Shown piece by piece: positions 1 through 64,000 of a DNA stretch of 64,000 nt. The translations under genes and the position numbers were made by a program. The stretch's first letter is position 1, and each line of letters starts with the position of its first letter. Under the pieces are notes generated by a model. That model saw only the letters and a program-made list of their open reading frames with translations. It was not told the DNA's origin and made no database searches. Source of the stretch: Promethearchaeota archaeon (GTDB taxonomy: Archaea > Asgardarchaeota > Lokiarchaeia > Sigyniarchaeales > SOKP01); contig JAHPZE010000017.1 in NCBI GenBank assembly GCA_019058365.1, positions 1 to 64,000 on the forward strand. Reading direction: 5' to 3'.

Positions 1-296
1 CGCATACAATCGAACGCTTTAATTATCAAGCTAAATTAATATGATCATATTCTATAATTTTTCCTTTAAGGAAAAAGAATTAGTGTTTTCTAAAAATCTT
101 CCTGCTTCAAATACAAACTCAATTATAAATATAAAAATTTACAGTTATATTTATAGGGATATTGTCTATTTGTACTATATACTGGTACGAATTATAGTAA
201 TAGCTTGTTTTATAAAAAGTTTTAATTGTTAACCCAAATTATTGTTATATATATTTTTGTGGTAAAACTTAATTAATGGAACGTTTATAAAATTTT

Positions 297-368
297 GCGC
301 TCGTAGTATAGTGGTAAGTATGCTAGGTTCCCAACCTCGCGACCCGGGTTCAATTCCCGGCGAGCGCA
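297..368 (+). tRNA. tRNA-Gly(CCC)
   Basis: Acceptor stem GCGCTCG/CGAGCGC, anticodon loop TT-CCC-AA, T-arm CCGGG-TTCAATT-CCCGG; CCA not encoded. Confidence 0.95.
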
Positions 369-1389
369 TTTTAAAACACTTGTAAAATAGATAAAAAATC
401 AAATTTTTTTTTACATCTTTATACAAAATTCTTGGATATTAAGTAATGATATATAAGTTCAATTAATAATTTAGTTTCCTAAATTTTCAAAATTTATACT
501 TGAAAACAAAGAGTTTTGTTCTATTTCTTTACATAAATTAGAGTTTTCACCAAATAAAGATGCAACTCTATTCTAAGATATTTTTGCTTAACATTACTTT
601 TTTATTAACATCATCTTCTTTTGTAAACATATCTGATCTCTGTATTAAATTTAGATTTATTAATTTAAATTGATATTATACTTTAAATATAAATGCTTTC
701 GATTTCATTTTTAAAAAAGGATACTTACATACAAAAACAGTTAGTTAAATAATTTAAAACAATTCTTGTGGCAAAAATGTTAATGATGTTGGTTTTTTGA
801 GATTATCTTTTTTGTTTCAATATTAACATTTTTGTGTTCAAATATTCAATTTGTATGTAATTAGAAATTTCTTAAATAAAATTTAACACTTAAAACACTC
901 TTATTTATGTAATTCTTTTAAAATAATGTATCTAAATATTTTAAAAAATTATAAAGTTTTTTTTAAAAAATTAGTATAAATCCTTGTTGGCATATGATAA
1001 TTCGCTTTTTTCAAATGATAAAAAAAATTGTGCTTTAAATTGGGGCAACAATTTTCTTATAACAAAACTTTAAATATTTTTTTTCATATATGTTTTTTAG
1101 TTCAAAATTGAGAAAAATACAAACAATCCAAAAAAAATTAATATTTTGCATCAAAAAAAATAAAATGGTGTAAATTATTTTGTATTGAGGTTACTATATT
1201 ATTAAACAACATAATTGTAATTCAAAAACATTGAATCTACAAAAAATCCGCAGTATGTAAATATGATCGCAATGAATAATGCTCAAAATATTATTAATAA
1301 CTCGGGAAAGATACAAATGCTCGGTTATAATTTAATTGATATTCTTAATATTAAAGATTTTATAATTTAAAGAAGAGAGGTAAATAAAA

Positions 1390-1617
1390 CTGTCTGAGAA
1401 ACAAGAAAATAAAGGAAAAAATCAATATCACTTCTTTCTTTCTAAATCGGTTTGGGAAAAATTTGTCGTTGACCCTTATAATATAAAAGAAATGGTAAAA
1501 GCAGGTCAAATAAAAAAGTTACCAAAATTCTTAGATGATATAAATAGCATCTATAATTATCGAGGTGAGATTATCCGTATAATTAATCTCAAAATGAAAT
1601 TAAATTTAGATGAATAA
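1390..1617 (+). pseudogene. Truncated CheW-like ORF (75 codons, CTG start)
   Basis: Manual translation gives QYHFF..EKFVVDPYNIKEMVKAGQIKKLPKFLDDINSIYNYRGEIIRIINLKMKLNL, matching the N-half of CheW (F....E.YAI...V.EI....IT.VP.......G.INLRGEIIPVIDL). GAGG lies just upstream; stop at 1615-1617. Confidence 0.6.
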
Positions 1618-1909
1618 GTTCTATCGCACTCAAAATATAAAAAACATGAAGATAACCTAATACATGTTGAAACATTAAAGAGCGTTTTTCAAAAAAATAC
1701 CTTTGATAAAACACTGCACAAAAGTTATAAAGAAAATACATTCTAAAAATATATTATTTACAAATTAAATAAAATTTAATCTATCTTTTGAAAAGCAGTT
1801 TAAGAATATATTAGAGAACTGAAAAGGACATCTTGCTCCATTTGAAAAATCCCAGGAATTGGTTAGGAACATTTTTGCTCATTAACAAAATCTACTCTAT
1901 TTTAATCAT

Positions 1910-4099
1910 TTACCAAGATATCCCTTTAAAAAACTTAATCTCTTGAATTAATTTTTGAGATTCGTGTTTTGGAACCTCCATGAATGCGAAAAATTCATTC
2001 TGCCAAAATGCTCTTCCCGATGTAATTGACCGGACTTCTTCAGCAAATTTTATTGAATGTCTCACGGGCATTAGGATCTCAATAACTGCTTGATACTCTT
2101 TGTCTTGGTCAATGCTATTAATCTTTGCAGAATATTTTGAAAGTAAAGTAAGTGTATTCTTAATATACTCTGGAGGAAGTTGGATAATTGTGTGATAAAT
2201 TGGTTCTAATAGAATTAATTCGGCCTCAGTTAATCCTGCTTTTATCGCTTCATAGAACATTACTGATAATTCGTTAAATATATTTTCTTGAGAGATCTTT
2301 TCAATATCTAAAGAATCAACAGTTATCTTAATTTCTGTAAGTTTTTCAGAACATAGTGGACCGTTTAGATGTATTTTCTCAAAAATTTCAAAAATTATAT
2401 TTTTATAAAAGTCAATTAGCTCAAAATCACCTTTGTAAATTAATATGTTTTGGTCATAATCACACATCAAGAAATTTTCGATTTCTTCTTCATTTAAAGA
2501 GGTTTTTTCATACAAAATTTTATTTAATTTACTAGAAGGTTTTATTGTTTTGTAATCAATATTTCGAAAAAATCGCACTGTTTTGTCTTCTAATCTTTCA
2601 ATTTTCAATTTAAGAGATCCTAAACCATTGGGAGAGTTTACTGAAATTAATGAAGAATTTTTACGACAAGATTCTTTAAATACTGCTCTAGGTGCTGAAG
2701 TGGATACATTTACTCCTCTTTTTCCAATTTCATTAACTGTAACTTCAAGATGTAATGGACCCATCCCAGATAATAAGAATTCTCCATTTTCTTCATTAAT
2801 TTCGAATCTTAAATTTGGATCTTCAATTAATATATTCTCAATTAATTCTTTCATTTTGTCAAGGTCTCTTAAATATTCTGGTTCAATGGAGACGGTTACA
2901 ACGGGCGTTGTGATATATTTCACACTTTCGAATGGCACCATTCCATCAATACTATTACTATCTATTATCGTCTCCCCACTTTTTATCCTTTTGAGCCCTT
3001 CTATCGCTAATATATTCCCTACAGGTATATTTTCAACTTGTTCCCTTCTCTGTCCCATAAAGATGGCAATTCTTTGAATTCGATCATAAGTATTTTCATT
3101 TAAAAGAAAGATCTCCTTTTTATTTGTACAGCTCCCCGAAAAGATCCTTCCTGTTGAGATTAAACCATGTTTATCTACTTGTACTTTACTTAAACAAACT
3201 ATAAAAGGACCATTAGGATCACAATTAACCATAGCTTCTCCCAATTTAGTATTAATATTTCCATCCCATATCTTTTCAATTCTATATTTTTGTGCTTCTT
3301 TTGGATTTGGTAAATGATCGACAACCATTTCCAATATAGCTCTATGAATTGGAAGATATATAGATAAGTCAGCATAAGATTCTTTTGTATAGGTTTCCTT
3401 CTTATATCTTTCTCTAATATCTTTAAATTTCAAGTTACTCTTTTCTAAAATGTTGAATGTAAAGCCCCATTTATGAAGAGCTGAACCAAATGCGACATTA
3501 CCTGCTAGTGGTGAGACTTTCCATCGTTTATTGAATGGATGTTCAGCATATCTTTCTATTAGTGTATTGAAGGATTTAATAATTCGTATGTATTTTTTCT
3601 TGATCTCTTCATCAGAAAGCTTTAATTCTCTAATTAAACGATCTATTTTATTAATGAATAATACTGGTTTAACTCCTTCTTGTAGAGCTTGCTTAATTAC
3701 CGTTTCGGATTGTGTAATTACTTCCTCAACAGCATCTACTACTACAACAACACCATCAACTAGCCTCAATGCGCGAGTTACTTTTCCACTAAAATCCAAG
3801 TGCCCTGGTGTATCTACTAAATTAATAAGAAATGGGTCATGACCTTCAAGAGATTTCTCATAATACAAAGATATGTTTGCAGATTTCATGGTGATTCCTC
3901 GTCTTTGTTCTTCTTCTAGGAAATCCAAAGCGCGTGCTTCACCTGCCAAATCTGGGGATAAAAATCCTGCTTCACTTAGTAAAGAATCAGAAAGTGTAGT
4001 TTTTCCGTGATCTATATGACCAACTAAACCACAATTTCTGATATTCTGAGTTTTTTCCATTAAATTCAGTATTTCTGAGATTTCTTTTCGACGCGGCAT
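1910..4099 (-). CDS. Archaeal EF-2 paralog (aEF-2p type) lacking the diphthamide loop
   Basis: GHIDHGKT, RGIT, DTPGH and NKID GTPase motifs with EF-2 domains II-V; domain IV has no H-R-G diphthamide motif (ITVDSLDIEKISQENIF instead). Confidence 0.9.
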   Translation of the reverse strand: MPRRKEISEILNLMEKTQNIRNCGLVGHIDHGKTTLSDSLLSEAGFLSPDLAGEARALDFLEEEQRRGITMKSANISLYYEKSLEGHDPFLINLVDTPGHLDFSGKVTRALRLVDGVVVVVDAVEEVITQSETVIKQALQEGVKPVLFINKIDRLIRELKLSDEEIKKKYIRIIKSFNTLIERYAEHPFNKRWKVSPLAGNVAFGSALHKWGFTFNILEKSNLKFKDIRERYKKETYTKESYADLSIYLPIHRAILEMVVDHLPNPKEAQKYRIEKIWDGNINTKLGEAMVNCDPNGPFIVCLSKVQVDKHGLISTGRIFSGSCTNKKEIFLLNENTYDRIQRIAIFMGQRREQVENIPVGNILAIEGLKRIKSGETIIDSNSIDGMVPFESVKYITTPVVTVSIEPEYLRDLDKMKELIENILIEDPNLRFEINEENGEFLLSGMGPLHLEVTVNEIGKRGVNVSTSAPRAVFKESCRKNSSLISVNSPNGLGSLKLKIERLEDKTVRFFRNIDYKTIKPSSKLNKILYEKTSLNEEEIENFLMCDYDQNILIYKGDFELIDFYKNIIFEIFEKIHLNGPLCSEKLTEIKITVDSLDIEKISQENIFNELSVMFYEAIKAGLTEAELILLEPIYHTIIQLPPEYIKNTLTLLSKYSAKINSIDQDKEYQAVIEILMPVRHSIKFAEEVRSITSGRAFWQNEFFAFMEVPKHESQKLIQEIKFFKGISW

Positions 4100-4186
4100 G
4101 ATTCAACAAAATCATATTCTATAATTTTATTTAGGATTATAATTACTCTGATTAAAATTTTAGGATTTCGAATGAATAAAATTAGC

Positions 4187-4287
4187 GGGAAATGATTTTT
4201 CTCGCTACTCAAGATCTTCTTCATTTAATTGATTTTTTCATGATCAATCTCAGTTGGGTCAGATAGCACATTAAAAAATCATTTCCC
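4187..4287. other. Structured intergenic element (14-bp perfect terminal stem)
   Basis: GGGAAATGATTTTT (4187-4200) is the exact reverse complement of AAAAATCATTTCCC (4274-4287); inner stems GCTA/TAGC and TTGAT/ATCAA. Confidence 0.5.
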
Positions 4288-4306
4288 TATTATTAATAAG
4301 AGGAAT

Positions 4307-4939
4307 TTATAATTTAACTTCACCATCAATACGTACTATTCTTCCATCAAGATGCAATCTCCCATCACAAAACAGTTCGATTGCTTTGGGAAAGGCTTTA
4401 TGCTCCCATTCCAAGATCCTAGGAGCTAAAGTTTCTTTTGTATCAGTATCATAAACTGTTACAGGGTGTTGAATAATAATTGGACCATGATCTTCATGAG
4501 TATCAACAAAATGGACGGTAACACCAGAGACTTTGACCCCATAAGCAAGAGCATCTTCATGGGCATGCATTCCCTTGAAGCTTGGTAAAAGTGCTGGATG
4601 AATATTCATAATATTCCCTTTAAAATGGTCTAAGAACATTTCACTGATAAAACGCATGTAACCAACAAGCACGATAAGTTCACACCTGTATTTTTTTAGT
4701 ATATCTATCATTTTTCGGTCAAATTCCTCTCTTGTTCCTCTATGCTTGTCTGATTCAATTAAAACATAAGGTATATTATGATTTTTAGCTCTTTCCATAC
4801 AATAAGCTCCAGTTTTATTACAAATTAGTACTTCTACGGTTGCTTTATCTTTTAAAATCCCAGTTTCACATGCATTAACTATTGCTTCAAAATTCGAACC
4901 CGAACCAGACGCAATTGCTCCTATCTTTAATTTTCCCAT
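4307..4939 (-). CDS. purN: Phosphoribosylglycinamide formyltransferase
   Basis: SGSGSNFEAI, NIHPALLPSFKG, SGVTVHFVD and D.GPII motifs. Confidence 0.95.
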   Translation of the reverse strand: MGKLKIGAIASGSGSNFEAIVNACETGILKDKATVEVLICNKTGAYCMERAKNHNIPYVLIESDKHRGTREEFDRKMIDILKKYRCELIVLVGYMRFISEMFLDHFKGNIMNIHPALLPSFKGMHAHEDALAYGVKVSGVTVHFVDTHEDHGPIIIQHPVTVYDTDTKETLAPRILEWEHKAFPKAIELFCDGRLHLDGRIVRIDGEVKL

Positions 4940-5369
4940 AATATAATCTATGATTTTCTATCAAAAAAATATAACTTATTAATGATGTATTATCAAAGGG
5001 GAAAGAGTTAGAAAAAAAATATTTAATAATTTTTTAGATATACTATAATGATAATGTTTTTATTTTATCAATTTATATTTATCTTAGAAATTTAGTAATA
5101 TTTCATTCTAAAAATTATTCTCTTCTGAACATAAACTATATTGTAAGAGAATGTAATACTATTTATTAAAAATTAGCATTTACAGATTAAAATACGATAT
5201 TTACATATACATGAAATTTCGAGTGTTATTAATTAATTGACCAATATAGAGTCATTTTAAAAGGAGAATCGAATAATAATACCAAGAAGATAGAATCTAA
5301 ATTTCACAATTTACCTTTAAAAATTAAGTATTAAATAGAAAAACTAAATAACCATAATAATGAAGATTT

Positions 5370-7280
5370 ATGAGTTTCGAAAGTGAATTGGAGCGAATTA
5401 AAGAGGAAATTACCCAAAATCTACCACCAGATATTAATGTCAAAAAGATTGAATTTGAGGGTCCTGAAATTGCTGTATATTCAGAAAATTCAGATGTAGA
5501 AGCCACTGAAAGTTCAACGGTATTAAAAGATTTAGCAAAAACCATGCGAAAACGTGTTGTTTTTCGATGGAATGTAGAAAAGCGTAAAGACCCCGCCGAA
5601 ACCGAGGCTTACATTAGAAATTTAGTTAATGAAGATGCTGAGATTTCCGCTATTGAATTTGATCATACAAGAGGCGAAGTAATAATAGAATCTGGGAAAC
5701 CAGGTCTCGTTATTGGCAAAAAAGGCTCTAATCTAAAAGAGATAAGAACCAATACATTTTGGCAGCCTAAAACTATACGTACTCCTCCATTAGCATCAAG
5801 AACTATACAATTAATTAGAGGAATGCTTACAAAAGAACGCCAAACTCAAAAAGATATTTTATTAGAAATTGGGAAAAGAATTCATAGACCCCCTCTCTTT
5901 AGAGAGTTAAATATTAGGATGCATGCTTTAGGTGGTTTTAGAGAAGTAGGAAGATCCTGTATATTAATACAAACTAGGGATAGTAATGTGCTATTAGATT
6001 GCGGATTAAATGTAGGGAATCCGAATGATAAATTTCCATACTTCGATGTGCCTGAATTTTCAGTAAGAGATCTCGATGCAGTAATAATTTCACATGCTCA
6101 TTTAGATCACTGTGGACTTGTACCATTTCTATATAAATATGGATATCGTGGTCCAGTTTATTGTACATTACCCACACGTAATCTTTCAACAATGTTACAA
6201 TTAGATTTTATTCAAATTTGTGAAAAAGAAGGAATACCATCACCATATTCAAAAAGAGATGTAAAATCAACTGTACTTCATACAATCCCTCTTTCTTGGG
6301 GAAAGGTAACAGATATTGCACCAGATATTAAGTTAACACTTCATAATTCAGGGCATATTTTAGGATCATCAATGGTTCACCTTCACTTTGGAAAGGGAGA
6401 TTATAATTTTGTATATACAGGCGATTTTAAATATCAAAAAACCCGGCTTTTAGAAAAAGCTGCTGTTAAATTTCCAAGAGTAGAAAGTCTTTTAATTGAA
6501 TCTACATATGGTGGACCTCAAGATCGTATTCCTAGTAGACAGGAATCTGAAAAAGAACTTAAACAGATTTTGAATTCAACTCTAAAAAGAGGAGGAAAAG
6601 TTCTAATTCCTGTCTTAGCGGTTGGGAGAGCTCAAGAATTATTAATAGTCTTAGAAGAATATATTTCAAAAGGTTTTATTGATAAAGTACCTATTTTTAT
6701 CGATGGATTAATTAGTGAAGCTACTGCTATCCATACTGCTAATCCAGATTTCCTGAGTAGTGATTTAAGAGAAAAAATCTTACATCAGGGGAAGAATCCA
6801 TTTCTAAGTGATTATTTCGAGACAGTATCCGCTCAAGAAGAAAGACTAGACATTATTAAAGGAGGACCTTGCATCATTATGGCTACTAGTGGTATGCTTA
6901 TTGGAGGTCCATCTGTGCAATATTTAAGAAGTCTCGCAAATGATGCTAATAATTCATTGATCTTTGTATCATATCAAGTTAGTGGAACATTGGGCTCACG
7001 TATTCAACGCGGATTCCGAGAATTCCAATATGTGGATGCGAAAGGGAGAACACAGCTAGTAAGGTTGAATTTAAAGGTATTCACTTTAGAAGGTTTTTCG
7101 GGTCATTCGTCCCGAAGTCAAATCTCCCAATTCTTGAGGAGAATCCAACCACGCCCTAAAACAGTTATAGTAAATCACGGAGAAGAAAGTAAGTGTATAA
7201 GTCTTTCAACTATGATTCACAAAAAACTTAGAAAATCAACAAAAAGTCCTAAGAATCTGGAAACTCTCTTTCTTAAGTAA
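5370..7280 (+). CDS. fttA: aCPSF1/FttA beta-CASP ribonuclease with N-terminal KH domains (transcription termination factor)
   Basis: KH motif PGLVIGKKG, GGFREVGRS, SHAHLDH, GHILGS and FSGHS; typical length of about 636 aa. Confidence 0.95.
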   Translation: MSFESELERIKEEITQNLPPDINVKKIEFEGPEIAVYSENSDVEATESSTVLKDLAKTMRKRVVFRWNVEKRKDPAETEAYIRNLVNEDAEISAIEFDHTRGEVIIESGKPGLVIGKKGSNLKEIRTNTFWQPKTIRTPPLASRTIQLIRGMLTKERQTQKDILLEIGKRIHRPPLFRELNIRMHALGGFREVGRSCILIQTRDSNVLLDCGLNVGNPNDKFPYFDVPEFSVRDLDAVIISHAHLDHCGLVPFLYKYGYRGPVYCTLPTRNLSTMLQLDFIQICEKEGIPSPYSKRDVKSTVLHTIPLSWGKVTDIAPDIKLTLHNSGHILGSSMVHLHFGKGDYNFVYTGDFKYQKTRLLEKAAVKFPRVESLLIESTYGGPQDRIPSRQESEKELKQILNSTLKRGGKVLIPVLAVGRAQELLIVLEEYISKGFIDKVPIFIDGLISEATAIHTANPDFLSSDLREKILHQGKNPFLSDYFETVSAQEERLDIIKGGPCIIMATSGMLIGGPSVQYLRSLANDANNSLIFVSYQVSGTLGSRIQRGFREFQYVDAKGRTQLVRLNLKVFTLEGFSGHSSRSQISQFLRRIQPRPKTVIVNHGEESKCISLSTMIHKKLRKSTKSPKNLETLFLK

Positions 7281-7507
7281 AATTCCAACATAGCAGTAAA
7301 TCTACTAAGAGATATAATTTAAATATCTAAAAACTCTTTTATTCTATAGGAAACAACATTTAATATTGGATTACGTATGAATTTCAAATTAATGAGCATA
7401 TTTCACTGAACTTCAATTTCTTTTATTTTGTTTTTTCCGAGAAAAATTAATTTTTTTAAACAGTATTAATTAATCTTTTTAAGAAAAAGAGTGCTCAGTG
7501 GTAATTT

Positions 7508-8449
7508 TTGGATTTAAAAAACTTCAAGTTAAGAAATCATTTAATCACTATATTTAGACGAATTGTTCAGATTGTCGCATTTCTCCTTATTAATTATGTT
7601 ATTTTGGAATTAATCTTTTCTATTAATTTGATTGGATTAGAAGGGGTACTGAAAGTGCTTCCAATTTTGAATTCCCCCAGAAATCCTCTTTCACATGGAG
7701 CTGGAATGCTAGAATATATTTTCTTTTCTATTACAGAAGGAATAATTCCAATTTTTTTAATAGGAATTTTAATAATAATAATATTATTGACAAGTAGATT
7801 CTTTTGCGGATGGATATGCCCTATAGGGGCAATTCAAGATGCCTGTGCTGCAATTCCAACAAAAAAGAAGACAATAAAACCAAGTACACACAAATCATTA
7901 TTGAAAATTAAGTATGTAATAGTGATTATTTTAGTTATTATACTTGTTCCATTAGGAATTACAGCAACTACAAGTGTATCATTTTATATTGATTATAAAG
8001 CGAATCTAGGTACTTTAGGGAATAAACCACTTTCTTTTTTTTCTTTAGCAGAATATATTTTTGTCTTCTTTCCAAATATAATTCGTGAAATTTTTCAAAC
8101 TAATAGTTTGGCACCGATTTTTTCCAATCTTTTAGTTTTTTTCGTCTCAATCTTCTATTTGGTTCTTATAATTGCGTCGGTATGGTATCCTCGAGTTTAT
8201 TGTAGATACTTTTGTCCATTTGCCGCAGTATCTTCTACAATTAGCGAGTATTCCTTTTTGAAATTATCTCGGAGTCCTGTAAGATGTGTTGGACGAACTG
8301 ATTGTGGGATATGCGAAAAAGAATGCCCAAAACAAATAAGAATATTAGATGAACCATTCGAATTTTTTACTGGTAAAGGGGAATGCAATTACTGTTTGAA
8401 ATGCAAGGAGTCTTGTCCATATGGGGCAATCGAAATAAAATTTGGTTGA
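7508..8449 (+). CDS. Membrane 4Fe-4S protein (NapH/MauN-like)
   Basis: RFFCGWICP and RVYCRYFCP motifs, several TM helices, two C-terminal ferredoxin-like Cys clusters. Confidence 0.85.
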   Translation: MDLKNFKLRNHLITIFRRIVQIVAFLLINYVILELIFSINLIGLEGVLKVLPILNSPRNPLSHGAGMLEYIFFSITEGIIPIFLIGILIIIILLTSRFFCGWICPIGAIQDACAAIPTKKKTIKPSTHKSLLKIKYVIVIILVIILVPLGITATTSVSFYIDYKANLGTLGNKPLSFFSLAEYIFVFFPNIIREIFQTNSLAPIFSNLLVFFVSIFYLVLIIASVWYPRVYCRYFCPFAAVSSTISEYSFLKLSRSPVRCVGRTDCGICEKECPKQIRILDEPFEFFTGKGECNYCLKCKESCPYGAIEIKFG

Positions 8450-8594
8450 ATTTATTGATACATTTCTAATTTCTAAAGATAGAACTCCTAAAATTAAATC
8501 AAAATTTAAAATTTTAATTTATAATATAAGTAAAATCTTTATAATAGCCTATCTAATCTTATATCAATACTATCGAAGATATAAACATTAAACT

Positions 8595-9812
8595 TTGGGT
8601 TTTAAAACAATGGATAAACAATTGATAGATTTTTTACAAACACGGATGAAAAGAGATGTCAATGTAGGAATTTATGGTATATTTGATTCAGAATCAATCA
8701 GGTTCTATGAAGAAACAAGTGTAGATATCCGACCTCCCTTTTTTAGAGATGTAGATCGTATTGTCCATTCAAAAGCTTATGCTCGCTATATTGATAAATC
8801 TCAGGTTTTTTTCAATGTAAATAATGCTAATATCACTCATCGTTCGCTTCATGTTCATATAGTTTCAAGAATGGCTCGCCAAATTGGGCGAGTTTTAAGA
8901 CTTAATACAGATCTTATTGAAGCAATTGCCTTAGGGCACGATATTGGTCATTCTCCATTTGGTCATTTAGGTGAAGAGATACTAAATGATATTAGCAGAA
9001 ATTATAATATAGGAAGTTTTAGTCATAATGCTCAAGGTGTACGATGGCTTTCCTGCCTTGAAAGAAGATTTCCAGAAAAACCAGCGAAAGGACTTAATTT
9101 GAGCTTACAAGTTCTTGATGGAATACTTTGCCATGATGGAGAAGTAAATGAACAAAAATTAAAGCCAATTAAAAGAAATGGTAAAACATGGGAAGATCAT
9201 TTTAGAGAATATGAAGACTGTTTTAAGGACAATAAAATTAAGCGAATTCCGATGTCGTATGAGGCTATTGTCACAAGATTTGCTGATACAATTAGTTATA
9301 TTGGTAGGGATATTGAAGATGCAATACTACTGAAATTTATTAAGAGAAAAGATATTCCAGAAAATTGTAAGAATGTTCTTGGAGATACAAATCCTAAGAT
9401 AATAAACACCCTTATTACTGATTTATTAATCTATAGCTTAGATACTGATGAGATTGGCTATAGTACTGAAATTTTTCAAGCTTTAAAGGAATTAAAAGCA
9501 TTTAATTATGAAATGATTTATGTTAGAAGAGATTTACTTAAGAAGAATTCTTCAGATAAAACATTCTTAGATAAACTAAAAGCAAAATTTGAACTCATCT
9601 TCGAAAATTCTTTAAAAGATTTAGAAACAGATCATTATAGTTCTCCTATTTTTAAAGATCATATAGAATATATAGATGATCAGAATTATAGTACATATTT
9701 TAAACCTCTCAAAAAGAGTAAGCAATTAACCTTAATAGCGAGAGATTATATCGCAGGCATGTCTGATAAATATTTTAATGATATATACGATCTTTTTCAA
9801 AAAAATAAATGA
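8595..9812 (+). CDS. HD-domain dGTP triphosphohydrolase-like protein (start may be ATG 8610)
   Basis: RDVDRIVHS, KSQVF, HDIGHSPFGH.GE, H.G, AD.ISY..DIEDA and RDYIAGMSD motifs. Confidence 0.88.
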   Translation: MGFKTMDKQLIDFLQTRMKRDVNVGIYGIFDSESIRFYEETSVDIRPPFFRDVDRIVHSKAYARYIDKSQVFFNVNNANITHRSLHVHIVSRMARQIGRVLRLNTDLIEAIALGHDIGHSPFGHLGEEILNDISRNYNIGSFSHNAQGVRWLSCLERRFPEKPAKGLNLSLQVLDGILCHDGEVNEQKLKPIKRNGKTWEDHFREYEDCFKDNKIKRIPMSYEAIVTRFADTISYIGRDIEDAILLKFIKRKDIPENCKNVLGDTNPKIINTLITDLLIYSLDTDEIGYSTEIFQALKELKAFNYEMIYVRRDLLKKNSSDKTFLDKLKAKFELIFENSLKDLETDHYSSPIFKDHIEYIDDQNYSTYFKPLKKSKQLTLIARDYIAGMSDKYFNDIYDLFQKNK

Positions 9813-9882
9813 ATCCTGTTTTTATACTTTAGATTTACTTTCATAAACATATTATATCCATATCATATTGATATTTAATTTT

Positions 9883-10030
9883 AAAAAGGGTGGATCACAC
9901 CGTGGAGGAATATAGTAAAAAAGTATTTTCAGTTTATACGGGGTTTTTTTTCAGTCACACGGGGTTATTAAAAATTAGGTTTTTTAAACTGATATCTTTT
10001 TGAGTCCTCCAATGATATGGTGTGGTCCAA
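9883..10030 (-). ncRNA. Candidate ~145-nt structured non-coding RNA
   Basis: Four nested complementary segments (9891-9901/10019-10029, 9903-9909/10005-10011, 9918-9923/9996-10001, 9929-9936/9985-9992). On the minus strand, a TATA-like TTTTTATT lies ~25 nt upstream and a T-tract directly follows the terminal stem. Confidence 0.55.
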
Positions 10031-10229
10031 GTTATTATATAGTACTTAGTAAATAAAAATTTATCCTAATTTTTTTATTAATTAAAATTTCCTTTTAATT
10101 AAGAATTATAATAAAATAACGCCAGATATCAAATCTAAGGTAAAGTTTTTTAGAAATTTTAAATATTAAAGAATTAATTACAATAGATTTTATTAAATGC
10201 GGTCTAATCCTTTGGAATATAAAAAATTT

Positions 10230-10302
10230 AGCGGATTGGTGTAGAGGTCAAGCATTTGGGACTCTGAATCCCGAGACAGCGGTTCGAATCCGCTATCCGC
10301 TA
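10230..10302 (+). tRNA. tRNA-Gln(CTG)
   Basis: Acceptor AGCGGAT/ATCCGCT (A1-U72, typical of archaeal tRNA-Gln), anticodon arm TGGGA-CT-CTG-AA-TCCCG, T-loop TTCGAAT. Confidence 0.95.
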
Positions 10303-10321
10303 TTTTCTTTTTATTATAATC

Positions 10322-10681
10322 TTACCCTGTACGTTTAATAATATGATATCCAAACTTAGATTTTACAGGTTGCGAAATTTCACCAATTTTTAGTTGAGCA
10401 CTAGCATTCCAAAATTCAGCTACCATATCTCCTTTAGCGAATTCACCTAAATTGCCGCTTTTTTTCTTACTTGGACATGTGGAATATTGCCTTGCTAACT
10501 GTTCAAATTCTTCTCCTGCTTTTAAATCTTCATAAAGTTCTTGCGCTCTACTAAACTTCTCCACTAAAATGTGGCTTGCTTTAATTTTTCCCGCATGAAT
10601 AGGATCCCCTCCTTGTTTTGAACCGCCTCCCTTTGATTGTGGTTCCTTCTGGAATCCTTTTCCATATTTATTTTTTCCCAT
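10322..10681 (-). CDS. ppiC: Parvulin-type peptidyl-prolyl isomerase
   Basis: ASHILV, F..LA.QYSTCPS...G.LG.F, M..EF and FGYHII motifs. Confidence 0.93.
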   Translation of the reverse strand: MGKNKYGKGFQKEPQSKGGGSKQGGDPIHAGKIKASHILVEKFSRAQELYEDLKAGEEFEQLARQYSTCPSKKKSGNLGEFAKGDMVAEFWNASAQLKIGEISQPVKSKFGYHIIKRTG

Positions 10682-10761
10682 AATATTTTCACTAACGTCA
10701 ATTATTCTAATACAATATTTTCATAGAATAAATTTTGTTATCTCGTAAAGATAAAGAGTAC

Positions 10762-11202
10762 TTAATTTATAATTAAATACCGAAAATTCTTTATTTCTTC
10801 AATACTGTTTATTTCAACAACAAGATTTTGGAAATCATGAAGACTTCCATCAAAAACCATGAAAGTTATAAAATGTGGATTAACAAAATTTTGGTTTTTA
10901 CTAATAATTTGGTCTTTATATTCACTTTCAATTCTGTTTAATTTCTTCTGAATATTATAATCATTAGGAGCAACAATAATCATATTTCCAATTATGTTTT
11001 TTGTTAAAGGTATTAGATCACTTGACCCATCAAGACTGGCGGAGATCTCTTCTGTTGACATTAAACGTAATAATGCATCTCTAATTAATTTCGATTTATT
11101 TTCATATTGATTCTTATTGACAAGTTTATTAATAAATTTTTTAAGATTCTCGTTAAGTGACACGGATATTATTGGGGACATTAGTTTTTCTCTTCTCTTC
11201 AA
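10762..11202 (-). CDS. NikR/CopG-like ribbon-helix-helix regulator with ACT-like C-terminus (likely start ATG 11181)
   Basis: IISVSL...L...I..LV....YENKSKLIRDAL RHH pattern; the Ni-binding His cluster of NikR is not evident. Confidence 0.75.
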   Translation of the reverse strand: MKRREKLMSPIISVSLNENLKKFINKLVNKNQYENKSKLIRDALLRLMSTEEISASLDGSSDLIPLTKNIIGNMIIVAPNDYNIQKKLNRIESEYKDQIISKNQNFVNPHFITFMVFDGSLHDFQNLVVEINSIEEIKNFRYLIIN

Positions 11203-11266
11203 TACAGTTTTTTAATATAAAATATAGATGTATAACTTAATAAATCTTTTTTGATAAAAAATAGGG

Positions 11267-13639
11267 TTACAATTTAATCGATCTTGCGATAACATTTCTA
11301 AAATTCTCGATATCATTCACTAACTTATCTGCTAACTCATCAGAAATTTTATCATCTTTACCAAATTTGTTCAATTCGGTAAGCCAGTATTCCATTCTCC
11401 CTAGAATAGCTTCATTTTCTCCTAAAATCTTTCTCACACGAACAAAAGTATCATGTAGCTTAGTTCTAATGTTTTGAGCTTTCCACCTAAGCATGCAATA
11501 ATCAGAGATTTCTGCTAAATTTTGAGTTATTGCCATTACATCAATTGTTTTTTCCCTTTCATCCGATTTAATCTTCCTTATTATGTTGATTTCTTCAAAT
11601 AATAACTCAATTATCTTAGCAAGGAAGCCTGTTAGTTGTCCTGGATGGTTACACCAAACTCTAACCTCTAATGACTGATTAGCCTCAGAAACGTAGATTC
11701 GAGTTATGATTCTACCTCCTCCGACCTTCGCTTCGGAACAGTGCCAACTTTCTGCCTCATATTTTCCTTTAGCATCATTACCTTCATGAGAAGTTACAGT
11801 ACTTACCTCAAAACGTTTTATTGTCCTGACACCTGCCCGAAAAGCCAGACGAGGATCTATATCTGCAATTAAGAAAGCGCGAGCGTCATTCGGAAGATCT
11901 GCGATTGCTATTTGAATATCTTCGATTGTTGCTAAACACGACACAACCAAGGGGCATTTTATTTGGACCTCTTTTTTTCGAATATGTACAGTTCTTTTAT
12001 CCCCTGAGGCTGTTTTGTAGATAACATCACCACCGATATTTGAGATTCCACATTCTTTTGGTTCTAAATAGAAATCCACACCCCTAGAATTCTTTGCTTC
12101 GATAAATGGGATATTTATGAGAGGATCTTTAGTTTTATAACTAGAAGGAACATCTAAAAGGACTTTTACTGAATTAATCGCCATATCACTTTGATTTCGT
12201 ACAACTACCTTCATATGTAACTGTCCTCCGATAAAATCATAATCACGAACTACTTCAACATTCCCTCCATCAGTAGATTCTGTAGTTGGTTTTAGTTCCG
12301 CATGAGATTTTGATTCAATTGGGACAGAATAAGCTACAAATGTTCTTTTTGCCATGTCAATATAACCATCAATATCACCACGCGCAATAATCTGTGCTAA
12401 ATTTTCTTCTATACTTGCTTCTGTAACTCCTAATCGATTTGAAAGTTCTCTTAAAGGCATAGTTCTATAAGCTCTAGCGATTTCCTTTATTTTTTTTTCT
12501 AAATGCTTGTTAGTCATGAATTCTCTTCTTTGAGTAAAAATTCCCTTGATTGTACCTGTTTTAATTAACTCGTGAAGACTTTTTCTTGCTAACTCTACAG
12601 CTATTTTCAATTTTAAGGCAAGTTTAGAGAGTTCAAATAACCCTGTTTCTTTAGAATAATCTTTAATATCTTTATAAATTTGATCTGATGTAATAATTTC
12701 ATATCCACGATCTGCGAAAAACCCATTTACTGCCTTTGCTCTCATTAAATTGACACAAAATGATTTGATAAGTTCTTTTGGAATATTAAATTTATTAGCA
12801 AGGTCTTTTAAAGAGACTCTGCCTTTATTTTTAATTTCTTTGATTAGATTGTCCATTATGTATTTTTGAGTGTAATAGATCTCTTTATCTAACGAGAATG
12901 ATCCTTTTATCTGGTATTGGTTAATTAACTTGTAAATCACCTTTGTGGCAACTTCAGAACTCATATCAAGCATTACACCTAAATCCGCAACTTTAATTAT
13001 TCCTTCATCATGGAATTTTGCAAGTATGTTCTCACGCATTTCTGAAGATATATGATAAAACATCTGATTTTTTTGATCTATAATACCATAGATTCGTTCT
13101 TCATCCATATATTTATTAATAAATTTTATCATTTGTTCTGCAGAAATATTGAATGAATTCATTATTGTTGAAAAGTTAGTAAGTGGAGCTCGTTTTAATA
13201 AGTCTAAAAAACAATTGGGACAAATTTCTTTTCCTATTATGGATCGCAATTTTTTACTACATAATATTAATCTATTTCCTTTAATAAGATTATATCTTAT
13301 CGCTTCCCTAGCAAGCTTTTCCTTTGAAGGAAAGAATAATCCAGGTGTTTTTAAGTACGAATTCCATGACTCAGGGCAATTGGGATTGGTGCATTCTAAA
13401 TAATACTGTCCAGATGACAATCTTTCTAATCTTAAAAGATGGTTACATACGGGACATTCACTATTTTCTACAACTGTACATTTAAAATTTCTTTCAATGG
13501 CTTTAACTTTTGAGTAAAATAGATTATGTTTTTTACACTCATGTGTTTCAGTTGTAGCTATATGATTAATGCAGAAACTGGATTTGCATTTTTCACATGT
13601 AAAATCGATTTTTTGGTTTTCACAGAATAAACATTTCAT
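11267..13639 (-). CDS. Multidomain protein: AN1-like Zn finger, Zn ribbon, five PCI/UFL1-like wHTH repeats, adaptin-appendage-like C-terminal module
   Basis: CxxC-x8-CxxC-x4-CxxH-x6-HxC at the N-terminus; ~60-aa repeats ending in G.(I/F)...; last repeat has a canonical PCI pattern; beta-sandwich plus alpha/beta platform after residue 460. Confidence 0.65.
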   Translation of the reverse strand: MKCLFCENQKIDFTCEKCKSSFCINHIATTETHECKKHNLFYSKVKAIERNFKCTVVENSECPVCNHLLRLERLSSGQYYLECTNPNCPESWNSYLKTPGLFFPSKEKLAREAIRYNLIKGNRLILCSKKLRSIIGKEICPNCFLDLLKRAPLTNFSTIMNSFNISAEQMIKFINKYMDEERIYGIIDQKNQMFYHISSEMRENILAKFHDEGIIKVADLGVMLDMSSEVATKVIYKLINQYQIKGSFSLDKEIYYTQKYIMDNLIKEIKNKGRVSLKDLANKFNIPKELIKSFCVNLMRAKAVNGFFADRGYEIITSDQIYKDIKDYSKETGLFELSKLALKLKIAVELARKSLHELIKTGTIKGIFTQRREFMTNKHLEKKIKEIARAYRTMPLRELSNRLGVTEASIEENLAQIIARGDIDGYIDMAKRTFVAYSVPIESKSHAELKPTTESTDGGNVEVVRDYDFIGGQLHMKVVVRNQSDMAINSVKVLLDVPSSYKTKDPLINIPFIEAKNSRGVDFYLEPKECGISNIGGDVIYKTASGDKRTVHIRKKEVQIKCPLVVSCLATIEDIQIAIADLPNDARAFLIADIDPRLAFRAGVRTIKRFEVSTVTSHEGNDAKGKYEAESWHCSEAKVGGGRIITRIYVSEANQSLEVRVWCNHPGQLTGFLAKIIELLFEEINIIRKIKSDEREKTIDVMAITQNLAEISDYCMLRWKAQNIRTKLHDTFVRVRKILGENEAILGRMEYWLTELNKFGKDDKISDELADKLVNDIENFRNVIARSIKL

Positions 13640-13799
13640 AGTATGAAATACGATTTTAATTTTAGAATCTATATTATAATAGAAAAAATTCTAGCTTAAT
13701 ATTTTAATGGGGGACCAATTTTATTGTTTTAATTTCAATGGAATTTTCTATAGGTTTTTAAACTTTTTATTATATTTTTCACCCTATTCTGAAATTTAC

Positions 13800-14528
13800 C
13801 TAAAACGTTACTTCAGGGAAGACCCGCACTTTTAGAAAAGATAGTATCATTACAATAGTATTAAATAAGATTATTATCAATATCATCACTATTAATATCC
13901 AATTTCTTCTACTTTTATTAGATTTAATGATTTGAGAAGTCCCATGTTTTGCTAAGGCTAGAGGAAATAATCCGATAAACGTCCCTAATGAAAAGTAAAA
14001 TACTGTAAAAATTCCATCAATAAATCCAAGAGTACCACTCAATGAATAAGTTAAACATTGAGTATATATGATAAATTCAAAGATACAAGGAGCAAACCCC
14101 GCAACGATTCCAAAAAGATAGGGTGTTTTCTTTTTTTCCCAATTAAATTGAAAAATCTCATCCTTATGTTTTGAATGGGGTATATAACCTTTTCTCGTTA
14201 TAAAAAATAATAGTATAAATCCCGCAAACATAGAACTTACAGCTCCAAAGAAGTATATGGTGTAGGAATCGGGAATAATACCAGGGATTAAGATCTGTGG
14301 AATGAAACCAATCAGAATGGTCCCTGTGGCAATTATTAAATTCGAAGACATCAATCCCAATCCATAAAGCATTAGGATAAAAATACTTTTTTGCGGAGTT
14401 TTAGAAATTCCAAATGACCAAAAAAAGAATATTGCTTTATCCTCGCACGGTATTAAAGTATGCAGAATTCCTAAAAGGAAAGCTGGAGCAAATATGAGAA
14501 ATAATGGCGGAGGGTAAAATTCTAACAT
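13800..14528 (-). CDS. RcnA/NicO/DsbD_2-like integral membrane protein (possible metal transporter)
   Basis: LLGILHTLIPC..K and GF.PC motifs, about six TM helices. Confidence 0.6.
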   Translation of the reverse strand: MLEFYPPPLFLIFAPAFLLGILHTLIPCEDKAIFFFWSFGISKTPQKSIFILMLYGLGLMSSNLIIATGTILIGFIPQILIPGIIPDSYTIYFFGAVSSMFAGFILLFFITRKGYIPHSKHKDEIFQFNWEKKKTPYLFGIVAGFAPCIFEFIIYTQCLTYSLSGTLGFIDGIFTVFYFSLGTFIGLFPLALAKHGTSQIIKSNKSRRNWILIVMILIIILFNTIVMILSFLKVRVFPEVTF

Positions 14529-14603
14529 AATGGTTTTGAAATTTAAATATGTCTTCTATTAATAGGATTCTCTTATCTGTTTATATATTTACAATGATCA
14601 TAT

Positions 14604-15893
14604 TTAGAATTTATTATTACTGATATGCGGATCTTTTATTAGACAATATTTACTCATGGCATAAAATAATAGTAATAGAAAGATAGTACTTGCAAAATTA
14701 AAGGGAAAGAATTCTTGGAAAAGGAACCATATTCCCATAAATGCTAAATCAAAAAAACTCAAAAAGAAAAAAGTCAATTTCACAATTTTTTTTGTTAAAC
14801 TCGAATTTCGGGGTAAATTAAATATAATAATTATCAAAAGTGGTGTTAAAATTAAAAGATGGTGGTCCCAAGAATCAAAATATCCGAGAAGCATAATTAG
14901 AATACCAAATGTATATCCATATATTAAAGAATAATTATCAAATCTTCTAATTAAATAGAAAATGAATCCTATGCCCCCGAAAATGAAAAGGATAGTTATA
15001 AATATAGGTAATTGCAAGTTTAATAATTGTGTTTGTGAAAAACCTATAGATATAAGGAAGTTTTGAACAAGTTTGGTTATGCTAAATGAATGATTAATAA
15101 GAATAGTATCTTTCCCAGTAAGATTTACGTTCAAAAATCCATTTAATAATTCAGGATACATTAAAAAAATGAAAATATTTAACGATACTGGTATCAAGAA
15201 ACCAATTAAACGAATTATTGATTTGAGAAATTGAATTTCAAATTTTTTATTATCCAAATTAAAATTAATAATTATTATAAAGGGTGTTAAGAATAAAGTT
15301 ATTGGTTTAATAATAACACTAATTCCTAAAATAAGACTAGCAATAAAATTCCATCTTAAAGTACTATGTTTAAGAAAAAAATAAAGTGATATTAATAATA
15401 ATAATGTAATGTATAAGTTAATTTGGCCTAAGATGTAATTAAAAACTTGTGGTAAGCTCACAAGATACAAACAAAGATAAAATATAACTCGACCATCATC
15501 TGATTCATGATTTACTCCTCTTGTTATAATTATTATTTTATAGAGAATCATATAAATAAAGATGTTGAGAATTAGATTAATGATATTAAAAACGATAAAA
15601 CCTATATTGAAACCTAATAGATAATAAGGAACAAAGAAGAGTGCGGAAATTGGAAAATATCTGAAAGGCCAATTATAATCTGCAGTGTAGAGATTCTTAA
15701 TATCATTGATAAAAACATCTCCAACTTTGTAATACACTAAGAAATCATTTTGATTTCTAAATACAGTTAAAGTTAGAATCAAAGAAAGTATAAAATATAT
15801 ACCTTGAAGTATGATTGCATATCTAAATATTTTATACTTCCAGAGCGCTTTAAACCGATTACCAATTTTACTATATAACTTCTCTATTACCAT
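14604..15893 (-). CDS. GT87-family (GT-C fold) membrane glycosyltransferase, copy 3
   Basis: NDFLVYY, FRYFP, GQIN, IKP and SWDHH motifs, many TM helices. Confidence 0.8.
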   Translation of the reverse strand: MVIEKLYSKIGNRFKALWKYKIFRYAIILQGIYFILSLILTLTVFRNQNDFLVYYKVGDVFINDIKNLYTADYNWPFRYFPISALFFVPYYLLGFNIGFIVFNIINLILNIFIYMILYKIIIITRGVNHESDDGRVIFYLCLYLVSLPQVFNYILGQINLYITLLLLISLYFFLKHSTLRWNFIASLILGISVIIKPITLFLTPFIIIINFNLDNKKFEIQFLKSIIRLIGFLIPVSLNIFIFLMYPELLNGFLNVNLTGKDTILINHSFSITKLVQNFLISIGFSQTQLLNLQLPIFITILFIFGGIGFIFYLIRRFDNYSLIYGYTFGILIMLLGYFDSWDHHLLILTPLLIIIIFNLPRNSSLTKKIVKLTFFFLSFFDLAFMGIWFLFQEFFPFNFASTIFLLLLFYAMSKYCLIKDPHISNNKF

Positions 15894-15900
15894 TTTTGGT

Positions 15901-16650
15901 TTATTTTCTATTAAAAAATTTTCTTTTTTTAATTACATATATTATGATACTAAGAGTAAAAACACATATCAATCCAATCAATGTCGGTATTACATAAATT
16001 GGTAAAAATTCAAAAACTATATCTATGATAACGACATTTCCATTAATATAGAGTTTATAAGAATTAAGAATTCCTTGATCGTTATAGATCGCGATAATTT
16101 TAATGTCTTTTGAAGGAACTCCGGGTACAATTGCGTTTTCTTTAATCTCAACATTTAAGGTAGGTAGAACTCTATTGTCTACATTGTACCATTCATTTAA
16201 ACTTAAACCCCCCATATAATCTCCTACAGGAATAGGAAACCAAAATGGAACAAAAGATGTATCATTTGAAAAATTCCATCCTTGAGAGTAATTTTTTGGA
16301 TTGGAAAAATAAACCATTTGAGAATCATTATCTTTAGCACCCCAAATATTTCTGCTATTCCATATCCAGATACTAAAATCTATTTTTAAATATGTTTCAT
16401 TACGTTCTGTATTGGTGATTTTCCATTTCATCGTTGTTCCTTTGCTTAAATTTTGAAAAATTCCAGATGCATCCCAATTATTGCCAAGAATATTATCCAT
16501 CTCATTTTCATTACATAATTTACATTTCCATATTAATTCTTGATCTCTTTTGACTCCTAAACTATAATCAATGGCAACTACATTTGAAATTAAATTACTA
16601 ACTAATAACAGAAGTAGAGTAAATTTTAAAACAATTTTTTTTGGTTTCAC
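15901..16650 (-). CDS. Secreted, C-terminally anchored surface glycoprotein
   Basis: Signal peptide, C-terminal TM helix with basic tail, six N-x-S/T sequons (NLS, NET, NDS, NYS, NFS, NDT); GTG start overlaps the upstream TAG. Confidence 0.75.
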   Translation of the reverse strand: MKPKKIVLKFTLLLLLVSNLISNVVAIDYSLGVKRDQELIWKCKLCNENEMDNILGNNWDASGIFQNLSKGTTMKWKITNTERNETYLKIDFSIWIWNSRNIWGAKDNDSQMVYFSNPKNYSQGWNFSNDTSFVPFWFPIPVGDYMGGLSLNEWYNVDNRVLPTLNVEIKENAIVPGVPSKDIKIIAIYNDQGILNSYKLYINGNVVIIDIVFEFLPIYVIPTLIGLICVFTLSIIIYVIKKRKFFNRK

Positions 16651-17927
16651 TATAATAAACCTCCGCTTTTTTCATTTTTTTGTTTTAATAAACAATATTT
16701 GCTTATTGCGTAGAAACATAAGAGTAAAAAAAGTGTCGGCAGAAAATTATATGGAAATATTGTATATATTTGCATCCAAATACCTACAAAAATAAGACTA
16801 CAAAAACTAAAGAAATATATACTAATATTTAATGGACGAGTTATTTTTGAATGAAAAGGTAAATTAACGATAATAATAATTAAAATCGGTATTAGGTTGA
16901 GTAAATGATGATCCCATGAGTCAAAATATACGAGTAATATGATAAGGATTCCAAAAGCATAACCATATAATATAGAATTGTTTTCAAATCTCCTGAATAT
17001 AAAGATTATAAATCCTAAACCTCCTATAATACCAATACCTCCTAAAATAATTAAAATCTGATTAAATGGAATATTATAAAAATAATAGAAATTGATAATT
17101 AGTTGAGAAATACTAAATGAAAAACTTTGAGCAATTGGATTATTCCCTGTAAAATTGGCATTTAAGAAGCCTTCCCAAAAAGTTGGATAAAAGAAAAAAA
17201 GAATGAAGTTCAATAATACAGGAGTCAAAACTCCAATTATTCTGATTAAACTTCCACAAAAATCAAATTTCACCTTTCGTTCTTCTAAATCGAATTGAAG
17301 CATTATTAAAAATGGGATTAAAAAGAAAGTAGTGGGTTTTATTATAATACTTACTCCTAATATAAAGCTTGCTAAAAAGTTCCATTTAATACTTTCATAC
17401 TTTAGAAACAAGAAAAGAGACACCAAAATTAATAAGGTAATGTATAAATTAATTTGCCCTAAAATGTAATTATAAATGTTAGGTAAGCCAATTAAAAAAA
17501 TACATATATACTTTATAACTCTTTTGTCATCATTCTTATGATCTTCACTTCTAATGAGAATGACTATTTTATAAAGGATTAGGCAGATTAAAACGTTCAA
17601 AATCAGATTAAAACAATTAAACATTATAAACCCTAAATCAAAACCCATTAAGTAAAAAGGTACAAAAAAGTACGCTGAAACTGGAAAATATCTAAACGGA
17701 ACCACAAAATCTAAGGTATAGAGATTGTTGATATCATGAAGAACAACCTTACCTGTTATATAATAAACTCGAAAATCAGTTTGATATCTAAAAAAATTTA
17801 GTGTTAGAAATAAGGATAATATAAAGTAACTTACATGAATTAAAATAGCAATTCGAAAAACCTTGTAATCCCATAAAGTTCTAAACGATTTTTTAATTTT
17901 TAATAAATAAAAAATCAATTTCATCAT
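16650..17927 (-). CDS. GT87-family membrane glycosyltransferase, copy 2
   Basis: TDFRVYY, FRYFP, GQIN, IKP, SWDHH. Confidence 0.8.
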   Translation of the reverse strand: MMKLIFYLLKIKKSFRTLWDYKVFRIAILIHVSYFILSLFLTLNFFRYQTDFRVYYITGKVVLHDINNLYTLDFVVPFRYFPVSAYFFVPFYLMGFDLGFIMFNCFNLILNVLICLILYKIVILIRSEDHKNDDKRVIKYICIFLIGLPNIYNYILGQINLYITLLILVSLFLFLKYESIKWNFLASFILGVSIIIKPTTFFLIPFLIMLQFDLEERKVKFDFCGSLIRIIGVLTPVLLNFILFFFYPTFWEGFLNANFTGNNPIAQSFSFSISQLIINFYYFYNIPFNQILIILGGIGIIGGLGFIIFIFRRFENNSILYGYAFGILIILLVYFDSWDHHLLNLIPILIIIIVNLPFHSKITRPLNISIYFFSFCSLIFVGIWMQIYTIFPYNFLPTLFLLLCFYAISKYCLLKQKNEKSGGLL

Positions 17928-17940
17928 TAGCTTTGACTTC

Positions 17941-19203
17941 TTAGACCTCCTTCTCTTTTTTTTCTCGTTTTATTAAACAATATTTACTTATCGCATAGAA
18001 GGCTAAGATTAGAAAGAATGTAGATTCGAAATTATAAGGAAATAATGGATATGTAAGGTACCAAATACCAGTAAAAGCGAGATCAAAGAAGCTAAAGAAG
18101 AATAAACTCAATTTAATAGGTTCTGTAGTTTTAGAACGTCGAGGTAGATTAAAAATAATAATAATTAAAATTGGTGTCAAATTGAGCAAATGATGATCCC
18201 AAGAGTCAAAGTATGTGAGCAGCATGATGATAATCCCAAAACAATAACCATATATAATAGAATTTTCTTCAAATCTTCTTAGTATGAATATCATGAAACC
18301 TGAACCACCTAGAATCGCTACAACTCCAATTAATATCAAAATTTGATTAAAAGGAATATTAAAAAAATAGCAGAAATTAGTAATAAGCTTAGTAATACTG
18401 AAAGAAAAATTTAACGCTATTGGATTGCTTCCTGTAAAATTAGTATCCAAAAAACCTGCCCATAGAGAGGGATACAATAAAAAGAGTATGATATTCAACA
18501 AAATAGGTGTAGAAACTCCTACTAATCGAATTAAACTTCTCAGAAAATCAAATTTGAGCTTTTTCGTCTCTAAATTAAAATTTACAATAATTAAAAATGG
18601 TATTAAAAAAATTGCAGTGGGTTTAATGATGATGCTTAATCCTAGAATGATGCTACCTAGAAATTGCCACTTAAAATCTGAGAATTTAAGAAAAATATAA
18701 AGAGACAGTAAGATAAAAAAAGTAATATATAAATTAATTTGACCATAAATGTAATTCAGCACATGAGGTAAACCCATTAAATAAATACATATATATAGAA
18801 TAACTCTTTTATCATTTTTTTCATGGTCAATATTTCTTATTAGAATTATGATTTTATACAGAACAACACAGATCAAAAAGTTAAGAAGCATATTAAAAGC
18901 ATTAAATACGACAAATGCTACCTCAAAACTCAAAATGGAGAATGGCATAAAAAATAACGCAGATAAAGGAAAATATCTGAAGTCCCATAAGTAGTATGTT
19001 TGAGTGTAAAGTTTCTCAATATCATTGAGAAAAACGTTTCCCACATTATAAAAAATAATAAAATCATTTTTTTCTCGATATAACGTAAAAAATAAGACTA
19101 TTGATAATATAAAATAAAAGATATGAATCGCTAAAGCATATCTAAAAATTTTATGCTCCCATAACTCTTTAACTCTCTTTATAAAATGGAACTTATAATT
19201 CAT
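17941..19203 (-). CDS. GT87-family membrane glycosyltransferase, copy 1
   Basis: NDFIIFY, FRYFP, GQIN, IKP, SWDHH. Confidence 0.8.
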   Translation of the reverse strand: MNYKFHFIKRVKELWEHKIFRYALAIHIFYFILSIVLFFTLYREKNDFIIFYNVGNVFLNDIEKLYTQTYYLWDFRYFPLSALFFMPFSILSFEVAFVVFNAFNMLLNFLICVVLYKIIILIRNIDHEKNDKRVILYICIYLMGLPHVLNYIYGQINLYITFFILLSLYIFLKFSDFKWQFLGSIILGLSIIIKPTAIFLIPFLIIVNFNLETKKLKFDFLRSLIRLVGVSTPILLNIILFLLYPSLWAGFLDTNFTGSNPIALNFSFSITKLITNFCYFFNIPFNQILILIGVVAILGGSGFMIFILRRFEENSIIYGYCFGIIIMLLTYFDSWDHHLLNLTPILIIIIFNLPRRSKTTEPIKLSLFFFSFFDLAFTGIWYLTYPLFPYNFESTFFLILAFYAISKYCLIKREKKEKEV

Positions 19204-19295
19204 TGAATAATTGACAAAATTTTATTTTAATTTTAAATTCTTAAATTAAATTATTAAAATTAAATTTTTTAAAATTTCATAATAAAAGTTATATC

Positions 19296-19442
19296 ATGTC
19301 TTTTATAAAACTAAAACTTGAAAAAGCAACGTTTGGTATTATTGTGGGAAACAGAGATGTCTTTCCCAGCGAACGAGCAAATCAAGAAAAGATTGAGATT
19401 ATTGAAGTTATGAATAATTTAGGGTATGATTATGTTATTTAA
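19296..19442 (+). pseudogene. 5' fragment (48 aa) of an L-fucose/L-arabinose isomerase paralog
   Basis: MSFIKLKLEKATFGIIVGNRDVFPSERANQEKIEIIEVMNNLGYDYVI* aligns with the N-terminus of 20180..21610 (MSFIQHKELKSSFGIILGNRDVFP...). Confidence 0.88.
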
Positions 19443-19527
19443 AATTATTGACTTAAAAGGTTTTAAATAATGTTATTTATACAGTATAAAGTTACTATAT
19501 CATTATCAAATGAGTTGAGATAGTATT

Positions 19528-20019
19528 TTGAAGATACTGAACTATGAACAAAATTATAAAACTCAATTAATAACCCTTATTGCCAAAAATCGAATTGCTC
19601 TGGCTGAATTAAAAAAAAAAGAAAAACAGCTTGATCTGGATACTGCAAGAGAAGAGCTGAATTATTATCTCAATAAGAATTTCCCCATTTTTATAGCAGT
19701 CAATGAAAATCAGGATTTAATTGGGTTTACCATATGTAGAGTGGATGAGGATATTGTTTGGGATGAATTATTATTTGTCATACCTGAAGAGAGACGAAAA
19801 GGAGTCGGATCTGAATTATTTAAGAGAGCTGAAGAATTTGCAATAGAATTGGGAGGACATACATTATATAACTGGGTTCATCCAAATAATTATAGGAGCA
19901 TTCCCTTTTTAAAAAAGCATGGATACGAGGTTTTGAATCTTATAGAAGTTCGGAAAAATTTACCTAGCGAGAAATTAACTCAAAAAATCAAAATAGGCAA
20001 ATTTGAGTATGATTATTAG
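19528..20019 (+). CDS. GNAT acetyltransferase
   Basis: LFV.PEERRKGVGS.L acetyl-CoA motif A; N..SI.FL.K.GY. Confidence 0.9.
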   Translation: MKILNYEQNYKTQLITLIAKNRIALAELKKKEKQLDLDTAREELNYYLNKNFPIFIAVNENQDLIGFTICRVDEDIVWDELLFVIPEERRKGVGSELFKRAEEFAIELGGHTLYNWVHPNNYRSIPFLKKHGYEVLNLIEVRKNLPSEKLTQKIKIGKFEYDY

Positions 20020-20179
20020 AAATTTATGATAACTTGTTTTAAAGAGACATCCTTTTTTTGTATCCTCAAATTTAACAAAAAAGGAGTTTAGATTAAACCT
20101 TATATTTTTTTAGAATAAAATTAAATCAGAAAAAGAATATAATTATTTAATCAATTAATACCTTAGAAAACCATAAATA

Positions 20180-21610
20180 ATGTCATTTATTCAGCATAAA
20201 GAATTGAAATCATCTTTTGGGATTATTTTAGGAAATAGAGACGTATTTCCAGATCATTTAGTAAAAGAAGGTAGAAAAGATATTATTTATATAATGAATG
20301 AATTAGAATATGAATATATTATTTTAGATGAGGGGGATACTCCACTGGGTGCAGTTGAGACGTACTCAGATGCTAAAAAATGTGCAGAACTTTTTAAAAA
20401 GAATTCTGATGAAATTCTGGGGGTGGTTTTATGTCTTTGCAATTTTGGAGACGAGAAAGCCATAGCTAATACCCTAAAAATAGCTAATCTTAATGTTCCT
20501 GTTTTGATTCAGGCGTCTTCAGATGAGATTGATAAAATGGACCGAGTTCATAGAAGAGATGCATTTTGCGGGAAAATATCCGTTACAAGTGTATTATATC
20601 AATATGGTATCCCATTTACACTAACTAAATATCATACATGTCCTATAAAATCTGATATTTTTAAAGAAGACTTAAAGAGATTTGAAAAAATTTGTAGAAT
20701 TGTAAAAAAGCTAAGAAAAACGAGATTAGGACAAATTGGGACAAGACCAAATGCCTTTGAAACTGTTAGATATAGCGAAAAAATATTAGAAATTAATGGG
20801 ATAAGTATAGAACCAATAGATCTGTCTGAAATTTTTGGATATATTAATCAATTAAATGATGATGATCCTAAAGTATTAGATAAAGCTGAATTCATTAAGA
20901 ACTACACATCTACTAGTATATTACCAGAAGATAGTCTCGTTAAATTGGCAAAACTAGCTGTTGTAATTGAAAATTGGGTAGTAGAAAATGAATTGGATGG
21001 ATTTGCTTTTCAATGTTGGCCTAGTATTGTTTCTAATTTTGGGATTGTTCCGTGTGCTGTCATGAGTATGTTTAGTGAAGGTTTGGTACCTGCTGCATGT
21101 GAGGTTGACATTTCAGGGCTGGTAGGAATGTACATTCTGCAATTGGCATCAAGAAATCCGTCATCAATAGTGGATTGGAATAATAATTATGGTGACGACC
21201 CAAATAAGATGGTACTTTTCCATTGTAGCAATTTTCCGAAGTCTTTCTTTCAAGATTCAAAAATGACTGTACATCCGATAATGTCAGAATTTAACGGCGA
21301 GGAAAATACCTTCGGTGCAATCCAAGGAAGAGTTAAAACAAAACCTTGTACAATGCTCAGAATTGAGACTGATGATCTTTATGGAGAGATAAAAGCAATT
21401 GTTGTAGAAGGAAAATATACTAACGATCCTCTTGATACCTACGGTGGGTATGGCGTTGTAGAGATTGCAAATTTGCAGAAACTATTAAAGAAACTATGTC
21501 GAGGTGGTTTTGCTCATCATGTTGCTGTTTCTTTAAATGAAATTGGAGATATTGTGCATGAAGCCCTGTTTAATTATCTTGGTTGGAATATAGAGTTTTT
21601 CAACAAATAA
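20180..21610 (+). CDS. L-fucose/L-arabinose isomerase family protein
   Basis: NFGDE, RRDAFCGK, QCW, ACEVD, FHC and GF.HH motifs. Confidence 0.88.
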   Translation: MSFIQHKELKSSFGIILGNRDVFPDHLVKEGRKDIIYIMNELEYEYIILDEGDTPLGAVETYSDAKKCAELFKKNSDEILGVVLCLCNFGDEKAIANTLKIANLNVPVLIQASSDEIDKMDRVHRRDAFCGKISVTSVLYQYGIPFTLTKYHTCPIKSDIFKEDLKRFEKICRIVKKLRKTRLGQIGTRPNAFETVRYSEKILEINGISIEPIDLSEIFGYINQLNDDDPKVLDKAEFIKNYTSTSILPEDSLVKLAKLAVVIENWVVENELDGFAFQCWPSIVSNFGIVPCAVMSMFSEGLVPAACEVDISGLVGMYILQLASRNPSSIVDWNNNYGDDPNKMVLFHCSNFPKSFFQDSKMTVHPIMSEFNGEENTFGAIQGRVKTKPCTMLRIETDDLYGEIKAIVVEGKYTNDPLDTYGGYGVVEIANLQKLLKKLCRGGFAHHVAVSLNEIGDIVHEALFNYLGWNIEFFNK

Positions 21611-21635
21611 TTTCTTTTTATTAAACATATTTATC

Positions 21636-23510
21636 TTAGGGATAGATATTACTCTTAATATATTGTTTGAAATACCAATACCAAAATTCAGGTCTCTGAC
21701 ATTTAGTATCCTTATTTCTAAACAAATTCATGTCATTTAGAAGTGGTAGGTATTGATGATTATAAAAATTCGGGTAGAGTTTTTCATAAAAATCTTTATC
21801 TGACAATATTTTGTGTGCTTTCCATCTTTTAATCCATTCATCGATTAAATCTTTAGGAACACTATTCCAAATTTTAATATTTTGCCCATTAATCATAATG
21901 GTTTCTTTATCAAATTCAGATCTAATTTTTTGAACTAAATTTCCTTTGGGAATTTTCAATTTAATTAATCTATACAGATGTTTCATTCTCGCATTTAATA
22001 ATATAGTATTCTTACAGAATTCTTCTCTATTCGCATGAAGCTTCCAATGAGAATTTGAAGGAAGAAGTACTATTTTAAATTTGAAATCTCTAGAATTGAA
22101 ATCAAAAATCAAGTAATGTTTCTGATCTTCATCAAGATGATGACGTGTTACATAGAACACATATCTTCCTTCTATAATTTCACCATTCTCAGAGACAAAA
22201 AGATGTGCATCTTCAATAAAAGTTTTATCAAAAATATCTAATCCTAAGCTTAAATCTAATAGTTCCTTGCGTTGCATATATCTTAAATCAATGAAATGTT
22301 TTTCGTACGCCCTCCAATGTGGATTATTGATATGTACTTTAATCATATATATTGCATCATGACATGCTTTGGGAGCTTTGAAGAAACCCCTTCTAATTTC
22401 TCTAATTAACCTTTTACACTCGGTTTTAGCAAGAATATATCCCTTTCTGAATTTGCCTGTAAGAAAATCTCGAGAATTTTTTTTGGAAATCAATCTACTT
22501 AATTTTGTAAATTCGTAAACAAAATCATCATTCCGATTATTACTATTTCTTTCTATTTTAGTTAAGGCTAATATTGAATAAATTACAATATCAAACAACT
22601 CTCGATTATTGGGTTTGACTATTCTCCTGGAATATTTAGATTCACATAATTCTGAAATCATGTTCCTTTTCTTCATTTCCTCAAAGATGAGATTACGACA
22701 TTCTGCTTTAAGATCGTTAATATTTAAGCCACTCCTAAAATCCACGCAATCCTTATTAATCAAATGTATATAAGTAAGTAATTTGAAATATTTAGCATAA
22801 TGTTCTGGACCACCTCTTCCTCTTTCTCCCCTTCTATGTTCTAAATTAAATATATACGAACGACTTTTTTTTAATATCTCTGAAAGCCAAGATTTTCCTC
22901 CTCCTCCTTTAATATATCGATTAAAAATGAATAATAACTTGTTTAAAAAATCATCATTGCATTTCTTTTTATTGTAATCACCTAAAACCTCCAAAAAAGA
23001 ATTATAGATTAGGTTATAGTTTGAAAAAATTTCTACATGTTCAGATATTTTTTTAATGGATTTTGGACGAATAACTAAATTAGTGGGTCTCTTATTTGAT
23101 AATTCAAGCTGATACATCCATCTTTTTACTATATCCAAACTAACTCCCAAAATTTTAGTAATTTCAGATGCCACAATACGACCTTTAAACCGACGAAGCT
23201 TTACTCCCCCCGTAATAGTAAGATTAAGACATTTTTTTGAGGATTTTTCAAATTCCACGATCTCAGACTCAAGAATATAGATTAAATTAAATAATCTTTT
23301 TACAAATATAGTTTCAGTATTATCATTCTTTCTAATAGGGTATTTCATTTTTTTACAAGATTGTACAGTTAGTACACTTTGGGGCGGATTGTGGTGAGAT
23401 GTTATTTTGGGGGTAAGATATATAGGAGGTTTGATGGAAGATGGAGTAGATGTTACTTTAGATGAGTAGGGATTAGGACATTGAACCTTATTTTGATCAT
23501 CATAAAACAT
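21636..23510 (-). CDS. Basic orphan protein with HTH-like segments and a putative HNH-type nuclease motif
   Basis: ASEITKILGVSLDIVKRW (HTH-like); RHHLDED...IVLLPSNSHWKLH resembles HNH_3 (HH.D....N...L.LL....H..LH). Confidence 0.5.
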   Translation of the reverse strand: MFYDDQNKVQCPNPYSSKVTSTPSSIKPPIYLTPKITSHHNPPQSVLTVQSCKKMKYPIRKNDNTETIFVKRLFNLIYILESEIVEFEKSSKKCLNLTITGGVKLRRFKGRIVASEITKILGVSLDIVKRWMYQLELSNKRPTNLVIRPKSIKKISEHVEIFSNYNLIYNSFLEVLGDYNKKKCNDDFLNKLLFIFNRYIKGGGGKSWLSEILKKSRSYIFNLEHRRGERGRGGPEHYAKYFKLLTYIHLINKDCVDFRSGLNINDLKAECRNLIFEEMKKRNMISELCESKYSRRIVKPNNRELFDIVIYSILALTKIERNSNNRNDDFVYEFTKLSRLISKKNSRDFLTGKFRKGYILAKTECKRLIREIRRGFFKAPKACHDAIYMIKVHINNPHWRAYEKHFIDLRYMQRKELLDLSLGLDIFDKTFIEDAHLFVSENGEIIEGRYVFYVTRHHLDEDQKHYLIFDFNSRDFKFKIVLLPSNSHWKLHANREEFCKNTILLNARMKHLYRLIKLKIPKGNLVQKIRSEFDKETIMINGQNIKIWNSVPKDLIDEWIKRWKAHKILSDKDFYEKLYPNFYNHQYLPLLNDMNLFRNKDTKCQRPEFWYWYFKQYIKSNIYP

Positions 23511-23705
23511 AGTATTATTTTTTTTTTGAAAAACATTAATGTCTTTATCTTTAAAAATTTATAATTTATTTATAATTACTCATAGAAAATAGTAATTTAT
23601 TTAAAAAGGATTTAAAAAGGATCTTTTTTGATTTAGGATCCTTGTTTCTATACAAATGATTAATAGTATTGAATTTAGAAAGTGAGATATCTATTTAAGA
23701 TAACA

Positions 23706-24470
23706 TTAGGAATATTTTGCTAACACTTTCTCTATCATATTTCTTCCTTTAGTAGTAATGTAAATTTTTTCATTATTACGGATAACATATCTCTTTTCTT
23801 CTAATCTTCTCAGAGATGTATTGATATTTGAGTTAGTATGTAATTTTATCGAGGATTTAAGAGTGTTTATATCGGTCATACCGTTTTCTTCGAATAGAAG
23901 TAATGTCAATATTTCGTTAGCTGCAGATAAATCTAATGAAACAAAATTTTTGTTATCGAATTTTTCAATAAATGGGATTGGTTCTGAATTTATCGAATTA
24001 ATAAGTTCCAAATTCTGATCAGAATTTAAGGGAGAATATAAACGCACCATTTCAGAAAGGCACCATTTTGCAGTAGAAATAACATATTTAGCATCAATTT
24101 TATTTGCAATAATGTCTGATATGTGGGCACCATCTCGACTATTCCTAAATCTATATGCAATATATAATGAATCAGCAACAAGTGATTTAACATATTTTGA
24201 AATAACTTGATTATTTACTGCTTTTTCTAAACGTTCTCTTATTTTTGTTAAATCGGGACTTGAAGCTTTAGTATTTCTTACTAAATAATCTAATATTTGA
24301 TAAAAATTTTCAACAAACTTCCCCAATTTTACGAGAACTGATTCAAAGTCATTTATTAAAAATTTTAAAACCATTCCTTCATAAATTTTAATTAATTTCT
24401 CTACTTCATCAATATTTGCAATGGATTTAAAAATTACAATGATATCCTTAGACTTTTCTAATTCATTCAT
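23706..24470 (-). CDS. HEPN-like RNase domain fused to a C-terminal winged helix
   Basis: GKFVE helix, RNSRDGAH (R-x4-6-H), D...(I)....W.L.E..R; wHTH LRRLEEKRYV....IYITTKG. Confidence 0.72.
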   Translation of the reverse strand: MNELEKSKDIIVIFKSIANIDEVEKLIKIYEGMVLKFLINDFESVLVKLGKFVENFYQILDYLVRNTKASSPDLTKIRERLEKAVNNQVISKYVKSLVADSLYIAYRFRNSRDGAHISDIIANKIDAKYVISTAKWCLSEMVRLYSPLNSDQNLELINSINSEPIPFIEKFDNKNFVSLDLSAANEILTLLLFEENGMTDINTLKSSIKLHTNSNINTSLRRLEEKRYVIRNNEKIYITTKGRNMIEKVLAKYS

Positions 24471-24927
24471 TTTCCTTAATCAGATTTTGCGTATAATCAA
24501 TTCCCATTTTGGTTAATTCAAATCCCTTTTTCGACTCAATATCAGTGGAACTTCTTAGGAATCCTCTCTTTATCAAGCCATTTAAAGTATCTGTCATGTT
24601 TTTTGGTTTTACAGCTCTCACTTGATCAAATCCATTTTTAATGTGATCAATATTAAACCCAATAATGTCTTCGTAGGTAAATAAATAGTAGCAAACAATG
24701 ATAGCAGTATCTGCATAAGTTTTGGGATTTATTTTAGCTATTAATTCAGGTAGAGAAATATGTTCTTTAACTTTACTAGTTTCTCGTTTTTTGTCTAAAT
24801 CATCTTGTTTCAATAAAAAAGGGAGGATTAATTTAAAAGTTTCAAGTCTATATTCATCCTCAACTCCTATTATAATATCTAGAGCTTTCTTGATATTCTT
24901 CTTAATCAATTCTTCAATATCTTTCAT
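24463..24927 (-). CDS. Winged-helix protein
   Basis: SLPEL...PKT.AD...VCYYL...F....I...F...R...PKN....L..L.KRGFL....FELTKMG; overlaps the next start by 8 nt. Confidence 0.75.
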   Translation of the reverse strand: MKDIEELIKKNIKKALDIIIGVEDEYRLETFKLILPFLLKQDDLDKKRETSKVKEHISLPELIAKINPKTYADTAIIVCYYLFTYEDIIGFNIDHIKNGFDQVRAVKPKNMTDTLNGLIKRGFLRSSTDIESKKGFELTKMGIDYTQNLIKENE

Positions 24928-24941
24928 GATAACACCATTTT

Positions 24942-25499
24942 TTATTCATCAAGTTTTTCATTAAAAGATTTTAAAAATTCATCAATTGCATGTATATTCA
25001 ATCTATATTCTCCCCGCCCAGTTCTCTTGAGTATATTTAATTTACTTAAATCCGAAACGCGAGCAGTAATTTGTTTTTTATTTAAAGTCAGTTCATCATC
25101 TAAATCATCAAGAGAGATAATTTCATTATCACGTAAATTTTCCTCAAAAAGCATTTTTTTCTCAAGGGAAATTAGTACTATCTGTTCTGTATTTGTTAAT
25201 TTATCTAAGCTTATTTTTCGGATAATATCTCCATCATTTGTAAATTTGAATAAATTACTTGCTATATGTTTTATATTTTTAATTGCTTCAGAGGAATTAG
25301 TAATCAAAATAGAGGGTTTTTTTTCAGTTTCATTAACTTTTTCATCAATATGCACAGATTTCTTAGTATCAAATTTTTTTTTGAAAATTTCAATAAAATT
25401 GGAAAAATTATCAAGAATAATATTAGGATCATCAACTTCTATATTATCTTCAATTTCTAATTTAAAACCTTGAAAATCCGCAAATATTTTATAGTTCAA
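24942..25499 (-). CDS. Winged-helix protein
   Basis: ISLDDL...L.LNKKQITARVSDL.K..IL.RTGRGEYRL; TTG start overlaps the upstream TGA. Confidence 0.75.
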   Translation of the reverse strand: MNYKIFADFQGFKLEIEDNIEVDDPNIILDNFSNFIEIFKKKFDTKKSVHIDEKVNETEKKPSILITNSSEAIKNIKHIASNLFKFTNDGDIIRKISLDKLTNTEQIVLISLEKKMLFEENLRDNEIISLDDLDDELTLNKKQITARVSDLSKLNILKRTGRGEYRLNIHAIDEFLKSFNEKLDE

Positions 25500-26143
25500 A
25501 TATTATCACCTTTTTGCTCAACTAATTCTCTAATTAAGTTTCGAGCTTTTAACATACCTTGATTTGTAATTCGATATGTTTTTCCTTCAATTTTTATAAA
25601 TTTAGAATAATCTCCCCTGAAAGCTTTGTTCGAAGCTGTGGGATCTATATCAGATTTAATTAAAATTGGAGTTAATGACTGAGAACTCATTTTATCCATT
25701 TGATTAATCACTTTATTTGCATAAAGAATTAAAAGAATTGCAATCCTTTGAGTTTCGGTTCTTGTATCTCTTTTAATAATTAATAAAATTGGAGGTACTT
25801 CATCATCAGTTCCAAAATCATAAACCATTTCAATTTTATCAGGAGCTATTTTTGAATCATATGAAATTTTTTGACATTTATTTAAAGATCCTTCGTTTCT
25901 GATCATTTTGGAAGGCAGAACACTTGTTGTTATTTCATTAAATGTATTTTCCCTTACATGTGGTTCTACCATTTCGATACTTGGGTTCTTAAATATATCA
26001 TCATGGCGATCAAAATACTCGAGAAGATCTTCTAAAAATTCGAATAAATTTCCTTCATACTTATTAATTCCTAGTTTTACTAATACATTATAAATTTTGA
26101 ATTCCAAATTAATGTCTAACATACTAATATCATAGTTTTTCAT
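25496..26143 (-). CDS. Protein with C-terminal winged-helix-like domain
   Basis: AILLILYA...MSSQSL..IL...KTYRITNQG wing motif; first gene of the coupled operon. Confidence 0.65.
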   Translation of the reverse strand: MKNYDISMLDINLEFKIYNVLVKLGINKYEGNLFEFLEDLLEYFDRHDDIFKNPSIEMVEPHVRENTFNEITTSVLPSKMIRNEGSLNKCQKISYDSKIAPDKIEMVYDFGTDDEVPPILLIIKRDTRTETQRIAILLILYANKVINQMDKMSSQSLTPILIKSDIDPTASNKAFRGDYSKFIKIEGKTYRITNQGMLKARNLIRELVEQKGDNI

Positions 26144-26681
26144 TATTTATAAACTTTTGTAAAACACATATAGTTATTTAACTATTGATAATCGTATTTA
26201 AATTTGTTTCAGACAGCTAATTCCAAATCAAGATATAATTATTAAAAAATGCTGAATTAATATATTTTGAAAGAGTATAGATTCGTATTCTCTTAAAAAA
26301 AAGGAAGAGGAGAAATAATGATCCTAAATTGTGTTAAATTATATATAAAACAAGCATTCTTTTTATATAAAATTGATAATAACACATTAAAATCTATCTA
26401 TTATCGATTCTTATTAGTAAATAAAATAGGAAATAGTCGTCGCTTTTACTATAAAATAAATTCAAAATCAAGTCATAATTTATCAGATCTTAACAAATTA
26501 TTTTATATAATAATGAAAGAAAGGGTCTATTTAAAAAATTTAAAAGAATATGAAAAAATAAAAAACTAAGAAAAGAGCTAATGATTTATATTTCAATTAT
26601 AACCCTATTAATATTTCGCTTTATGCTTTTGATTGGGACAAAAATATCATTTGATTAATATAAAATCTCAAACAATAAAGG

Positions 26682-27257
26682 AATAACTTCGGAATTGTGC
26701 CTTGTGCTGTTATGAGTATGTTTAGTGAGGGACTTATTCCTGCTGCTTGCGAGGTTGATATCTCCGGTTTAATAGGAATGTTAATATTACAACTTGCCTC
26801 TGAGAGTCCATCAGCTATACTGGATTGGAACAATAATTATGGTGATGATCCAAATAAAATGGTTTTATTTCACTGTAGTAACCTTCCGAAATCATTCTTT
26901 AAAGATACAAAAATGACTATTCATCCCATAATTGCAGATCAAAAAGGTGGAGATGTGAGTTTTGGAGCAATTCAAGGGCGTATTAAAGCTAAACCGTGTA
27001 CACTTTTACGAGTGGAAACTGATGACTTTTTTGGAGAAATTAAAGCGTTAGTTATAGAGGGTAACTACACAAATGATCTATTAGACACATTTGGGGGTTA
27101 TGGTGTAATAGAAATTCCTAATTTACAAGAAGTTTTAAAGATGGTATGTAAAGAGGGGTTTGCTCATCATATTGCTGCATCATTGAATGAAGTGGGAGAC
27201 ATAATAACTGAAGCTCTTTCTAATTATTTAGGATGGAATGTTCACACTCAATTATAA
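26682..27257 (+). pseudogene. 3' fragment of an L-fucose/L-arabinose isomerase paralog
   Basis: Aligns to residues ~286-476 of 20180..21610 (about three quarters identical by manual count); in-frame TAA at 26676 and no 5' half. Confidence 0.88.
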
Positions 27258-28799
27258 ATGAAATTCAGGTTCTAAAACGCTTTTAATCCCTTTTTGATCA
27301 ATTATAACTCTAAACTTTTTATAATGGATTTTATTTACTTTTTTTTCCTTAAATGATGTTAACTTTAAAACAAGATTTAAATGATATACTTTTGAAACGG
27401 GGATATTTTCAATCTTTTTTTTATCTACATTCCATTTAGATATAAATTGAATTGGGTCGTCAGCATATCTTAAAAAACCTCTAACATTAAAACGAATAAC
27501 GTCCGATATATCTTTTCTTCTTGTATGGAAGTGATTTATTTTTTTGTTGAACAACGTAATTTTTTTTTCATATAGAATAACATCCTCTGGTTTACCACCT
27601 TCTTCTATCGAACTAATGTTACTTGATTTCCTAATCCCTAAAATCTCAGGTGCAATCTTATCTATATTTTTAAAACTTACAATTTCTATAGATTTTCCAA
27701 TTTTTTCCTTATAAAATCCATCTATAATATCAATACGCTGATCTGGAAACATCGATCCTACTGCCTTCTGTGAAACTCCCCGAATATTCTCTTTAATTCG
27801 GTCTTTCAGCATATATATTACAACGGTAGCAATAATAAAGGGAATAGAATACATTGGAAATAATGAAAGGATTAAATAACCAAAAAATAATGAAAAAAAC
27901 ATAGCAACTGCAGCTGCTACTGAGTAAAATATTTCTAATGATTGTGATTTAGGATCTTTTTTCTTTTTTTCCAAATATAAAACACTTTGTACATATTTTT
28001 TCATGATCCCTTCTTGATATGAAAAAGTTTCATTATTATCATTTTCAAGAATAATTAATGAGCTCTTTAAATATTCACGATACTGCTGCTCTTTTTCGAT
28101 TACATCAATCATACTAATTTTGGTTTCGTTAGTAAATTTATCTTCAAAAGCTTTTAAAAATCTTGTAAGCCACCTTTCAATCTGTAAACTAATATATTCA
28201 TCAGCAAACCGAAACGCCTCACGCGATTTTACAGGAACTTGGGAATTTAAGATCTTATTTCCTATCAATTCCAGTTTCTTTTGTAATTTTTTTATTGATT
28301 CGAGATAAGAATTTAACAAATCAGATATATTATATTTTTTATTAAATTCATTATAGTTATTCTGCATATATTTAAATTGATCTCTTAAAGAGACTTTTGT
28401 TATATCCGCAAGTAAGCACAATTCTCTTTGAATTTTTGTTATGGTCTCCGTATTAGATCTCCCATATTCAATATCTTTCAATGCTTTCAAGATTACATTT
28501 ATTGGAGAAAGGTCATTTTTCTTATCTAATATTCCCTCTATAGGCATTTTAGGAGTTTTAAACCTTATTCGATTGTTAATGTCAGAAAAAAATTGCTCCT
28601 TACTATATGAATCCTTGTTTATCTGTAAAGAACTTGGAATAAAGAAATATGTATCAAGAAGATATGATGTTTTCTTTTTTTCGGTTATTTCCATTTTATA
28701 ATCTATTTTTGACTCAAAGTTATAAAGATCATGGCGTTCAATTGACGATTCTTTCCAATCTCTGATTTTTTCATCATCCATAGTTTTTAGAATCGTCAA
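27252..28799 (-). CDS. Hypothetical protein with two adjacent TM helices
   Basis: Long ORF with a hydrophobic hairpin around residues 290-330; no recognised catalytic motif. Confidence 0.7.
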   Translation of the reverse strand: MTILKTMDDEKIRDWKESSIERHDLYNFESKIDYKMEITEKKKTSYLLDTYFFIPSSLQINKDSYSKEQFFSDINNRIRFKTPKMPIEGILDKKNDLSPINVILKALKDIEYGRSNTETITKIQRELCLLADITKVSLRDQFKYMQNNYNEFNKKYNISDLLNSYLESIKKLQKKLELIGNKILNSQVPVKSREAFRFADEYISLQIERWLTRFLKAFEDKFTNETKISMIDVIEKEQQYREYLKSSLIILENDNNETFSYQEGIMKKYVQSVLYLEKKKKDPKSQSLEIFYSVAAAVAMFFSLFFGYLILSLFPMYSIPFIIATVVIYMLKDRIKENIRGVSQKAVGSMFPDQRIDIIDGFYKEKIGKSIEIVSFKNIDKIAPEILGIRKSSNISSIEEGGKPEDVILYEKKITLFNKKINHFHTRRKDISDVIRFNVRGFLRYADDPIQFISKWNVDKKKIENIPVSKVYHLNLVLKLTSFKEKKVNKIHYKKFRVIIDQKGIKSVLEPEFHL

Positions 28800-28896
28800 T
28801 ATAACATCACATTAGTTTTTATTTTAATTAAAAGGATAAAAAAGAGAAATATTCTTCACTCTCTTTTGAAATAAGAATAAATACAAATCTAAAAAT

Positions 28897-29991
28897 TTAT
28901 TTTTTTCTTTTTATTGAAATCTCTTTTTGAAAAAATCCCGATTCGATTATATTACTCTTTTCAGTGTCTAAATTTGTAAGAATTTCAAATGGATAAAATT
29001 TGTGTACCTCATTTTGGTAATCTAAAATCCTATTTCTGGTCAAATATATCGAATACTCTGAAATATCACATCCAATCCATCTTCTCTTCAATTTTTCAGC
29101 TACAGCTAAAGTTGTTCCAGAACCACAAAAAAAATCAGCAATTAAATCTCCTTCATTGGATCCCAATTTAATAATTCTCTCGAGTAAACTATGATGCTTT
29201 TGAGTTGGAAACCCTGTCCATTCCTTTGAGGCTGGTTGTAAACAAGGTATTTTCCAGACATCATCTAATTTTTTATCTTTTACTGTTCGATATCTAACAT
29301 GTCCATTCTTATCTTTCAGATTCTTGAGTACGCCATCTATATTTACTCTCATCAACTGTTTTCTTGGTTTTTTACGAGGAATTCTTAATTCATTAAATGT
29401 GTAATTACTAGAATTAGAATATACTAAAATCGTATCATAAGCCCTTGAAAGATTTTTCTTTCCGGCTGAATACTTATTATAATAATACCAAACAATATTA
29501 TTAACAAACTTATTTTCTCCAAAAACTTCATCTAAAATCAGTCGTATGTAATGATTAGCATGCCAATCAGAATGAACGAAAATTATACCTTTTTTTGACA
29601 GAATTTGCTTGAACAATAATATTCTTTCATATAACATTTGCAAGTAGGAGCTTAAATCATTATTCCAGTGATCATAATATGCTATTGAATCATAGAATTT
29701 GTCATCTTCCTTAATTTTAATTTCATAATTAGTTCCAGAAAAGAATGGAGGGTCAATATATATTAAATCAATTTTTTCTTCAAAGTTATTTAATAAAAAA
29801 TATAATACGTCTAAGTTATTTCCCCAAAATAATTTGTTAGACCGGAATTGAGGATTTATAAATCCTTCTAGTTTTTCCTTATCATTTAATGAATGATATT
29901 CGAAAGTTTTAAAAAAAGTAGGAATATATTTTTTTAGATCTTCTGATTTAAGAGTATTCTCTTTTTTATTTTGCCAAATTAATTTAACCAT
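28897..29991 (-). CDS. Solitary N6-A/N4-C DNA methyltransferase (beta class, Mod-like)
   Basis: IYIDPPF catalytic motif before the DFFCGSGTT SAM motif; FPTQK; no adjacent restriction gene. Confidence 0.9.
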   Translation of the reverse strand: MVKLIWQNKKENTLKSEDLKKYIPTFFKTFEYHSLNDKEKLEGFINPQFRSNKLFWGNNLDVLYFLLNNFEEKIDLIYIDPPFFSGTNYEIKIKEDDKFYDSIAYYDHWNNDLSSYLQMLYERILLFKQILSKKGIIFVHSDWHANHYIRLILDEVFGENKFVNNIVWYYYNKYSAGKKNLSRAYDTILVYSNSSNYTFNELRIPRKKPRKQLMRVNIDGVLKNLKDKNGHVRYRTVKDKKLDDVWKIPCLQPASKEWTGFPTQKHHSLLERIIKLGSNEGDLIADFFCGSGTTLAVAEKLKRRWIGCDISEYSIYLTRNRILDYQNEVHKFYPFEILTNLDTEKSNIIESGFFQKEISIKRKK

Positions 29992-30016
29992 TCTAATAAT
30001 AGAAAGAAATGTTATT

Positions 30017-30748
30017 CTAAATTTCTTTATTTTCTAATAAAGCGTCAAACTCTCGATCTGATACGAACCCCTTATTAATCATAATCTCCTTGATACTTTC
30101 GATGAGTTGGGGTGCTACTTTAGCTTCTGAAATTGTCTCCTCAAGTGAAGTAACTTTTTGCTTTAATGTTTTAATTTCATCTTCTTTTGCAGTTATTTCT
30201 TCTTTTAGACTTTCGGATTCTACATACTTATCTGATCTTGATTTTTGTAAATCTTTTTTAAGGCTCTCAATTTCATTTTCTCTTTGTTGAAGATTATCTT
30301 TGAGTTTTTCTCTCTCTTTTTCTAAATTGGCCTTAAAATCATTTTTTTCCTCTTCTAAACTCTCGATTTTTATAGTGGACTCCTTTAATTTATTTTCTAA
30401 TTCTGTAATCTTGGAATTAGATTCAGCTAATTTAGTATCTAAATTTGATTTTACTAACCTCAGTTTGTTAAGCTCAGCATCTGCATATAGTTTCTCTTCT
30501 TTTATTCTCTCAAAATCTTTATGAGATGTAGAAAAATTCTCATTTAAAGCAGTTAATTTTCTCTCAGTTTCAGTGAATTTTTCCTTAATTGTTTTTAAAT
30601 CTTCTGTAGTTCTTTCTAAATCTTTTGTTTTTTGACTTAATTGTTTTTCTAAATTATTTATTTTAGATCTGAGATCTAATAACACTTTTCCCTCAACAGA
30701 TAATTTTTTATCTGGGCGTTCTTCAGCGCGCGCCCAATCGATTGACAT
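30017..30748 (-). CDS. Long coiled-coil protein, paralog A
   Basis: Heptad-rich E/K/L rod with head SIDW..AEE.PDKKLS.EGK and tail KGFVSDREF. Confidence 0.8.
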   Translation of the reverse strand: MSIDWARAEERPDKKLSVEGKVLLDLRSKINNLEKQLSQKTKDLERTTEDLKTIKEKFTETERKLTALNENFSTSHKDFERIKEEKLYADAELNKLRLVKSNLDTKLAESNSKITELENKLKESTIKIESLEEEKNDFKANLEKEREKLKDNLQQRENEIESLKKDLQKSRSDKYVESESLKEEITAKEDEIKTLKQKVTSLEETISEAKVAPQLIESIKEIMINKGFVSDREFDALLENKEI

Positions 30749-31043
30749 TTTTGTTAACCTGATTATGAATTTTATGATATATCTATATATTTATTTTAAA
30801 ATTATATACTTAATTTGAAATCATATTGTCTTTTAAAATTTTATTAAATTTTGTTTTTGAGGTGAAAAGTTGGTGTTTAACTTTCTCCTTGAAGTGTGAA
30901 TTAAGAAAAATTTGTAAACCTTTTCTGAGAATTCCGATGTTGCCTTTCGGTAAAATTCCCTTATTAGTATTAATTAGGTCTTCCGCTCTATTTATTCTTT
31001 TATTGTCCCAACAGGAGCTCATCAGAAAATTGTTAAAGGATCC

Positions 31044-33158
31044 ATGACTCCAATATCATCATATAATAGCTTGGGGTCTGTAATTGGGATAACCAATTTA
31101 CACCCCATAACTACTGATAATTTATTTAAGATTTATATAGACCTTTATTTATATAAAAGTCTTTCAGGAGGTCAAGCGCATACCCAGGAAGCAGTTCTCT
31201 CAATTTTAGGTAACTTTGAGATTTTAAATCAGAGAATAATTCTTAATGATGGTAAGTTTCAATATGACGATAGCCTTGCGAGAAGTGACGAAGAATTAAA
31301 CGGGATTATAAGTAGATTAAGAACAAAGGTTGATCAAGCAAAATTTAATAAACTTTTCTATCGCGACGAAGATGGAATGCCGTTTGGAAGGAACAAATTT
31401 TCTATTAAAGAATATTTAGAAAACCTTCGGGATGTATTAATGAGTTGGCAAGAGCCTGATGAAGAGGATCGTGACAATGTTGACCATATTCTCTATTTGT
31501 CAAAATTTCTTATCGATAATCTCGAACCGTTAAGTACTGGTACCAGCAAGTTTTCTGTTTCACGTGTTGACGATAAACCTTCTGAGCTTGAAAGAGGGAT
31601 GGATCTCCTTAAAGTAGCTCAGTATCTTTTTGGACCTCAAACTTTTCGGTTAATTTTATTTAGATCATTATGGTATTTTGCTAGTGATGGTAAATATAAT
31701 GTTTTACCACTCTCGATTTTGCCTGAAGATCTATCAGAGTATGTATTAGATTTAGGAATTATTTCTAGTACTCAAAGGAAGAGTACATTGACAAATGAAT
31801 ATATGCCATTAGCAACAGCAACTGACATTAGAAACCATATTCCATCCTTGTTATTAGGTAATTCTTTCTTTAATTTACCCGTTGACGATGGTAGCAACAT
31901 AGATAGCACGTTCTATTTTGGATATGGTCCATTACCTTTTATAAGTGATTCAATTTCTATTCCAAAATTTATAGATTCCTATGAATTAAATCAATATATT
32001 GGTCGTCTAATATTTAATCAATTTGAATTATCTTTAAACAAATATAAAATAGATAATCACATAACTGATCCTAGTGTTAGCAAAGTGAATCTTGGTATGA
32101 CAGCTTATGAGGATATCTTTAGTGTTGTTGAAGACAAAGTTATAAGACATTTTACATCTAAGTCAGGAGATATTGCACAAAATCTTGAAGATGCTTTCAA
32201 TATTCTTATTGAAGCAAGACGAGAATTACTATCTTTTACAAATGATAACACAGCAAATATGTTATTAAAAGGTGTAGCAGAGGACACTCTTAGACTTCAA
32301 TTTATTAAATTCTTTCAAAACCCAATAATATCTACAACTAAAATCTATTTCTATAGTACTCTTGTTGATGGAAAGATTCCTTGGATTGAATTTAGTAAAA
32401 ATGACTTCGCAGGTAAATTTACTCAAATGACTGGTAATACCCATGCATCTCAATGGTCTGCCTTTGATTATAATTATATTGAGCAATATAATGCGAGGGT
32501 GATTGATAATAGAGTAGATGTTCTAAAAAAGCTAATTGAATCTCAGCCCGAAGGTTCTAGAAATGTGCGAATATTTATTGGGCAAAATATTGGTAGCTCC
32601 TCAGACCTTTCAACTGATTATGGTTATCAATACATCGAAGCAACAACTCAGTCCCCTAAATGGATCCCAAAAACGGAATTCATGACAAGTCAAGGAAAAG
32701 CGCCCTCATATATTGATGTTAGCTTTGAAGAAGGTACTTATAAAGAGTTTGAGATGCAGAAGTTGCGCTATCTTGTCCTACTTTCACTTGCAATGGAATT
32801 AAGAATGATAACAGGAGTAAGACCAAATCAAGAATATGAATTCAATTATCGAGATTTTATATTTATTATAAAGAAAGCCGATTCCAGTGTCAATGATCCG
32901 AATTATATCGCTATTTTTAATCATCATTATATTACTCAATTAATGCCAATTCACTCATCTAGTGAAGCTCCTTCTTCTGTAAAAAGAGGTTTCACTAAAA
33001 TTAACTTGGAATGTCCATATAAAAATGAAATCTATTGGAAACAAGAATTTTCAAGACGCTGGATTGAATATAGCGACTTTATTCCATTTTGGGTTTCAGG
33101 ATCTGGTCTACTTATAAATGCCTTTTCTTATTATAAAGACTATTTTGGCTATTCTTAA
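31044..33158 (+). CDS. Large orphan protein (704 aa), possibly a 5'-truncated fragment
   Basis: Long ORF with no recognised motif; frame stays open 22 codons upstream to a TAG at 30975. Confidence 0.65.
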   Translation: MTPISSYNSLGSVIGITNLHPITTDNLFKIYIDLYLYKSLSGGQAHTQEAVLSILGNFEILNQRIILNDGKFQYDDSLARSDEELNGIISRLRTKVDQAKFNKLFYRDEDGMPFGRNKFSIKEYLENLRDVLMSWQEPDEEDRDNVDHILYLSKFLIDNLEPLSTGTSKFSVSRVDDKPSELERGMDLLKVAQYLFGPQTFRLILFRSLWYFASDGKYNVLPLSILPEDLSEYVLDLGIISSTQRKSTLTNEYMPLATATDIRNHIPSLLLGNSFFNLPVDDGSNIDSTFYFGYGPLPFISDSISIPKFIDSYELNQYIGRLIFNQFELSLNKYKIDNHITDPSVSKVNLGMTAYEDIFSVVEDKVIRHFTSKSGDIAQNLEDAFNILIEARRELLSFTNDNTANMLLKGVAEDTLRLQFIKFFQNPIISTTKIYFYSTLVDGKIPWIEFSKNDFAGKFTQMTGNTHASQWSAFDYNYIEQYNARVIDNRVDVLKKLIESQPEGSRNVRIFIGQNIGSSSDLSTDYGYQYIEATTQSPKWIPKTEFMTSQGKAPSYIDVSFEEGTYKEFEMQKLRYLVLLSLAMELRMITGVRPNQEYEFNYRDFIFIIKKADSSVNDPNYIAIFNHHYITQLMPIHSSSEAPSSVKRGFTKINLECPYKNEIYWKQEFSRRWIEYSDFIPFWVSGSGLLINAFSYYKDYFGYS

Positions 33159-33271
33159 AATTCTATAAAAATGTTTTTTTATATTTATTCTATATTAAAT
33201 TCGTTGAGAGTAAACATTTAAGAATGTATTAAATTATTTTTTAATTAAAGAATTTACACATTAAATTCAGT

Positions 33272-34261
33272 ATGCAAGAATTCAGAATCAATGATTATAT
33301 CTCTCTCTCTCTTAAGGGTGAGAAGACCATTATTTATGTGAATAATGAAGAGTTTATGCAATGTAAATCATTATTGTTAAATATTCCAACTGATAATGCT
33401 CAATTTTCTAACTTATTCAAATCTATTGACGAAGCTGCAGAGATTTTTCAATGGTCGGAAGATAAGCAGGAAACTTTTGAATATGCATTATCATCTGAAG
33501 TAGAATTCTGGGGTCATTGCAGCAATTTACAGGCATGGGTGGAGAGTGATTATGACACTCGGTTATTACATAGTAATCTGGCGTTTCCACTTTTAAGAAA
33601 GTTGGGTGCCATTGGAGAACCAAAAGCAGCAAGAGTTTTTAAACTTGAGATTCTAAGACGTTTTAATGAAGGTAATAATATAACTAGAGAATTTTTAATT
33701 GAGAACGAGTATTTAGATTATCTAGAAGAGGAAGACGTTAGGAGTTCTCTACTCATAGAGGAAGTATTGCTACTTGAAGATTTAGAGAAATATCTGCAGA
33801 AAAGTATTACTTTGACAGAATATTTAGAAGGAATTACCGATGGATTAGCTGTAGACTGTTACTATATTGAGGATTACAAGATTATCGGTCTGAAAATCCG
33901 CACCCTTACAATTGATGTAGTTCCAGAATTAATTGGGAAGTTTAAGAATCTAAGATACTTAAATCTATCTCATAACTACCTCAAATATTTACCAGCATCA
34001 ATTGGAAAGTTAAAGAATTTGGAGATTTTGAATCTTGCACGTAATGAATTTGAGAAGATACCATTATCATTTAGGAACCTTGAAAAATTAAGAGAGCTAA
34101 ATTTAAAATACAATAAGTTAAGGAAGGTCCCTTCGATGTTAGGGAACATTAAAACGCTCTATCTATTATACTTAGATGATAATCCTATAGATTACTTTCC
34201 AAAAAAACTTGGAAATCTTATGAAAGAGGATAAAAATAGTAGGTATAAAAATGTAAGATAA
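33272..34261 (+). CDS. Lokiarchaeal-type leucine-rich repeat protein
   Basis: N-terminal SIDEAA..EFWGHCSNLQAW.E..YDTRLLHSNLAFPLL domain followed by LxxLxLxxN repeats. Confidence 0.9.
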   Translation: MQEFRINDYISLSLKGEKTIIYVNNEEFMQCKSLLLNIPTDNAQFSNLFKSIDEAAEIFQWSEDKQETFEYALSSEVEFWGHCSNLQAWVESDYDTRLLHSNLAFPLLRKLGAIGEPKAARVFKLEILRRFNEGNNITREFLIENEYLDYLEEEDVRSSLLIEEVLLLEDLEKYLQKSITLTEYLEGITDGLAVDCYYIEDYKIIGLKIRTLTIDVVPELIGKFKNLRYLNLSHNYLKYLPASIGKLKNLEILNLARNEFEKIPLSFRNLEKLRELNLKYNKLRKVPSMLGNIKTLYLLYLDDNPIDYFPKKLGNLMKEDKNSRYKNVR

Positions 34262-34306
34262 CAATTTTACATTAAAATATTTGAATAAAAATAGATCATA
34301 TGAGTT

Positions 34307-35014
34307 TTAATCTTTTATTTCATTGAGGAGCGGTTCAAGTTCTTTATCAGATAAGAATCCCTTAATCTCTAATAATTGCTTAATTTTTTCAATTGCTTTT
34401 TTAGCGTTTATGGCTTCAGACATTTGAGCTTCAAACGCTTTATATTTTTTAATTTGCTTATCATTAAATTTTATTTCATCATTTAATTTCTTCTTTAGAT
34501 CCTCAATTTGAATATTAAGGTGTTGGATTTCTTCATTTTTTTTTAAAAGTTCATTTACTTTATTCAACATCTCTTCTTCTTTTTTTTGAATATCTTTATC
34601 CTTAACTAATACTATTTGTTCCATTTTGGATGATTTTTCAATATTGAGATTTGATTGAACTTCCAGATTTGTAATTTTTTCAATAGCTTCATTGAGTTTC
34701 TCTTCTAAATTGGAATTATCAGATATCAATTTAGCAAGTTCAATATCTGTATGCAATTTTTCTTGTTTAACTTCATCCAAAGATTTTCTAGTAGAGGATT
34801 TTCTTTCTGTAAGTTCAGTTAAACTTCTTTCACGACCTGCTAACTTGTCTTTAGTTTCATTTAATACACGTATAGTTTTATCTAATTTCTGTTGATTTTG
34901 CTTCAATTCTAATTCTAATTCTTTAATTTTAGATCTAAGTTCTAATAAAAATTTTCCTTCTATGGATAATTTCTTATCTGGTTTTTCCTCGGCTTTAACC
35001 CAGTCGATTGAAAT
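34307..35014 (-). CDS. Long coiled-coil protein, paralog B (probable ATT start at 35014)
   Basis: In-frame extension ISIDWVKAEEKPDKKLSIEGKFLLELRSKI matches the paralog A N-terminus; GGTGAT SD upstream of the ATT; tail KGFLSDKEL. Confidence 0.78.
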   Translation of the reverse strand: MSIDWVKAEEKPDKKLSIEGKFLLELRSKIKELELELKQNQQKLDKTIRVLNETKDKLAGRERSLTELTERKSSTRKSLDEVKQEKLHTDIELAKLISDNSNLEEKLNEAIEKITNLEVQSNLNIEKSSKMEQIVLVKDKDIQKKEEEMLNKVNELLKKNEEIQHLNIQIEDLKKKLNDEIKFNDKQIKKYKAFEAQMSEAINAKKAIEKIKQLLEIKGFLSDKELEPLLNEIKD

Positions 35015-35142
35015 TTTTCCATCACCATCAAATTGAATTTTTGTTATAATTTAAAGATAAAATAATTATGTATAAAAATTAATTATTTCAGTTTAAGAAA
35101 ATATTGAATCATTAAAATAACATAATGTTTAATTTTCATTAA

Positions 35143-35946
35143 ATGGTTAAAATTTCTCTTGGAACAGCTGGATGGGATTACAAAGATTGGGTTGGTCCAT
35201 TCTACCCAAAAAAGTTGGAAAAATCCCATCAATTAGAATTTTTTTCTAATTATTTCAATATTGTGGAAATTAATTCAACATTCTATAACATGCCATCTGA
35301 AAATATGGTAATTAACTGGTATAATCGTGTGTCCGAACATTTTCGTTTTGTTGTTAAACTATGGCAAAAAATAACACATGATCTTAATAATTTTGAAATA
35401 AACCAAAGGATTCTTGAATTTTTTAGTAGAATTAGACCATTACAAGGAAAAATCTCTGGATTTCTTCTTCAATTTCCACCATGGTTTAATTTTTCAGAAA
35501 AGCATCTAGAACAATTGAATAATTTATTCAAGACACTTCCATCTGAGAATAAATACATAGTTGAACTAAGAGATAATTCTTGGTTTAAACATGAAATTCT
35601 TTCAAATTTTATAAATGGGAAAAATGTAATATTCGGAACCACTTATATGCCAAATATTACGCCATATTACATGCTAAATCAAAATTTTTATTATATAAGG
35701 CTAATTGGAGATAGAGAACTCACGATTTTTAATCGAATTCAAAGAAATCAAACAGAAGCTTTAAATGACCTTTATAAGAATATTCAAAACTTAGTGAAAA
35801 TCTCAAATGTCTATGAAATTTTTATTATTGTCAATAATCACTTTCAAGGTTTTGCCCCAGAAAGTGTGAATAATTTAAAAAAGAAATTCGGGTTATCCTA
35901 TCGTAATTTTAACAAACAAAAAAGCTTAATAGACTTTACTTTATAA
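35143..35946 (+). CDS. DUF72 (YecE-like) protein
   Basis: GTAGW.Y.DW.GPFYP, VEINSTFY, LLQFPP and YIRL.G motifs. Confidence 0.92.
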   Translation: MVKISLGTAGWDYKDWVGPFYPKKLEKSHQLEFFSNYFNIVEINSTFYNMPSENMVINWYNRVSEHFRFVVKLWQKITHDLNNFEINQRILEFFSRIRPLQGKISGFLLQFPPWFNFSEKHLEQLNNLFKTLPSENKYIVELRDNSWFKHEILSNFINGKNVIFGTTYMPNITPYYMLNQNFYYIRLIGDRELTIFNRIQRNQTEALNDLYKNIQNLVKISNVYEIFIIVNNHFQGFAPESVNNLKKKFGLSYRNFNKQKSLIDFTL

Positions 35947-36010
35947 TCCATTTAAAATTTCCCTAATGAATAAGAAAATTTTAAATATTGGCGGTTATTA
36001 ACTATTTTTT

Positions 36011-37258
36011 ATGGATTTTATTGATAATTTAAAGAAATTAGGTAAGAATTGGCGGTTATTAGCTCTTGTAATTTGGCTATTAATAGGAGTAGCTATAATT
36101 CCTTATCCTAATCCTGTTGTTTCTTTGATTGGTATTATAATATTTTTTCCGTTTTTAGTCTTTTTAATGTTCTTATTTTTGCTCTCTCTTGTTTCTAAGA
36201 AAAGTATTTTTGAGTACCCTCCTTGGAAGATAATTTTATTTTTACTTGTCTCCTTACCAATTATGGCATTAATTTCAATCGTTCTAATACTTTTATTTAT
36301 CATTTCTGTTATTACCTATTTCCTCTTTACATCTTGGTTTATCTTATATGGGTGCTTTTTAATTGGGAGAAGAGTTGATAAACAGGCATTAAAAACAGTA
36401 AAAGCAAAGGCTTTTATAAGAACCCTTATTTTTATTGGTGGTTTAACTGCGTCCATTATTTTCTTATATCTCTTCATTATAGCACCCAAATTATTCGATT
36501 TTTCAGTTATTAGTGACACACCAATGCCGTGGTATTTAAATGGAGTATATATACTTGTTGGAGCAATTCTTATTGGACTTGCTATTACAATTGTTGTCTA
36601 TAAGTTTCATAAAGTCTTTAATGGATGGTTTGGAATATTTGCAATATTGGTTTCTTTCTATACACTATTTCTGGTTATAAAGATTTATCTTGGTCTAGCT
36701 CCTACAAAAACTACTGGATTTGGTCCAATTTGGGCCTATCTTACCATGATAATCCCTGATCTACTTATCATATTTTATTCTCTAAGTACTCTTATGGGTT
36801 CACAAGCAGAATTCTTAAGCAAAAAGCTAAAAAGGTTTGAGCTAGATACTGTAATAATTTGGTTAATTCTCTCAAAGGTAACATATGAATTCATACATTA
36901 TTTTCCATATGATCTTTTAAGTGGTATTCAAATTCCTTGGATTCAGTGGTTTGCTGATAATATAGATAATGATCTTATTAATCAAGTAAAAAATATTGCT
37001 GTATTAGGGTTTTTTGTACTCCTTTTAATAATAATAGGATTATATGAAATCATGAAATATTCTGAAGGAAAGTTAAAAGCAAGAAAAGAGGAAAAGGTTA
37101 AATTAAGCGAAATTATATTCCCCGAACCTACTATTGAAGAACCTGAAATAATTACTGAGGAAAGCAAAACAATCGATGATATTGATGTAGCTATTTCCAA
37201 AGAAGACGATTTTAAGGAAAAAAATAATAATGAATCAGAAAAAGATTTAACTTTTTAA
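36011..37258 (+). CDS. Polytopic membrane protein with acidic C-terminal tail
   Basis: About ten hydrophobic segments. Confidence 0.7.
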   Translation: MDFIDNLKKLGKNWRLLALVIWLLIGVAIIPYPNPVVSLIGIIIFFPFLVFLMFLFLLSLVSKKSIFEYPPWKIILFLLVSLPIMALISIVLILLFIISVITYFLFTSWFILYGCFLIGRRVDKQALKTVKAKAFIRTLIFIGGLTASIIFLYLFIIAPKLFDFSVISDTPMPWYLNGVYILVGAILIGLAITIVVYKFHKVFNGWFGIFAILVSFYTLFLVIKIYLGLAPTKTTGFGPIWAYLTMIIPDLLIIFYSLSTLMGSQAEFLSKKLKRFELDTVIIWLILSKVTYEFIHYFPYDLLSGIQIPWIQWFADNIDNDLINQVKNIAVLGFFVLLLIIIGLYEIMKYSEGKLKARKEEKVKLSEIIFPEPTIEEPEIITEESKTIDDIDVAISKEDDFKEKNNNESEKDLTF

Positions 37259-37409
37259 ATATGATAAATTGCATGAGTTTATTAAACTCTCTTTTTTTTA
37301 TATTTGAAACAATAATTCAAAAAAAATTACTAATTCCTCATAGATTAATAGTTTAATAATTAGTTTTATAAACACTAATTCAAAAATTGTCTTACGTAAA
37401 TTCTAATTA

Positions 37410-37937
37410 GTGTTTTATATGAGTAATTTAGAACCCAGAACTGTAGAAATCTTTCTAAAGAAATTTGAGAAATTATCTCTCAAAATTGAACAGTTAACAG
37501 ACGAAATTTCAAAAATGAAGACTAAATTAGATAAGAATTATAAGGTTAATAGAACATTTGGACTGAAATCAGTAAGAAACTCTCAACAACTTGACTTTGC
37601 AAGGGATGTCATGGGAATTGGAAGCCCTACTAAAAGATACTTATTATCTCTAAGAGCAATTACCGAAGAATGGAAAGGAAGAAAAAATGATTTTCTAATA
37701 ACTGTAAGACAACAAGAAAAAGAAACCCATATGGATTTGAAAGCGCTTGGCATCAGGATTCCCGTCAATGATATCAAGAATATTCGTGTTTTAGCTAAAC
37801 AAATACTCTCATTATTATATATATCATGTGAATTGCAGGGAATTGCTATTAATGAGATCTTAAGAGAGATAATCACTGAGATAAATAATGAAGGGCAGAA
37901 AATGGTCCAAGAAATTAAACAAAAATTCATTCTTTAA
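37410..37937 (+). CDS. Hypothetical protein (N-terminal coiled coil; possible PC4-like beta domain)
   Basis: EEWKG....LITVR......GIRIP pattern loosely like PC4/Whirly. Confidence 0.55.
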   Translation: MFYMSNLEPRTVEIFLKKFEKLSLKIEQLTDEISKMKTKLDKNYKVNRTFGLKSVRNSQQLDFARDVMGIGSPTKRYLLSLRAITEEWKGRKNDFLITVRQQEKETHMDLKALGIRIPVNDIKNIRVLAKQILSLLYISCELQGIAINEILREIITEINNEGQKMVQEIKQKFIL

Positions 37938-38018
37938 GATTTCTTCAATAATCACCATTCATTTGCCTTTTTCACAGAGAAAAAGTTAAAAAAGTTCTTA
38001 AAATATAAAATTTAAATT

Positions 38019-38040
38019 TCGTGAAACAAGAATTTCACGA
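38019..38040. promoter_or_regulatory. Palindromic operator candidate
   Basis: TCGTGAAA-n6-TTTCACGA perfect inverted repeat ~125 bp upstream of the crotonase gene. Confidence 0.35.
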
Positions 38041-38165
38041 TCAAATTACTAAATTTGCCAGTTTATCATTTTTAAAGTTTAAAAAACCAAAAATAATATA
38101 TTTTGTTCATATTAAGGATTAATCATTAGAAATTAAATTATTTAAAATGTATGAAGGATTAAAAA

Positions 38166-38954
38166 ATGGAGTATAAAGAGATAGTTTTTGAAAAAAAGGA
38201 TAGAATTGCCCGTATAACCATCAATCGGCCTCAACGTTATAATGCATGCAATCTTCGCGCTGTCCATGAATTGATTGATGCATTTGATCATTGTTGGGAC
38301 AATGAAATTGGAGTTGTCGTTTTTACAGGAATAGGTGAGAAAGCATTTTGTACTGGTGGCGATCAGACAACACGTGAGAAGGGTGGTTATGAAGGAGAAC
38401 TTTTATTACCACTTGAAGTTGGCTGGCAACGAGTAACACATTTAATAAGAACCTTACCTAAACCTGTTATTGCACGTGTAAATGGTTATGCCATAGGGGG
38501 AGGACATGTATGGCATGTCAATTGTGATCTGAGTATTGCAGCAGAACACGCACAATTTGGACAAGCAGGACCTCGTGTTGGTTCATTTGATCCTGGATAT
38601 GGAACAGGAGATTTAATGCGTGCTGTGGGGATAAAACGTGCGAAAGAAATTTGGTATCTGTGCCGTAGATACACAGCACGACAAGCTTTAGAAATGGGGC
38701 TTGTAAATATGGTAGTCCCATATGACAAACTGGATGAGGAAGTAGATAACTGGTGTCAGGAATTGTTAGAGAAGAGCCCTACAGCTCTTAAAATGCTAAA
38801 ATATGCTTTTTTAGCTGAAACTGATGGAGTAACAGGCATAACCCAACTAGGAGTTGGGGGCTTATCTATGTATTATAATACAGACGAAGCCATGGAGGGT
38901 AAAAATGCCTTTATAGAAAAACGTAAAGCCGATTTTAACCAATTTAGAAGATAG
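38166..38954 (+). CDS. MenB/BadI-family crotonase (DHNA-CoA synthase or 2-ketocyclohexanecarboxyl-CoA hydrolase)
   Basis: AFCTGGDQ, GYAIGGG, GPRVGSFDPGYGT, AKEIWYLCRRY. Confidence 0.88.
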   Translation: MEYKEIVFEKKDRIARITINRPQRYNACNLRAVHELIDAFDHCWDNEIGVVVFTGIGEKAFCTGGDQTTREKGGYEGELLLPLEVGWQRVTHLIRTLPKPVIARVNGYAIGGGHVWHVNCDLSIAAEHAQFGQAGPRVGSFDPGYGTGDLMRAVGIKRAKEIWYLCRRYTARQALEMGLVNMVVPYDKLDEEVDNWCQELLEKSPTALKMLKYAFLAETDGVTGITQLGVGGLSMYYNTDEAMEGKNAFIEKRKADFNQFRR

Positions 38955-39010
38955 AAACAAAGAAATTAATTTCTTTTTATCACAGTTATAAGTATCTTTA
39001 ACTCAGTTAA

Positions 39011-40759
39011 TTATTTTTTTATTAAGATTAATCTATCTTCTTCAATAACAATTTTATCTTTATTTAAAGGACTATAATTATAAGTAATTTTCATTGTATT
39101 CACTATAAGAGTCCCTAAAAAGCTTAATTTCAATGTATTAAACAGATCATTGATCATCTGGAGATCCTCTGGAATGGAGACCCCAAAAAAAGGATTGAGA
39201 AATAAATATAAAGCGGCTCCAAATATTATTCCAATAAAAAGGCTAACTATATTATTAAATGGAATTATCAACATGATCAAAAGGAGTATTGTTAAATTAG
39301 GGATTAATCTATAGATTCGAAAATTGTATTTAATCTTGAGTTTTCGTTTAAGTTGAATTAAAATAAAGGGCAAAAGAAATAATGCTGAAATTAGCATTAC
39401 AATACCAATACCTAAAATTCCAAAAAAGAAAATAAAAATTGGTGCCGTCGTTAGAATTATTAGAAGTGTTATTGAGAACCCTATTGCAGCTAAATTAGCA
39501 TTGCCTGATCCTATCAAAGCATTCCCAAATAATGTTGAGTATCCATAAAGAAATTGTCCAATTATAATCAAGATAAATAAGGTTTGAGCCATAGCAAATA
39601 GATTACTATTAAAAACAGTCCCTTTATAAAAAAAATCTCGATGTAAGTAAAGTAATATTTCTTTAGACAAAGCGACCATTGCTGTTAAAAAACCTAAAGC
39701 TAAAATACTTGAAATTCGTGTAGATGCATTTATTGACTCTTCGATAGTGTCATGATACTTTTTAACAGATGCTTCAGCAATTTCAATATTTAATGGAGCA
39801 GAATAGTACAGAATCACAGATTTTACTGCACCATAGGCCATCAACACAGTTAATAAACTCAGACCTAAATTTTGATATGAAGTGTCTGTGAAAATTGTCA
39901 AATATACAGCAGCAATCAAGAATAAGATATATTCAAAAAATTTAGAATTCTGAATATTGGTTATCATAGAATACATTGAATTTTTCAGATAAATCAGGAT
40001 TTGATAATTTTCAATAAGTTCTCCAACTTCAGGAGAAGCTCTTTTCCTCATGTTTCGAGTTCTTAAACTTGCTCTAAAAATCTCGATAATTGAATAAGGA
40101 GTTAATCGCTTAAAGAAATAAATTAATAGACTTATTGTTATTATATTGAAAAATGGATAAAACGCAAACAAAAAAGGATCTAAACCATAAGTAATAAAAA
40201 TAATACCTAATGGTAAAATAAAAATTCCATTAAAAATTGATGCAAAAGCAATTATGTCATATCTGTTTTTAATCTCTAATCCTATTTGAAACATAAAAGT
40301 ACCATAGATTAAAAATGAAGAAAAACCAGAAGCAAAGATGCATTCTCTTAACAAATTATTTGTTAAAAAAGATCCAAAAATAAAGGGAATAGCTATCATT
40401 GTTAATCCTAATCCCAATCCAATTATGAATAATAACTTTGAATATGTTGTAGCTTTGATCCGTCCAAGTTCTTCATTTATAACAAATGCTGCTTTAATTT
40501 CGGCAATAAAATATCGGGAAATTCCAATTCCAATTAAGCTTAAAATTCCATTAATTGCGGTTGTTAAACCAAAATAAGTTAATCCCGACCAATTCGTTCC
40601 TAAAATAATAAAAATCCAGATACAACCCGCATTAATTAATGAAAAAAGCATAGTGAGAGAGCCTGAAGTAATTGCACGCGAACTTCCTTCCTTTTCAAAA
40701 AATTTCTTATCTCTTTTAAATTTAAATTGAGATCTTTCTTTATCTTTTGATATTACCAT
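39011..40759 (-). CDS. MOP-superfamily flippase/exporter-like membrane protein
   Basis: 12-14 TM segments with MurJ/Wzx-like organisation. Confidence 0.6.
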   Translation of the reverse strand: MVISKDKERSQFKFKRDKKFFEKEGSSRAITSGSLTMLFSLINAGCIWIFIILGTNWSGLTYFGLTTAINGILSLIGIGISRYFIAEIKAAFVINEELGRIKATTYSKLLFIIGLGLGLTMIAIPFIFGSFLTNNLLRECIFASGFSSFLIYGTFMFQIGLEIKNRYDIIAFASIFNGIFILPLGIIFITYGLDPFLFAFYPFFNIITISLLIYFFKRLTPYSIIEIFRASLRTRNMRKRASPEVGELIENYQILIYLKNSMYSMITNIQNSKFFEYILFLIAAVYLTIFTDTSYQNLGLSLLTVLMAYGAVKSVILYYSAPLNIEIAEASVKKYHDTIEESINASTRISSILALGFLTAMVALSKEILLYLHRDFFYKGTVFNSNLFAMAQTLFILIIIGQFLYGYSTLFGNALIGSGNANLAAIGFSITLLIILTTAPIFIFFFGILGIGIVMLISALFLLPFILIQLKRKLKIKYNFRIYRLIPNLTILLLIMLIIPFNNIVSLFIGIIFGAALYLFLNPFFGVSIPEDLQMINDLFNTLKLSFLGTLIVNTMKITYNYSPLNKDKIVIEEDRLILIKK

Positions 40760-40948
40760 AAATAGTGGGCATTCTCTAAGTAAATTACAGATATTGAATT
40801 AAAGGATTATAAAAAACTTTTAGCTTTAAAAATATTAATCTAAACGGAAGGAGCTACCCTAGTTTATTTATCATATAATAAAAGAGGTTTTTAAAAATAA
40901 TAACCTTCTTAGCATTATTACTTGGTAAAAAAAGTTGAACTGTCCAAA

Positions 40949-41122
40949 ATGAGTAAAGAAGTTATTTGTGAAAATTGTGGCGAAAATACGTCATCAGAAT
41001 TATACGAATGTGCAGATTGTTTTACCCAAATATGCGAAGAGTGTGGGAATATTTGTAAAAAATGCGGAGAATACCTATGTGATGGATGTTATCATGATCA
41101 TAAGAAGAATTGTAAGAAATGA
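40949..41122 (+). CDS. Small Cys-rich Zn-finger protein
   Basis: Five CxxC motifs plus H/C; ATG 40949 (alternative TTG 40922); overlaps the next start. Confidence 0.7.
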   Translation: MSKEVICENCGENTSSELYECADCFTQICEECGNICKKCGEYLCDGCYHDHKKNCKK

Positions 41123-41523
41123 AAGGTACTTACATCTTAGTTGTTTTCATACAAAAAAATATTGAACTTAATATCGGTGCTCTTGGTAAAATTAAATTTA
41201 AAAAAGGTTTTTACTTATATATAGGTTCAGCTATGGCAAATTCTGGCTCAACAACACTAATTAATAGAGTCAGAAGACACATATCTCCCTCAGAGAGTAA
41301 AAAAATACGTTGGCACATCGATTATTTGCTTCAAAGCAAATTTGCCTCTATTTACCGTATATATTTAATTCCTTCTCTTCAGAATCTAGAGTGCTTAATA
41401 GCGAATGAATTATTAAACATATCAGATGGCTACATTAATAAATTTGGATCATCAGATTGTCTTTGTAAATCCCATTTGCTTTATTTTAAAGAGTTTAAAC
41501 CATTAAAAAAATTAATCCAATAA
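41119..41523 (+). CDS. DUF123 GIY-YIG/Uri endonuclease-like protein
   Basis: GTY.L, YLYIGSA, WHIDYLL, EC, FGSSDC.C.SHL. Confidence 0.9.
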   Translation: MKGTYILVVFIQKNIELNIGALGKIKFKKGFYLYIGSAMANSGSTTLINRVRRHISPSESKKIRWHIDYLLQSKFASIYRIYLIPSLQNLECLIANELLNISDGYINKFGSSDCLCKSHLLYFKEFKPLKKLIQ

Positions 41524-41992
41524 ATAAGACAATATCTATCATAATTTCCACTAAAACAGCTTTTTTTACATAAATCCAAGTTGGGAGCCAAAAAAGTGTT
41601 TTTTCTCTAATTTTATCTACAAACCTATGGAAAAAGTTGTTATGATGATAATCTATTTTCCCATTTGTATTTCTCCTTCTTTGAATTCGTCTTACTATTG
41701 TCCAATCCCAAATATCTGGTAAATTAGCAAATATAATTCCTAAATAGTAGAAAAAAAAAGGAATTATTGCTATATAACCAACAACGCGTACACTAATATT
41801 CCAAAAAACCCAGAATTTATCATCCCAATGTGGTTCAGGAGTATGATAGGTAATTTTTGAAAATGCATCAACAATAAAATGGGATAAAAAAGCAATGATT
41901 ACGGTAAGTAAGAAGTTAAAGGGAAAAGTAAAAAACATAAAACATAAAATTTGAATGAACACACCAATTAAAACGTGAGTGATTAAATTCAT
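41495..41992 (-). CDS. Small membrane metal-dependent hydrolase-like protein, copy 1
   Basis: TH, SHF..D, YH, N..D..DW and H motifs on TM helices. Confidence 0.65.
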   Translation of the reverse strand: MNLITHVLIGVFIQILCFMFFTFPFNFLLTVIIAFLSHFIVDAFSKITYHTPEPHWDDKFWVFWNISVRVVGYIAIIPFFFYYLGIIFANLPDIWDWTIVRRIQRRRNTNGKIDYHHNNFFHRFVDKIREKTLFWLPTWIYVKKAVLVEIMIDIVLFIGLIFLMV

Positions 41993-42028
41993 AGTTTTTT
42001 CAATTAATAGACTTATAACACTTTAAAG

Positions 42029-42675
42029 AAATGATAATTATAAAAATCCTTAAGTTTAGAAATAATTTTTTATTAAGACATATTATTTAGCAAATAAAAT
42101 TCCAATAATTAAAGCAATATCAATTAATATTTCTGATATTGTTGCCTTTTTATTATAGGTCAAATTAGGAAGCCAAAAAAGGGTTTTTTTTCTAATTTTG
42201 GCTATAATGCTATGAAAAATGTGATTATACCTCCAATTAATTTTCTCTTTTTTAATCATTCTTGTATAAAGTAGCCTTAGAATAACCCAATCGATAAGAT
42301 CAACTAAATTTGCACAAAGTATTCCCAAAATAAATGGGTAAAAAAGAAGTATTAAAATACCTCCAGAGCCATACGTAATTATTTGCCATGAAAGCCAAAA
42401 TAAATCTCCTTTTTGAGGATCAGGAGGATGATATGCAATAAGAACAAAAGCATCAAGAATAAAATGAGAAAAGAATGTAAATAAGATGGTAAAAACAATG
42501 TTAAATGGAAATATAAAAATCATAAAGCAATAAATCTGAATAATTATACCAGTTAAAACATGCGTTTCCAAATTCATTATCTTTTTAGTTAAAAACTTTA
42601 TGATACTTTAGAAAAATGATAATTATAAAAATCCTTAAGTTTAGAAATAATTTTTTATTAAGACATATTATTTAG
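42029..42675. repeat. 62-bp perfect direct repeat (42029-42090 and 42614-42675)
   Basis: AAATGATAATTATAAAAATCCTTAAGTTTAGAAATAATTTTTTATTAAGACATATTATTTAG is identical in both places, period 585 bp. Confidence 0.95.
42083..42577 (-). CDS. Small membrane metal-dependent hydrolase-like protein, copy 2
   Basis: Paralog of 41495..41992 (MNL.THVL.G..IQI.CFM, SHF..DAF, KIR.KTLFWLP). Confidence 0.65.
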   Translation of the reverse strand: MNLETHVLTGIIIQIYCFMIFIFPFNIVFTILFTFFSHFILDAFVLIAYHPPDPQKGDLFWLSWQIITYGSGGILILLFYPFILGILCANLVDLIDWVILRLLYTRMIKKEKINWRYNHIFHSIIAKIRKKTLFWLPNLTYNKKATISEILIDIALIIGILFAK

Positions 42676-42730
42676 GACATATTATTTTGAACTAAAAATA
42701 AATAATTAATTAATAAGAGGGAAAAATATT

Positions 42731-43672
42731 ATGGGAATGCTTGAAGGTAAAACTGCTATTATAACCGGTGCAGGACGCGGTTTAGGGCATGAAGAAGCTT
42801 TAGCTATGGCTAGAGAAGGTTGTAATTTAGTTATTAACGATTTAGGTGCTGCTTTTGATGGGAGTGGTGCTGAAACTAAGGTTGCTGACCAAGTTGCTGA
42901 AGAATGTAAAAAATTAGGAGTAAAAGCGGTAGCAAATTATGATTCCGTAACTGATTTCAACAAAGCGAAAGCTATGATTGATCAAGCCATTTCAGAATTC
43001 GGCAAATTAGATATTCTTGTAAATAATGCGGGTATTTTAAGGGATAGAATGCTCTTCAATATGTCAGAGCAAGAATTTGATGATGTTATCGCTGTGCATT
43101 TAAAAGGTACATTTAACATGACTCGCCATGCTGCTGCCTACTTTAGAGAAAAAGGGAAAGCCAATGAAGCTTTGGGAAACTTTGGAAGAGTAATTAATAC
43201 TGCATCTGATGCAGGTTTAACGGGGAATGTAGGACAGACTAATTATGGAGCCGCAAAAGCAGGTATCGCCGCTTTCACTATGAACGCTGCAGCAGAATTA
43301 AAAAAATATGCGACTGTCAATTGTATTGTTCCATTAGCACGAACTCGTTTAACTACAGATGCTACTCCGCAAATGGTTGAAATAATGAATAAACTCGATG
43401 AAACTGGACTTGATGTCTTCAATCCTACTAATGTAGCACCAATGGTTGTATTTTTAGCATCAGATAATGCTAAAAAGATTAATGGAGAGGTATTTAGAGT
43501 AGTAGCTGATCGTGTTATGCTATTCCAAGGATGGCATACTGTTAACCAAATTAAAAATGATCATAAACCCTTTACACCGCAATTAATTGCCGAAAGGATT
43601 AGAGAATTAATGAAAGGCGCACCAAAAAAAGAAAATTTATACGCTCTTCTTGGCGATTTAGTTAAGATGTAA
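42731..43672 (+). CDS. SDR oxidoreductase (hydroxyacyl-CoA dehydrogenase/HSD17B4-like)
   Basis: TGAGRGLG, VINDLG, NNAGILRD, YGAAK. Confidence 0.93.
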   Translation: MGMLEGKTAIITGAGRGLGHEEALAMAREGCNLVINDLGAAFDGSGAETKVADQVAEECKKLGVKAVANYDSVTDFNKAKAMIDQAISEFGKLDILVNNAGILRDRMLFNMSEQEFDDVIAVHLKGTFNMTRHAAAYFREKGKANEALGNFGRVINTASDAGLTGNVGQTNYGAAKAGIAAFTMNAAAELKKYATVNCIVPLARTRLTTDATPQMVEIMNKLDETGLDVFNPTNVAPMVVFLASDNAKKINGEVFRVVADRVMLFQGWHTVNQIKNDHKPFTPQLIAERIRELMKGAPKKENLYALLGDLVKM

Positions 43673-43732
43673 TTTAATTTTAATACTATTTTTTTCTTTA
43701 TTTTTTTTTAATCATAATATATTGTTAAAGAG

Positions 43733-44011
43733 TTACTCTAACTTATCCGTAATTTCTTTGAAAATATGATAAATAATTAAAATTATTTTATCAAAAACTT
43801 CTTCAGACATATCAGCACTATTAGTCTTTAACTTATTTAAAAGATAATCTAATTTATTTAGAGCAGCACTGAGATATAAGATATCATCTTTATTATTTGC
43901 TCTTTTAACTCGAGTTTTTAAAAATATTATCTCACTTATAAGCATATTAACTAATTTTTCTTTTCTTGATTCAACAAACACATTATATGGCAATAAGATT
44001 GTTTTGCTCAT
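43733..44011 (-). CDS. Hypothetical helical protein
   Basis: ATG preceded by GAGG SD. Confidence 0.6.
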   Translation of the reverse strand: MSKTILLPYNVFVESRKEKLVNMLISEIIFLKTRVKRANNKDDILYLSAALNKLDYLLNKLKTNSADMSEEVFDKIILIIYHIFKEITDKLE

Positions 44012-44179
44012 TTTTTAACCTCAGAACTAATTTTATTCTTAGTTATTAAGAGAATAAGACTGAATTAATTTCTTTTAGAGTCCAATTATTGAGTTCTATT
44101 ATTTCATTCAAAAAAAAAGTGTAATTGACATTACATCATATAAGAATAAAATTATTATTATTATAGTATTTTTAATACT

Positions 44180-44695
44180 TTATTTGTCAATTAAATCTTC
44201 AAAGAAAGCATCGTCATAACGTTCTTCTTTCTTCTCTTTTTTCTCTTCTTCTTTGAATTCTTTATACATAAAACGAGCACCAATTATCATCGCAACAATA
44301 CATCCAATAACTAATCCATATATAGACCTTGCCAAGAAAGAATAGAAGAAGAATTCAACTGTAACTGTATTTATGTATAGAATTGCATCTACAAGAGTAG
44401 TAGAAAGTGCTGAAATCAATCCACCAATGACGACCACGATAATGTTAATTTTTGTAATCGATTGTTCTTCTTTTCGATATTTTGTGGTATAAATTACACC
44501 ACCTATTGCTCCAATTAAAAATTGATAATCAACATAAGTAAAATACCCAAGTAAAAATTCAAGAATGCCATAAATATAATAAATTAAACGGATTATTGTA
44601 TATGAAAAAAAAGTAAGAGAGACAAAAACAACTATCCCAAATTTTACGTTATTTTTTTTCGCATAATCAGAAATGACAGAAATATTATCCACCAA
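44180..44695 (-). CDS. Small membrane protein (about four TM helices, charged tail)
   Basis: Hydrophobic segments and an E/K-rich C-terminus. Confidence 0.7.
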   Translation of the reverse strand: MVDNISVISDYAKKNNVKFGIVVFVSLTFFSYTIIRLIYYIYGILEFLLGYFTYVDYQFLIGAIGGVIYTTKYRKEEQSITKINIIVVVIGGLISALSTTLVDAILYINTVTVEFFFYSFLARSIYGLVIGCIVAMIIGARFMYKEFKEEEKKEKKEERYDDAFFEDLIDK

Positions 44696-44787
44696 GTTAA
44701 GTTTTAAGAAAATAAAATGATCAGATTTTTTTTAAAGAGTTAAAAATTTAAAAAAACAATAATATAAGAAAGTTGCTATTATTTTAG

Positions 44788-44934
44788 TTATTTGTTCGCA
44801 CTTGGTATATCTTTCCCTTTTGTAATAGCTTCTTTTGCAACTTTTTTTGCTAAATAAAGAGGATCAGCCAAGCTTTTTAGCGCATCAAATGCCTCTTTAA
44901 ATAAATTCTTAGCTTTATCCCCTTCTTTTCCTAT
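44788..44934 (-). CDS. Unannotated 48-aa small protein (ATA start)
   Basis: (I/M)GKEGDKAKNLFKEAFDALKSLADPLYLAKKVAKEAITKGKDIPSANK*; GGAGTG SD 7 nt upstream; coding-like composition. Confidence 0.55.
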   Translation of the reverse strand: MGKEGDKAKNLFKEAFDALKSLADPLYLAKKVAKEAITKGKDIPSANK

Positions 44935-45019
44935 AAAAATCCACTCCTATACTGATAATATTTTAGATGAATTTAGTCACATTAAATGTTAAAGCCTAAA
45001 TATCTATGTCTATGTCTTT

Positions 45020-46165
45020 CTAAGGAAAACCCAGAGTCACATAAGTTGGTACAAAAAGAGGTGATTTAATTTGAGGGAATTTTAAATTTGCTTTCAATTC
45101 TTTAATCATTGTTACATTAGCTTTGATTTTTAAGAAATTCATATTATTAAGAGCTCTGTTTAAATCTTTATCTTTTAAAGGTGATACATACATTAAAACA
45201 GCTAAAGATCGTCGTGTTGAAGCTTTTAAAATCTTGTCTAATAGATATATATATCCAAGAACGAGATCTTTAGAATTATCATATATACTCTTCTCTAGAA
45301 ATATTTCATGAATTATTCCTATTCTTATCTTTATTCCAAATTTAAAAGAATGAATATACTGGTGGGTGATTACTGAGCCCCCTATTATCTTTCCATTTTT
45401 TCTAATAACTATATAAGTTGGTTTTTGCTGTGCTGCTGGAACTTTTACTCTTGCCCATAAAAACTTTGTTTCATTATATTTTGGAAATCCTTCATAATAT
45501 TTTGGATTGATCTTATTTATCTTATTCATATATTCAAAGTGTTTCTTATTGTAATTAATTTCATATGAAAATTCTTTAAAACCGCGATAAAATTTCAGCC
45601 TTATTCTATTTAGAAATCTAGGTATGTACGAAAAAGCACAAAAGATCGGAAAAAAAAGAGCAAGAGCATAAACATTCTTAATAAGCTGTATTATGTTTGG
45701 AAATTGAATAAAAAGAGCTCCAATATCAACATCAAAATATCCTAATTTTTGATAAATTCTTTTTCTTGCAAAACCATTAAATCCTGCAGAAAGTATTGAA
45801 AAATCACATTTTTTCTGTTTCATATATTCAATTGACTTTTCCATTAATTTTGTTGCTATTCCCCTATTTGTGTAATCTGGAAGAGTTGAAACATCATTTA
45901 TATCACCTATTAAATACATATTCTTACCAATAGGTACCATCTCTATTAAATTAACAATTACAGCACCTACAATCTTCTCTTTATTAGTATCTTCAGCAAT
46001 TTGACACATCTCTGGTTCAAATCCTGGAGATTTAACATATCTCCAGTTCCAATTATTAGGAGTTCTTACAAACCCACTGCCATTTTGTTGGAATGCTAAG
46101 TTAAATAAAGTGGCTAATTGTTTTTCATCACCTTCTCGATAATGTCGAAATATTATATCATTCAT
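45020..46165 (-). CDS. GNAT acetyltransferase (two-domain)
   Basis: VSTLPDYTNRGIATKLM motif A; YQKLGY. Confidence 0.85.
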   Translation of the reverse strand: MNDIIFRHYREGDEKQLATLFNLAFQQNGSGFVRTPNNWNWRYVKSPGFEPEMCQIAEDTNKEKIVGAVIVNLIEMVPIGKNMYLIGDINDVSTLPDYTNRGIATKLMEKSIEYMKQKKCDFSILSAGFNGFARKRIYQKLGYFDVDIGALFIQFPNIIQLIKNVYALALFFPIFCAFSYIPRFLNRIRLKFYRGFKEFSYEINYNKKHFEYMNKINKINPKYYEGFPKYNETKFLWARVKVPAAQQKPTYIVIRKNGKIIGGSVITHQYIHSFKFGIKIRIGIIHEIFLEKSIYDNSKDLVLGYIYLLDKILKASTRRSLAVLMYVSPLKDKDLNRALNNMNFLKIKANVTMIKELKANLKFPQIKSPLFVPTYVTLGFP

Positions 46166-46315
46166 TAGATTTTGCGGTTATTTTTTTATTTTTATGATAA
46201 TGAATTAGGAAAAATTAGCTTTTTTAAGCAAGATTCCTATACTTAAATATAATTAAAACTTACATAATAATTAAAGAATTAATATTCTCAATAACACAAA
46301 TGTGAATTGAGTTAA

Positions 46316-46669
46316 ATGAGTGAAAGAATAACTGAAATTCTCGATAGTTTAAAGGCAATAAAAGGGGTTCACGGTGCAGCACTAATTGAGAAATTTGGAT
46401 TAATAAAAGGAAGTGCTTTACCTGGTTGGGTTGATCCAGAAGCTGTTGCGGCAATGGTTACATTAATTTTGAAAGCTAGCCAGAGAGCAACTAAAGAACT
46501 GGAACAAGGCCAATTTTTCAGTGCCATTATAGAATCTGAAAAAGGTAAAATCCTTTTTAGCGAAATTAAAGGAAATATTTTATCTATCATTACAACGCGT
46601 GAAGCAAAATTAGGTATAATAAACTTAAAATTGGATGCCGCTAGCAGCGCGCTAGCATCGTTAATTTAA
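46316..46669 (+). CDS. Roadblock/LC7 (MglB-like) protein
   Basis: IKGVHGAALI...GL, EAVAAM, IIE.E.GKI and AKLG.I pattern. Confidence 0.9.
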   Translation: MSERITEILDSLKAIKGVHGAALIEKFGLIKGSALPGWVDPEAVAAMVTLILKASQRATKELEQGQFFSAIIESEKGKILFSEIKGNILSIITTREAKLGIINLKLDAASSALASLI

Positions 46670-46808
46670 TTTTTTTATTCTTCTTTTTGACAAATTCGAC
46701 CCTATAAGAATTATTAATATCTTTAAAATTCTTATTTAAGATTTAAATGATTAATTGAAAACTTAATTAAATAAAATTATTTTATAAAAAAATATTGAGG
46801 TGATTTAA

Positions 46809-47711
46809 ATGACTATTATTAATTCTGAAGGTAAATATGATGATAAATATTATCTCATTGATGCAATGACAATGGGATTGCCCAAATTCTGTGCAATTTA
46901 TATTATTGAAAATAATGGGATGCGAGTAATGATTGATGTGGGAGAAACATTAAAGGCTCGTAAAATTATTAAAAAAGTTAAAGATTTCGGTCTTTATCCT
47001 ATTGATAAAATCATATTAACTCATTCTCATTGGGATCATGCCCAAGGTATAGCTAAAATGATTAGTTCTATGAAAGATTGTAAAATTGAAGTCTTAGCTT
47101 CTGAAAATGCAATAGATAATCTAAAACATCCTGAAAAAATGATGAAAGGATTTGAAAATTTCGGAGATGTATACCCATTTGAACAAGTGACACCTTTAAA
47201 AGAGGGTGATATCATTAATATAAATGGATTGGAATTAGAAGTAATGAACTTTTTTGGACATACAATGGATTCTATCGCTTTATTTGATAAAACAAATAGG
47301 AATATATTTGTTGGCGATGCAATAATTAACAGATTAGACGAGAATGCTTTTTTTGTCCCTCTCATGCCTCCTGAATTTAATGAAAAAGAACTTTTAAATA
47401 CATTCAACAAATTAAGAGCTATGAAAGATGAGTTGAATTCAATATCTATAAGTCATTTTGGTGTATGGAAAGGCGATCATTTTACACAAATAATTAATGA
47501 AATGGAGGATCTATATTTTAAAGCCAAAAACTTGCTTATTAAATCATATAATGAGAATCCTTCAATTGAATATATAACAAGTAAATACTGCCAAACATTA
47601 TTACCTAAATCAACATCACAAACTGAGCAATTATTTGTCATTCTTATTGGAATGATGGTTAATGGTTTAAAGTATTGTGGATTTATAGACACAACATCTA
47701 TTTCACATTAA
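46809..47711 (+). CDS. Metallo-beta-lactamase fold hydrolase
   Basis: THSHWDH, GH, GD and SHFG. Confidence 0.9.
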   Translation: MTIINSEGKYDDKYYLIDAMTMGLPKFCAIYIIENNGMRVMIDVGETLKARKIIKKVKDFGLYPIDKIILTHSHWDHAQGIAKMISSMKDCKIEVLASENAIDNLKHPEKMMKGFENFGDVYPFEQVTPLKEGDIININGLELEVMNFFGHTMDSIALFDKTNRNIFVGDAIINRLDENAFFVPLMPPEFNEKELLNTFNKLRAMKDELNSISISHFGVWKGDHFTQIINEMEDLYFKAKNLLIKSYNENPSIEYITSKYCQTLLPKSTSQTEQLFVILIGMMVNGLKYCGFIDTTSISH

Positions 47712-47734
47712 TTAAAATATAATTTTATTTTTAA

Positions 47735-49204
47735 TTAATTTATTATCCCTTTTTCTTTTAGAATATCAATAATTATATTTCGAGTTATATGTGGGTCAGC
47801 TTGTCCCTTTGTTTTGGTCATGACTCTTCCTATTAAAGCTTCTATTGCTTTGGGATTTTCACAACAGTCTTTAATAATCTTGGGATTTTCTTCAATTACT
47901 TCAAAGCTTAAATTCTTAAGGAGTATATCATCAGAAACTCTTTTTTTACCTTTTTTTTCAAGTATTTCAGAGATAGAGAAACCCCCCATCATATCATTAA
48001 TAAGTGTTTTAGCAATCTTTGTTGTTATATTTCCTTCATTTACATATCTGATTAAATCGACTATTTGGTGAGGGTGAAGTTTTGTATCTTTTATTATTTT
48101 ATTTTTTTCATTTAACCATCTATATATATCATTCATCAACCAATTGCAGTACTGTTTGTATTCATTTGGTCCAAATGAAGCGTCTGAATTTACTCCGTCC
48201 TCATAAAAATCAGCAATATCTTTATCTAAAACTAAATTATCTGAATCAAATTCTGATAAATTATAATCCCTCTGAAATCTTCTCGATCTCTCATTTGGCA
48301 TTTCTGGTAATTTATCTTTAACTTTTTGAATAAAAATATCATTAATTTCTATTGGAACTAAATCTTGCTCTGGAAAATAGCGATAATCTGCCTCAAATTC
48401 TTTTGTTCGCAATGAAATTGTGATTCTTCTTTTATCATCCCAATGCCTTGTTTCTTGTATTAAGGTTTTTCCTCTTTTTAGCAAATTTTTCTGTCTGATA
48501 TTTTCATGCCTTAACGCTCGTTCTACTTCCCTGAAACTATTGATATTTTTAACTTCACTACGTTCATGTCCTCTTATTGAGATATTAGCATCTACTCTCA
48601 CTGATCCTTCAAGATCGAGATTTGAAATTCCAGAATACTGAATAATTGATTTAATTTGTTTTAAAAATTCACGAGCTTCTTCTGGTGAGGCTAATACAGG
48701 TTCTGTTACTATCTCTATTAAACAAACTCCTGATCTATTATAATCTACTAAAGTATAAGGTGATGTTGCTATACTTCCTTTATGAACAAGCCTTGCTGGA
48801 TCTTCTTCTAAGTGAATTCGATTTAGTATTATATCTTTTTTTTGTGAATTTAATTTAATGGTAATTTGTCCTCCATCTGCAAAAGCCTTCCCTCCCGCTT
48901 TATTATACTGACTTATTTGAAAACCTTTTGCTAAGTCTACATAAAAATATTGTTTTCTGAAGAACCAAAACTGGTGATTTATTTTACAATTTAATGCGAT
49001 TGCTAATCTGGTTGCGAATTCTATAGCTTTCTTATTTACTACTGGAAGTGAACCTGGTAAGCCTATACAAATAGGGCATACATGCGAATTTGCTTCTGTA
49101 CCACGATAGTCATTGCTACAGCTACAAAAAAGTTTTGTTTTAAGATTCGTCAATTGAATATGGACTTCAAGTCCAATAATCACTTCATTATTTTGATTAT
49201 CCAA
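47735..49204 (-). CDS. gatB: Asp/Glu-tRNA amidotransferase subunit B
   Basis: IGLEVH, TKLFC, IHLEED, DYNRSG, EVKN.NS, DYRYFPE. Confidence 0.97.
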   Translation of the reverse strand: MDNQNNEVIIGLEVHIQLTNLKTKLFCSCSNDYRGTEANSHVCPICIGLPGSLPVVNKKAIEFATRLAIALNCKINHQFWFFRKQYFYVDLAKGFQISQYNKAGGKAFADGGQITIKLNSQKKDIILNRIHLEEDPARLVHKGSIATSPYTLVDYNRSGVCLIEIVTEPVLASPEEAREFLKQIKSIIQYSGISNLDLEGSVRVDANISIRGHERSEVKNINSFREVERALRHENIRQKNLLKRGKTLIQETRHWDDKRRITISLRTKEFEADYRYFPEQDLVPIEINDIFIQKVKDKLPEMPNERSRRFQRDYNLSEFDSDNLVLDKDIADFYEDGVNSDASFGPNEYKQYCNWLMNDIYRWLNEKNKIIKDTKLHPHQIVDLIRYVNEGNITTKIAKTLINDMMGGFSISEILEKKGKKRVSDDILLKNLSFEVIEENPKIIKDCCENPKAIEALIGRVMTKTKGQADPHITRNIIIDILKEKGIIN

Positions 49205-49208
49205 ATCA

Positions 49209-50687
49209 TTAACCTCCTTTTGTAACTGGAGCTATTTTTCGATAAATGTTTAGTTCTTGTTCTAATTGATATCCAATATTAAGAATTCCTTTTTCATCAA
49301 AATAATTTCCTATAATTTGAAAACCTATGGGTAAATTATGACTATCAAAACCACATGGAATAGATAATGCGGGGATACCAGCTAGGTTAACGGGACAGGT
49401 TAAAATGTCTGCTATATACATCTGTAAAGGATCATCAATAAATTCTCCCACTTTAAAAGCTGTGGAAGGCATTGTAGGACAAACAATCACATCACATTTT
49501 TTAAATGCCTTAACAAAATCATTTTTTATTAAAGATCTTACTTTAAGAGCCTTTATGTAGAACATATCATAATAGCCCGCGGATAAAGCATAAGTTCCTA
49601 AAAAAATTCTCCTTCTTACTTCTTGTCCAAATTTCTCACCTCTAGTTCTACTGAAAACATCATACACATCACCAGAAAGATTATCGCTCATATTACCATA
49701 TCTTAAACCATCATATCTCGCTAAATTTGAGCTTGCCTCACTCATGCATAATAAATAATAAGTTGCAACTGCATAATCAAGATGCGGTATTGATATATCA
49801 ACCAGTTTAGCTCCTAAACTCTTTAATTTATCAATTGATTTCCTTACAGCACCCTCTACTTCATGGTTTACTCCTTCTCCAAAAAATTCTTTTGGTACCC
49901 CTAAAATCTTCTTATCGATTGGCTTCTTTAAATTTTCGGTATAATCATCTATTTTAATATCAACTGAAGTGGAGTCTAGTGGATCTTTACCCGATATAAT
50001 TTTAAGCATCAATGCTGAATCATAAACACACTTAGTAATAGGGCCGATCTGATCTAACGAATTTGCAAATGCAATCAACCCATACCTAGATACTCTTCCA
50101 TATGTAGGTTTTAAACCGACAGTTCCACAAAATGCAGCTGGACATCGAATACTCCCCCCTGTATCGCTTCCTAAAGCTAATATTGCTTGCCCTGATGCGA
50201 TACTTGCTCCAGAACCTCCACTTGAACCCCCAGGGATTCGTGAAATATCCCATGGATTATATGTAGGACCATAACAACTATTTTCTGTAGAACTACCCAT
50301 CGCAAATTCATCCATATTAGTATTACCTATATGGATTGCTCCTTCTTGCTCAACTAACCGTTCAATCACAAATGCACTATAAGGGGGATAATAATCTTTT
50401 AATATTTTCGAACTGCAAGTAGTTGGAAAATTTTTAATGGAAATAAGATCTTTATTTGCTAATGGTAAACCATAGAGTTTGCCAATTTTCTTACCTTTTT
50501 TTAAATTATTATCTAGTAGTTCTGCTCTCTTTAATGCCTTGTCTTTAGATAAGTTAACGAATGAATGTAACCTTTGCTCGGTTTCTTCTATTCTTTGAAA
50601 AGAAGCTCCTAATAATTCTTGAATTGAAAGCTCCTTATTCTTAATTTTTTCTAATAATTCATATGCCATATATTCATAAAATTTCAT
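49209..50687 (-). CDS. gatA: Asp/Glu-tRNA amidotransferase subunit A
   Basis: NMDEFAMGSSTE, PGGSSGGS, GSDTGGSIR, ASSNLARYDG. Confidence 0.97.
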   Translation of the reverse strand: MKFYEYMAYELLEKIKNKELSIQELLGASFQRIEETEQRLHSFVNLSKDKALKRAELLDNNLKKGKKIGKLYGLPLANKDLISIKNFPTTCSSKILKDYYPPYSAFVIERLVEQEGAIHIGNTNMDEFAMGSSTENSCYGPTYNPWDISRIPGGSSGGSGASIASGQAILALGSDTGGSIRCPAAFCGTVGLKPTYGRVSRYGLIAFANSLDQIGPITKCVYDSALMLKIISGKDPLDSTSVDIKIDDYTENLKKPIDKKILGVPKEFFGEGVNHEVEGAVRKSIDKLKSLGAKLVDISIPHLDYAVATYYLLCMSEASSNLARYDGLRYGNMSDNLSGDVYDVFSRTRGEKFGQEVRRRIFLGTYALSAGYYDMFYIKALKVRSLIKNDFVKAFKKCDVIVCPTMPSTAFKVGEFIDDPLQMYIADILTCPVNLAGIPALSIPCGFDSHNLPIGFQIIGNYFDEKGILNIGYQLEQELNIYRKIAPVTKGG

Positions 50688-50790
50688 TGGACCCGAGCTA
50701 AAATTATTAAAACGTATTATGATAAATAAAAAATAGTTAATAATTAATATTTAAGTATAACATCTATTTTTTTATATTAAGGTGCCTTTC

Positions 50791-52092
50791 TTACGGAGAT
50801 TTGCGGAGCATAGTTCGTGCGAATGGGATTGCATCTTTAATATTATCTATCCCACAAAGCCACATAACGACTCTTTCAACGCCCACACCATATCCAGAAT
50901 GAGGTACACTTCCATAACGTCTTAATTCAAAATACCAATCATAATTCTTTGGATCTTCACCATCAGCTTCTAATCTTTTCATCATATCATCAACTAATAG
51001 GCTTCTTTCTGAACCTCCAATGATCTCGCAATATCCTTCTGGAGCTAACATGTCAAAACATAATGCTTCCTTAGGATTTTCTTCACTTGGAGGTTTATAA
51101 AAGCCCATGATTTCTGTGGGATAATGTGTGACAACCACAGGTACTTTAAAATGATCTGCTATTTTTGCTTCTTCAATAGTCCTTAAATCCTTACCCCAAG
51201 GAACATTCATCTTATATTTTGTATTAAGGATATCTAAAGCTTCGGAATATTTTATAGTAGGATATTCAGCTTCTGCATAGTGCTCTAACAATTTAATATC
51301 TCTCTCTAAAATATCTAGTTCTTTTTTATTATGCTTCAATACTTGTTTCACAATAAACCTGATTTCATCCTTAGCTACTTCAGTAACTTCATCAAGTTGC
51401 ATCCAAGCTGCTTCCATTTCAGCCATCCAAAACTCTGTCAAATGTCTCGAAGTTTTTGATTTTTCTGCTCTGAAAGTTGGTCCCATATTATAAATTTTCC
51501 CTAATGAAAAAATACCCGCCTCAGCATATAATTGCCATGTTTGACTGAGATATATTATATCATTAAAATATTTAACTTCAAATAAAGTAGCTCCACCTTC
51601 AGATTGGCTAGGTTGGAAAATAGGAGCATCAAATTCATAATAACCATGGCTTCTAAAAAATTCATGTATAGCTCCAACGACTGTATGTCGGATTTTTAAA
51701 ATTGCATTTAATTTCCTTGATCTTATCCATAGATGTCTATTGTCATATAAAAGTTCAGGCGACTGATGTTCTGTAATTGGAAACGGTTCAGCAATTTGAA
51801 CGATTTGTAAATCTGATACAGAAACTTCATAACCTGTAGGAGCTCTATCATCCCTTTTTAACTCACCTGAAACTTTAACCGAAGATTCAATAGTTAAATT
51901 TTCAGCTTTTTCAAAGATCTCTGGATTTTTAGCCTTAGAAATAACACACTGAATAATATCTGATTCATCTCTTAACACAATGAATATAAATTTATTCGAC
52001 TTTCTTTCTCTATAAACCCAACCTCTTAAATTAACTATACCAGAAGTTTTTTTAAGAATTTCCCCAATTGGTGCATATTTTGATTCCTTCAT
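50791..52092 (-). CDS. asnS: Asparagine--tRNA ligase
   Basis: FRAEKS.T.RHLTEFWM.E and RRYGSVPHSG are AsnRS-type rather than AspRS-type motifs. Confidence 0.9.
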   Translation of the reverse strand: MKESKYAPIGEILKKTSGIVNLRGWVYRERKSNKFIFIVLRDESDIIQCVISKAKNPEIFEKAENLTIESSVKVSGELKRDDRAPTGYEVSVSDLQIVQIAEPFPITEHQSPELLYDNRHLWIRSRKLNAILKIRHTVVGAIHEFFRSHGYYEFDAPIFQPSQSEGGATLFEVKYFNDIIYLSQTWQLYAEAGIFSLGKIYNMGPTFRAEKSKTSRHLTEFWMAEMEAAWMQLDEVTEVAKDEIRFIVKQVLKHNKKELDILERDIKLLEHYAEAEYPTIKYSEALDILNTKYKMNVPWGKDLRTIEEAKIADHFKVPVVVTHYPTEIMGFYKPPSEENPKEALCFDMLAPEGYCEIIGGSERSLLVDDMMKRLEADGEDPKNYDWYFELRRYGSVPHSGYGVGVERVVMWLCGIDNIKDAIPFARTMLRKSP

Positions 52093-52220
52093 TATTATAC
52101 AAACTAGTAACTATATAACTTTGCATTATATTTTTAAAGATTATATCTATTTAAAAATGAGATTTCTAAAAAATTTGACTGAATTATTAAATACTTTGAT
52201 ATTAAATAAACGCCTAAATG

Positions 52221-53006
52221 CTAATCTTCTTCTTGTTTTTTGAGAAGATATTTAGAGAAGATATTCATATAAAGACACTCTTCAGGAGCCATTTCTGGAG
52301 TTAATTGAGGGCTTTCAGTAAACTCAACTTTGCTATTCCTTATTATTACTATTGGAGTCTGCTGATCAGCCTCACTTAATAGAAATTGAGCGGCACTCGA
52401 TAAATCATCTGCTATTGCTCTCATTGTTATTTCCATCGGTCTTTTAAAAAGATCTGGTTGACCTCGTAGATCTTCAACTGGTTCAAATCCTGCGGTGGCT
52501 ATTGCTATACCAATTGTTCCTTTTCTAAGAGGCTGAACTCGTGAATCTGCAATAATTACACCAAAATTATTGATTTTAAACTCCTTCCTTAATTCTTTCC
52601 AAAAATTCCATACAACCATTTTTAGGTTTTTTGGTAAGAGAACAACATTACCAATACCCGCATTAGATTGATCAATACCAGCATTAGCTATAAGAAAATC
52701 ATTAACTTTTGCTAAGATCACATGTCTCATTCCTCCCAAAATCATCGATGCTTCTTGTAATATTAGCTTTACATATCTTTCATCCATGTCATATTCGTTT
52801 GCTAACTTTTTAGCCTGTTCTGAGACCTTCTCGATTTCCGATAACTTTACAACTCTTCCTTGAGACGTAGCAACTACTTTTTCCGCAATTACAATGATAT
52901 CTCCTTCAATTAAGGATTGTTCTTGTTCTTTAATAGTCTGAATAATAATTTGTAATAAAGGATCATTTTTCTTGATAAGAGGAAGCTTAATTGAAAATAG
53001 TTCCAT
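52221..53006 (-). CDS. cofE: CofE-family gamma-glutamyl ligase
   Basis: AEKVVA..QGR, NAGID.SN, IIADS, D.RG..DLF.R. Confidence 0.88.
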   Translation of the reverse strand: MELFSIKLPLIKKNDPLLQIIIQTIKEQEQSLIEGDIIVIAEKVVATSQGRVVKLSEIEKVSEQAKKLANEYDMDERYVKLILQEASMILGGMRHVILAKVNDFLIANAGIDQSNAGIGNVVLLPKNLKMVVWNFWKELRKEFKINNFGVIIADSRVQPLRKGTIGIAIATAGFEPVEDLRGQPDLFKRPMEITMRAIADDLSSAAQFLLSEADQQTPIVIIRNSKVEFTESPQLTPEMAPEECLYMNIFSKYLLKKQEED

Positions 53007-53116
53007 TACACATTATAAAATAATCCTTATTTTATATCTCTTATCGTCCTTACAATCTTAAAGCTATATAGTTAAGAAATAAGATCTTTTTCTAAAATTA
53101 TTATAAGTTTATTGAA

Positions 53117-53629
53117 TCATTCAAATGATATTTCAAAAATGCATGTTTTATCCGCATCTGGTCTGTTCTTAATAGATTGAACTTTTATATTAGGATTAAT
53201 CTTTTTAAAATAATGAGTGTGAATTTTAGTACAACCGTGGATACAAGAAACTTTTGCAAGTTTTCCATTTTTAGATATATAATCATCTAAATCTAATTGA
53301 ATCATAGAATTCCAATTTGGACAATTTTTATACTCCCATCTTAATGATTCTGGAGTTTGATTAATATTTTTAGGAATATATCCATTAATTTTACTCACTT
53401 GAGTTAACACTTGTCTTGCTTTTTCAATATCACTCCCCTTTGGTTCAATCAATTGATATAGTAAATCCACAGCAGGAGGCATTAATTCATCCCACATTTC
53501 CATTTCTACTTCAATAATACCTTTTGGCCCCAATTTTTTATATGCGTACCAGGACCATCCATTAGAAATATTATAAAGCATTTGCAATCTCACAATATCG
53601 ATCATTTTTTTTGTTAGTTCTTTTACCAT
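53117..53629 (-). CDS. Hypothetical V4R/ATC-hydrolase-like protein
   Basis: CP.W, C...C and C.F pattern with an N-terminal helical region. Confidence 0.5.
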   Translation of the reverse strand: MVKELTKKMIDIVRLQMLYNISNGWSWYAYKKLGPKGIIEVEMEMWDELMPPAVDLLYQLIEPKGSDIEKARQVLTQVSKINGYIPKNINQTPESLRWEYKNCPNWNSMIQLDLDDYISKNGKLAKVSCIHGCTKIHTHYFKKINPNIKVQSIKNRPDADKTCIFEISFE

Positions 53630-54135
53630 AAATTTTTCTCCCTATGCTATTTTATTATAGAAATTATCAATAATTTTTGAATAACAAAAGGTTGTTATAA
53701 TAAGTGTTTAATTAAGATAGAATTTTAAAGATATTTAAATCCAAATGGTAAAAGGTTTCTAAAATAAATTTTATATTTATAACTGACAATTTATTTTATA
53801 CTTAAGATCAATATAAAAATATCTGGCAAAGATTTTTCAAGATTTTTATGAAAATTTTCATCATTAGTTTTAATTCTTCTTTCTCTCCTAATCTGAAGAG
53901 TCTAAATAATAAAGTTCATTAGTATATATTTAATTAAAATAGTGTTTATTATCATTTTAAAAAAAAATTAATTATTTTTCTTTTAACAAGAACTTTTCAA
54001 TAAATTTGGTAAAAAACCCCAAAATAAAACGTGAATGAACCAAATACTAAAATACCACTATATAATAATAGAATTATTATTTCTAAAACAAATAATATAT
54101 ATTTTATTTATAAATTATCATGTTTGTATTAAATT

Positions 54136-55017
54136 ATGACAAAGATATATACTAAAATACATGATATTTTGGAGATTGGTGATAATTTTCCCACGGTAAT
54201 AATGGGAGTCATAAATTTAAGCCCTGAATCATTTTATCAAGGATCAGTTTATGTGGAACCTGAAAAGATTAGAGATGCAGCTTCCGAAATGATAAAGAAT
54301 GGGGCTCAGATACTTGATATTGGTGGACGTTCTACAGCTCCTTGGTCTGAAAAAATCACTATTGATGAAGAAGTAAATCGTATGAGAACAGCTATAGAAA
54401 CAATATGTAAAATCATTCCAGATAATATAATAATCTCTGTTGATACTCAATATCGCGAAGTTGCTGAAAAAGCTTTTGATATTGCCTCCAAAGCAAAAAG
54501 GAAAATTATAATAAACGATGTTAGTTGTTTAAAGACTGATCCTGATTTAACAGATTTTATAATTACTAAAGACCTTCCAATAATTATTATGGCGTCGAAA
54601 AAAGTTCCAGGAGATCTGTGTACTATGGATGAAATTATTAAAGAATTCGACTATACCATTAAAAATCTAAAAAGGAAAGGCTATGATGAAAATAAGATTA
54701 TTTTAGACCCAGGAATAGGTCACTGGATTGAGCAAAAAACTCATATATCTGATTTAAAGATAATAGGGAATCTCCAAAAACTTAAAAAATTCAATAAGCC
54801 GATATTGGTAGCTATTTCAAGAAAATCATTTATAGGAACAACTCTAAATATTTCTGAACCAGAAAAAAGATTAAATGGAACCCTTGCTGCTACGTCAATT
54901 GCAGTTTATAAGGGAGCCCATATTGTACGAACTCATGATGTAACACCCCAACTCTTAGAATTCGTAAAAATATCTAAAGCCATTTATGATTTTACTGAAA
55001 ATCGCCAATCACCATGA
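54136..55017 (+). CDS. folP: Dihydropteroate synthase family
   Basis: MGVINLSPESF, DIGG.ST.P, SVDT, IINDVS, DPGIG, SRKSF, RTHDV. Confidence 0.92.
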   Translation: MTKIYTKIHDILEIGDNFPTVIMGVINLSPESFYQGSVYVEPEKIRDAASEMIKNGAQILDIGGRSTAPWSEKITIDEEVNRMRTAIETICKIIPDNIIISVDTQYREVAEKAFDIASKAKRKIIINDVSCLKTDPDLTDFIITKDLPIIIMASKKVPGDLCTMDEIIKEFDYTIKNLKRKGYDENKIILDPGIGHWIEQKTHISDLKIIGNLQKLKKFNKPILVAISRKSFIGTTLNISEPEKRLNGTLAATSIAVYKGAHIVRTHDVTPQLLEFVKISKAIYDFTENRQSP

Positions 55018-55567
55018 ACGAAATTGGAAAATATTTGTTTATTAATATTTTAAATTTTTAAATTCCCTCTGAAGATTCTAATGGATTTTTTGATAAAATT
55101 CATAGTTATAAATTATGTATTCTTATTGGGATTTTCTCAGTATCTATAATAATATTACTAAAAAAAGAATATAATAATTAAATTTCTTTTTCTTACTTTT
55201 TTACTACGATAAATAGTGAGAATTTATAATCTGATTAAACTAATTTAAGAAATTAGAAAAATGGCTGTAATACTTTAAAAGAGTATGCAATAGCATATTT
55301 ATTTTTTAAAAATTTTCTATTAAAAATGGAGCTTACAAATTTAAAATCCTCAAGATCCAATTAATTCTTTCAAAATTTATCAAATTGGAGGGACATTTAA
55401 ATCAAATAGGTAAATCTACATGAAGATATTAGACTATTGAATGTCAAAAAAGAGCACTAATATTTAAAAGCGTGTATTACCACTTGTTACTTAGTAAATT
55501 GTTAAAATTTCATTTAGATTTGAATAATTTTACTTTTACAAATTAAATTATATAAACTTGTTTTCTT

Positions 55568-57592
55568 ATGCCCGGCAAATCTTCTAATCCCGATTCTTAT
55601 GATGCGGATGATATTAAGGTTTTGAAAGGTCTTGAGGGCGTTAGAAAACGTCCTGCTATGTATATTGGTTCAACAGGTAAAACAGGCCTCCATCATCTCA
55701 TTTTCGAGGTTTTAGATAATTCTGTAGACGAAGCGATGGGAGGGTATGCTGATGAGATAAAAGTCACTCTTAATAAAAATAATTCAGTTCAAATATATGA
55801 TAATGGACGAGGAATTCCGATTGATATCCATCCTGAATTTAATAAACCCGCTCTAGAAGTTATTATGGAATATCTACATTCTGGTGGAAAATTTGATAAT
55901 AAAAGTTATAAAATTTCAGGTGGTTTACATGGCGTTGGGTTATCAGTCGTTAATGCATTAACAGAATGGATGGATGTAGAAGTGTGTCGAGACGGTTTAC
56001 TTTATACACAAAAATTTTCAAAGGGAAAAAAAGCCTTGGATCCAGTAATAATAGAAACTGATAAAAAGGAAACTTATACTAAAATAGGATTTTATCCTGA
56101 TAAAGAAATTTTTGAGTTTGAACTAAATGAACCTATATTTAATGCTCATACTATTATTAATAGAATGCGAGAGCTCGCGTTTCTTACTCCACATACAAGA
56201 TTTGAAATTAATAATAAAATTAATAATGAAAAAGAAGAATTTCACTATGAAGGCGGCATTAAAGAATTCATCTCTTACTTAAATAAAGACAAACAACCAT
56301 TACATAATGATATTATTTTTGTTAGTGATTCTTATAAGGATGAGGATGACGAAACAATATTCTGCGATTTTGCTATGCAATACAATCAAGGATATCAAAC
56401 AAACATTTTAACCTATGCAAATACAATCAATACCATTGAAGGTGGAGTTCATTTAACTGGATTTAAATCTGCACTTACGAGAACTTTTAACTCCTATATA
56501 GAGAATTTTATGGAGAAAAAGTATAAAGGACATATTTTAAGTGGAGCCGATGCAAGAGAAGGATTATCAGCAGTCATTTCTGTTAAACTTCATGACCCTC
56601 AATTTGAAAGTCAAACTAAGATTAAACTAGGAAATCCTGAAGTTCGGCAAATTGTAAGTCAAATTGTCACAGATAAATTAACTCAATATTTTGAAGAGCA
56701 TCCAGAAACGGCTAAAAAAATCGTCTTAAAAACTATTAATGCAAAATTAGCTAGAGAAGCAGCTCAAAAAGCAAGAGCATTAATCCGGAGGAAATCAGCA
56801 TTAGATAGCGCTAGGATGCCAGGAAAACTTGCTGATTGTTCATCAAACGAACCCGAGAAAGTAGAACTTTTCATTGTGGAAGGCGATTCGGCTGGAGGAC
56901 CCGCAAAACAAGGAAGAGACAGAACATATCAAGCGATTCTTCCCATTAGAGGGAAAATTCTCAATGTTGAAAAAGCTAGAATAGATAAAATATTACAAAA
57001 TAATGAAATTCAAGCCATTATTAAAGCCTTAGGAGTTGGATTTCAAGAAGCTATTTTACCAAATGGAAATAATGGCGAATTAGAAGAAAATGGGGAAGAG
57101 ACCGAAGAAAGTTTCGATTTAAGTAAGTTAAGATATCACAAGGTCATTATCATGTGTGATGCTGATGTCGATGGATTTCACATTGAAACTTTACTACTTA
57201 CCTTCTTTTTTAGGTATTTAAGACCTTTAATAGATGAAGGTCATTTATATATTGCTGTACCTCCCTTATATAAAGTATCTTATAAAAAAACAAAAGAGTA
57301 TGTTTATTCAGATAAAGATAAAGAAAGCCTTCTTGATACTATGAAAACTAAATACCAATTAGAAAAAACAGAAAAAATTGCTGTGCAAAGGTATAAAGGG
57401 CTAGGGGAAATGAACTCAGATGAACTTTACGAAACAACTATGAAGAGAGATACTCGAAGACTTAAGAAAGTTACTTATGAAAATTATATTGAAAATGACT
57501 TAATCTTTACGAAGTTAATGGGTAAGGAGGTAAAAGCTCGTAAAAAGTTTATTATTAGTAATTTTGATGAAGTTAATATATTAGATGTTTAA
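55568..57592 (+). CDS. gyrB: DNA gyrase subunit B
   Basis: RKRPAMYIG, GHKL motifs, EGDSAGG, P.RGK.LN, DADVDG, RYKGLGEM. Confidence 0.97.
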   Translation: MPGKSSNPDSYDADDIKVLKGLEGVRKRPAMYIGSTGKTGLHHLIFEVLDNSVDEAMGGYADEIKVTLNKNNSVQIYDNGRGIPIDIHPEFNKPALEVIMEYLHSGGKFDNKSYKISGGLHGVGLSVVNALTEWMDVEVCRDGLLYTQKFSKGKKALDPVIIETDKKETYTKIGFYPDKEIFEFELNEPIFNAHTIINRMRELAFLTPHTRFEINNKINNEKEEFHYEGGIKEFISYLNKDKQPLHNDIIFVSDSYKDEDDETIFCDFAMQYNQGYQTNILTYANTINTIEGGVHLTGFKSALTRTFNSYIENFMEKKYKGHILSGADAREGLSAVISVKLHDPQFESQTKIKLGNPEVRQIVSQIVTDKLTQYFEEHPETAKKIVLKTINAKLAREAAQKARALIRRKSALDSARMPGKLADCSSNEPEKVELFIVEGDSAGGPAKQGRDRTYQAILPIRGKILNVEKARIDKILQNNEIQAIIKALGVGFQEAILPNGNNGELEENGEETEESFDLSKLRYHKVIIMCDADVDGFHIETLLLTFFFRYLRPLIDEGHLYIAVPPLYKVSYKKTKEYVYSDKDKESLLDTMKTKYQLEKTEKIAVQRYKGLGEMNSDELYETTMKRDTRRLKKVTYENYIENDLIFTKLMGKEVKARKKFIISNFDEVNILDV

Positions 57593-57639
57593 ATCTAACT
57601 TATTTAATTAAAATATATCATAATAAAAAGGCGTTATAA

Positions 57640-60078
57640 TTGACTTCAGAACAGATAGAAGAGATTTTATTAAAAGATGAAATGCAAAGCAGTTATATCG
57701 ATTATGCTATGAGTGTGGTCGTTGGAAGAGCCATTCCAGATGTTAGAGATGGGCTCAAACCTGTTCATAGACGGATTATTTACGCTATGGCTCAAAATAA
57801 TTGGTATTATACAAGTTCACACGTAAAATGTGCTAGAATTGTTGGTGAAACCCTAGGTAATTATCATCCTCATGGTGATATGGCTGTGTATAATGCATTG
57901 GTGAGAATGGGACAAGACTTCTCTTTAAGGTACCCTTTAATCCATCCTCAGGGGAATTTTGGTTCTATTGATGGAGATCCTCCAGCAGCTTACAGATATA
58001 CTGAAGCAAGATTATCGCAAATATCAAATGAATTAATTGAAGATATTGATAAAGAAACCGTAGATTTTCAACCTAATTTTGACAATAGTACTTCTGAACC
58101 TTTATATTTGCCAGCTAAACTTCCTAATATTCTCTTAAATGGTACTAAAGGAATTGCTGTAGGAATGGCAACCTCCATGGCACCACATAATTTGACAGAA
58201 GTCTGTAATGGGATTATCTCAACCATAGATGATCCTGATATTTCTATAGAAGAACTAATGGAAATAATTAAAGGTCCTGATTTTCCCACAAGTGGTATAA
58301 TCACTGATACTAATGGAATCTATAATGCGTATCATACGGGAAATGGAACCATAAATATTAGTGGAAAGATTGAAACTGAAATAAAAGGCAATAAAACTAG
58401 TTTAATAATTACTGAAATTCCTTATCTAGTTAATAAAACTGATTTAATTGAATCTATTGCGAAATTAGTAAAAGATGGAGTTCTTAAAGATATCAGAGAT
58501 TTACGTGATGAATCTGATAGAAAAGGTATGCGTATTGTATTGGATTTATCTGCAAAAGCTCAGCCTGTTATAATTAAAAATATCCTTTTTAAAAGGACTA
58601 GACTTCTAACAACTTTCAACATATCTAATCTGGTTCTAATTAATAATGGGAAACAACCGAAAATTCTCAATCTCAAAGAGATTATTAATGAATATATTGA
58701 CCATCGATTAATTATGATCTCAAAAAGAACTGAATATCTTCTTAGAAAAGCACAGGAAAGACTTCATAGAGTTGAAGGATTATTAATTGCATTAAATAAC
58801 ATTGATAATGTAGTAAATTTAATTAAAAGTTCAAAAGATACAAATGAAGCAAAAAACAAATTAAAAGCATCTTATGAGTTAAGTGATATTCAAGTTCAAG
58901 CCATTTTAAGTATGCCTTTGTCTCGATTAACTAATTTGGAGCAACAAAAATTAGTTGATGAACAAAACTCATTACAAATAGACATTAATAAATACAACAA
59001 AATTCTAAAACAAAAGAAACTTCGTCTAAATATAATTAAAACTGATTTAAATGACTTAATTAAGAAATACGGAGATGAAAGAAAGACAAAAATAAAAATG
59101 GTTGAACACCATGAAGTTAAAGAAATTGAACAAAAAGATTTAATTAAAAAGGAAACTACTATTGTAATTTTCACAAAAAATCAATATATTAAAAGAATCT
59201 CTTTAGAAGAATACCAGGCTCAAAGACGTGGTGGTCGTGGGAAAAAGAGTATGACTGTGCGAGAAGAAGATTTTATTACCGATTTATTTGTAAGCACTAC
59301 CCACGACACAATTTTAATATTTACTTCGAAAGGTAGGGTTTATTCAATAACTTGTTTTGATATTCCTTTACAGACACGAACCGCACGAGGTAAACCTATT
59401 ATTAATTTTATCTCTCTACAATCAGGTGAAAAAATTTCAGCTATGATTCCAATTAATAATTTTAATACTAATGAAATGCTTATTATGACAACTAAGAAAG
59501 GAATTATTAAAAAGACTCCTTTAAAATTATTCTCAAAATTTAAAAGTACGGGAGTAAGAGCTCAAAGAATAAGGCCTGATGATGAATTAATAAGTGTTAA
59601 AAGACTCTCCAATGAACTTCAGGATATATTTATTGCCACTAAATTAGGATATGCAGTTAGATTTGATGAAACTGAATTACGAGAGTTAGGACGTAATTCT
59701 ATGGGAGTGAAAGGAGCAGAATTAAGAGAAAATGATGAAGTTATTGATACTCTTCTCGTGTCTGATGATGATATAATATTAACCCTCACTCAAAATGCTT
59801 ATGGTCAAAGAACATATGTGAAAGAGTATCGTAAAACTGGGCGTGGAGCTAAAGGTGTCCGTAATATCTCATTGGATAAAATAAAAGATGATAAAGTCAT
59901 TGCCATTAAAATTGCTAAACATATGGATATATTAATAGGAACAGAACAAGGTCAAATGATAAGAGTGCCTGTTGATTCAATAAGAATAACCCATAGAACT
60001 GCTAAGGGTGTAAGAGTAATTAAACTTTATGAAGATGATTTTGTTGTAGCAATTGGAAAATGTGAACAAGAACCTTAA
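57640..60078 (+). CDS. gyrA: DNA gyrase subunit A
   Basis: PD.RDGLKPV, YHPHGD, AAYRYTE and GyrA-box QRRGGRG with beta-pinwheel repeats. Confidence 0.97.
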   Translation: MTSEQIEEILLKDEMQSSYIDYAMSVVVGRAIPDVRDGLKPVHRRIIYAMAQNNWYYTSSHVKCARIVGETLGNYHPHGDMAVYNALVRMGQDFSLRYPLIHPQGNFGSIDGDPPAAYRYTEARLSQISNELIEDIDKETVDFQPNFDNSTSEPLYLPAKLPNILLNGTKGIAVGMATSMAPHNLTEVCNGIISTIDDPDISIEELMEIIKGPDFPTSGIITDTNGIYNAYHTGNGTINISGKIETEIKGNKTSLIITEIPYLVNKTDLIESIAKLVKDGVLKDIRDLRDESDRKGMRIVLDLSAKAQPVIIKNILFKRTRLLTTFNISNLVLINNGKQPKILNLKEIINEYIDHRLIMISKRTEYLLRKAQERLHRVEGLLIALNNIDNVVNLIKSSKDTNEAKNKLKASYELSDIQVQAILSMPLSRLTNLEQQKLVDEQNSLQIDINKYNKILKQKKLRLNIIKTDLNDLIKKYGDERKTKIKMVEHHEVKEIEQKDLIKKETTIVIFTKNQYIKRISLEEYQAQRRGGRGKKSMTVREEDFITDLFVSTTHDTILIFTSKGRVYSITCFDIPLQTRTARGKPIINFISLQSGEKISAMIPINNFNTNEMLIMTTKKGIIKKTPLKLFSKFKSTGVRAQRIRPDDELISVKRLSNELQDIFIATKLGYAVRFDETELRELGRNSMGVKGAELRENDEVIDTLLVSDDDIILTLTQNAYGQRTYVKEYRKTGRGAKGVRNISLDKIKDDKVIAIKIAKHMDILIGTEQGQMIRVPVDSIRITHRTAKGVRVIKLYEDDFVVAIGKCEQEP

Positions 60079-60083
60079 GAGAA

Positions 60084-60446
60084 TTAACTCTTTTGTTTAA
60101 GATATGGAATTAGACAGAGAAAATTTAAACTACTTTTACCTACATTATCTATTCCATGTTTTTCATTAGGGGGAATATATACAAAATCACCTTCATTAGC
60201 TATCTCAACTTTCCCTTTGTCATTATAAAATTTCCCAGTTCCAGATAACACATAAATTTCGTGATCTTCTGGATGATTATGAAGAGGAACATTTTGCCCT
60301 GGTTTAACTTCAATTCTTCTCATTGCGAAATTTCTTGCACCTAAATTTTCATCGATCAACCATCTGATATAAATTCCATCCACTTTAGTACCATCAGCTA
60401 AAACTGCCTCTTTTTCTTCAACTTCTTTATAATTCTTTTTTAACAT
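60084..60446 (-). CDS. Cupin-domain protein
   Basis: P.H.H...HE.YVL.G and GD.VYIPPN..H. Confidence 0.9.
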   Translation of the reverse strand: MLKKNYKEVEEKEAVLADGTKVDGIYIRWLIDENLGARNFAMRRIEVKPGQNVPLHNHPEDHEIYVLSGTGKFYNDKGKVEIANEGDFVYIPPNEKHGIDNVGKSSLNFLCLIPYLKQKS

Positions 60447-60578
60447 AATAAAAAAAAAATTTTTAATCTATTAAAATTATAGCTTGTTAATTTTCATATG
60501 ACAGTTTTATAAAGAAAAAAAAATTAAATTCTTATAACACTTATAAGCGAAATTCACTCAATTTTTAAGGATAGAAAA

Positions 60579-61946
60579 ATGGAACTTAAAGAAATCCTTA
60601 ACCAAATCCCAGAATATAAAGAATTCATGACAATTTCTGAATTAGATGCTTCCAGTAAAAAACTAGCCGAAAAATTTAATTATGTAGACTTGAAAGAAAT
60701 TGGAAAATCGCGAGAAGGACGAACAATATATTGTCTAAAAATAGGTGAGGGGAAAAAAAATGCGCTTCTATTTGGATTTCCACATCCCAATGAACCAATA
60801 GGGAGCATGAGTCTAGAGTTTTTATCATGTTTTTTAGCAGAAAATCCTGACTTTACAAAAAATTCAGGGTATACGTGGTACTTAATTAAAGCAATTGACA
60901 TCGATGGTGCGATTCTTAATGAAGGATGGTTTAAAGGAGAATTCAATCCTTTAAAATATGCTAAGAATTATTATAGACCTGCAACCTACCAACAAGTTGA
61001 ATGGACTTTCCCAGTCAAATATAAAAAATTTAGCTTTAACTCTCCACTACCAGAAACTCGAGCCTTAATGGAATTATTGAATTTAATAAAACCTAAATTT
61101 ATGTATAGTCTTCACAATTCTAGCTTTGGTGGTGTATACTTCTTAATTTCATATGAAATAGGAAATTTACATACTGATTTAGTTGATTTTGTTACCAGAG
61201 AAAATTTACCTTTGCATTTAGGAGAACCCGAATTATCCTCTATGATAAAATATCATGATGGGTTCTTTCAATCAGCTGGTATTCAAGAAATTTATGATTC
61301 CTTGGAAGTTGAAGGTGTTGAAAATCCTCAACAAGTCCTTAAGACGGGTACTAGTTCGTTTGACTATCTTAAAAAAATCGTAGGTAAAGAATCTTTTTCT
61401 TTTGGTTGCGAAATTCCCTATTTCTATGATAAACGTATAGCAGATTGCTCTTTAACCGATTTAAATAGGAAAAATTTGCGGATAGAATCATTAGAATATA
61501 TAAAAGATATTTATTAACATTCAAAGAAGATATTTAGGTCAATAAGAAAATATTGTAATAAGAATACACGAATTTATACGGTTGTAGAGGATTACCTTTG
61601 GAGAAGAGGATCAACTCTTAGTCTTCAAATACATGAAGCAAAAACTTCTTCTTATTATGATGGGAAAGCTACAGTTGCTCAAGCTTTTGATCTGAATGTC
61701 TCAAAAAGATGGTACGATTTACTATATGTCTCGATGATTACAAGATTATGTAATGAAGCTATTTCAAACCATCCGGAAAATGAAGTTGAAATTATTGTAA
61801 TTAAAAAAAACTTCGAGAACTGGATTGAACAAAAAATCAATGAATTATTTAAGGGTATTAAGTATGAAATTATTCCAATCCAAAAATTGGTCCGAATTCA
61901 AATTGGAAGTGTCTTTATTACTTTAAGAAACTTATCAAAAGAATAA
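60579..61946 (+). pseudogene. M14 zinc carboxypeptidase-like gene with one in-frame TAA (61515-61517)
   Basis: IGKSREGR, HPNE, SLHN and E.PY motifs; the frame stays open past the TAA and joins 61734..61946. Confidence 0.85.
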
Positions 61947-62067
61947 TAGCAAAAATTATTTAGATGATTATTTAATTTGATATAAATAATAAGGAATTGT
62001 CATTATTGTAGTATTTATATTATTATATCATATTAAAAATAAATTAAGAAGGAAATTAATATTAATT

Positions 62068-62991
62068 ATGACTACAATTGGATTTGATCAGTCACATAAT
62101 AATAAATTAACTATTGAAAATACTACTTTTGCAGACTTTGTTCAATATCTGTTTGATTCGGATTTTAAATTAGGAAAAATAGAAGCTGGAATTACTAAGG
62201 AAAAATTAAATAAATATGATCTTTTTATAATCGGGGTCCCAAACTTAGGTCCCAATTTGGATACGGATGAAATAAATGATTTAGTTAAGTATGTTGAGAA
62301 TGGTGGGAGTCTTCTTGTAATAAATGATGGGGGTGGCGATTATGAAAATAAAAATAATCTCTCTGAATTAACTAAAAATTTTGGAATAAGATTTAATTCT
62401 GATCGCTTGTTTGATAATAAATTTTTTTCAGAAAAAAATTCCCATCCTATAATTCAAGATTTTAAAAGTCACTTTATTACAAGAGATATATTTAAAATTA
62501 TTCATTCTAATGGCTGCACTTTAATAATTGATAAATCTATTGAAAACAGTGATATTGATGTTAACAGTATTGCATTTTCATCGGAAACTACTTCATGGCA
62601 CAAAATCTTTAATGGGCAAGAATGGCAAGAAAAATCAGAACAACACCAACCAATTATTGCTGCTACACATTATAGTTTAGGGAAGGTAATCATGATAGGT
62701 AATTTATCAATCTTTTCTAATTTAAACAAATCATATGGTATAACTGCTGCTGATAACTTTAAATTAATTACTAATATGATTTCTTGGTTATTAAATAAAG
62801 TTGGAACCGAAGAAGAACAATTAGTAAAGCCTGTATATACAACCGTTGCTATTAACCAAGATTTGTTTTATTGGATTAAAGAAATGATAAACAAAGGAAA
62901 ATGGAAAAAGCTTGATGATGTAATTAATTTTGCATTAAACGTAACTAAAATCAGAATGAAGGAAGTAGAGAAAGATGGTAAAAGTGAATAA
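62068..62991 (+). CDS. GIFT/DUF4350 (GldG/IFT52-like) domain fused to a C-terminal ribbon-helix-helix
   Basis: IGFDQSH, IT.E.L..YDL.II..P, E...L..YVENGGSLLV...GG, FGI.FN.D and DN.KL..N...WL; C-terminal TVAI...L...IK.MI..GKW....DVI.FAL. Confidence 0.7.
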   Translation: MTTIGFDQSHNNKLTIENTTFADFVQYLFDSDFKLGKIEAGITKEKLNKYDLFIIGVPNLGPNLDTDEINDLVKYVENGGSLLVINDGGGDYENKNNLSELTKNFGIRFNSDRLFDNKFFSEKNSHPIIQDFKSHFITRDIFKIIHSNGCTLIIDKSIENSDIDVNSIAFSSETTSWHKIFNGQEWQEKSEQHQPIIAATHYSLGKVIMIGNLSIFSNLNKSYGITAADNFKLITNMISWLLNKVGTEEEQLVKPVYTTVAINQDLFYWIKEMINKGKWKKLDDVINFALNVTKIRMKEVEKDGKSE

Positions 62992-63505
62992 AGACCAATT
63001 ATTAATTGGGCTTATTGGTGATACTCATATACACACTCTAGAAGGAGATATCCTACTAAATATATTAGATGATTTTAAAGAAAAAGATATTGATTATTTA
63101 TTTCATGTGGGAGATTTTACAAGCTACAAAGTATATAAAAAACTTCAAGATATTTTTGGTAACGAAAAAGTTATTGGAATTGTTGGGAATATGGATGACT
63201 CAAAAATATCGAAAGAATTACCTAAAAAAATAGAATTAGATTTATTTGGACATAAAATTTTTATAACTCATGGTGAAGGCGGACCACACAATATTATTAA
63301 ACGTTTAAACAGAAGATTTGAATTATCTGAATATGATATCATCATTTTTGGTCATGTCCACCATCCTTTTAATGAAAAATGGAGAGATGGAAGATTATAC
63401 CTTAGTCCAGGCACACCAACCGATAAAAGATTCACTGATATTAATTCTTATGGGTATCTCAAAATATCTAAAGAAAAAGTTGAGCCAAGCATTATTTATT
63501 TATAG
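62975..63505 (+). CDS. YfcE/MJ0936/Vps29-like metallophosphoesterase
   Basis: GDTH, GD, GN.D, THG, GH.H. Confidence 0.9.
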   Translation: MVKVNKDQLLIGLIGDTHIHTLEGDILLNILDDFKEKDIDYLFHVGDFTSYKVYKKLQDIFGNEKVIGIVGNMDDSKISKELPKKIELDLFGHKIFITHGEGGPHNIIKRLNRRFELSEYDIIIFGHVHHPFNEKWRDGRLYLSPGTPTDKRFTDINSYGYLKISKEKVEPSIIYL

Positions 63506-63525
63506 CAAGAAAATTCTATTAAAAA

Positions 63526-63960
63526 ATGAATTCGAAGAAAAAATTCCTTGAAATGGAAATTAGTAATATTCAACCTAGTCAATTATATATAAGCAAACAG
63601 AAACTTGCTAAAGTAAAGGAAAAATTTAATCTTGAAGATATATCGACATTGGATATAATTCCAATCAAGAAAATAAGAAAAAACATATTTTATACTGATG
63701 GCCATACTAGGGCATTTGCCGCTTATCAAGAGGGTCTTACAAAAATCCCTATAATTTGGGAAGATGAGGAATTAGATTGGGAAATGTATGAAATTTGTAT
63801 AAAGTGGTGTAAAGATGCAAGTATATTTTCTATTGCTGATCTTACTAATCGAGTCGTTGATCAAAAAGAGTATGAAATTCTATGGTATAAACGGTGCGAT
63901 GATTTACATAAAAAATTGGAAATAAATCGAACACAGAAAAAAAACATAAAAAATTTCTAA
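63526..63960 (+). CDS. ParB/sulfiredoxin-like domain protein
   Basis: IQPSQLYIS and YTDGHTRA motifs. Confidence 0.7.
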   Translation: MNSKKKFLEMEISNIQPSQLYISKQKLAKVKEKFNLEDISTLDIIPIKKIRKNIFYTDGHTRAFAAYQEGLTKIPIIWEDEELDWEMYEICIKWCKDASIFSIADLTNRVVDQKEYEILWYKRCDDLHKKLEINRTQKKNIKNF

Positions 63961-64000
63961 GACAAAGTTTTATAAAAAATAAATTAAAAATATCCTAATT

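Follow-up and report, generated by a model that had tools for sequence, protein, structure and literature searches.

A Single-Copy Structured RNA Gene of a Lokiarchaeia Family and a Putative Bulge-Helix-Bulge Intron in Its Relatives

Introduction

What is the element of nested inverted arms that lies between a dGTPase-like gene and a tRNA-Gln gene in the 64,000-nt stretch of Lokiarchaeia DNA analysed here (the window)? It could be the gene of a stable RNA, in which case its strand, class, and role have to be accounted for, or it could be a DNA element. The initial annotation, made from the letters of the window, had proposed an independent small RNA gene with a slight preference for the plus strand, and a MITE relic as the alternative. 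The element and its neighbours are as follows.

8595–9812, plus strand: HD-domain dGTPase-like gene, convergent neighbour (domain match)
9884–10030, minus strand: small structured RNA gene, about 140–146 nt (covariance model matches at 9888–10032, conserved promoter, covariation)
10229–10303, plus strand: tRNA-Gln(CUG), divergent neighbour (tRNA call)

Results

The Locus

The nested arms described in the initial annotation, TGGATCACACC (9891–9901) with GGTGTGGTCCA (10019–10029), TGGAGGA (9903–9909) with TCCTCCA (10005–10011), AAAAAG (9918–9923) with CTTTTT (9996–10001), and TCAGTTTA (9929–9936) with TAAACTGA (9985–9992), were all located at the positions given for them, as were two repeat copies (9926–9945 and 9948–9966), a TATA-like sequence, TTTTTATT, on the minus strand (10059–10052), and a minus-strand T5 run (9887–9883). 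The 150-nt stretch folds better than 200 of 200 shuffled sequences on either strand (z = −3.78 for the plus and −3.59 for the minus strand). An Rfam scan and a count of genomic copies had been suggested; the element has no Rfam match, and there is one copy of it within the 4.7-Mb genome, 80 nt behind the stop codon of the dGTPase-like gene.

Several other features of the locus were recorded. A palindrome, ATATCA-TAT-TGATAT, is found just downstream of the RNA (window positions 9860–9874) in many genomes of the genus, though not family-wide; it is a possible operator. A 790-amino acid protein encoded on the minus strand (11267–13639), with a Cys/His-rich N-terminus and matches to PCI, UFL1, and DDRGK, is syntenic with the RNA locus. 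The body of the window tRNA-Gln(CUG) has stems unlike those of the syntenic tRNA-Gln of most relatives, while its flanks are conserved; this version is common to the nearest genomes only, and a gene replacement is possible.

Strand and Promoter

The following signals flank the RNA.

10060–10066, minus strand: BRE-like purine-rich element, family consensus GATA-R-A (64 of 73 orthologs)
10052–10059, minus strand: TATA box TTTTTATT, 31 nt ahead of the first G in helix P1 (conserved in orthologs)
9883–9890, minus strand: CCC followed by U5, a terminator-like pyrimidine tail (downstream pyrimidine content)

A TATA-like box at −34 to −22 was present in 57 of 73 orthologs on the minus strand versus 5 of 73 on the plus strand, and the orthologs carry, on the minus strand, BRE-like GATA-R-A and TTTT(T)AT about 31 nt upstream of the closing stem. 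The first 15 nt downstream of the RNA are 63% pyrimidines; 5S genes are followed by the same C/T tail. The preference for the plus strand was not borne out, since the promoter is minus-only and the G-U cells counted over 74 orthologs number 20 for the minus strand versus 11 for the plus strand. The G-U pair T9895–G10025, from which that preference came, is indeed present in the window, but it is a local variant, and G-U pairs of the family as a whole favour the minus strand. The other part of the proposal, an independent small RNA gene with a minus-strand promoter, is upheld by the orthologs, by promoter conservation, and by the covariation described below. Judged from sequence comparison, the element is almost certainly a real minus-strand RNA gene that would be transcribed from its own BRE/TATA promoter. 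We infer that the RNA has its 5′ end near 10028–10032 and its 3′ end near 9884–9891.

Distribution in Lokiarchaeia

BLAST searches returned strong orthologs in about 25 of the 36 genomes of the genus. Of 135 genomes from one Lokiarchaeia family, 94 gave a single match to a covariance model of the RNA. With a refined model, the RNA was found in 92 of 126 family genomes, representing 10 genera, and in none of 24 genomes from other families of the class. When 400 genomes of the phylum were searched with the exact core pattern, matches outside the family were no more than about as frequent as those to the reversed control. No homologs outside the family were found among the 20–150 candidates scored per genome, so diverged ones may escape. 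The viral contigs searched contained a single match, which looks unrelated. Three near-complete genomes that have no RNA are also devoid of both neighbouring genes, so the locus is probably unassembled there, and many absences of the RNA are probably assembly gaps. In genus g18, the RNA was not found, both neighbours are present, and the locus is rearranged. The RNA is therefore not universal, being absent from the g18 searches and from those outside the family; the locus is ancestral in the family.

The RNA and its upstream flank, which contains the promoter, move or invert independently of the neighbouring genes, and the RNA outlasts them. The dGTPase-like neighbour in particular is dispensable for the RNA, which persists after inversion or loss of that gene.

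Five records titled Hodarchaeota or Thorarchaeota (L125, L126, L129, L130, and L142) hold the Lokiarchaeia RNA locus, and several of them match contigs of genomes from the same family; the titles are probably mislabelled.

Helices and Conserved Motifs

Comparison of the orthologs leads to the following layout, given in the 5′ to 3′ direction of the RNA.

10020–10028, minus strand: 5′ arm of P1, the 9-bp closing stem (covariation)
10005–10010, minus strand: 5′ arm of P2, GGAGGA (covariation)
9996–10001, minus strand: 5′ arm of P3, pairing with 9918–9923
9985–9992, minus strand: 5′ arm of P4, UCAGUUUA, pairing with 9929–9936 (compensatory changes)
9970–9978, minus strand: CUAA and a pyrimidine tract, loosely Sm-site-like (lenient pattern in 72 of 74 orthologs)
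9948–9966, minus strand: motif A, invariant single-stranded core CCCCGUG^UGACUGAAAA (ortholog comparison)
9929–9947, minus strand: motif B, A-rich sequence and CCCCGU, followed by the 3′ strand of P4 (ortholog comparison)
9918–9923, minus strand: 3′ arm of P3, pairing with 9996–10001
9904–9909, minus strand: 3′ arm of P2, UCCUCC (covariation)
9892–9900, minus strand: 3′ arm of P1 (covariation)

Covariation in relatives, which the initial annotation had named as a check, is seen in both outer helices: in counts made on an alignment fitted to the structure, with the kinship of the related orthologs ignored in the statistic, double-sided changes occur in 7 of 9 pairs of P1 and 5 of 6 pairs of P2 (12 of 15 in total), and the cells are paired in 99%, 95%, and, for the two helices together, 97.6% of cases. 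None of 500 shuffles reached this level, and slid controls were all far lower. P3 is kept at the genus level only. For P4, L100 and L109 show compensatory changes, and genus g28 has no such helix.

Within the A-rich loop, three motifs are conserved: CUAA with its pyrimidines; motif A, in which CCCCGUG precedes ACUGA; and another CCCC run, located ahead of the P4 strand. The CUAA and its pyrimidine tract are, as far as can be judged from the alignment, probably single-stranded; the U tract has C substitutions in g21, g22, and g27 without compensation. Motif A tolerates spacers of 0–18 nt, and the order of motifs A and B is swapped in g19, g20, and g27. The two repeats had been considered equivalent, which they are not: the ACUG of one copy is a strand of a covarying helix, whereas the invariant motif corresponds to the other. 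The suggestion that the RNA sequesters a Shine–Dalgarno sequence against its complement also had to be abandoned, since GGAGG is present in only 61 of 74 orthologs and is replaced jointly with its partner, which makes it a helix strand and not a conserved Shine–Dalgarno element. Ortholog lengths range from 110 to 192 nt and occupy all three frames; the RNA is thus non-coding. In one ortholog (L267, genome G068), an extra structured insert of ~50 nt follows motif B.

Known RNA Classes and DNA Elements

The nested inverted arms and the position shortly behind the dGTPase stop codon would suit a DNA element (a MITE relic, an origin or ORB-like repeat, or an operator) or a structure in the 3′ untranslated region of the dGTPase mRNA, and the sequence TTTCAGT..GGGG is one we take to be loosely similar to archaeal ORB boxes. 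This reading is very improbable. There is one copy per genome, syntenic across the family and without target site duplications, which disposes of the MITE alternative; the promoter is strand-specific, the G-U covariation is that of an RNA, and an RNA-splicing motif interrupts the core. Moreover, an element that inverts or moves relative to the dGTPase-like gene together with its own upstream flank, and outlives its neighbours, is neither a MITE nor a dGTPase 3′ untranslated region. A strongly diverged or partial representative of some known class (a C/D or H/ACA guide, a 6S-like RNA polymerase decoy, a Y-like RNA, or a degenerate or multi-intron tRNA) is quite unlikely as well. It would account for two CUGA words that resemble D boxes, each after a C-rich stretch, for the interrupted-rod shape, and for a 3′ end that looks like a stem followed by A-CC. 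However, there is no Rfam match, no C box, ACA tail, or conserved pocket, and a T arm is lacking even from the 110-nt ortholog; no TROVE gene was found in 5 genomes, and the 5S, SRP, and RNase P genes are elsewhere.

The individual candidates were rejected on the following grounds. Models of 5S rRNA, SRP RNA, and RNase P RNA did not match the element, and all three genes are on other contigs. Neither ARAGORN nor Rfam called a tRNA, multi-intron forms included, and the T-loop motif occurs in no ortholog. For a box C/D sRNA, the consensus has no C box (RUGAUGA), and the best matches to rRNA are 8–9 nt long, short of the 10–12 nt of such guides, the one in 23S being uncompensated; for an H/ACA RNA, the tail is variable, and the internal loop varies in length and sequence. 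For a Y RNA, TROVE (PF05731) is found in 0 of 5 genomes, and P1 has no bulge. A circularly permuted RNA gene is not indicated, the P1–P2 loop measuring 2–24 nt by 1–7 nt between helices of 9 and 6 bp, with no bulge-helix-bulge (BHB) formed by the ends. A micro-ORF was dismissed on the lack of conserved start codons and the spread of lengths over three frames, and a SECIS element on its location on the opposite strand and the lack of an in-frame UGA in the upstream gene. A T-box likeness of GGGTGGA is not conserved. As to ORB or origin sequences, the genome has no motif clusters, and the putative RNA intron of relatives interrupts the motif.

A BHB Insert in Motif A of Relatives

At least 20 distinct relatives from three genera carry an insert of 29–32 nt at one fixed site in motif A. 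The RNA of the window is intron-less; the position of the insert in relatives falls between 9958 and 9957. The sequences read CCCG, UGN, a hairpin, NGGG, and AAN. The BHB central helix has 4 of 4 pairs in 16 of 20 inserts and 3 of 4 pairs in the remaining 4, and since the inserts may be homologous, the 20 sequences may not stand for 20 independent events. Pairing peaks at register 0, both bulges are exactly 3 nt long (3-4-3 geometry), and the intron-side helix h′ is a hairpin in every insert folded, with divergent sequences. The exon-side helix h of the strict hBHBh′ form is absent, AAAC facing CUG, so that only the relaxed HBh′ form is present. The introns of the neighbouring tRNA-Gln in relatives, 29 nt long and with 3–4 of 4 helix pairs, are equally imperfect. 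The BHB is the substrate of the archaeal splicing endonuclease, as described in a census of Asgard tRNA introns (bioRxiv 10.64898/2026.10.13.758758), and enzymes of the (alpha-beta)2 and epsilon2 types cleave its relaxed form (PMC7714728). The genome contains two EndA-domain genes, at G000:C26 and C12.

A canonical BHB is cut after the second base of each bulge. Such cuts would yield CCCCGUG^ACUG or CCCCGUG^UGACUG, the two forms commonly seen without an intron (50 of 56); of these, the window carries CCCCGUG^UGACUG. On a dGTPase tree, intron presence changes 9 times, with at least 8 changes forced by well-supported branches. In most clades, the intron-less sisters hold the splice product predicted from their intron-bearing neighbour, the UG variant included. 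The clade joining the window to L024 is among them; L111 and L013 depart from the pattern within their clades.

An alternative would have a genuine RNA whose insert, an optional expansion hairpin, always stays in the molecule, the short forms having arisen by deletion. The missing exon helix would then be explained, as would variable hairpins elsewhere in the loop and the non-BHB spacers that some lineages (g21, g23, and g20) have in motif A, lineages in which an unspliced insert may be tolerated. An expansion hairpin, however, does not predict an insert length fixed at 29–32 nt, the exact 3-4-3 geometry, or the recurrence of identical junctions between lineages. Further, a micro-homology deletion between the TGA repeats would yield ACUG, whereas UGACUG, the form expected from splicing, is what the sisters of UGACUG-type inserts carry; because the deletion predicts the other variant, chance deletion explains the short forms less well than does precise loss linked to splicing or gain at a fixed site. 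We therefore regard the unspliced hairpin as unlikely. Splicing of the insert is the preferred reading: the 30-nt intron is very likely spliced out in the relatives, and the RNA is probably a substrate of the tRNA-splicing endonuclease.

Known archaeal BHB introns (in pre-tRNA, pre-rRNA, and a few mRNAs) are similar to the insert in their arrangement of a 3-nt bulge, a 4-bp helix, and a 3-nt bulge, in the intron-side stem, in the size of ~30 nt, and in patchy presence among close relatives; the intron of the neighbouring tRNA-Gln is of the same size. They differ in their host, which here is not a tRNA, rRNA, or mRNA, and in the exon-side helix, which is missing here.

Introns and Permutation in Other RNA Genes

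In relatives L004–L023, the tRNA-Gln gene next to the element is interrupted in a patchy manner by introns, which sit in its anticodon, D, or T loop. The 5S rRNA gene of the genome (G000:C37, about 1300–1465, minus strand; L205) is circularly permuted between BHB-forming flanks, and joining restores a canonical loop C. Permuted relatives were found at L144–L157 and L160, with two permutation points in the genus, and some copies have an additional insert of ~29 nt. The permutation explains why Rfam scores for 5S are below threshold. The SRP RNA (G000:C54:27346–27667) is complete in length, although its 75 bits fall short of the Rfam threshold of 96.5. At G000:C35 (about 86800–94200), the 3′ end of 23S rRNA is present in several partial copies spaced by a few kb, and others were found in G001, G008, G011, and G107; this suggests elements that integrate at the 3′ end of 23S.

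Discussion

Proposed Function

We propose that the element specifies a stand-alone, single-copy stable RNA, the minus-strand transcription of which would start from a BRE/TATA promoter of its own. P1 and P2 would lock the ends of the RNA, while the A-rich loop would display CUAA with the U/C tract, CCCCGUG^(UG)ACUGAAA, and the second CCCC run. In many relatives, a BHB intron of ~30 nt would interrupt motif A and sequester CCCG, and the tRNA splicing endonuclease and a ligase would remove it, restoring motif A. Before splicing the C-runs are masked, whereas in the spliced RNA they find no partner, so splicing would free them. The RNA would be part of an RNP, as a scaffold or a titrating decoy whose motifs are read by proteins; a C-tract binder would be one candidate reader and, for the U tract, an Sm/Lsm ring another. 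We put at about even the chance that the RNA is a stable RNP component whose single-stranded C-rich and U-rich motifs are offered to protein. The protein-binding motifs proposed in the initial annotation are plausible.

A less probable reading is a trans-acting RNA, the two C-rich seeds of which would pair with G-rich sites in rRNA, pre-5S RNA, or mRNA. C-rich loops pair with G-rich targets in the bacterial 6C, cuckoo, and RNAIII RNAs, and the invariant, unpaired C-runs without an intramolecular partner are what such a mechanism would call for. Complementary sites exist: ACGGGGUU is present in the 16S and 23S H100 of this genome, and a perfect 17-nt complement of motif A lies within one CDS, that of a membrane protein, in four g28 genomes (L259–L261 and L263). 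However, family f2, from which this RNA is absent, conserves the H100 site just as well, and the GGGC/GGGU variants of the site are uncompensated; the CDS complement is not conserved in other orthologs, this genome included; and the match to the pre-5S junction is missing in the RNA-bearing G010 and has an uncompensated variant in G017. A guide role for 23S H100, the pre-5S junction, or the membrane-protein mRNA is accordingly unsupported, none of these targets being conserved or compensated. The variable spacing and order of the motifs also fit modular protein sites better than one continuous duplex. We favour an RNP scaffold or decoy over a base-pairing guide.

Comparison with known systems helps to define what such an RNP RNA would be. 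Protein-sequestering sRNAs of the CsrB/RsmZ type, which act through many GGA loops, are likewise stand-alone RNAs with repeated short single-stranded motifs; here, in contrast, there are two non-equivalent C-rich motifs, and GGAGG is paired. Sm-class small RNAs and ligands of archaeal SmAP proteins share a U-rich tract between stems, and the genome has four LSm-domain genes, but the canonical Sm site is RAU4-6GR, whereas the U tract here is without the terminal G and tolerates C. Like 6S RNA and Y RNA, the RNA is 100–190 nt long and has paired ends, an interrupted rod, its own promoter, and a U-rich tail; unlike them, it has no Rfam match, no Ro60 gene accompanies it, and conservation is concentrated in apical single-stranded motifs. 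A more specific version, an Asgard snRNA-like RNP RNA that would be Sm/Lsm-bound, independently transcribed, equipped with a conserved single-stranded guide, and active only after removal of a tRNA-type intron by the splicing endonuclease, is a speculative one to which we assign a low probability; if true, it would provide Sm-class nuclear RNAs with a prokaryotic counterpart.

Significance

The literature searched offered no account of a structured small RNA of unassigned class that spans a whole family of Asgard archaea; intergenic language-model preprints gave no description of this RNA either, and it is apparently undescribed. Nor did the literature searched contain a report of a BHB intron in a stand-alone small RNA, which, going by the inserts compared here, would probably be a new type of host for these introns. 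The predicted splice junction provides a sharp and cheap test in sediment metatranscriptomes.

For the Lokiarchaeia, the finding means that a large family has an RNA conserved like a housekeeping gene. Its putative intron would add a stand-alone small RNA to the tRNA, rRNA, and rare mRNA hosts of BHB splicing. Considered alongside the permuted 5S gene that this genome contains, the intron suggests that many stable RNAs of the lineage may be matured by the splicing endonuclease.
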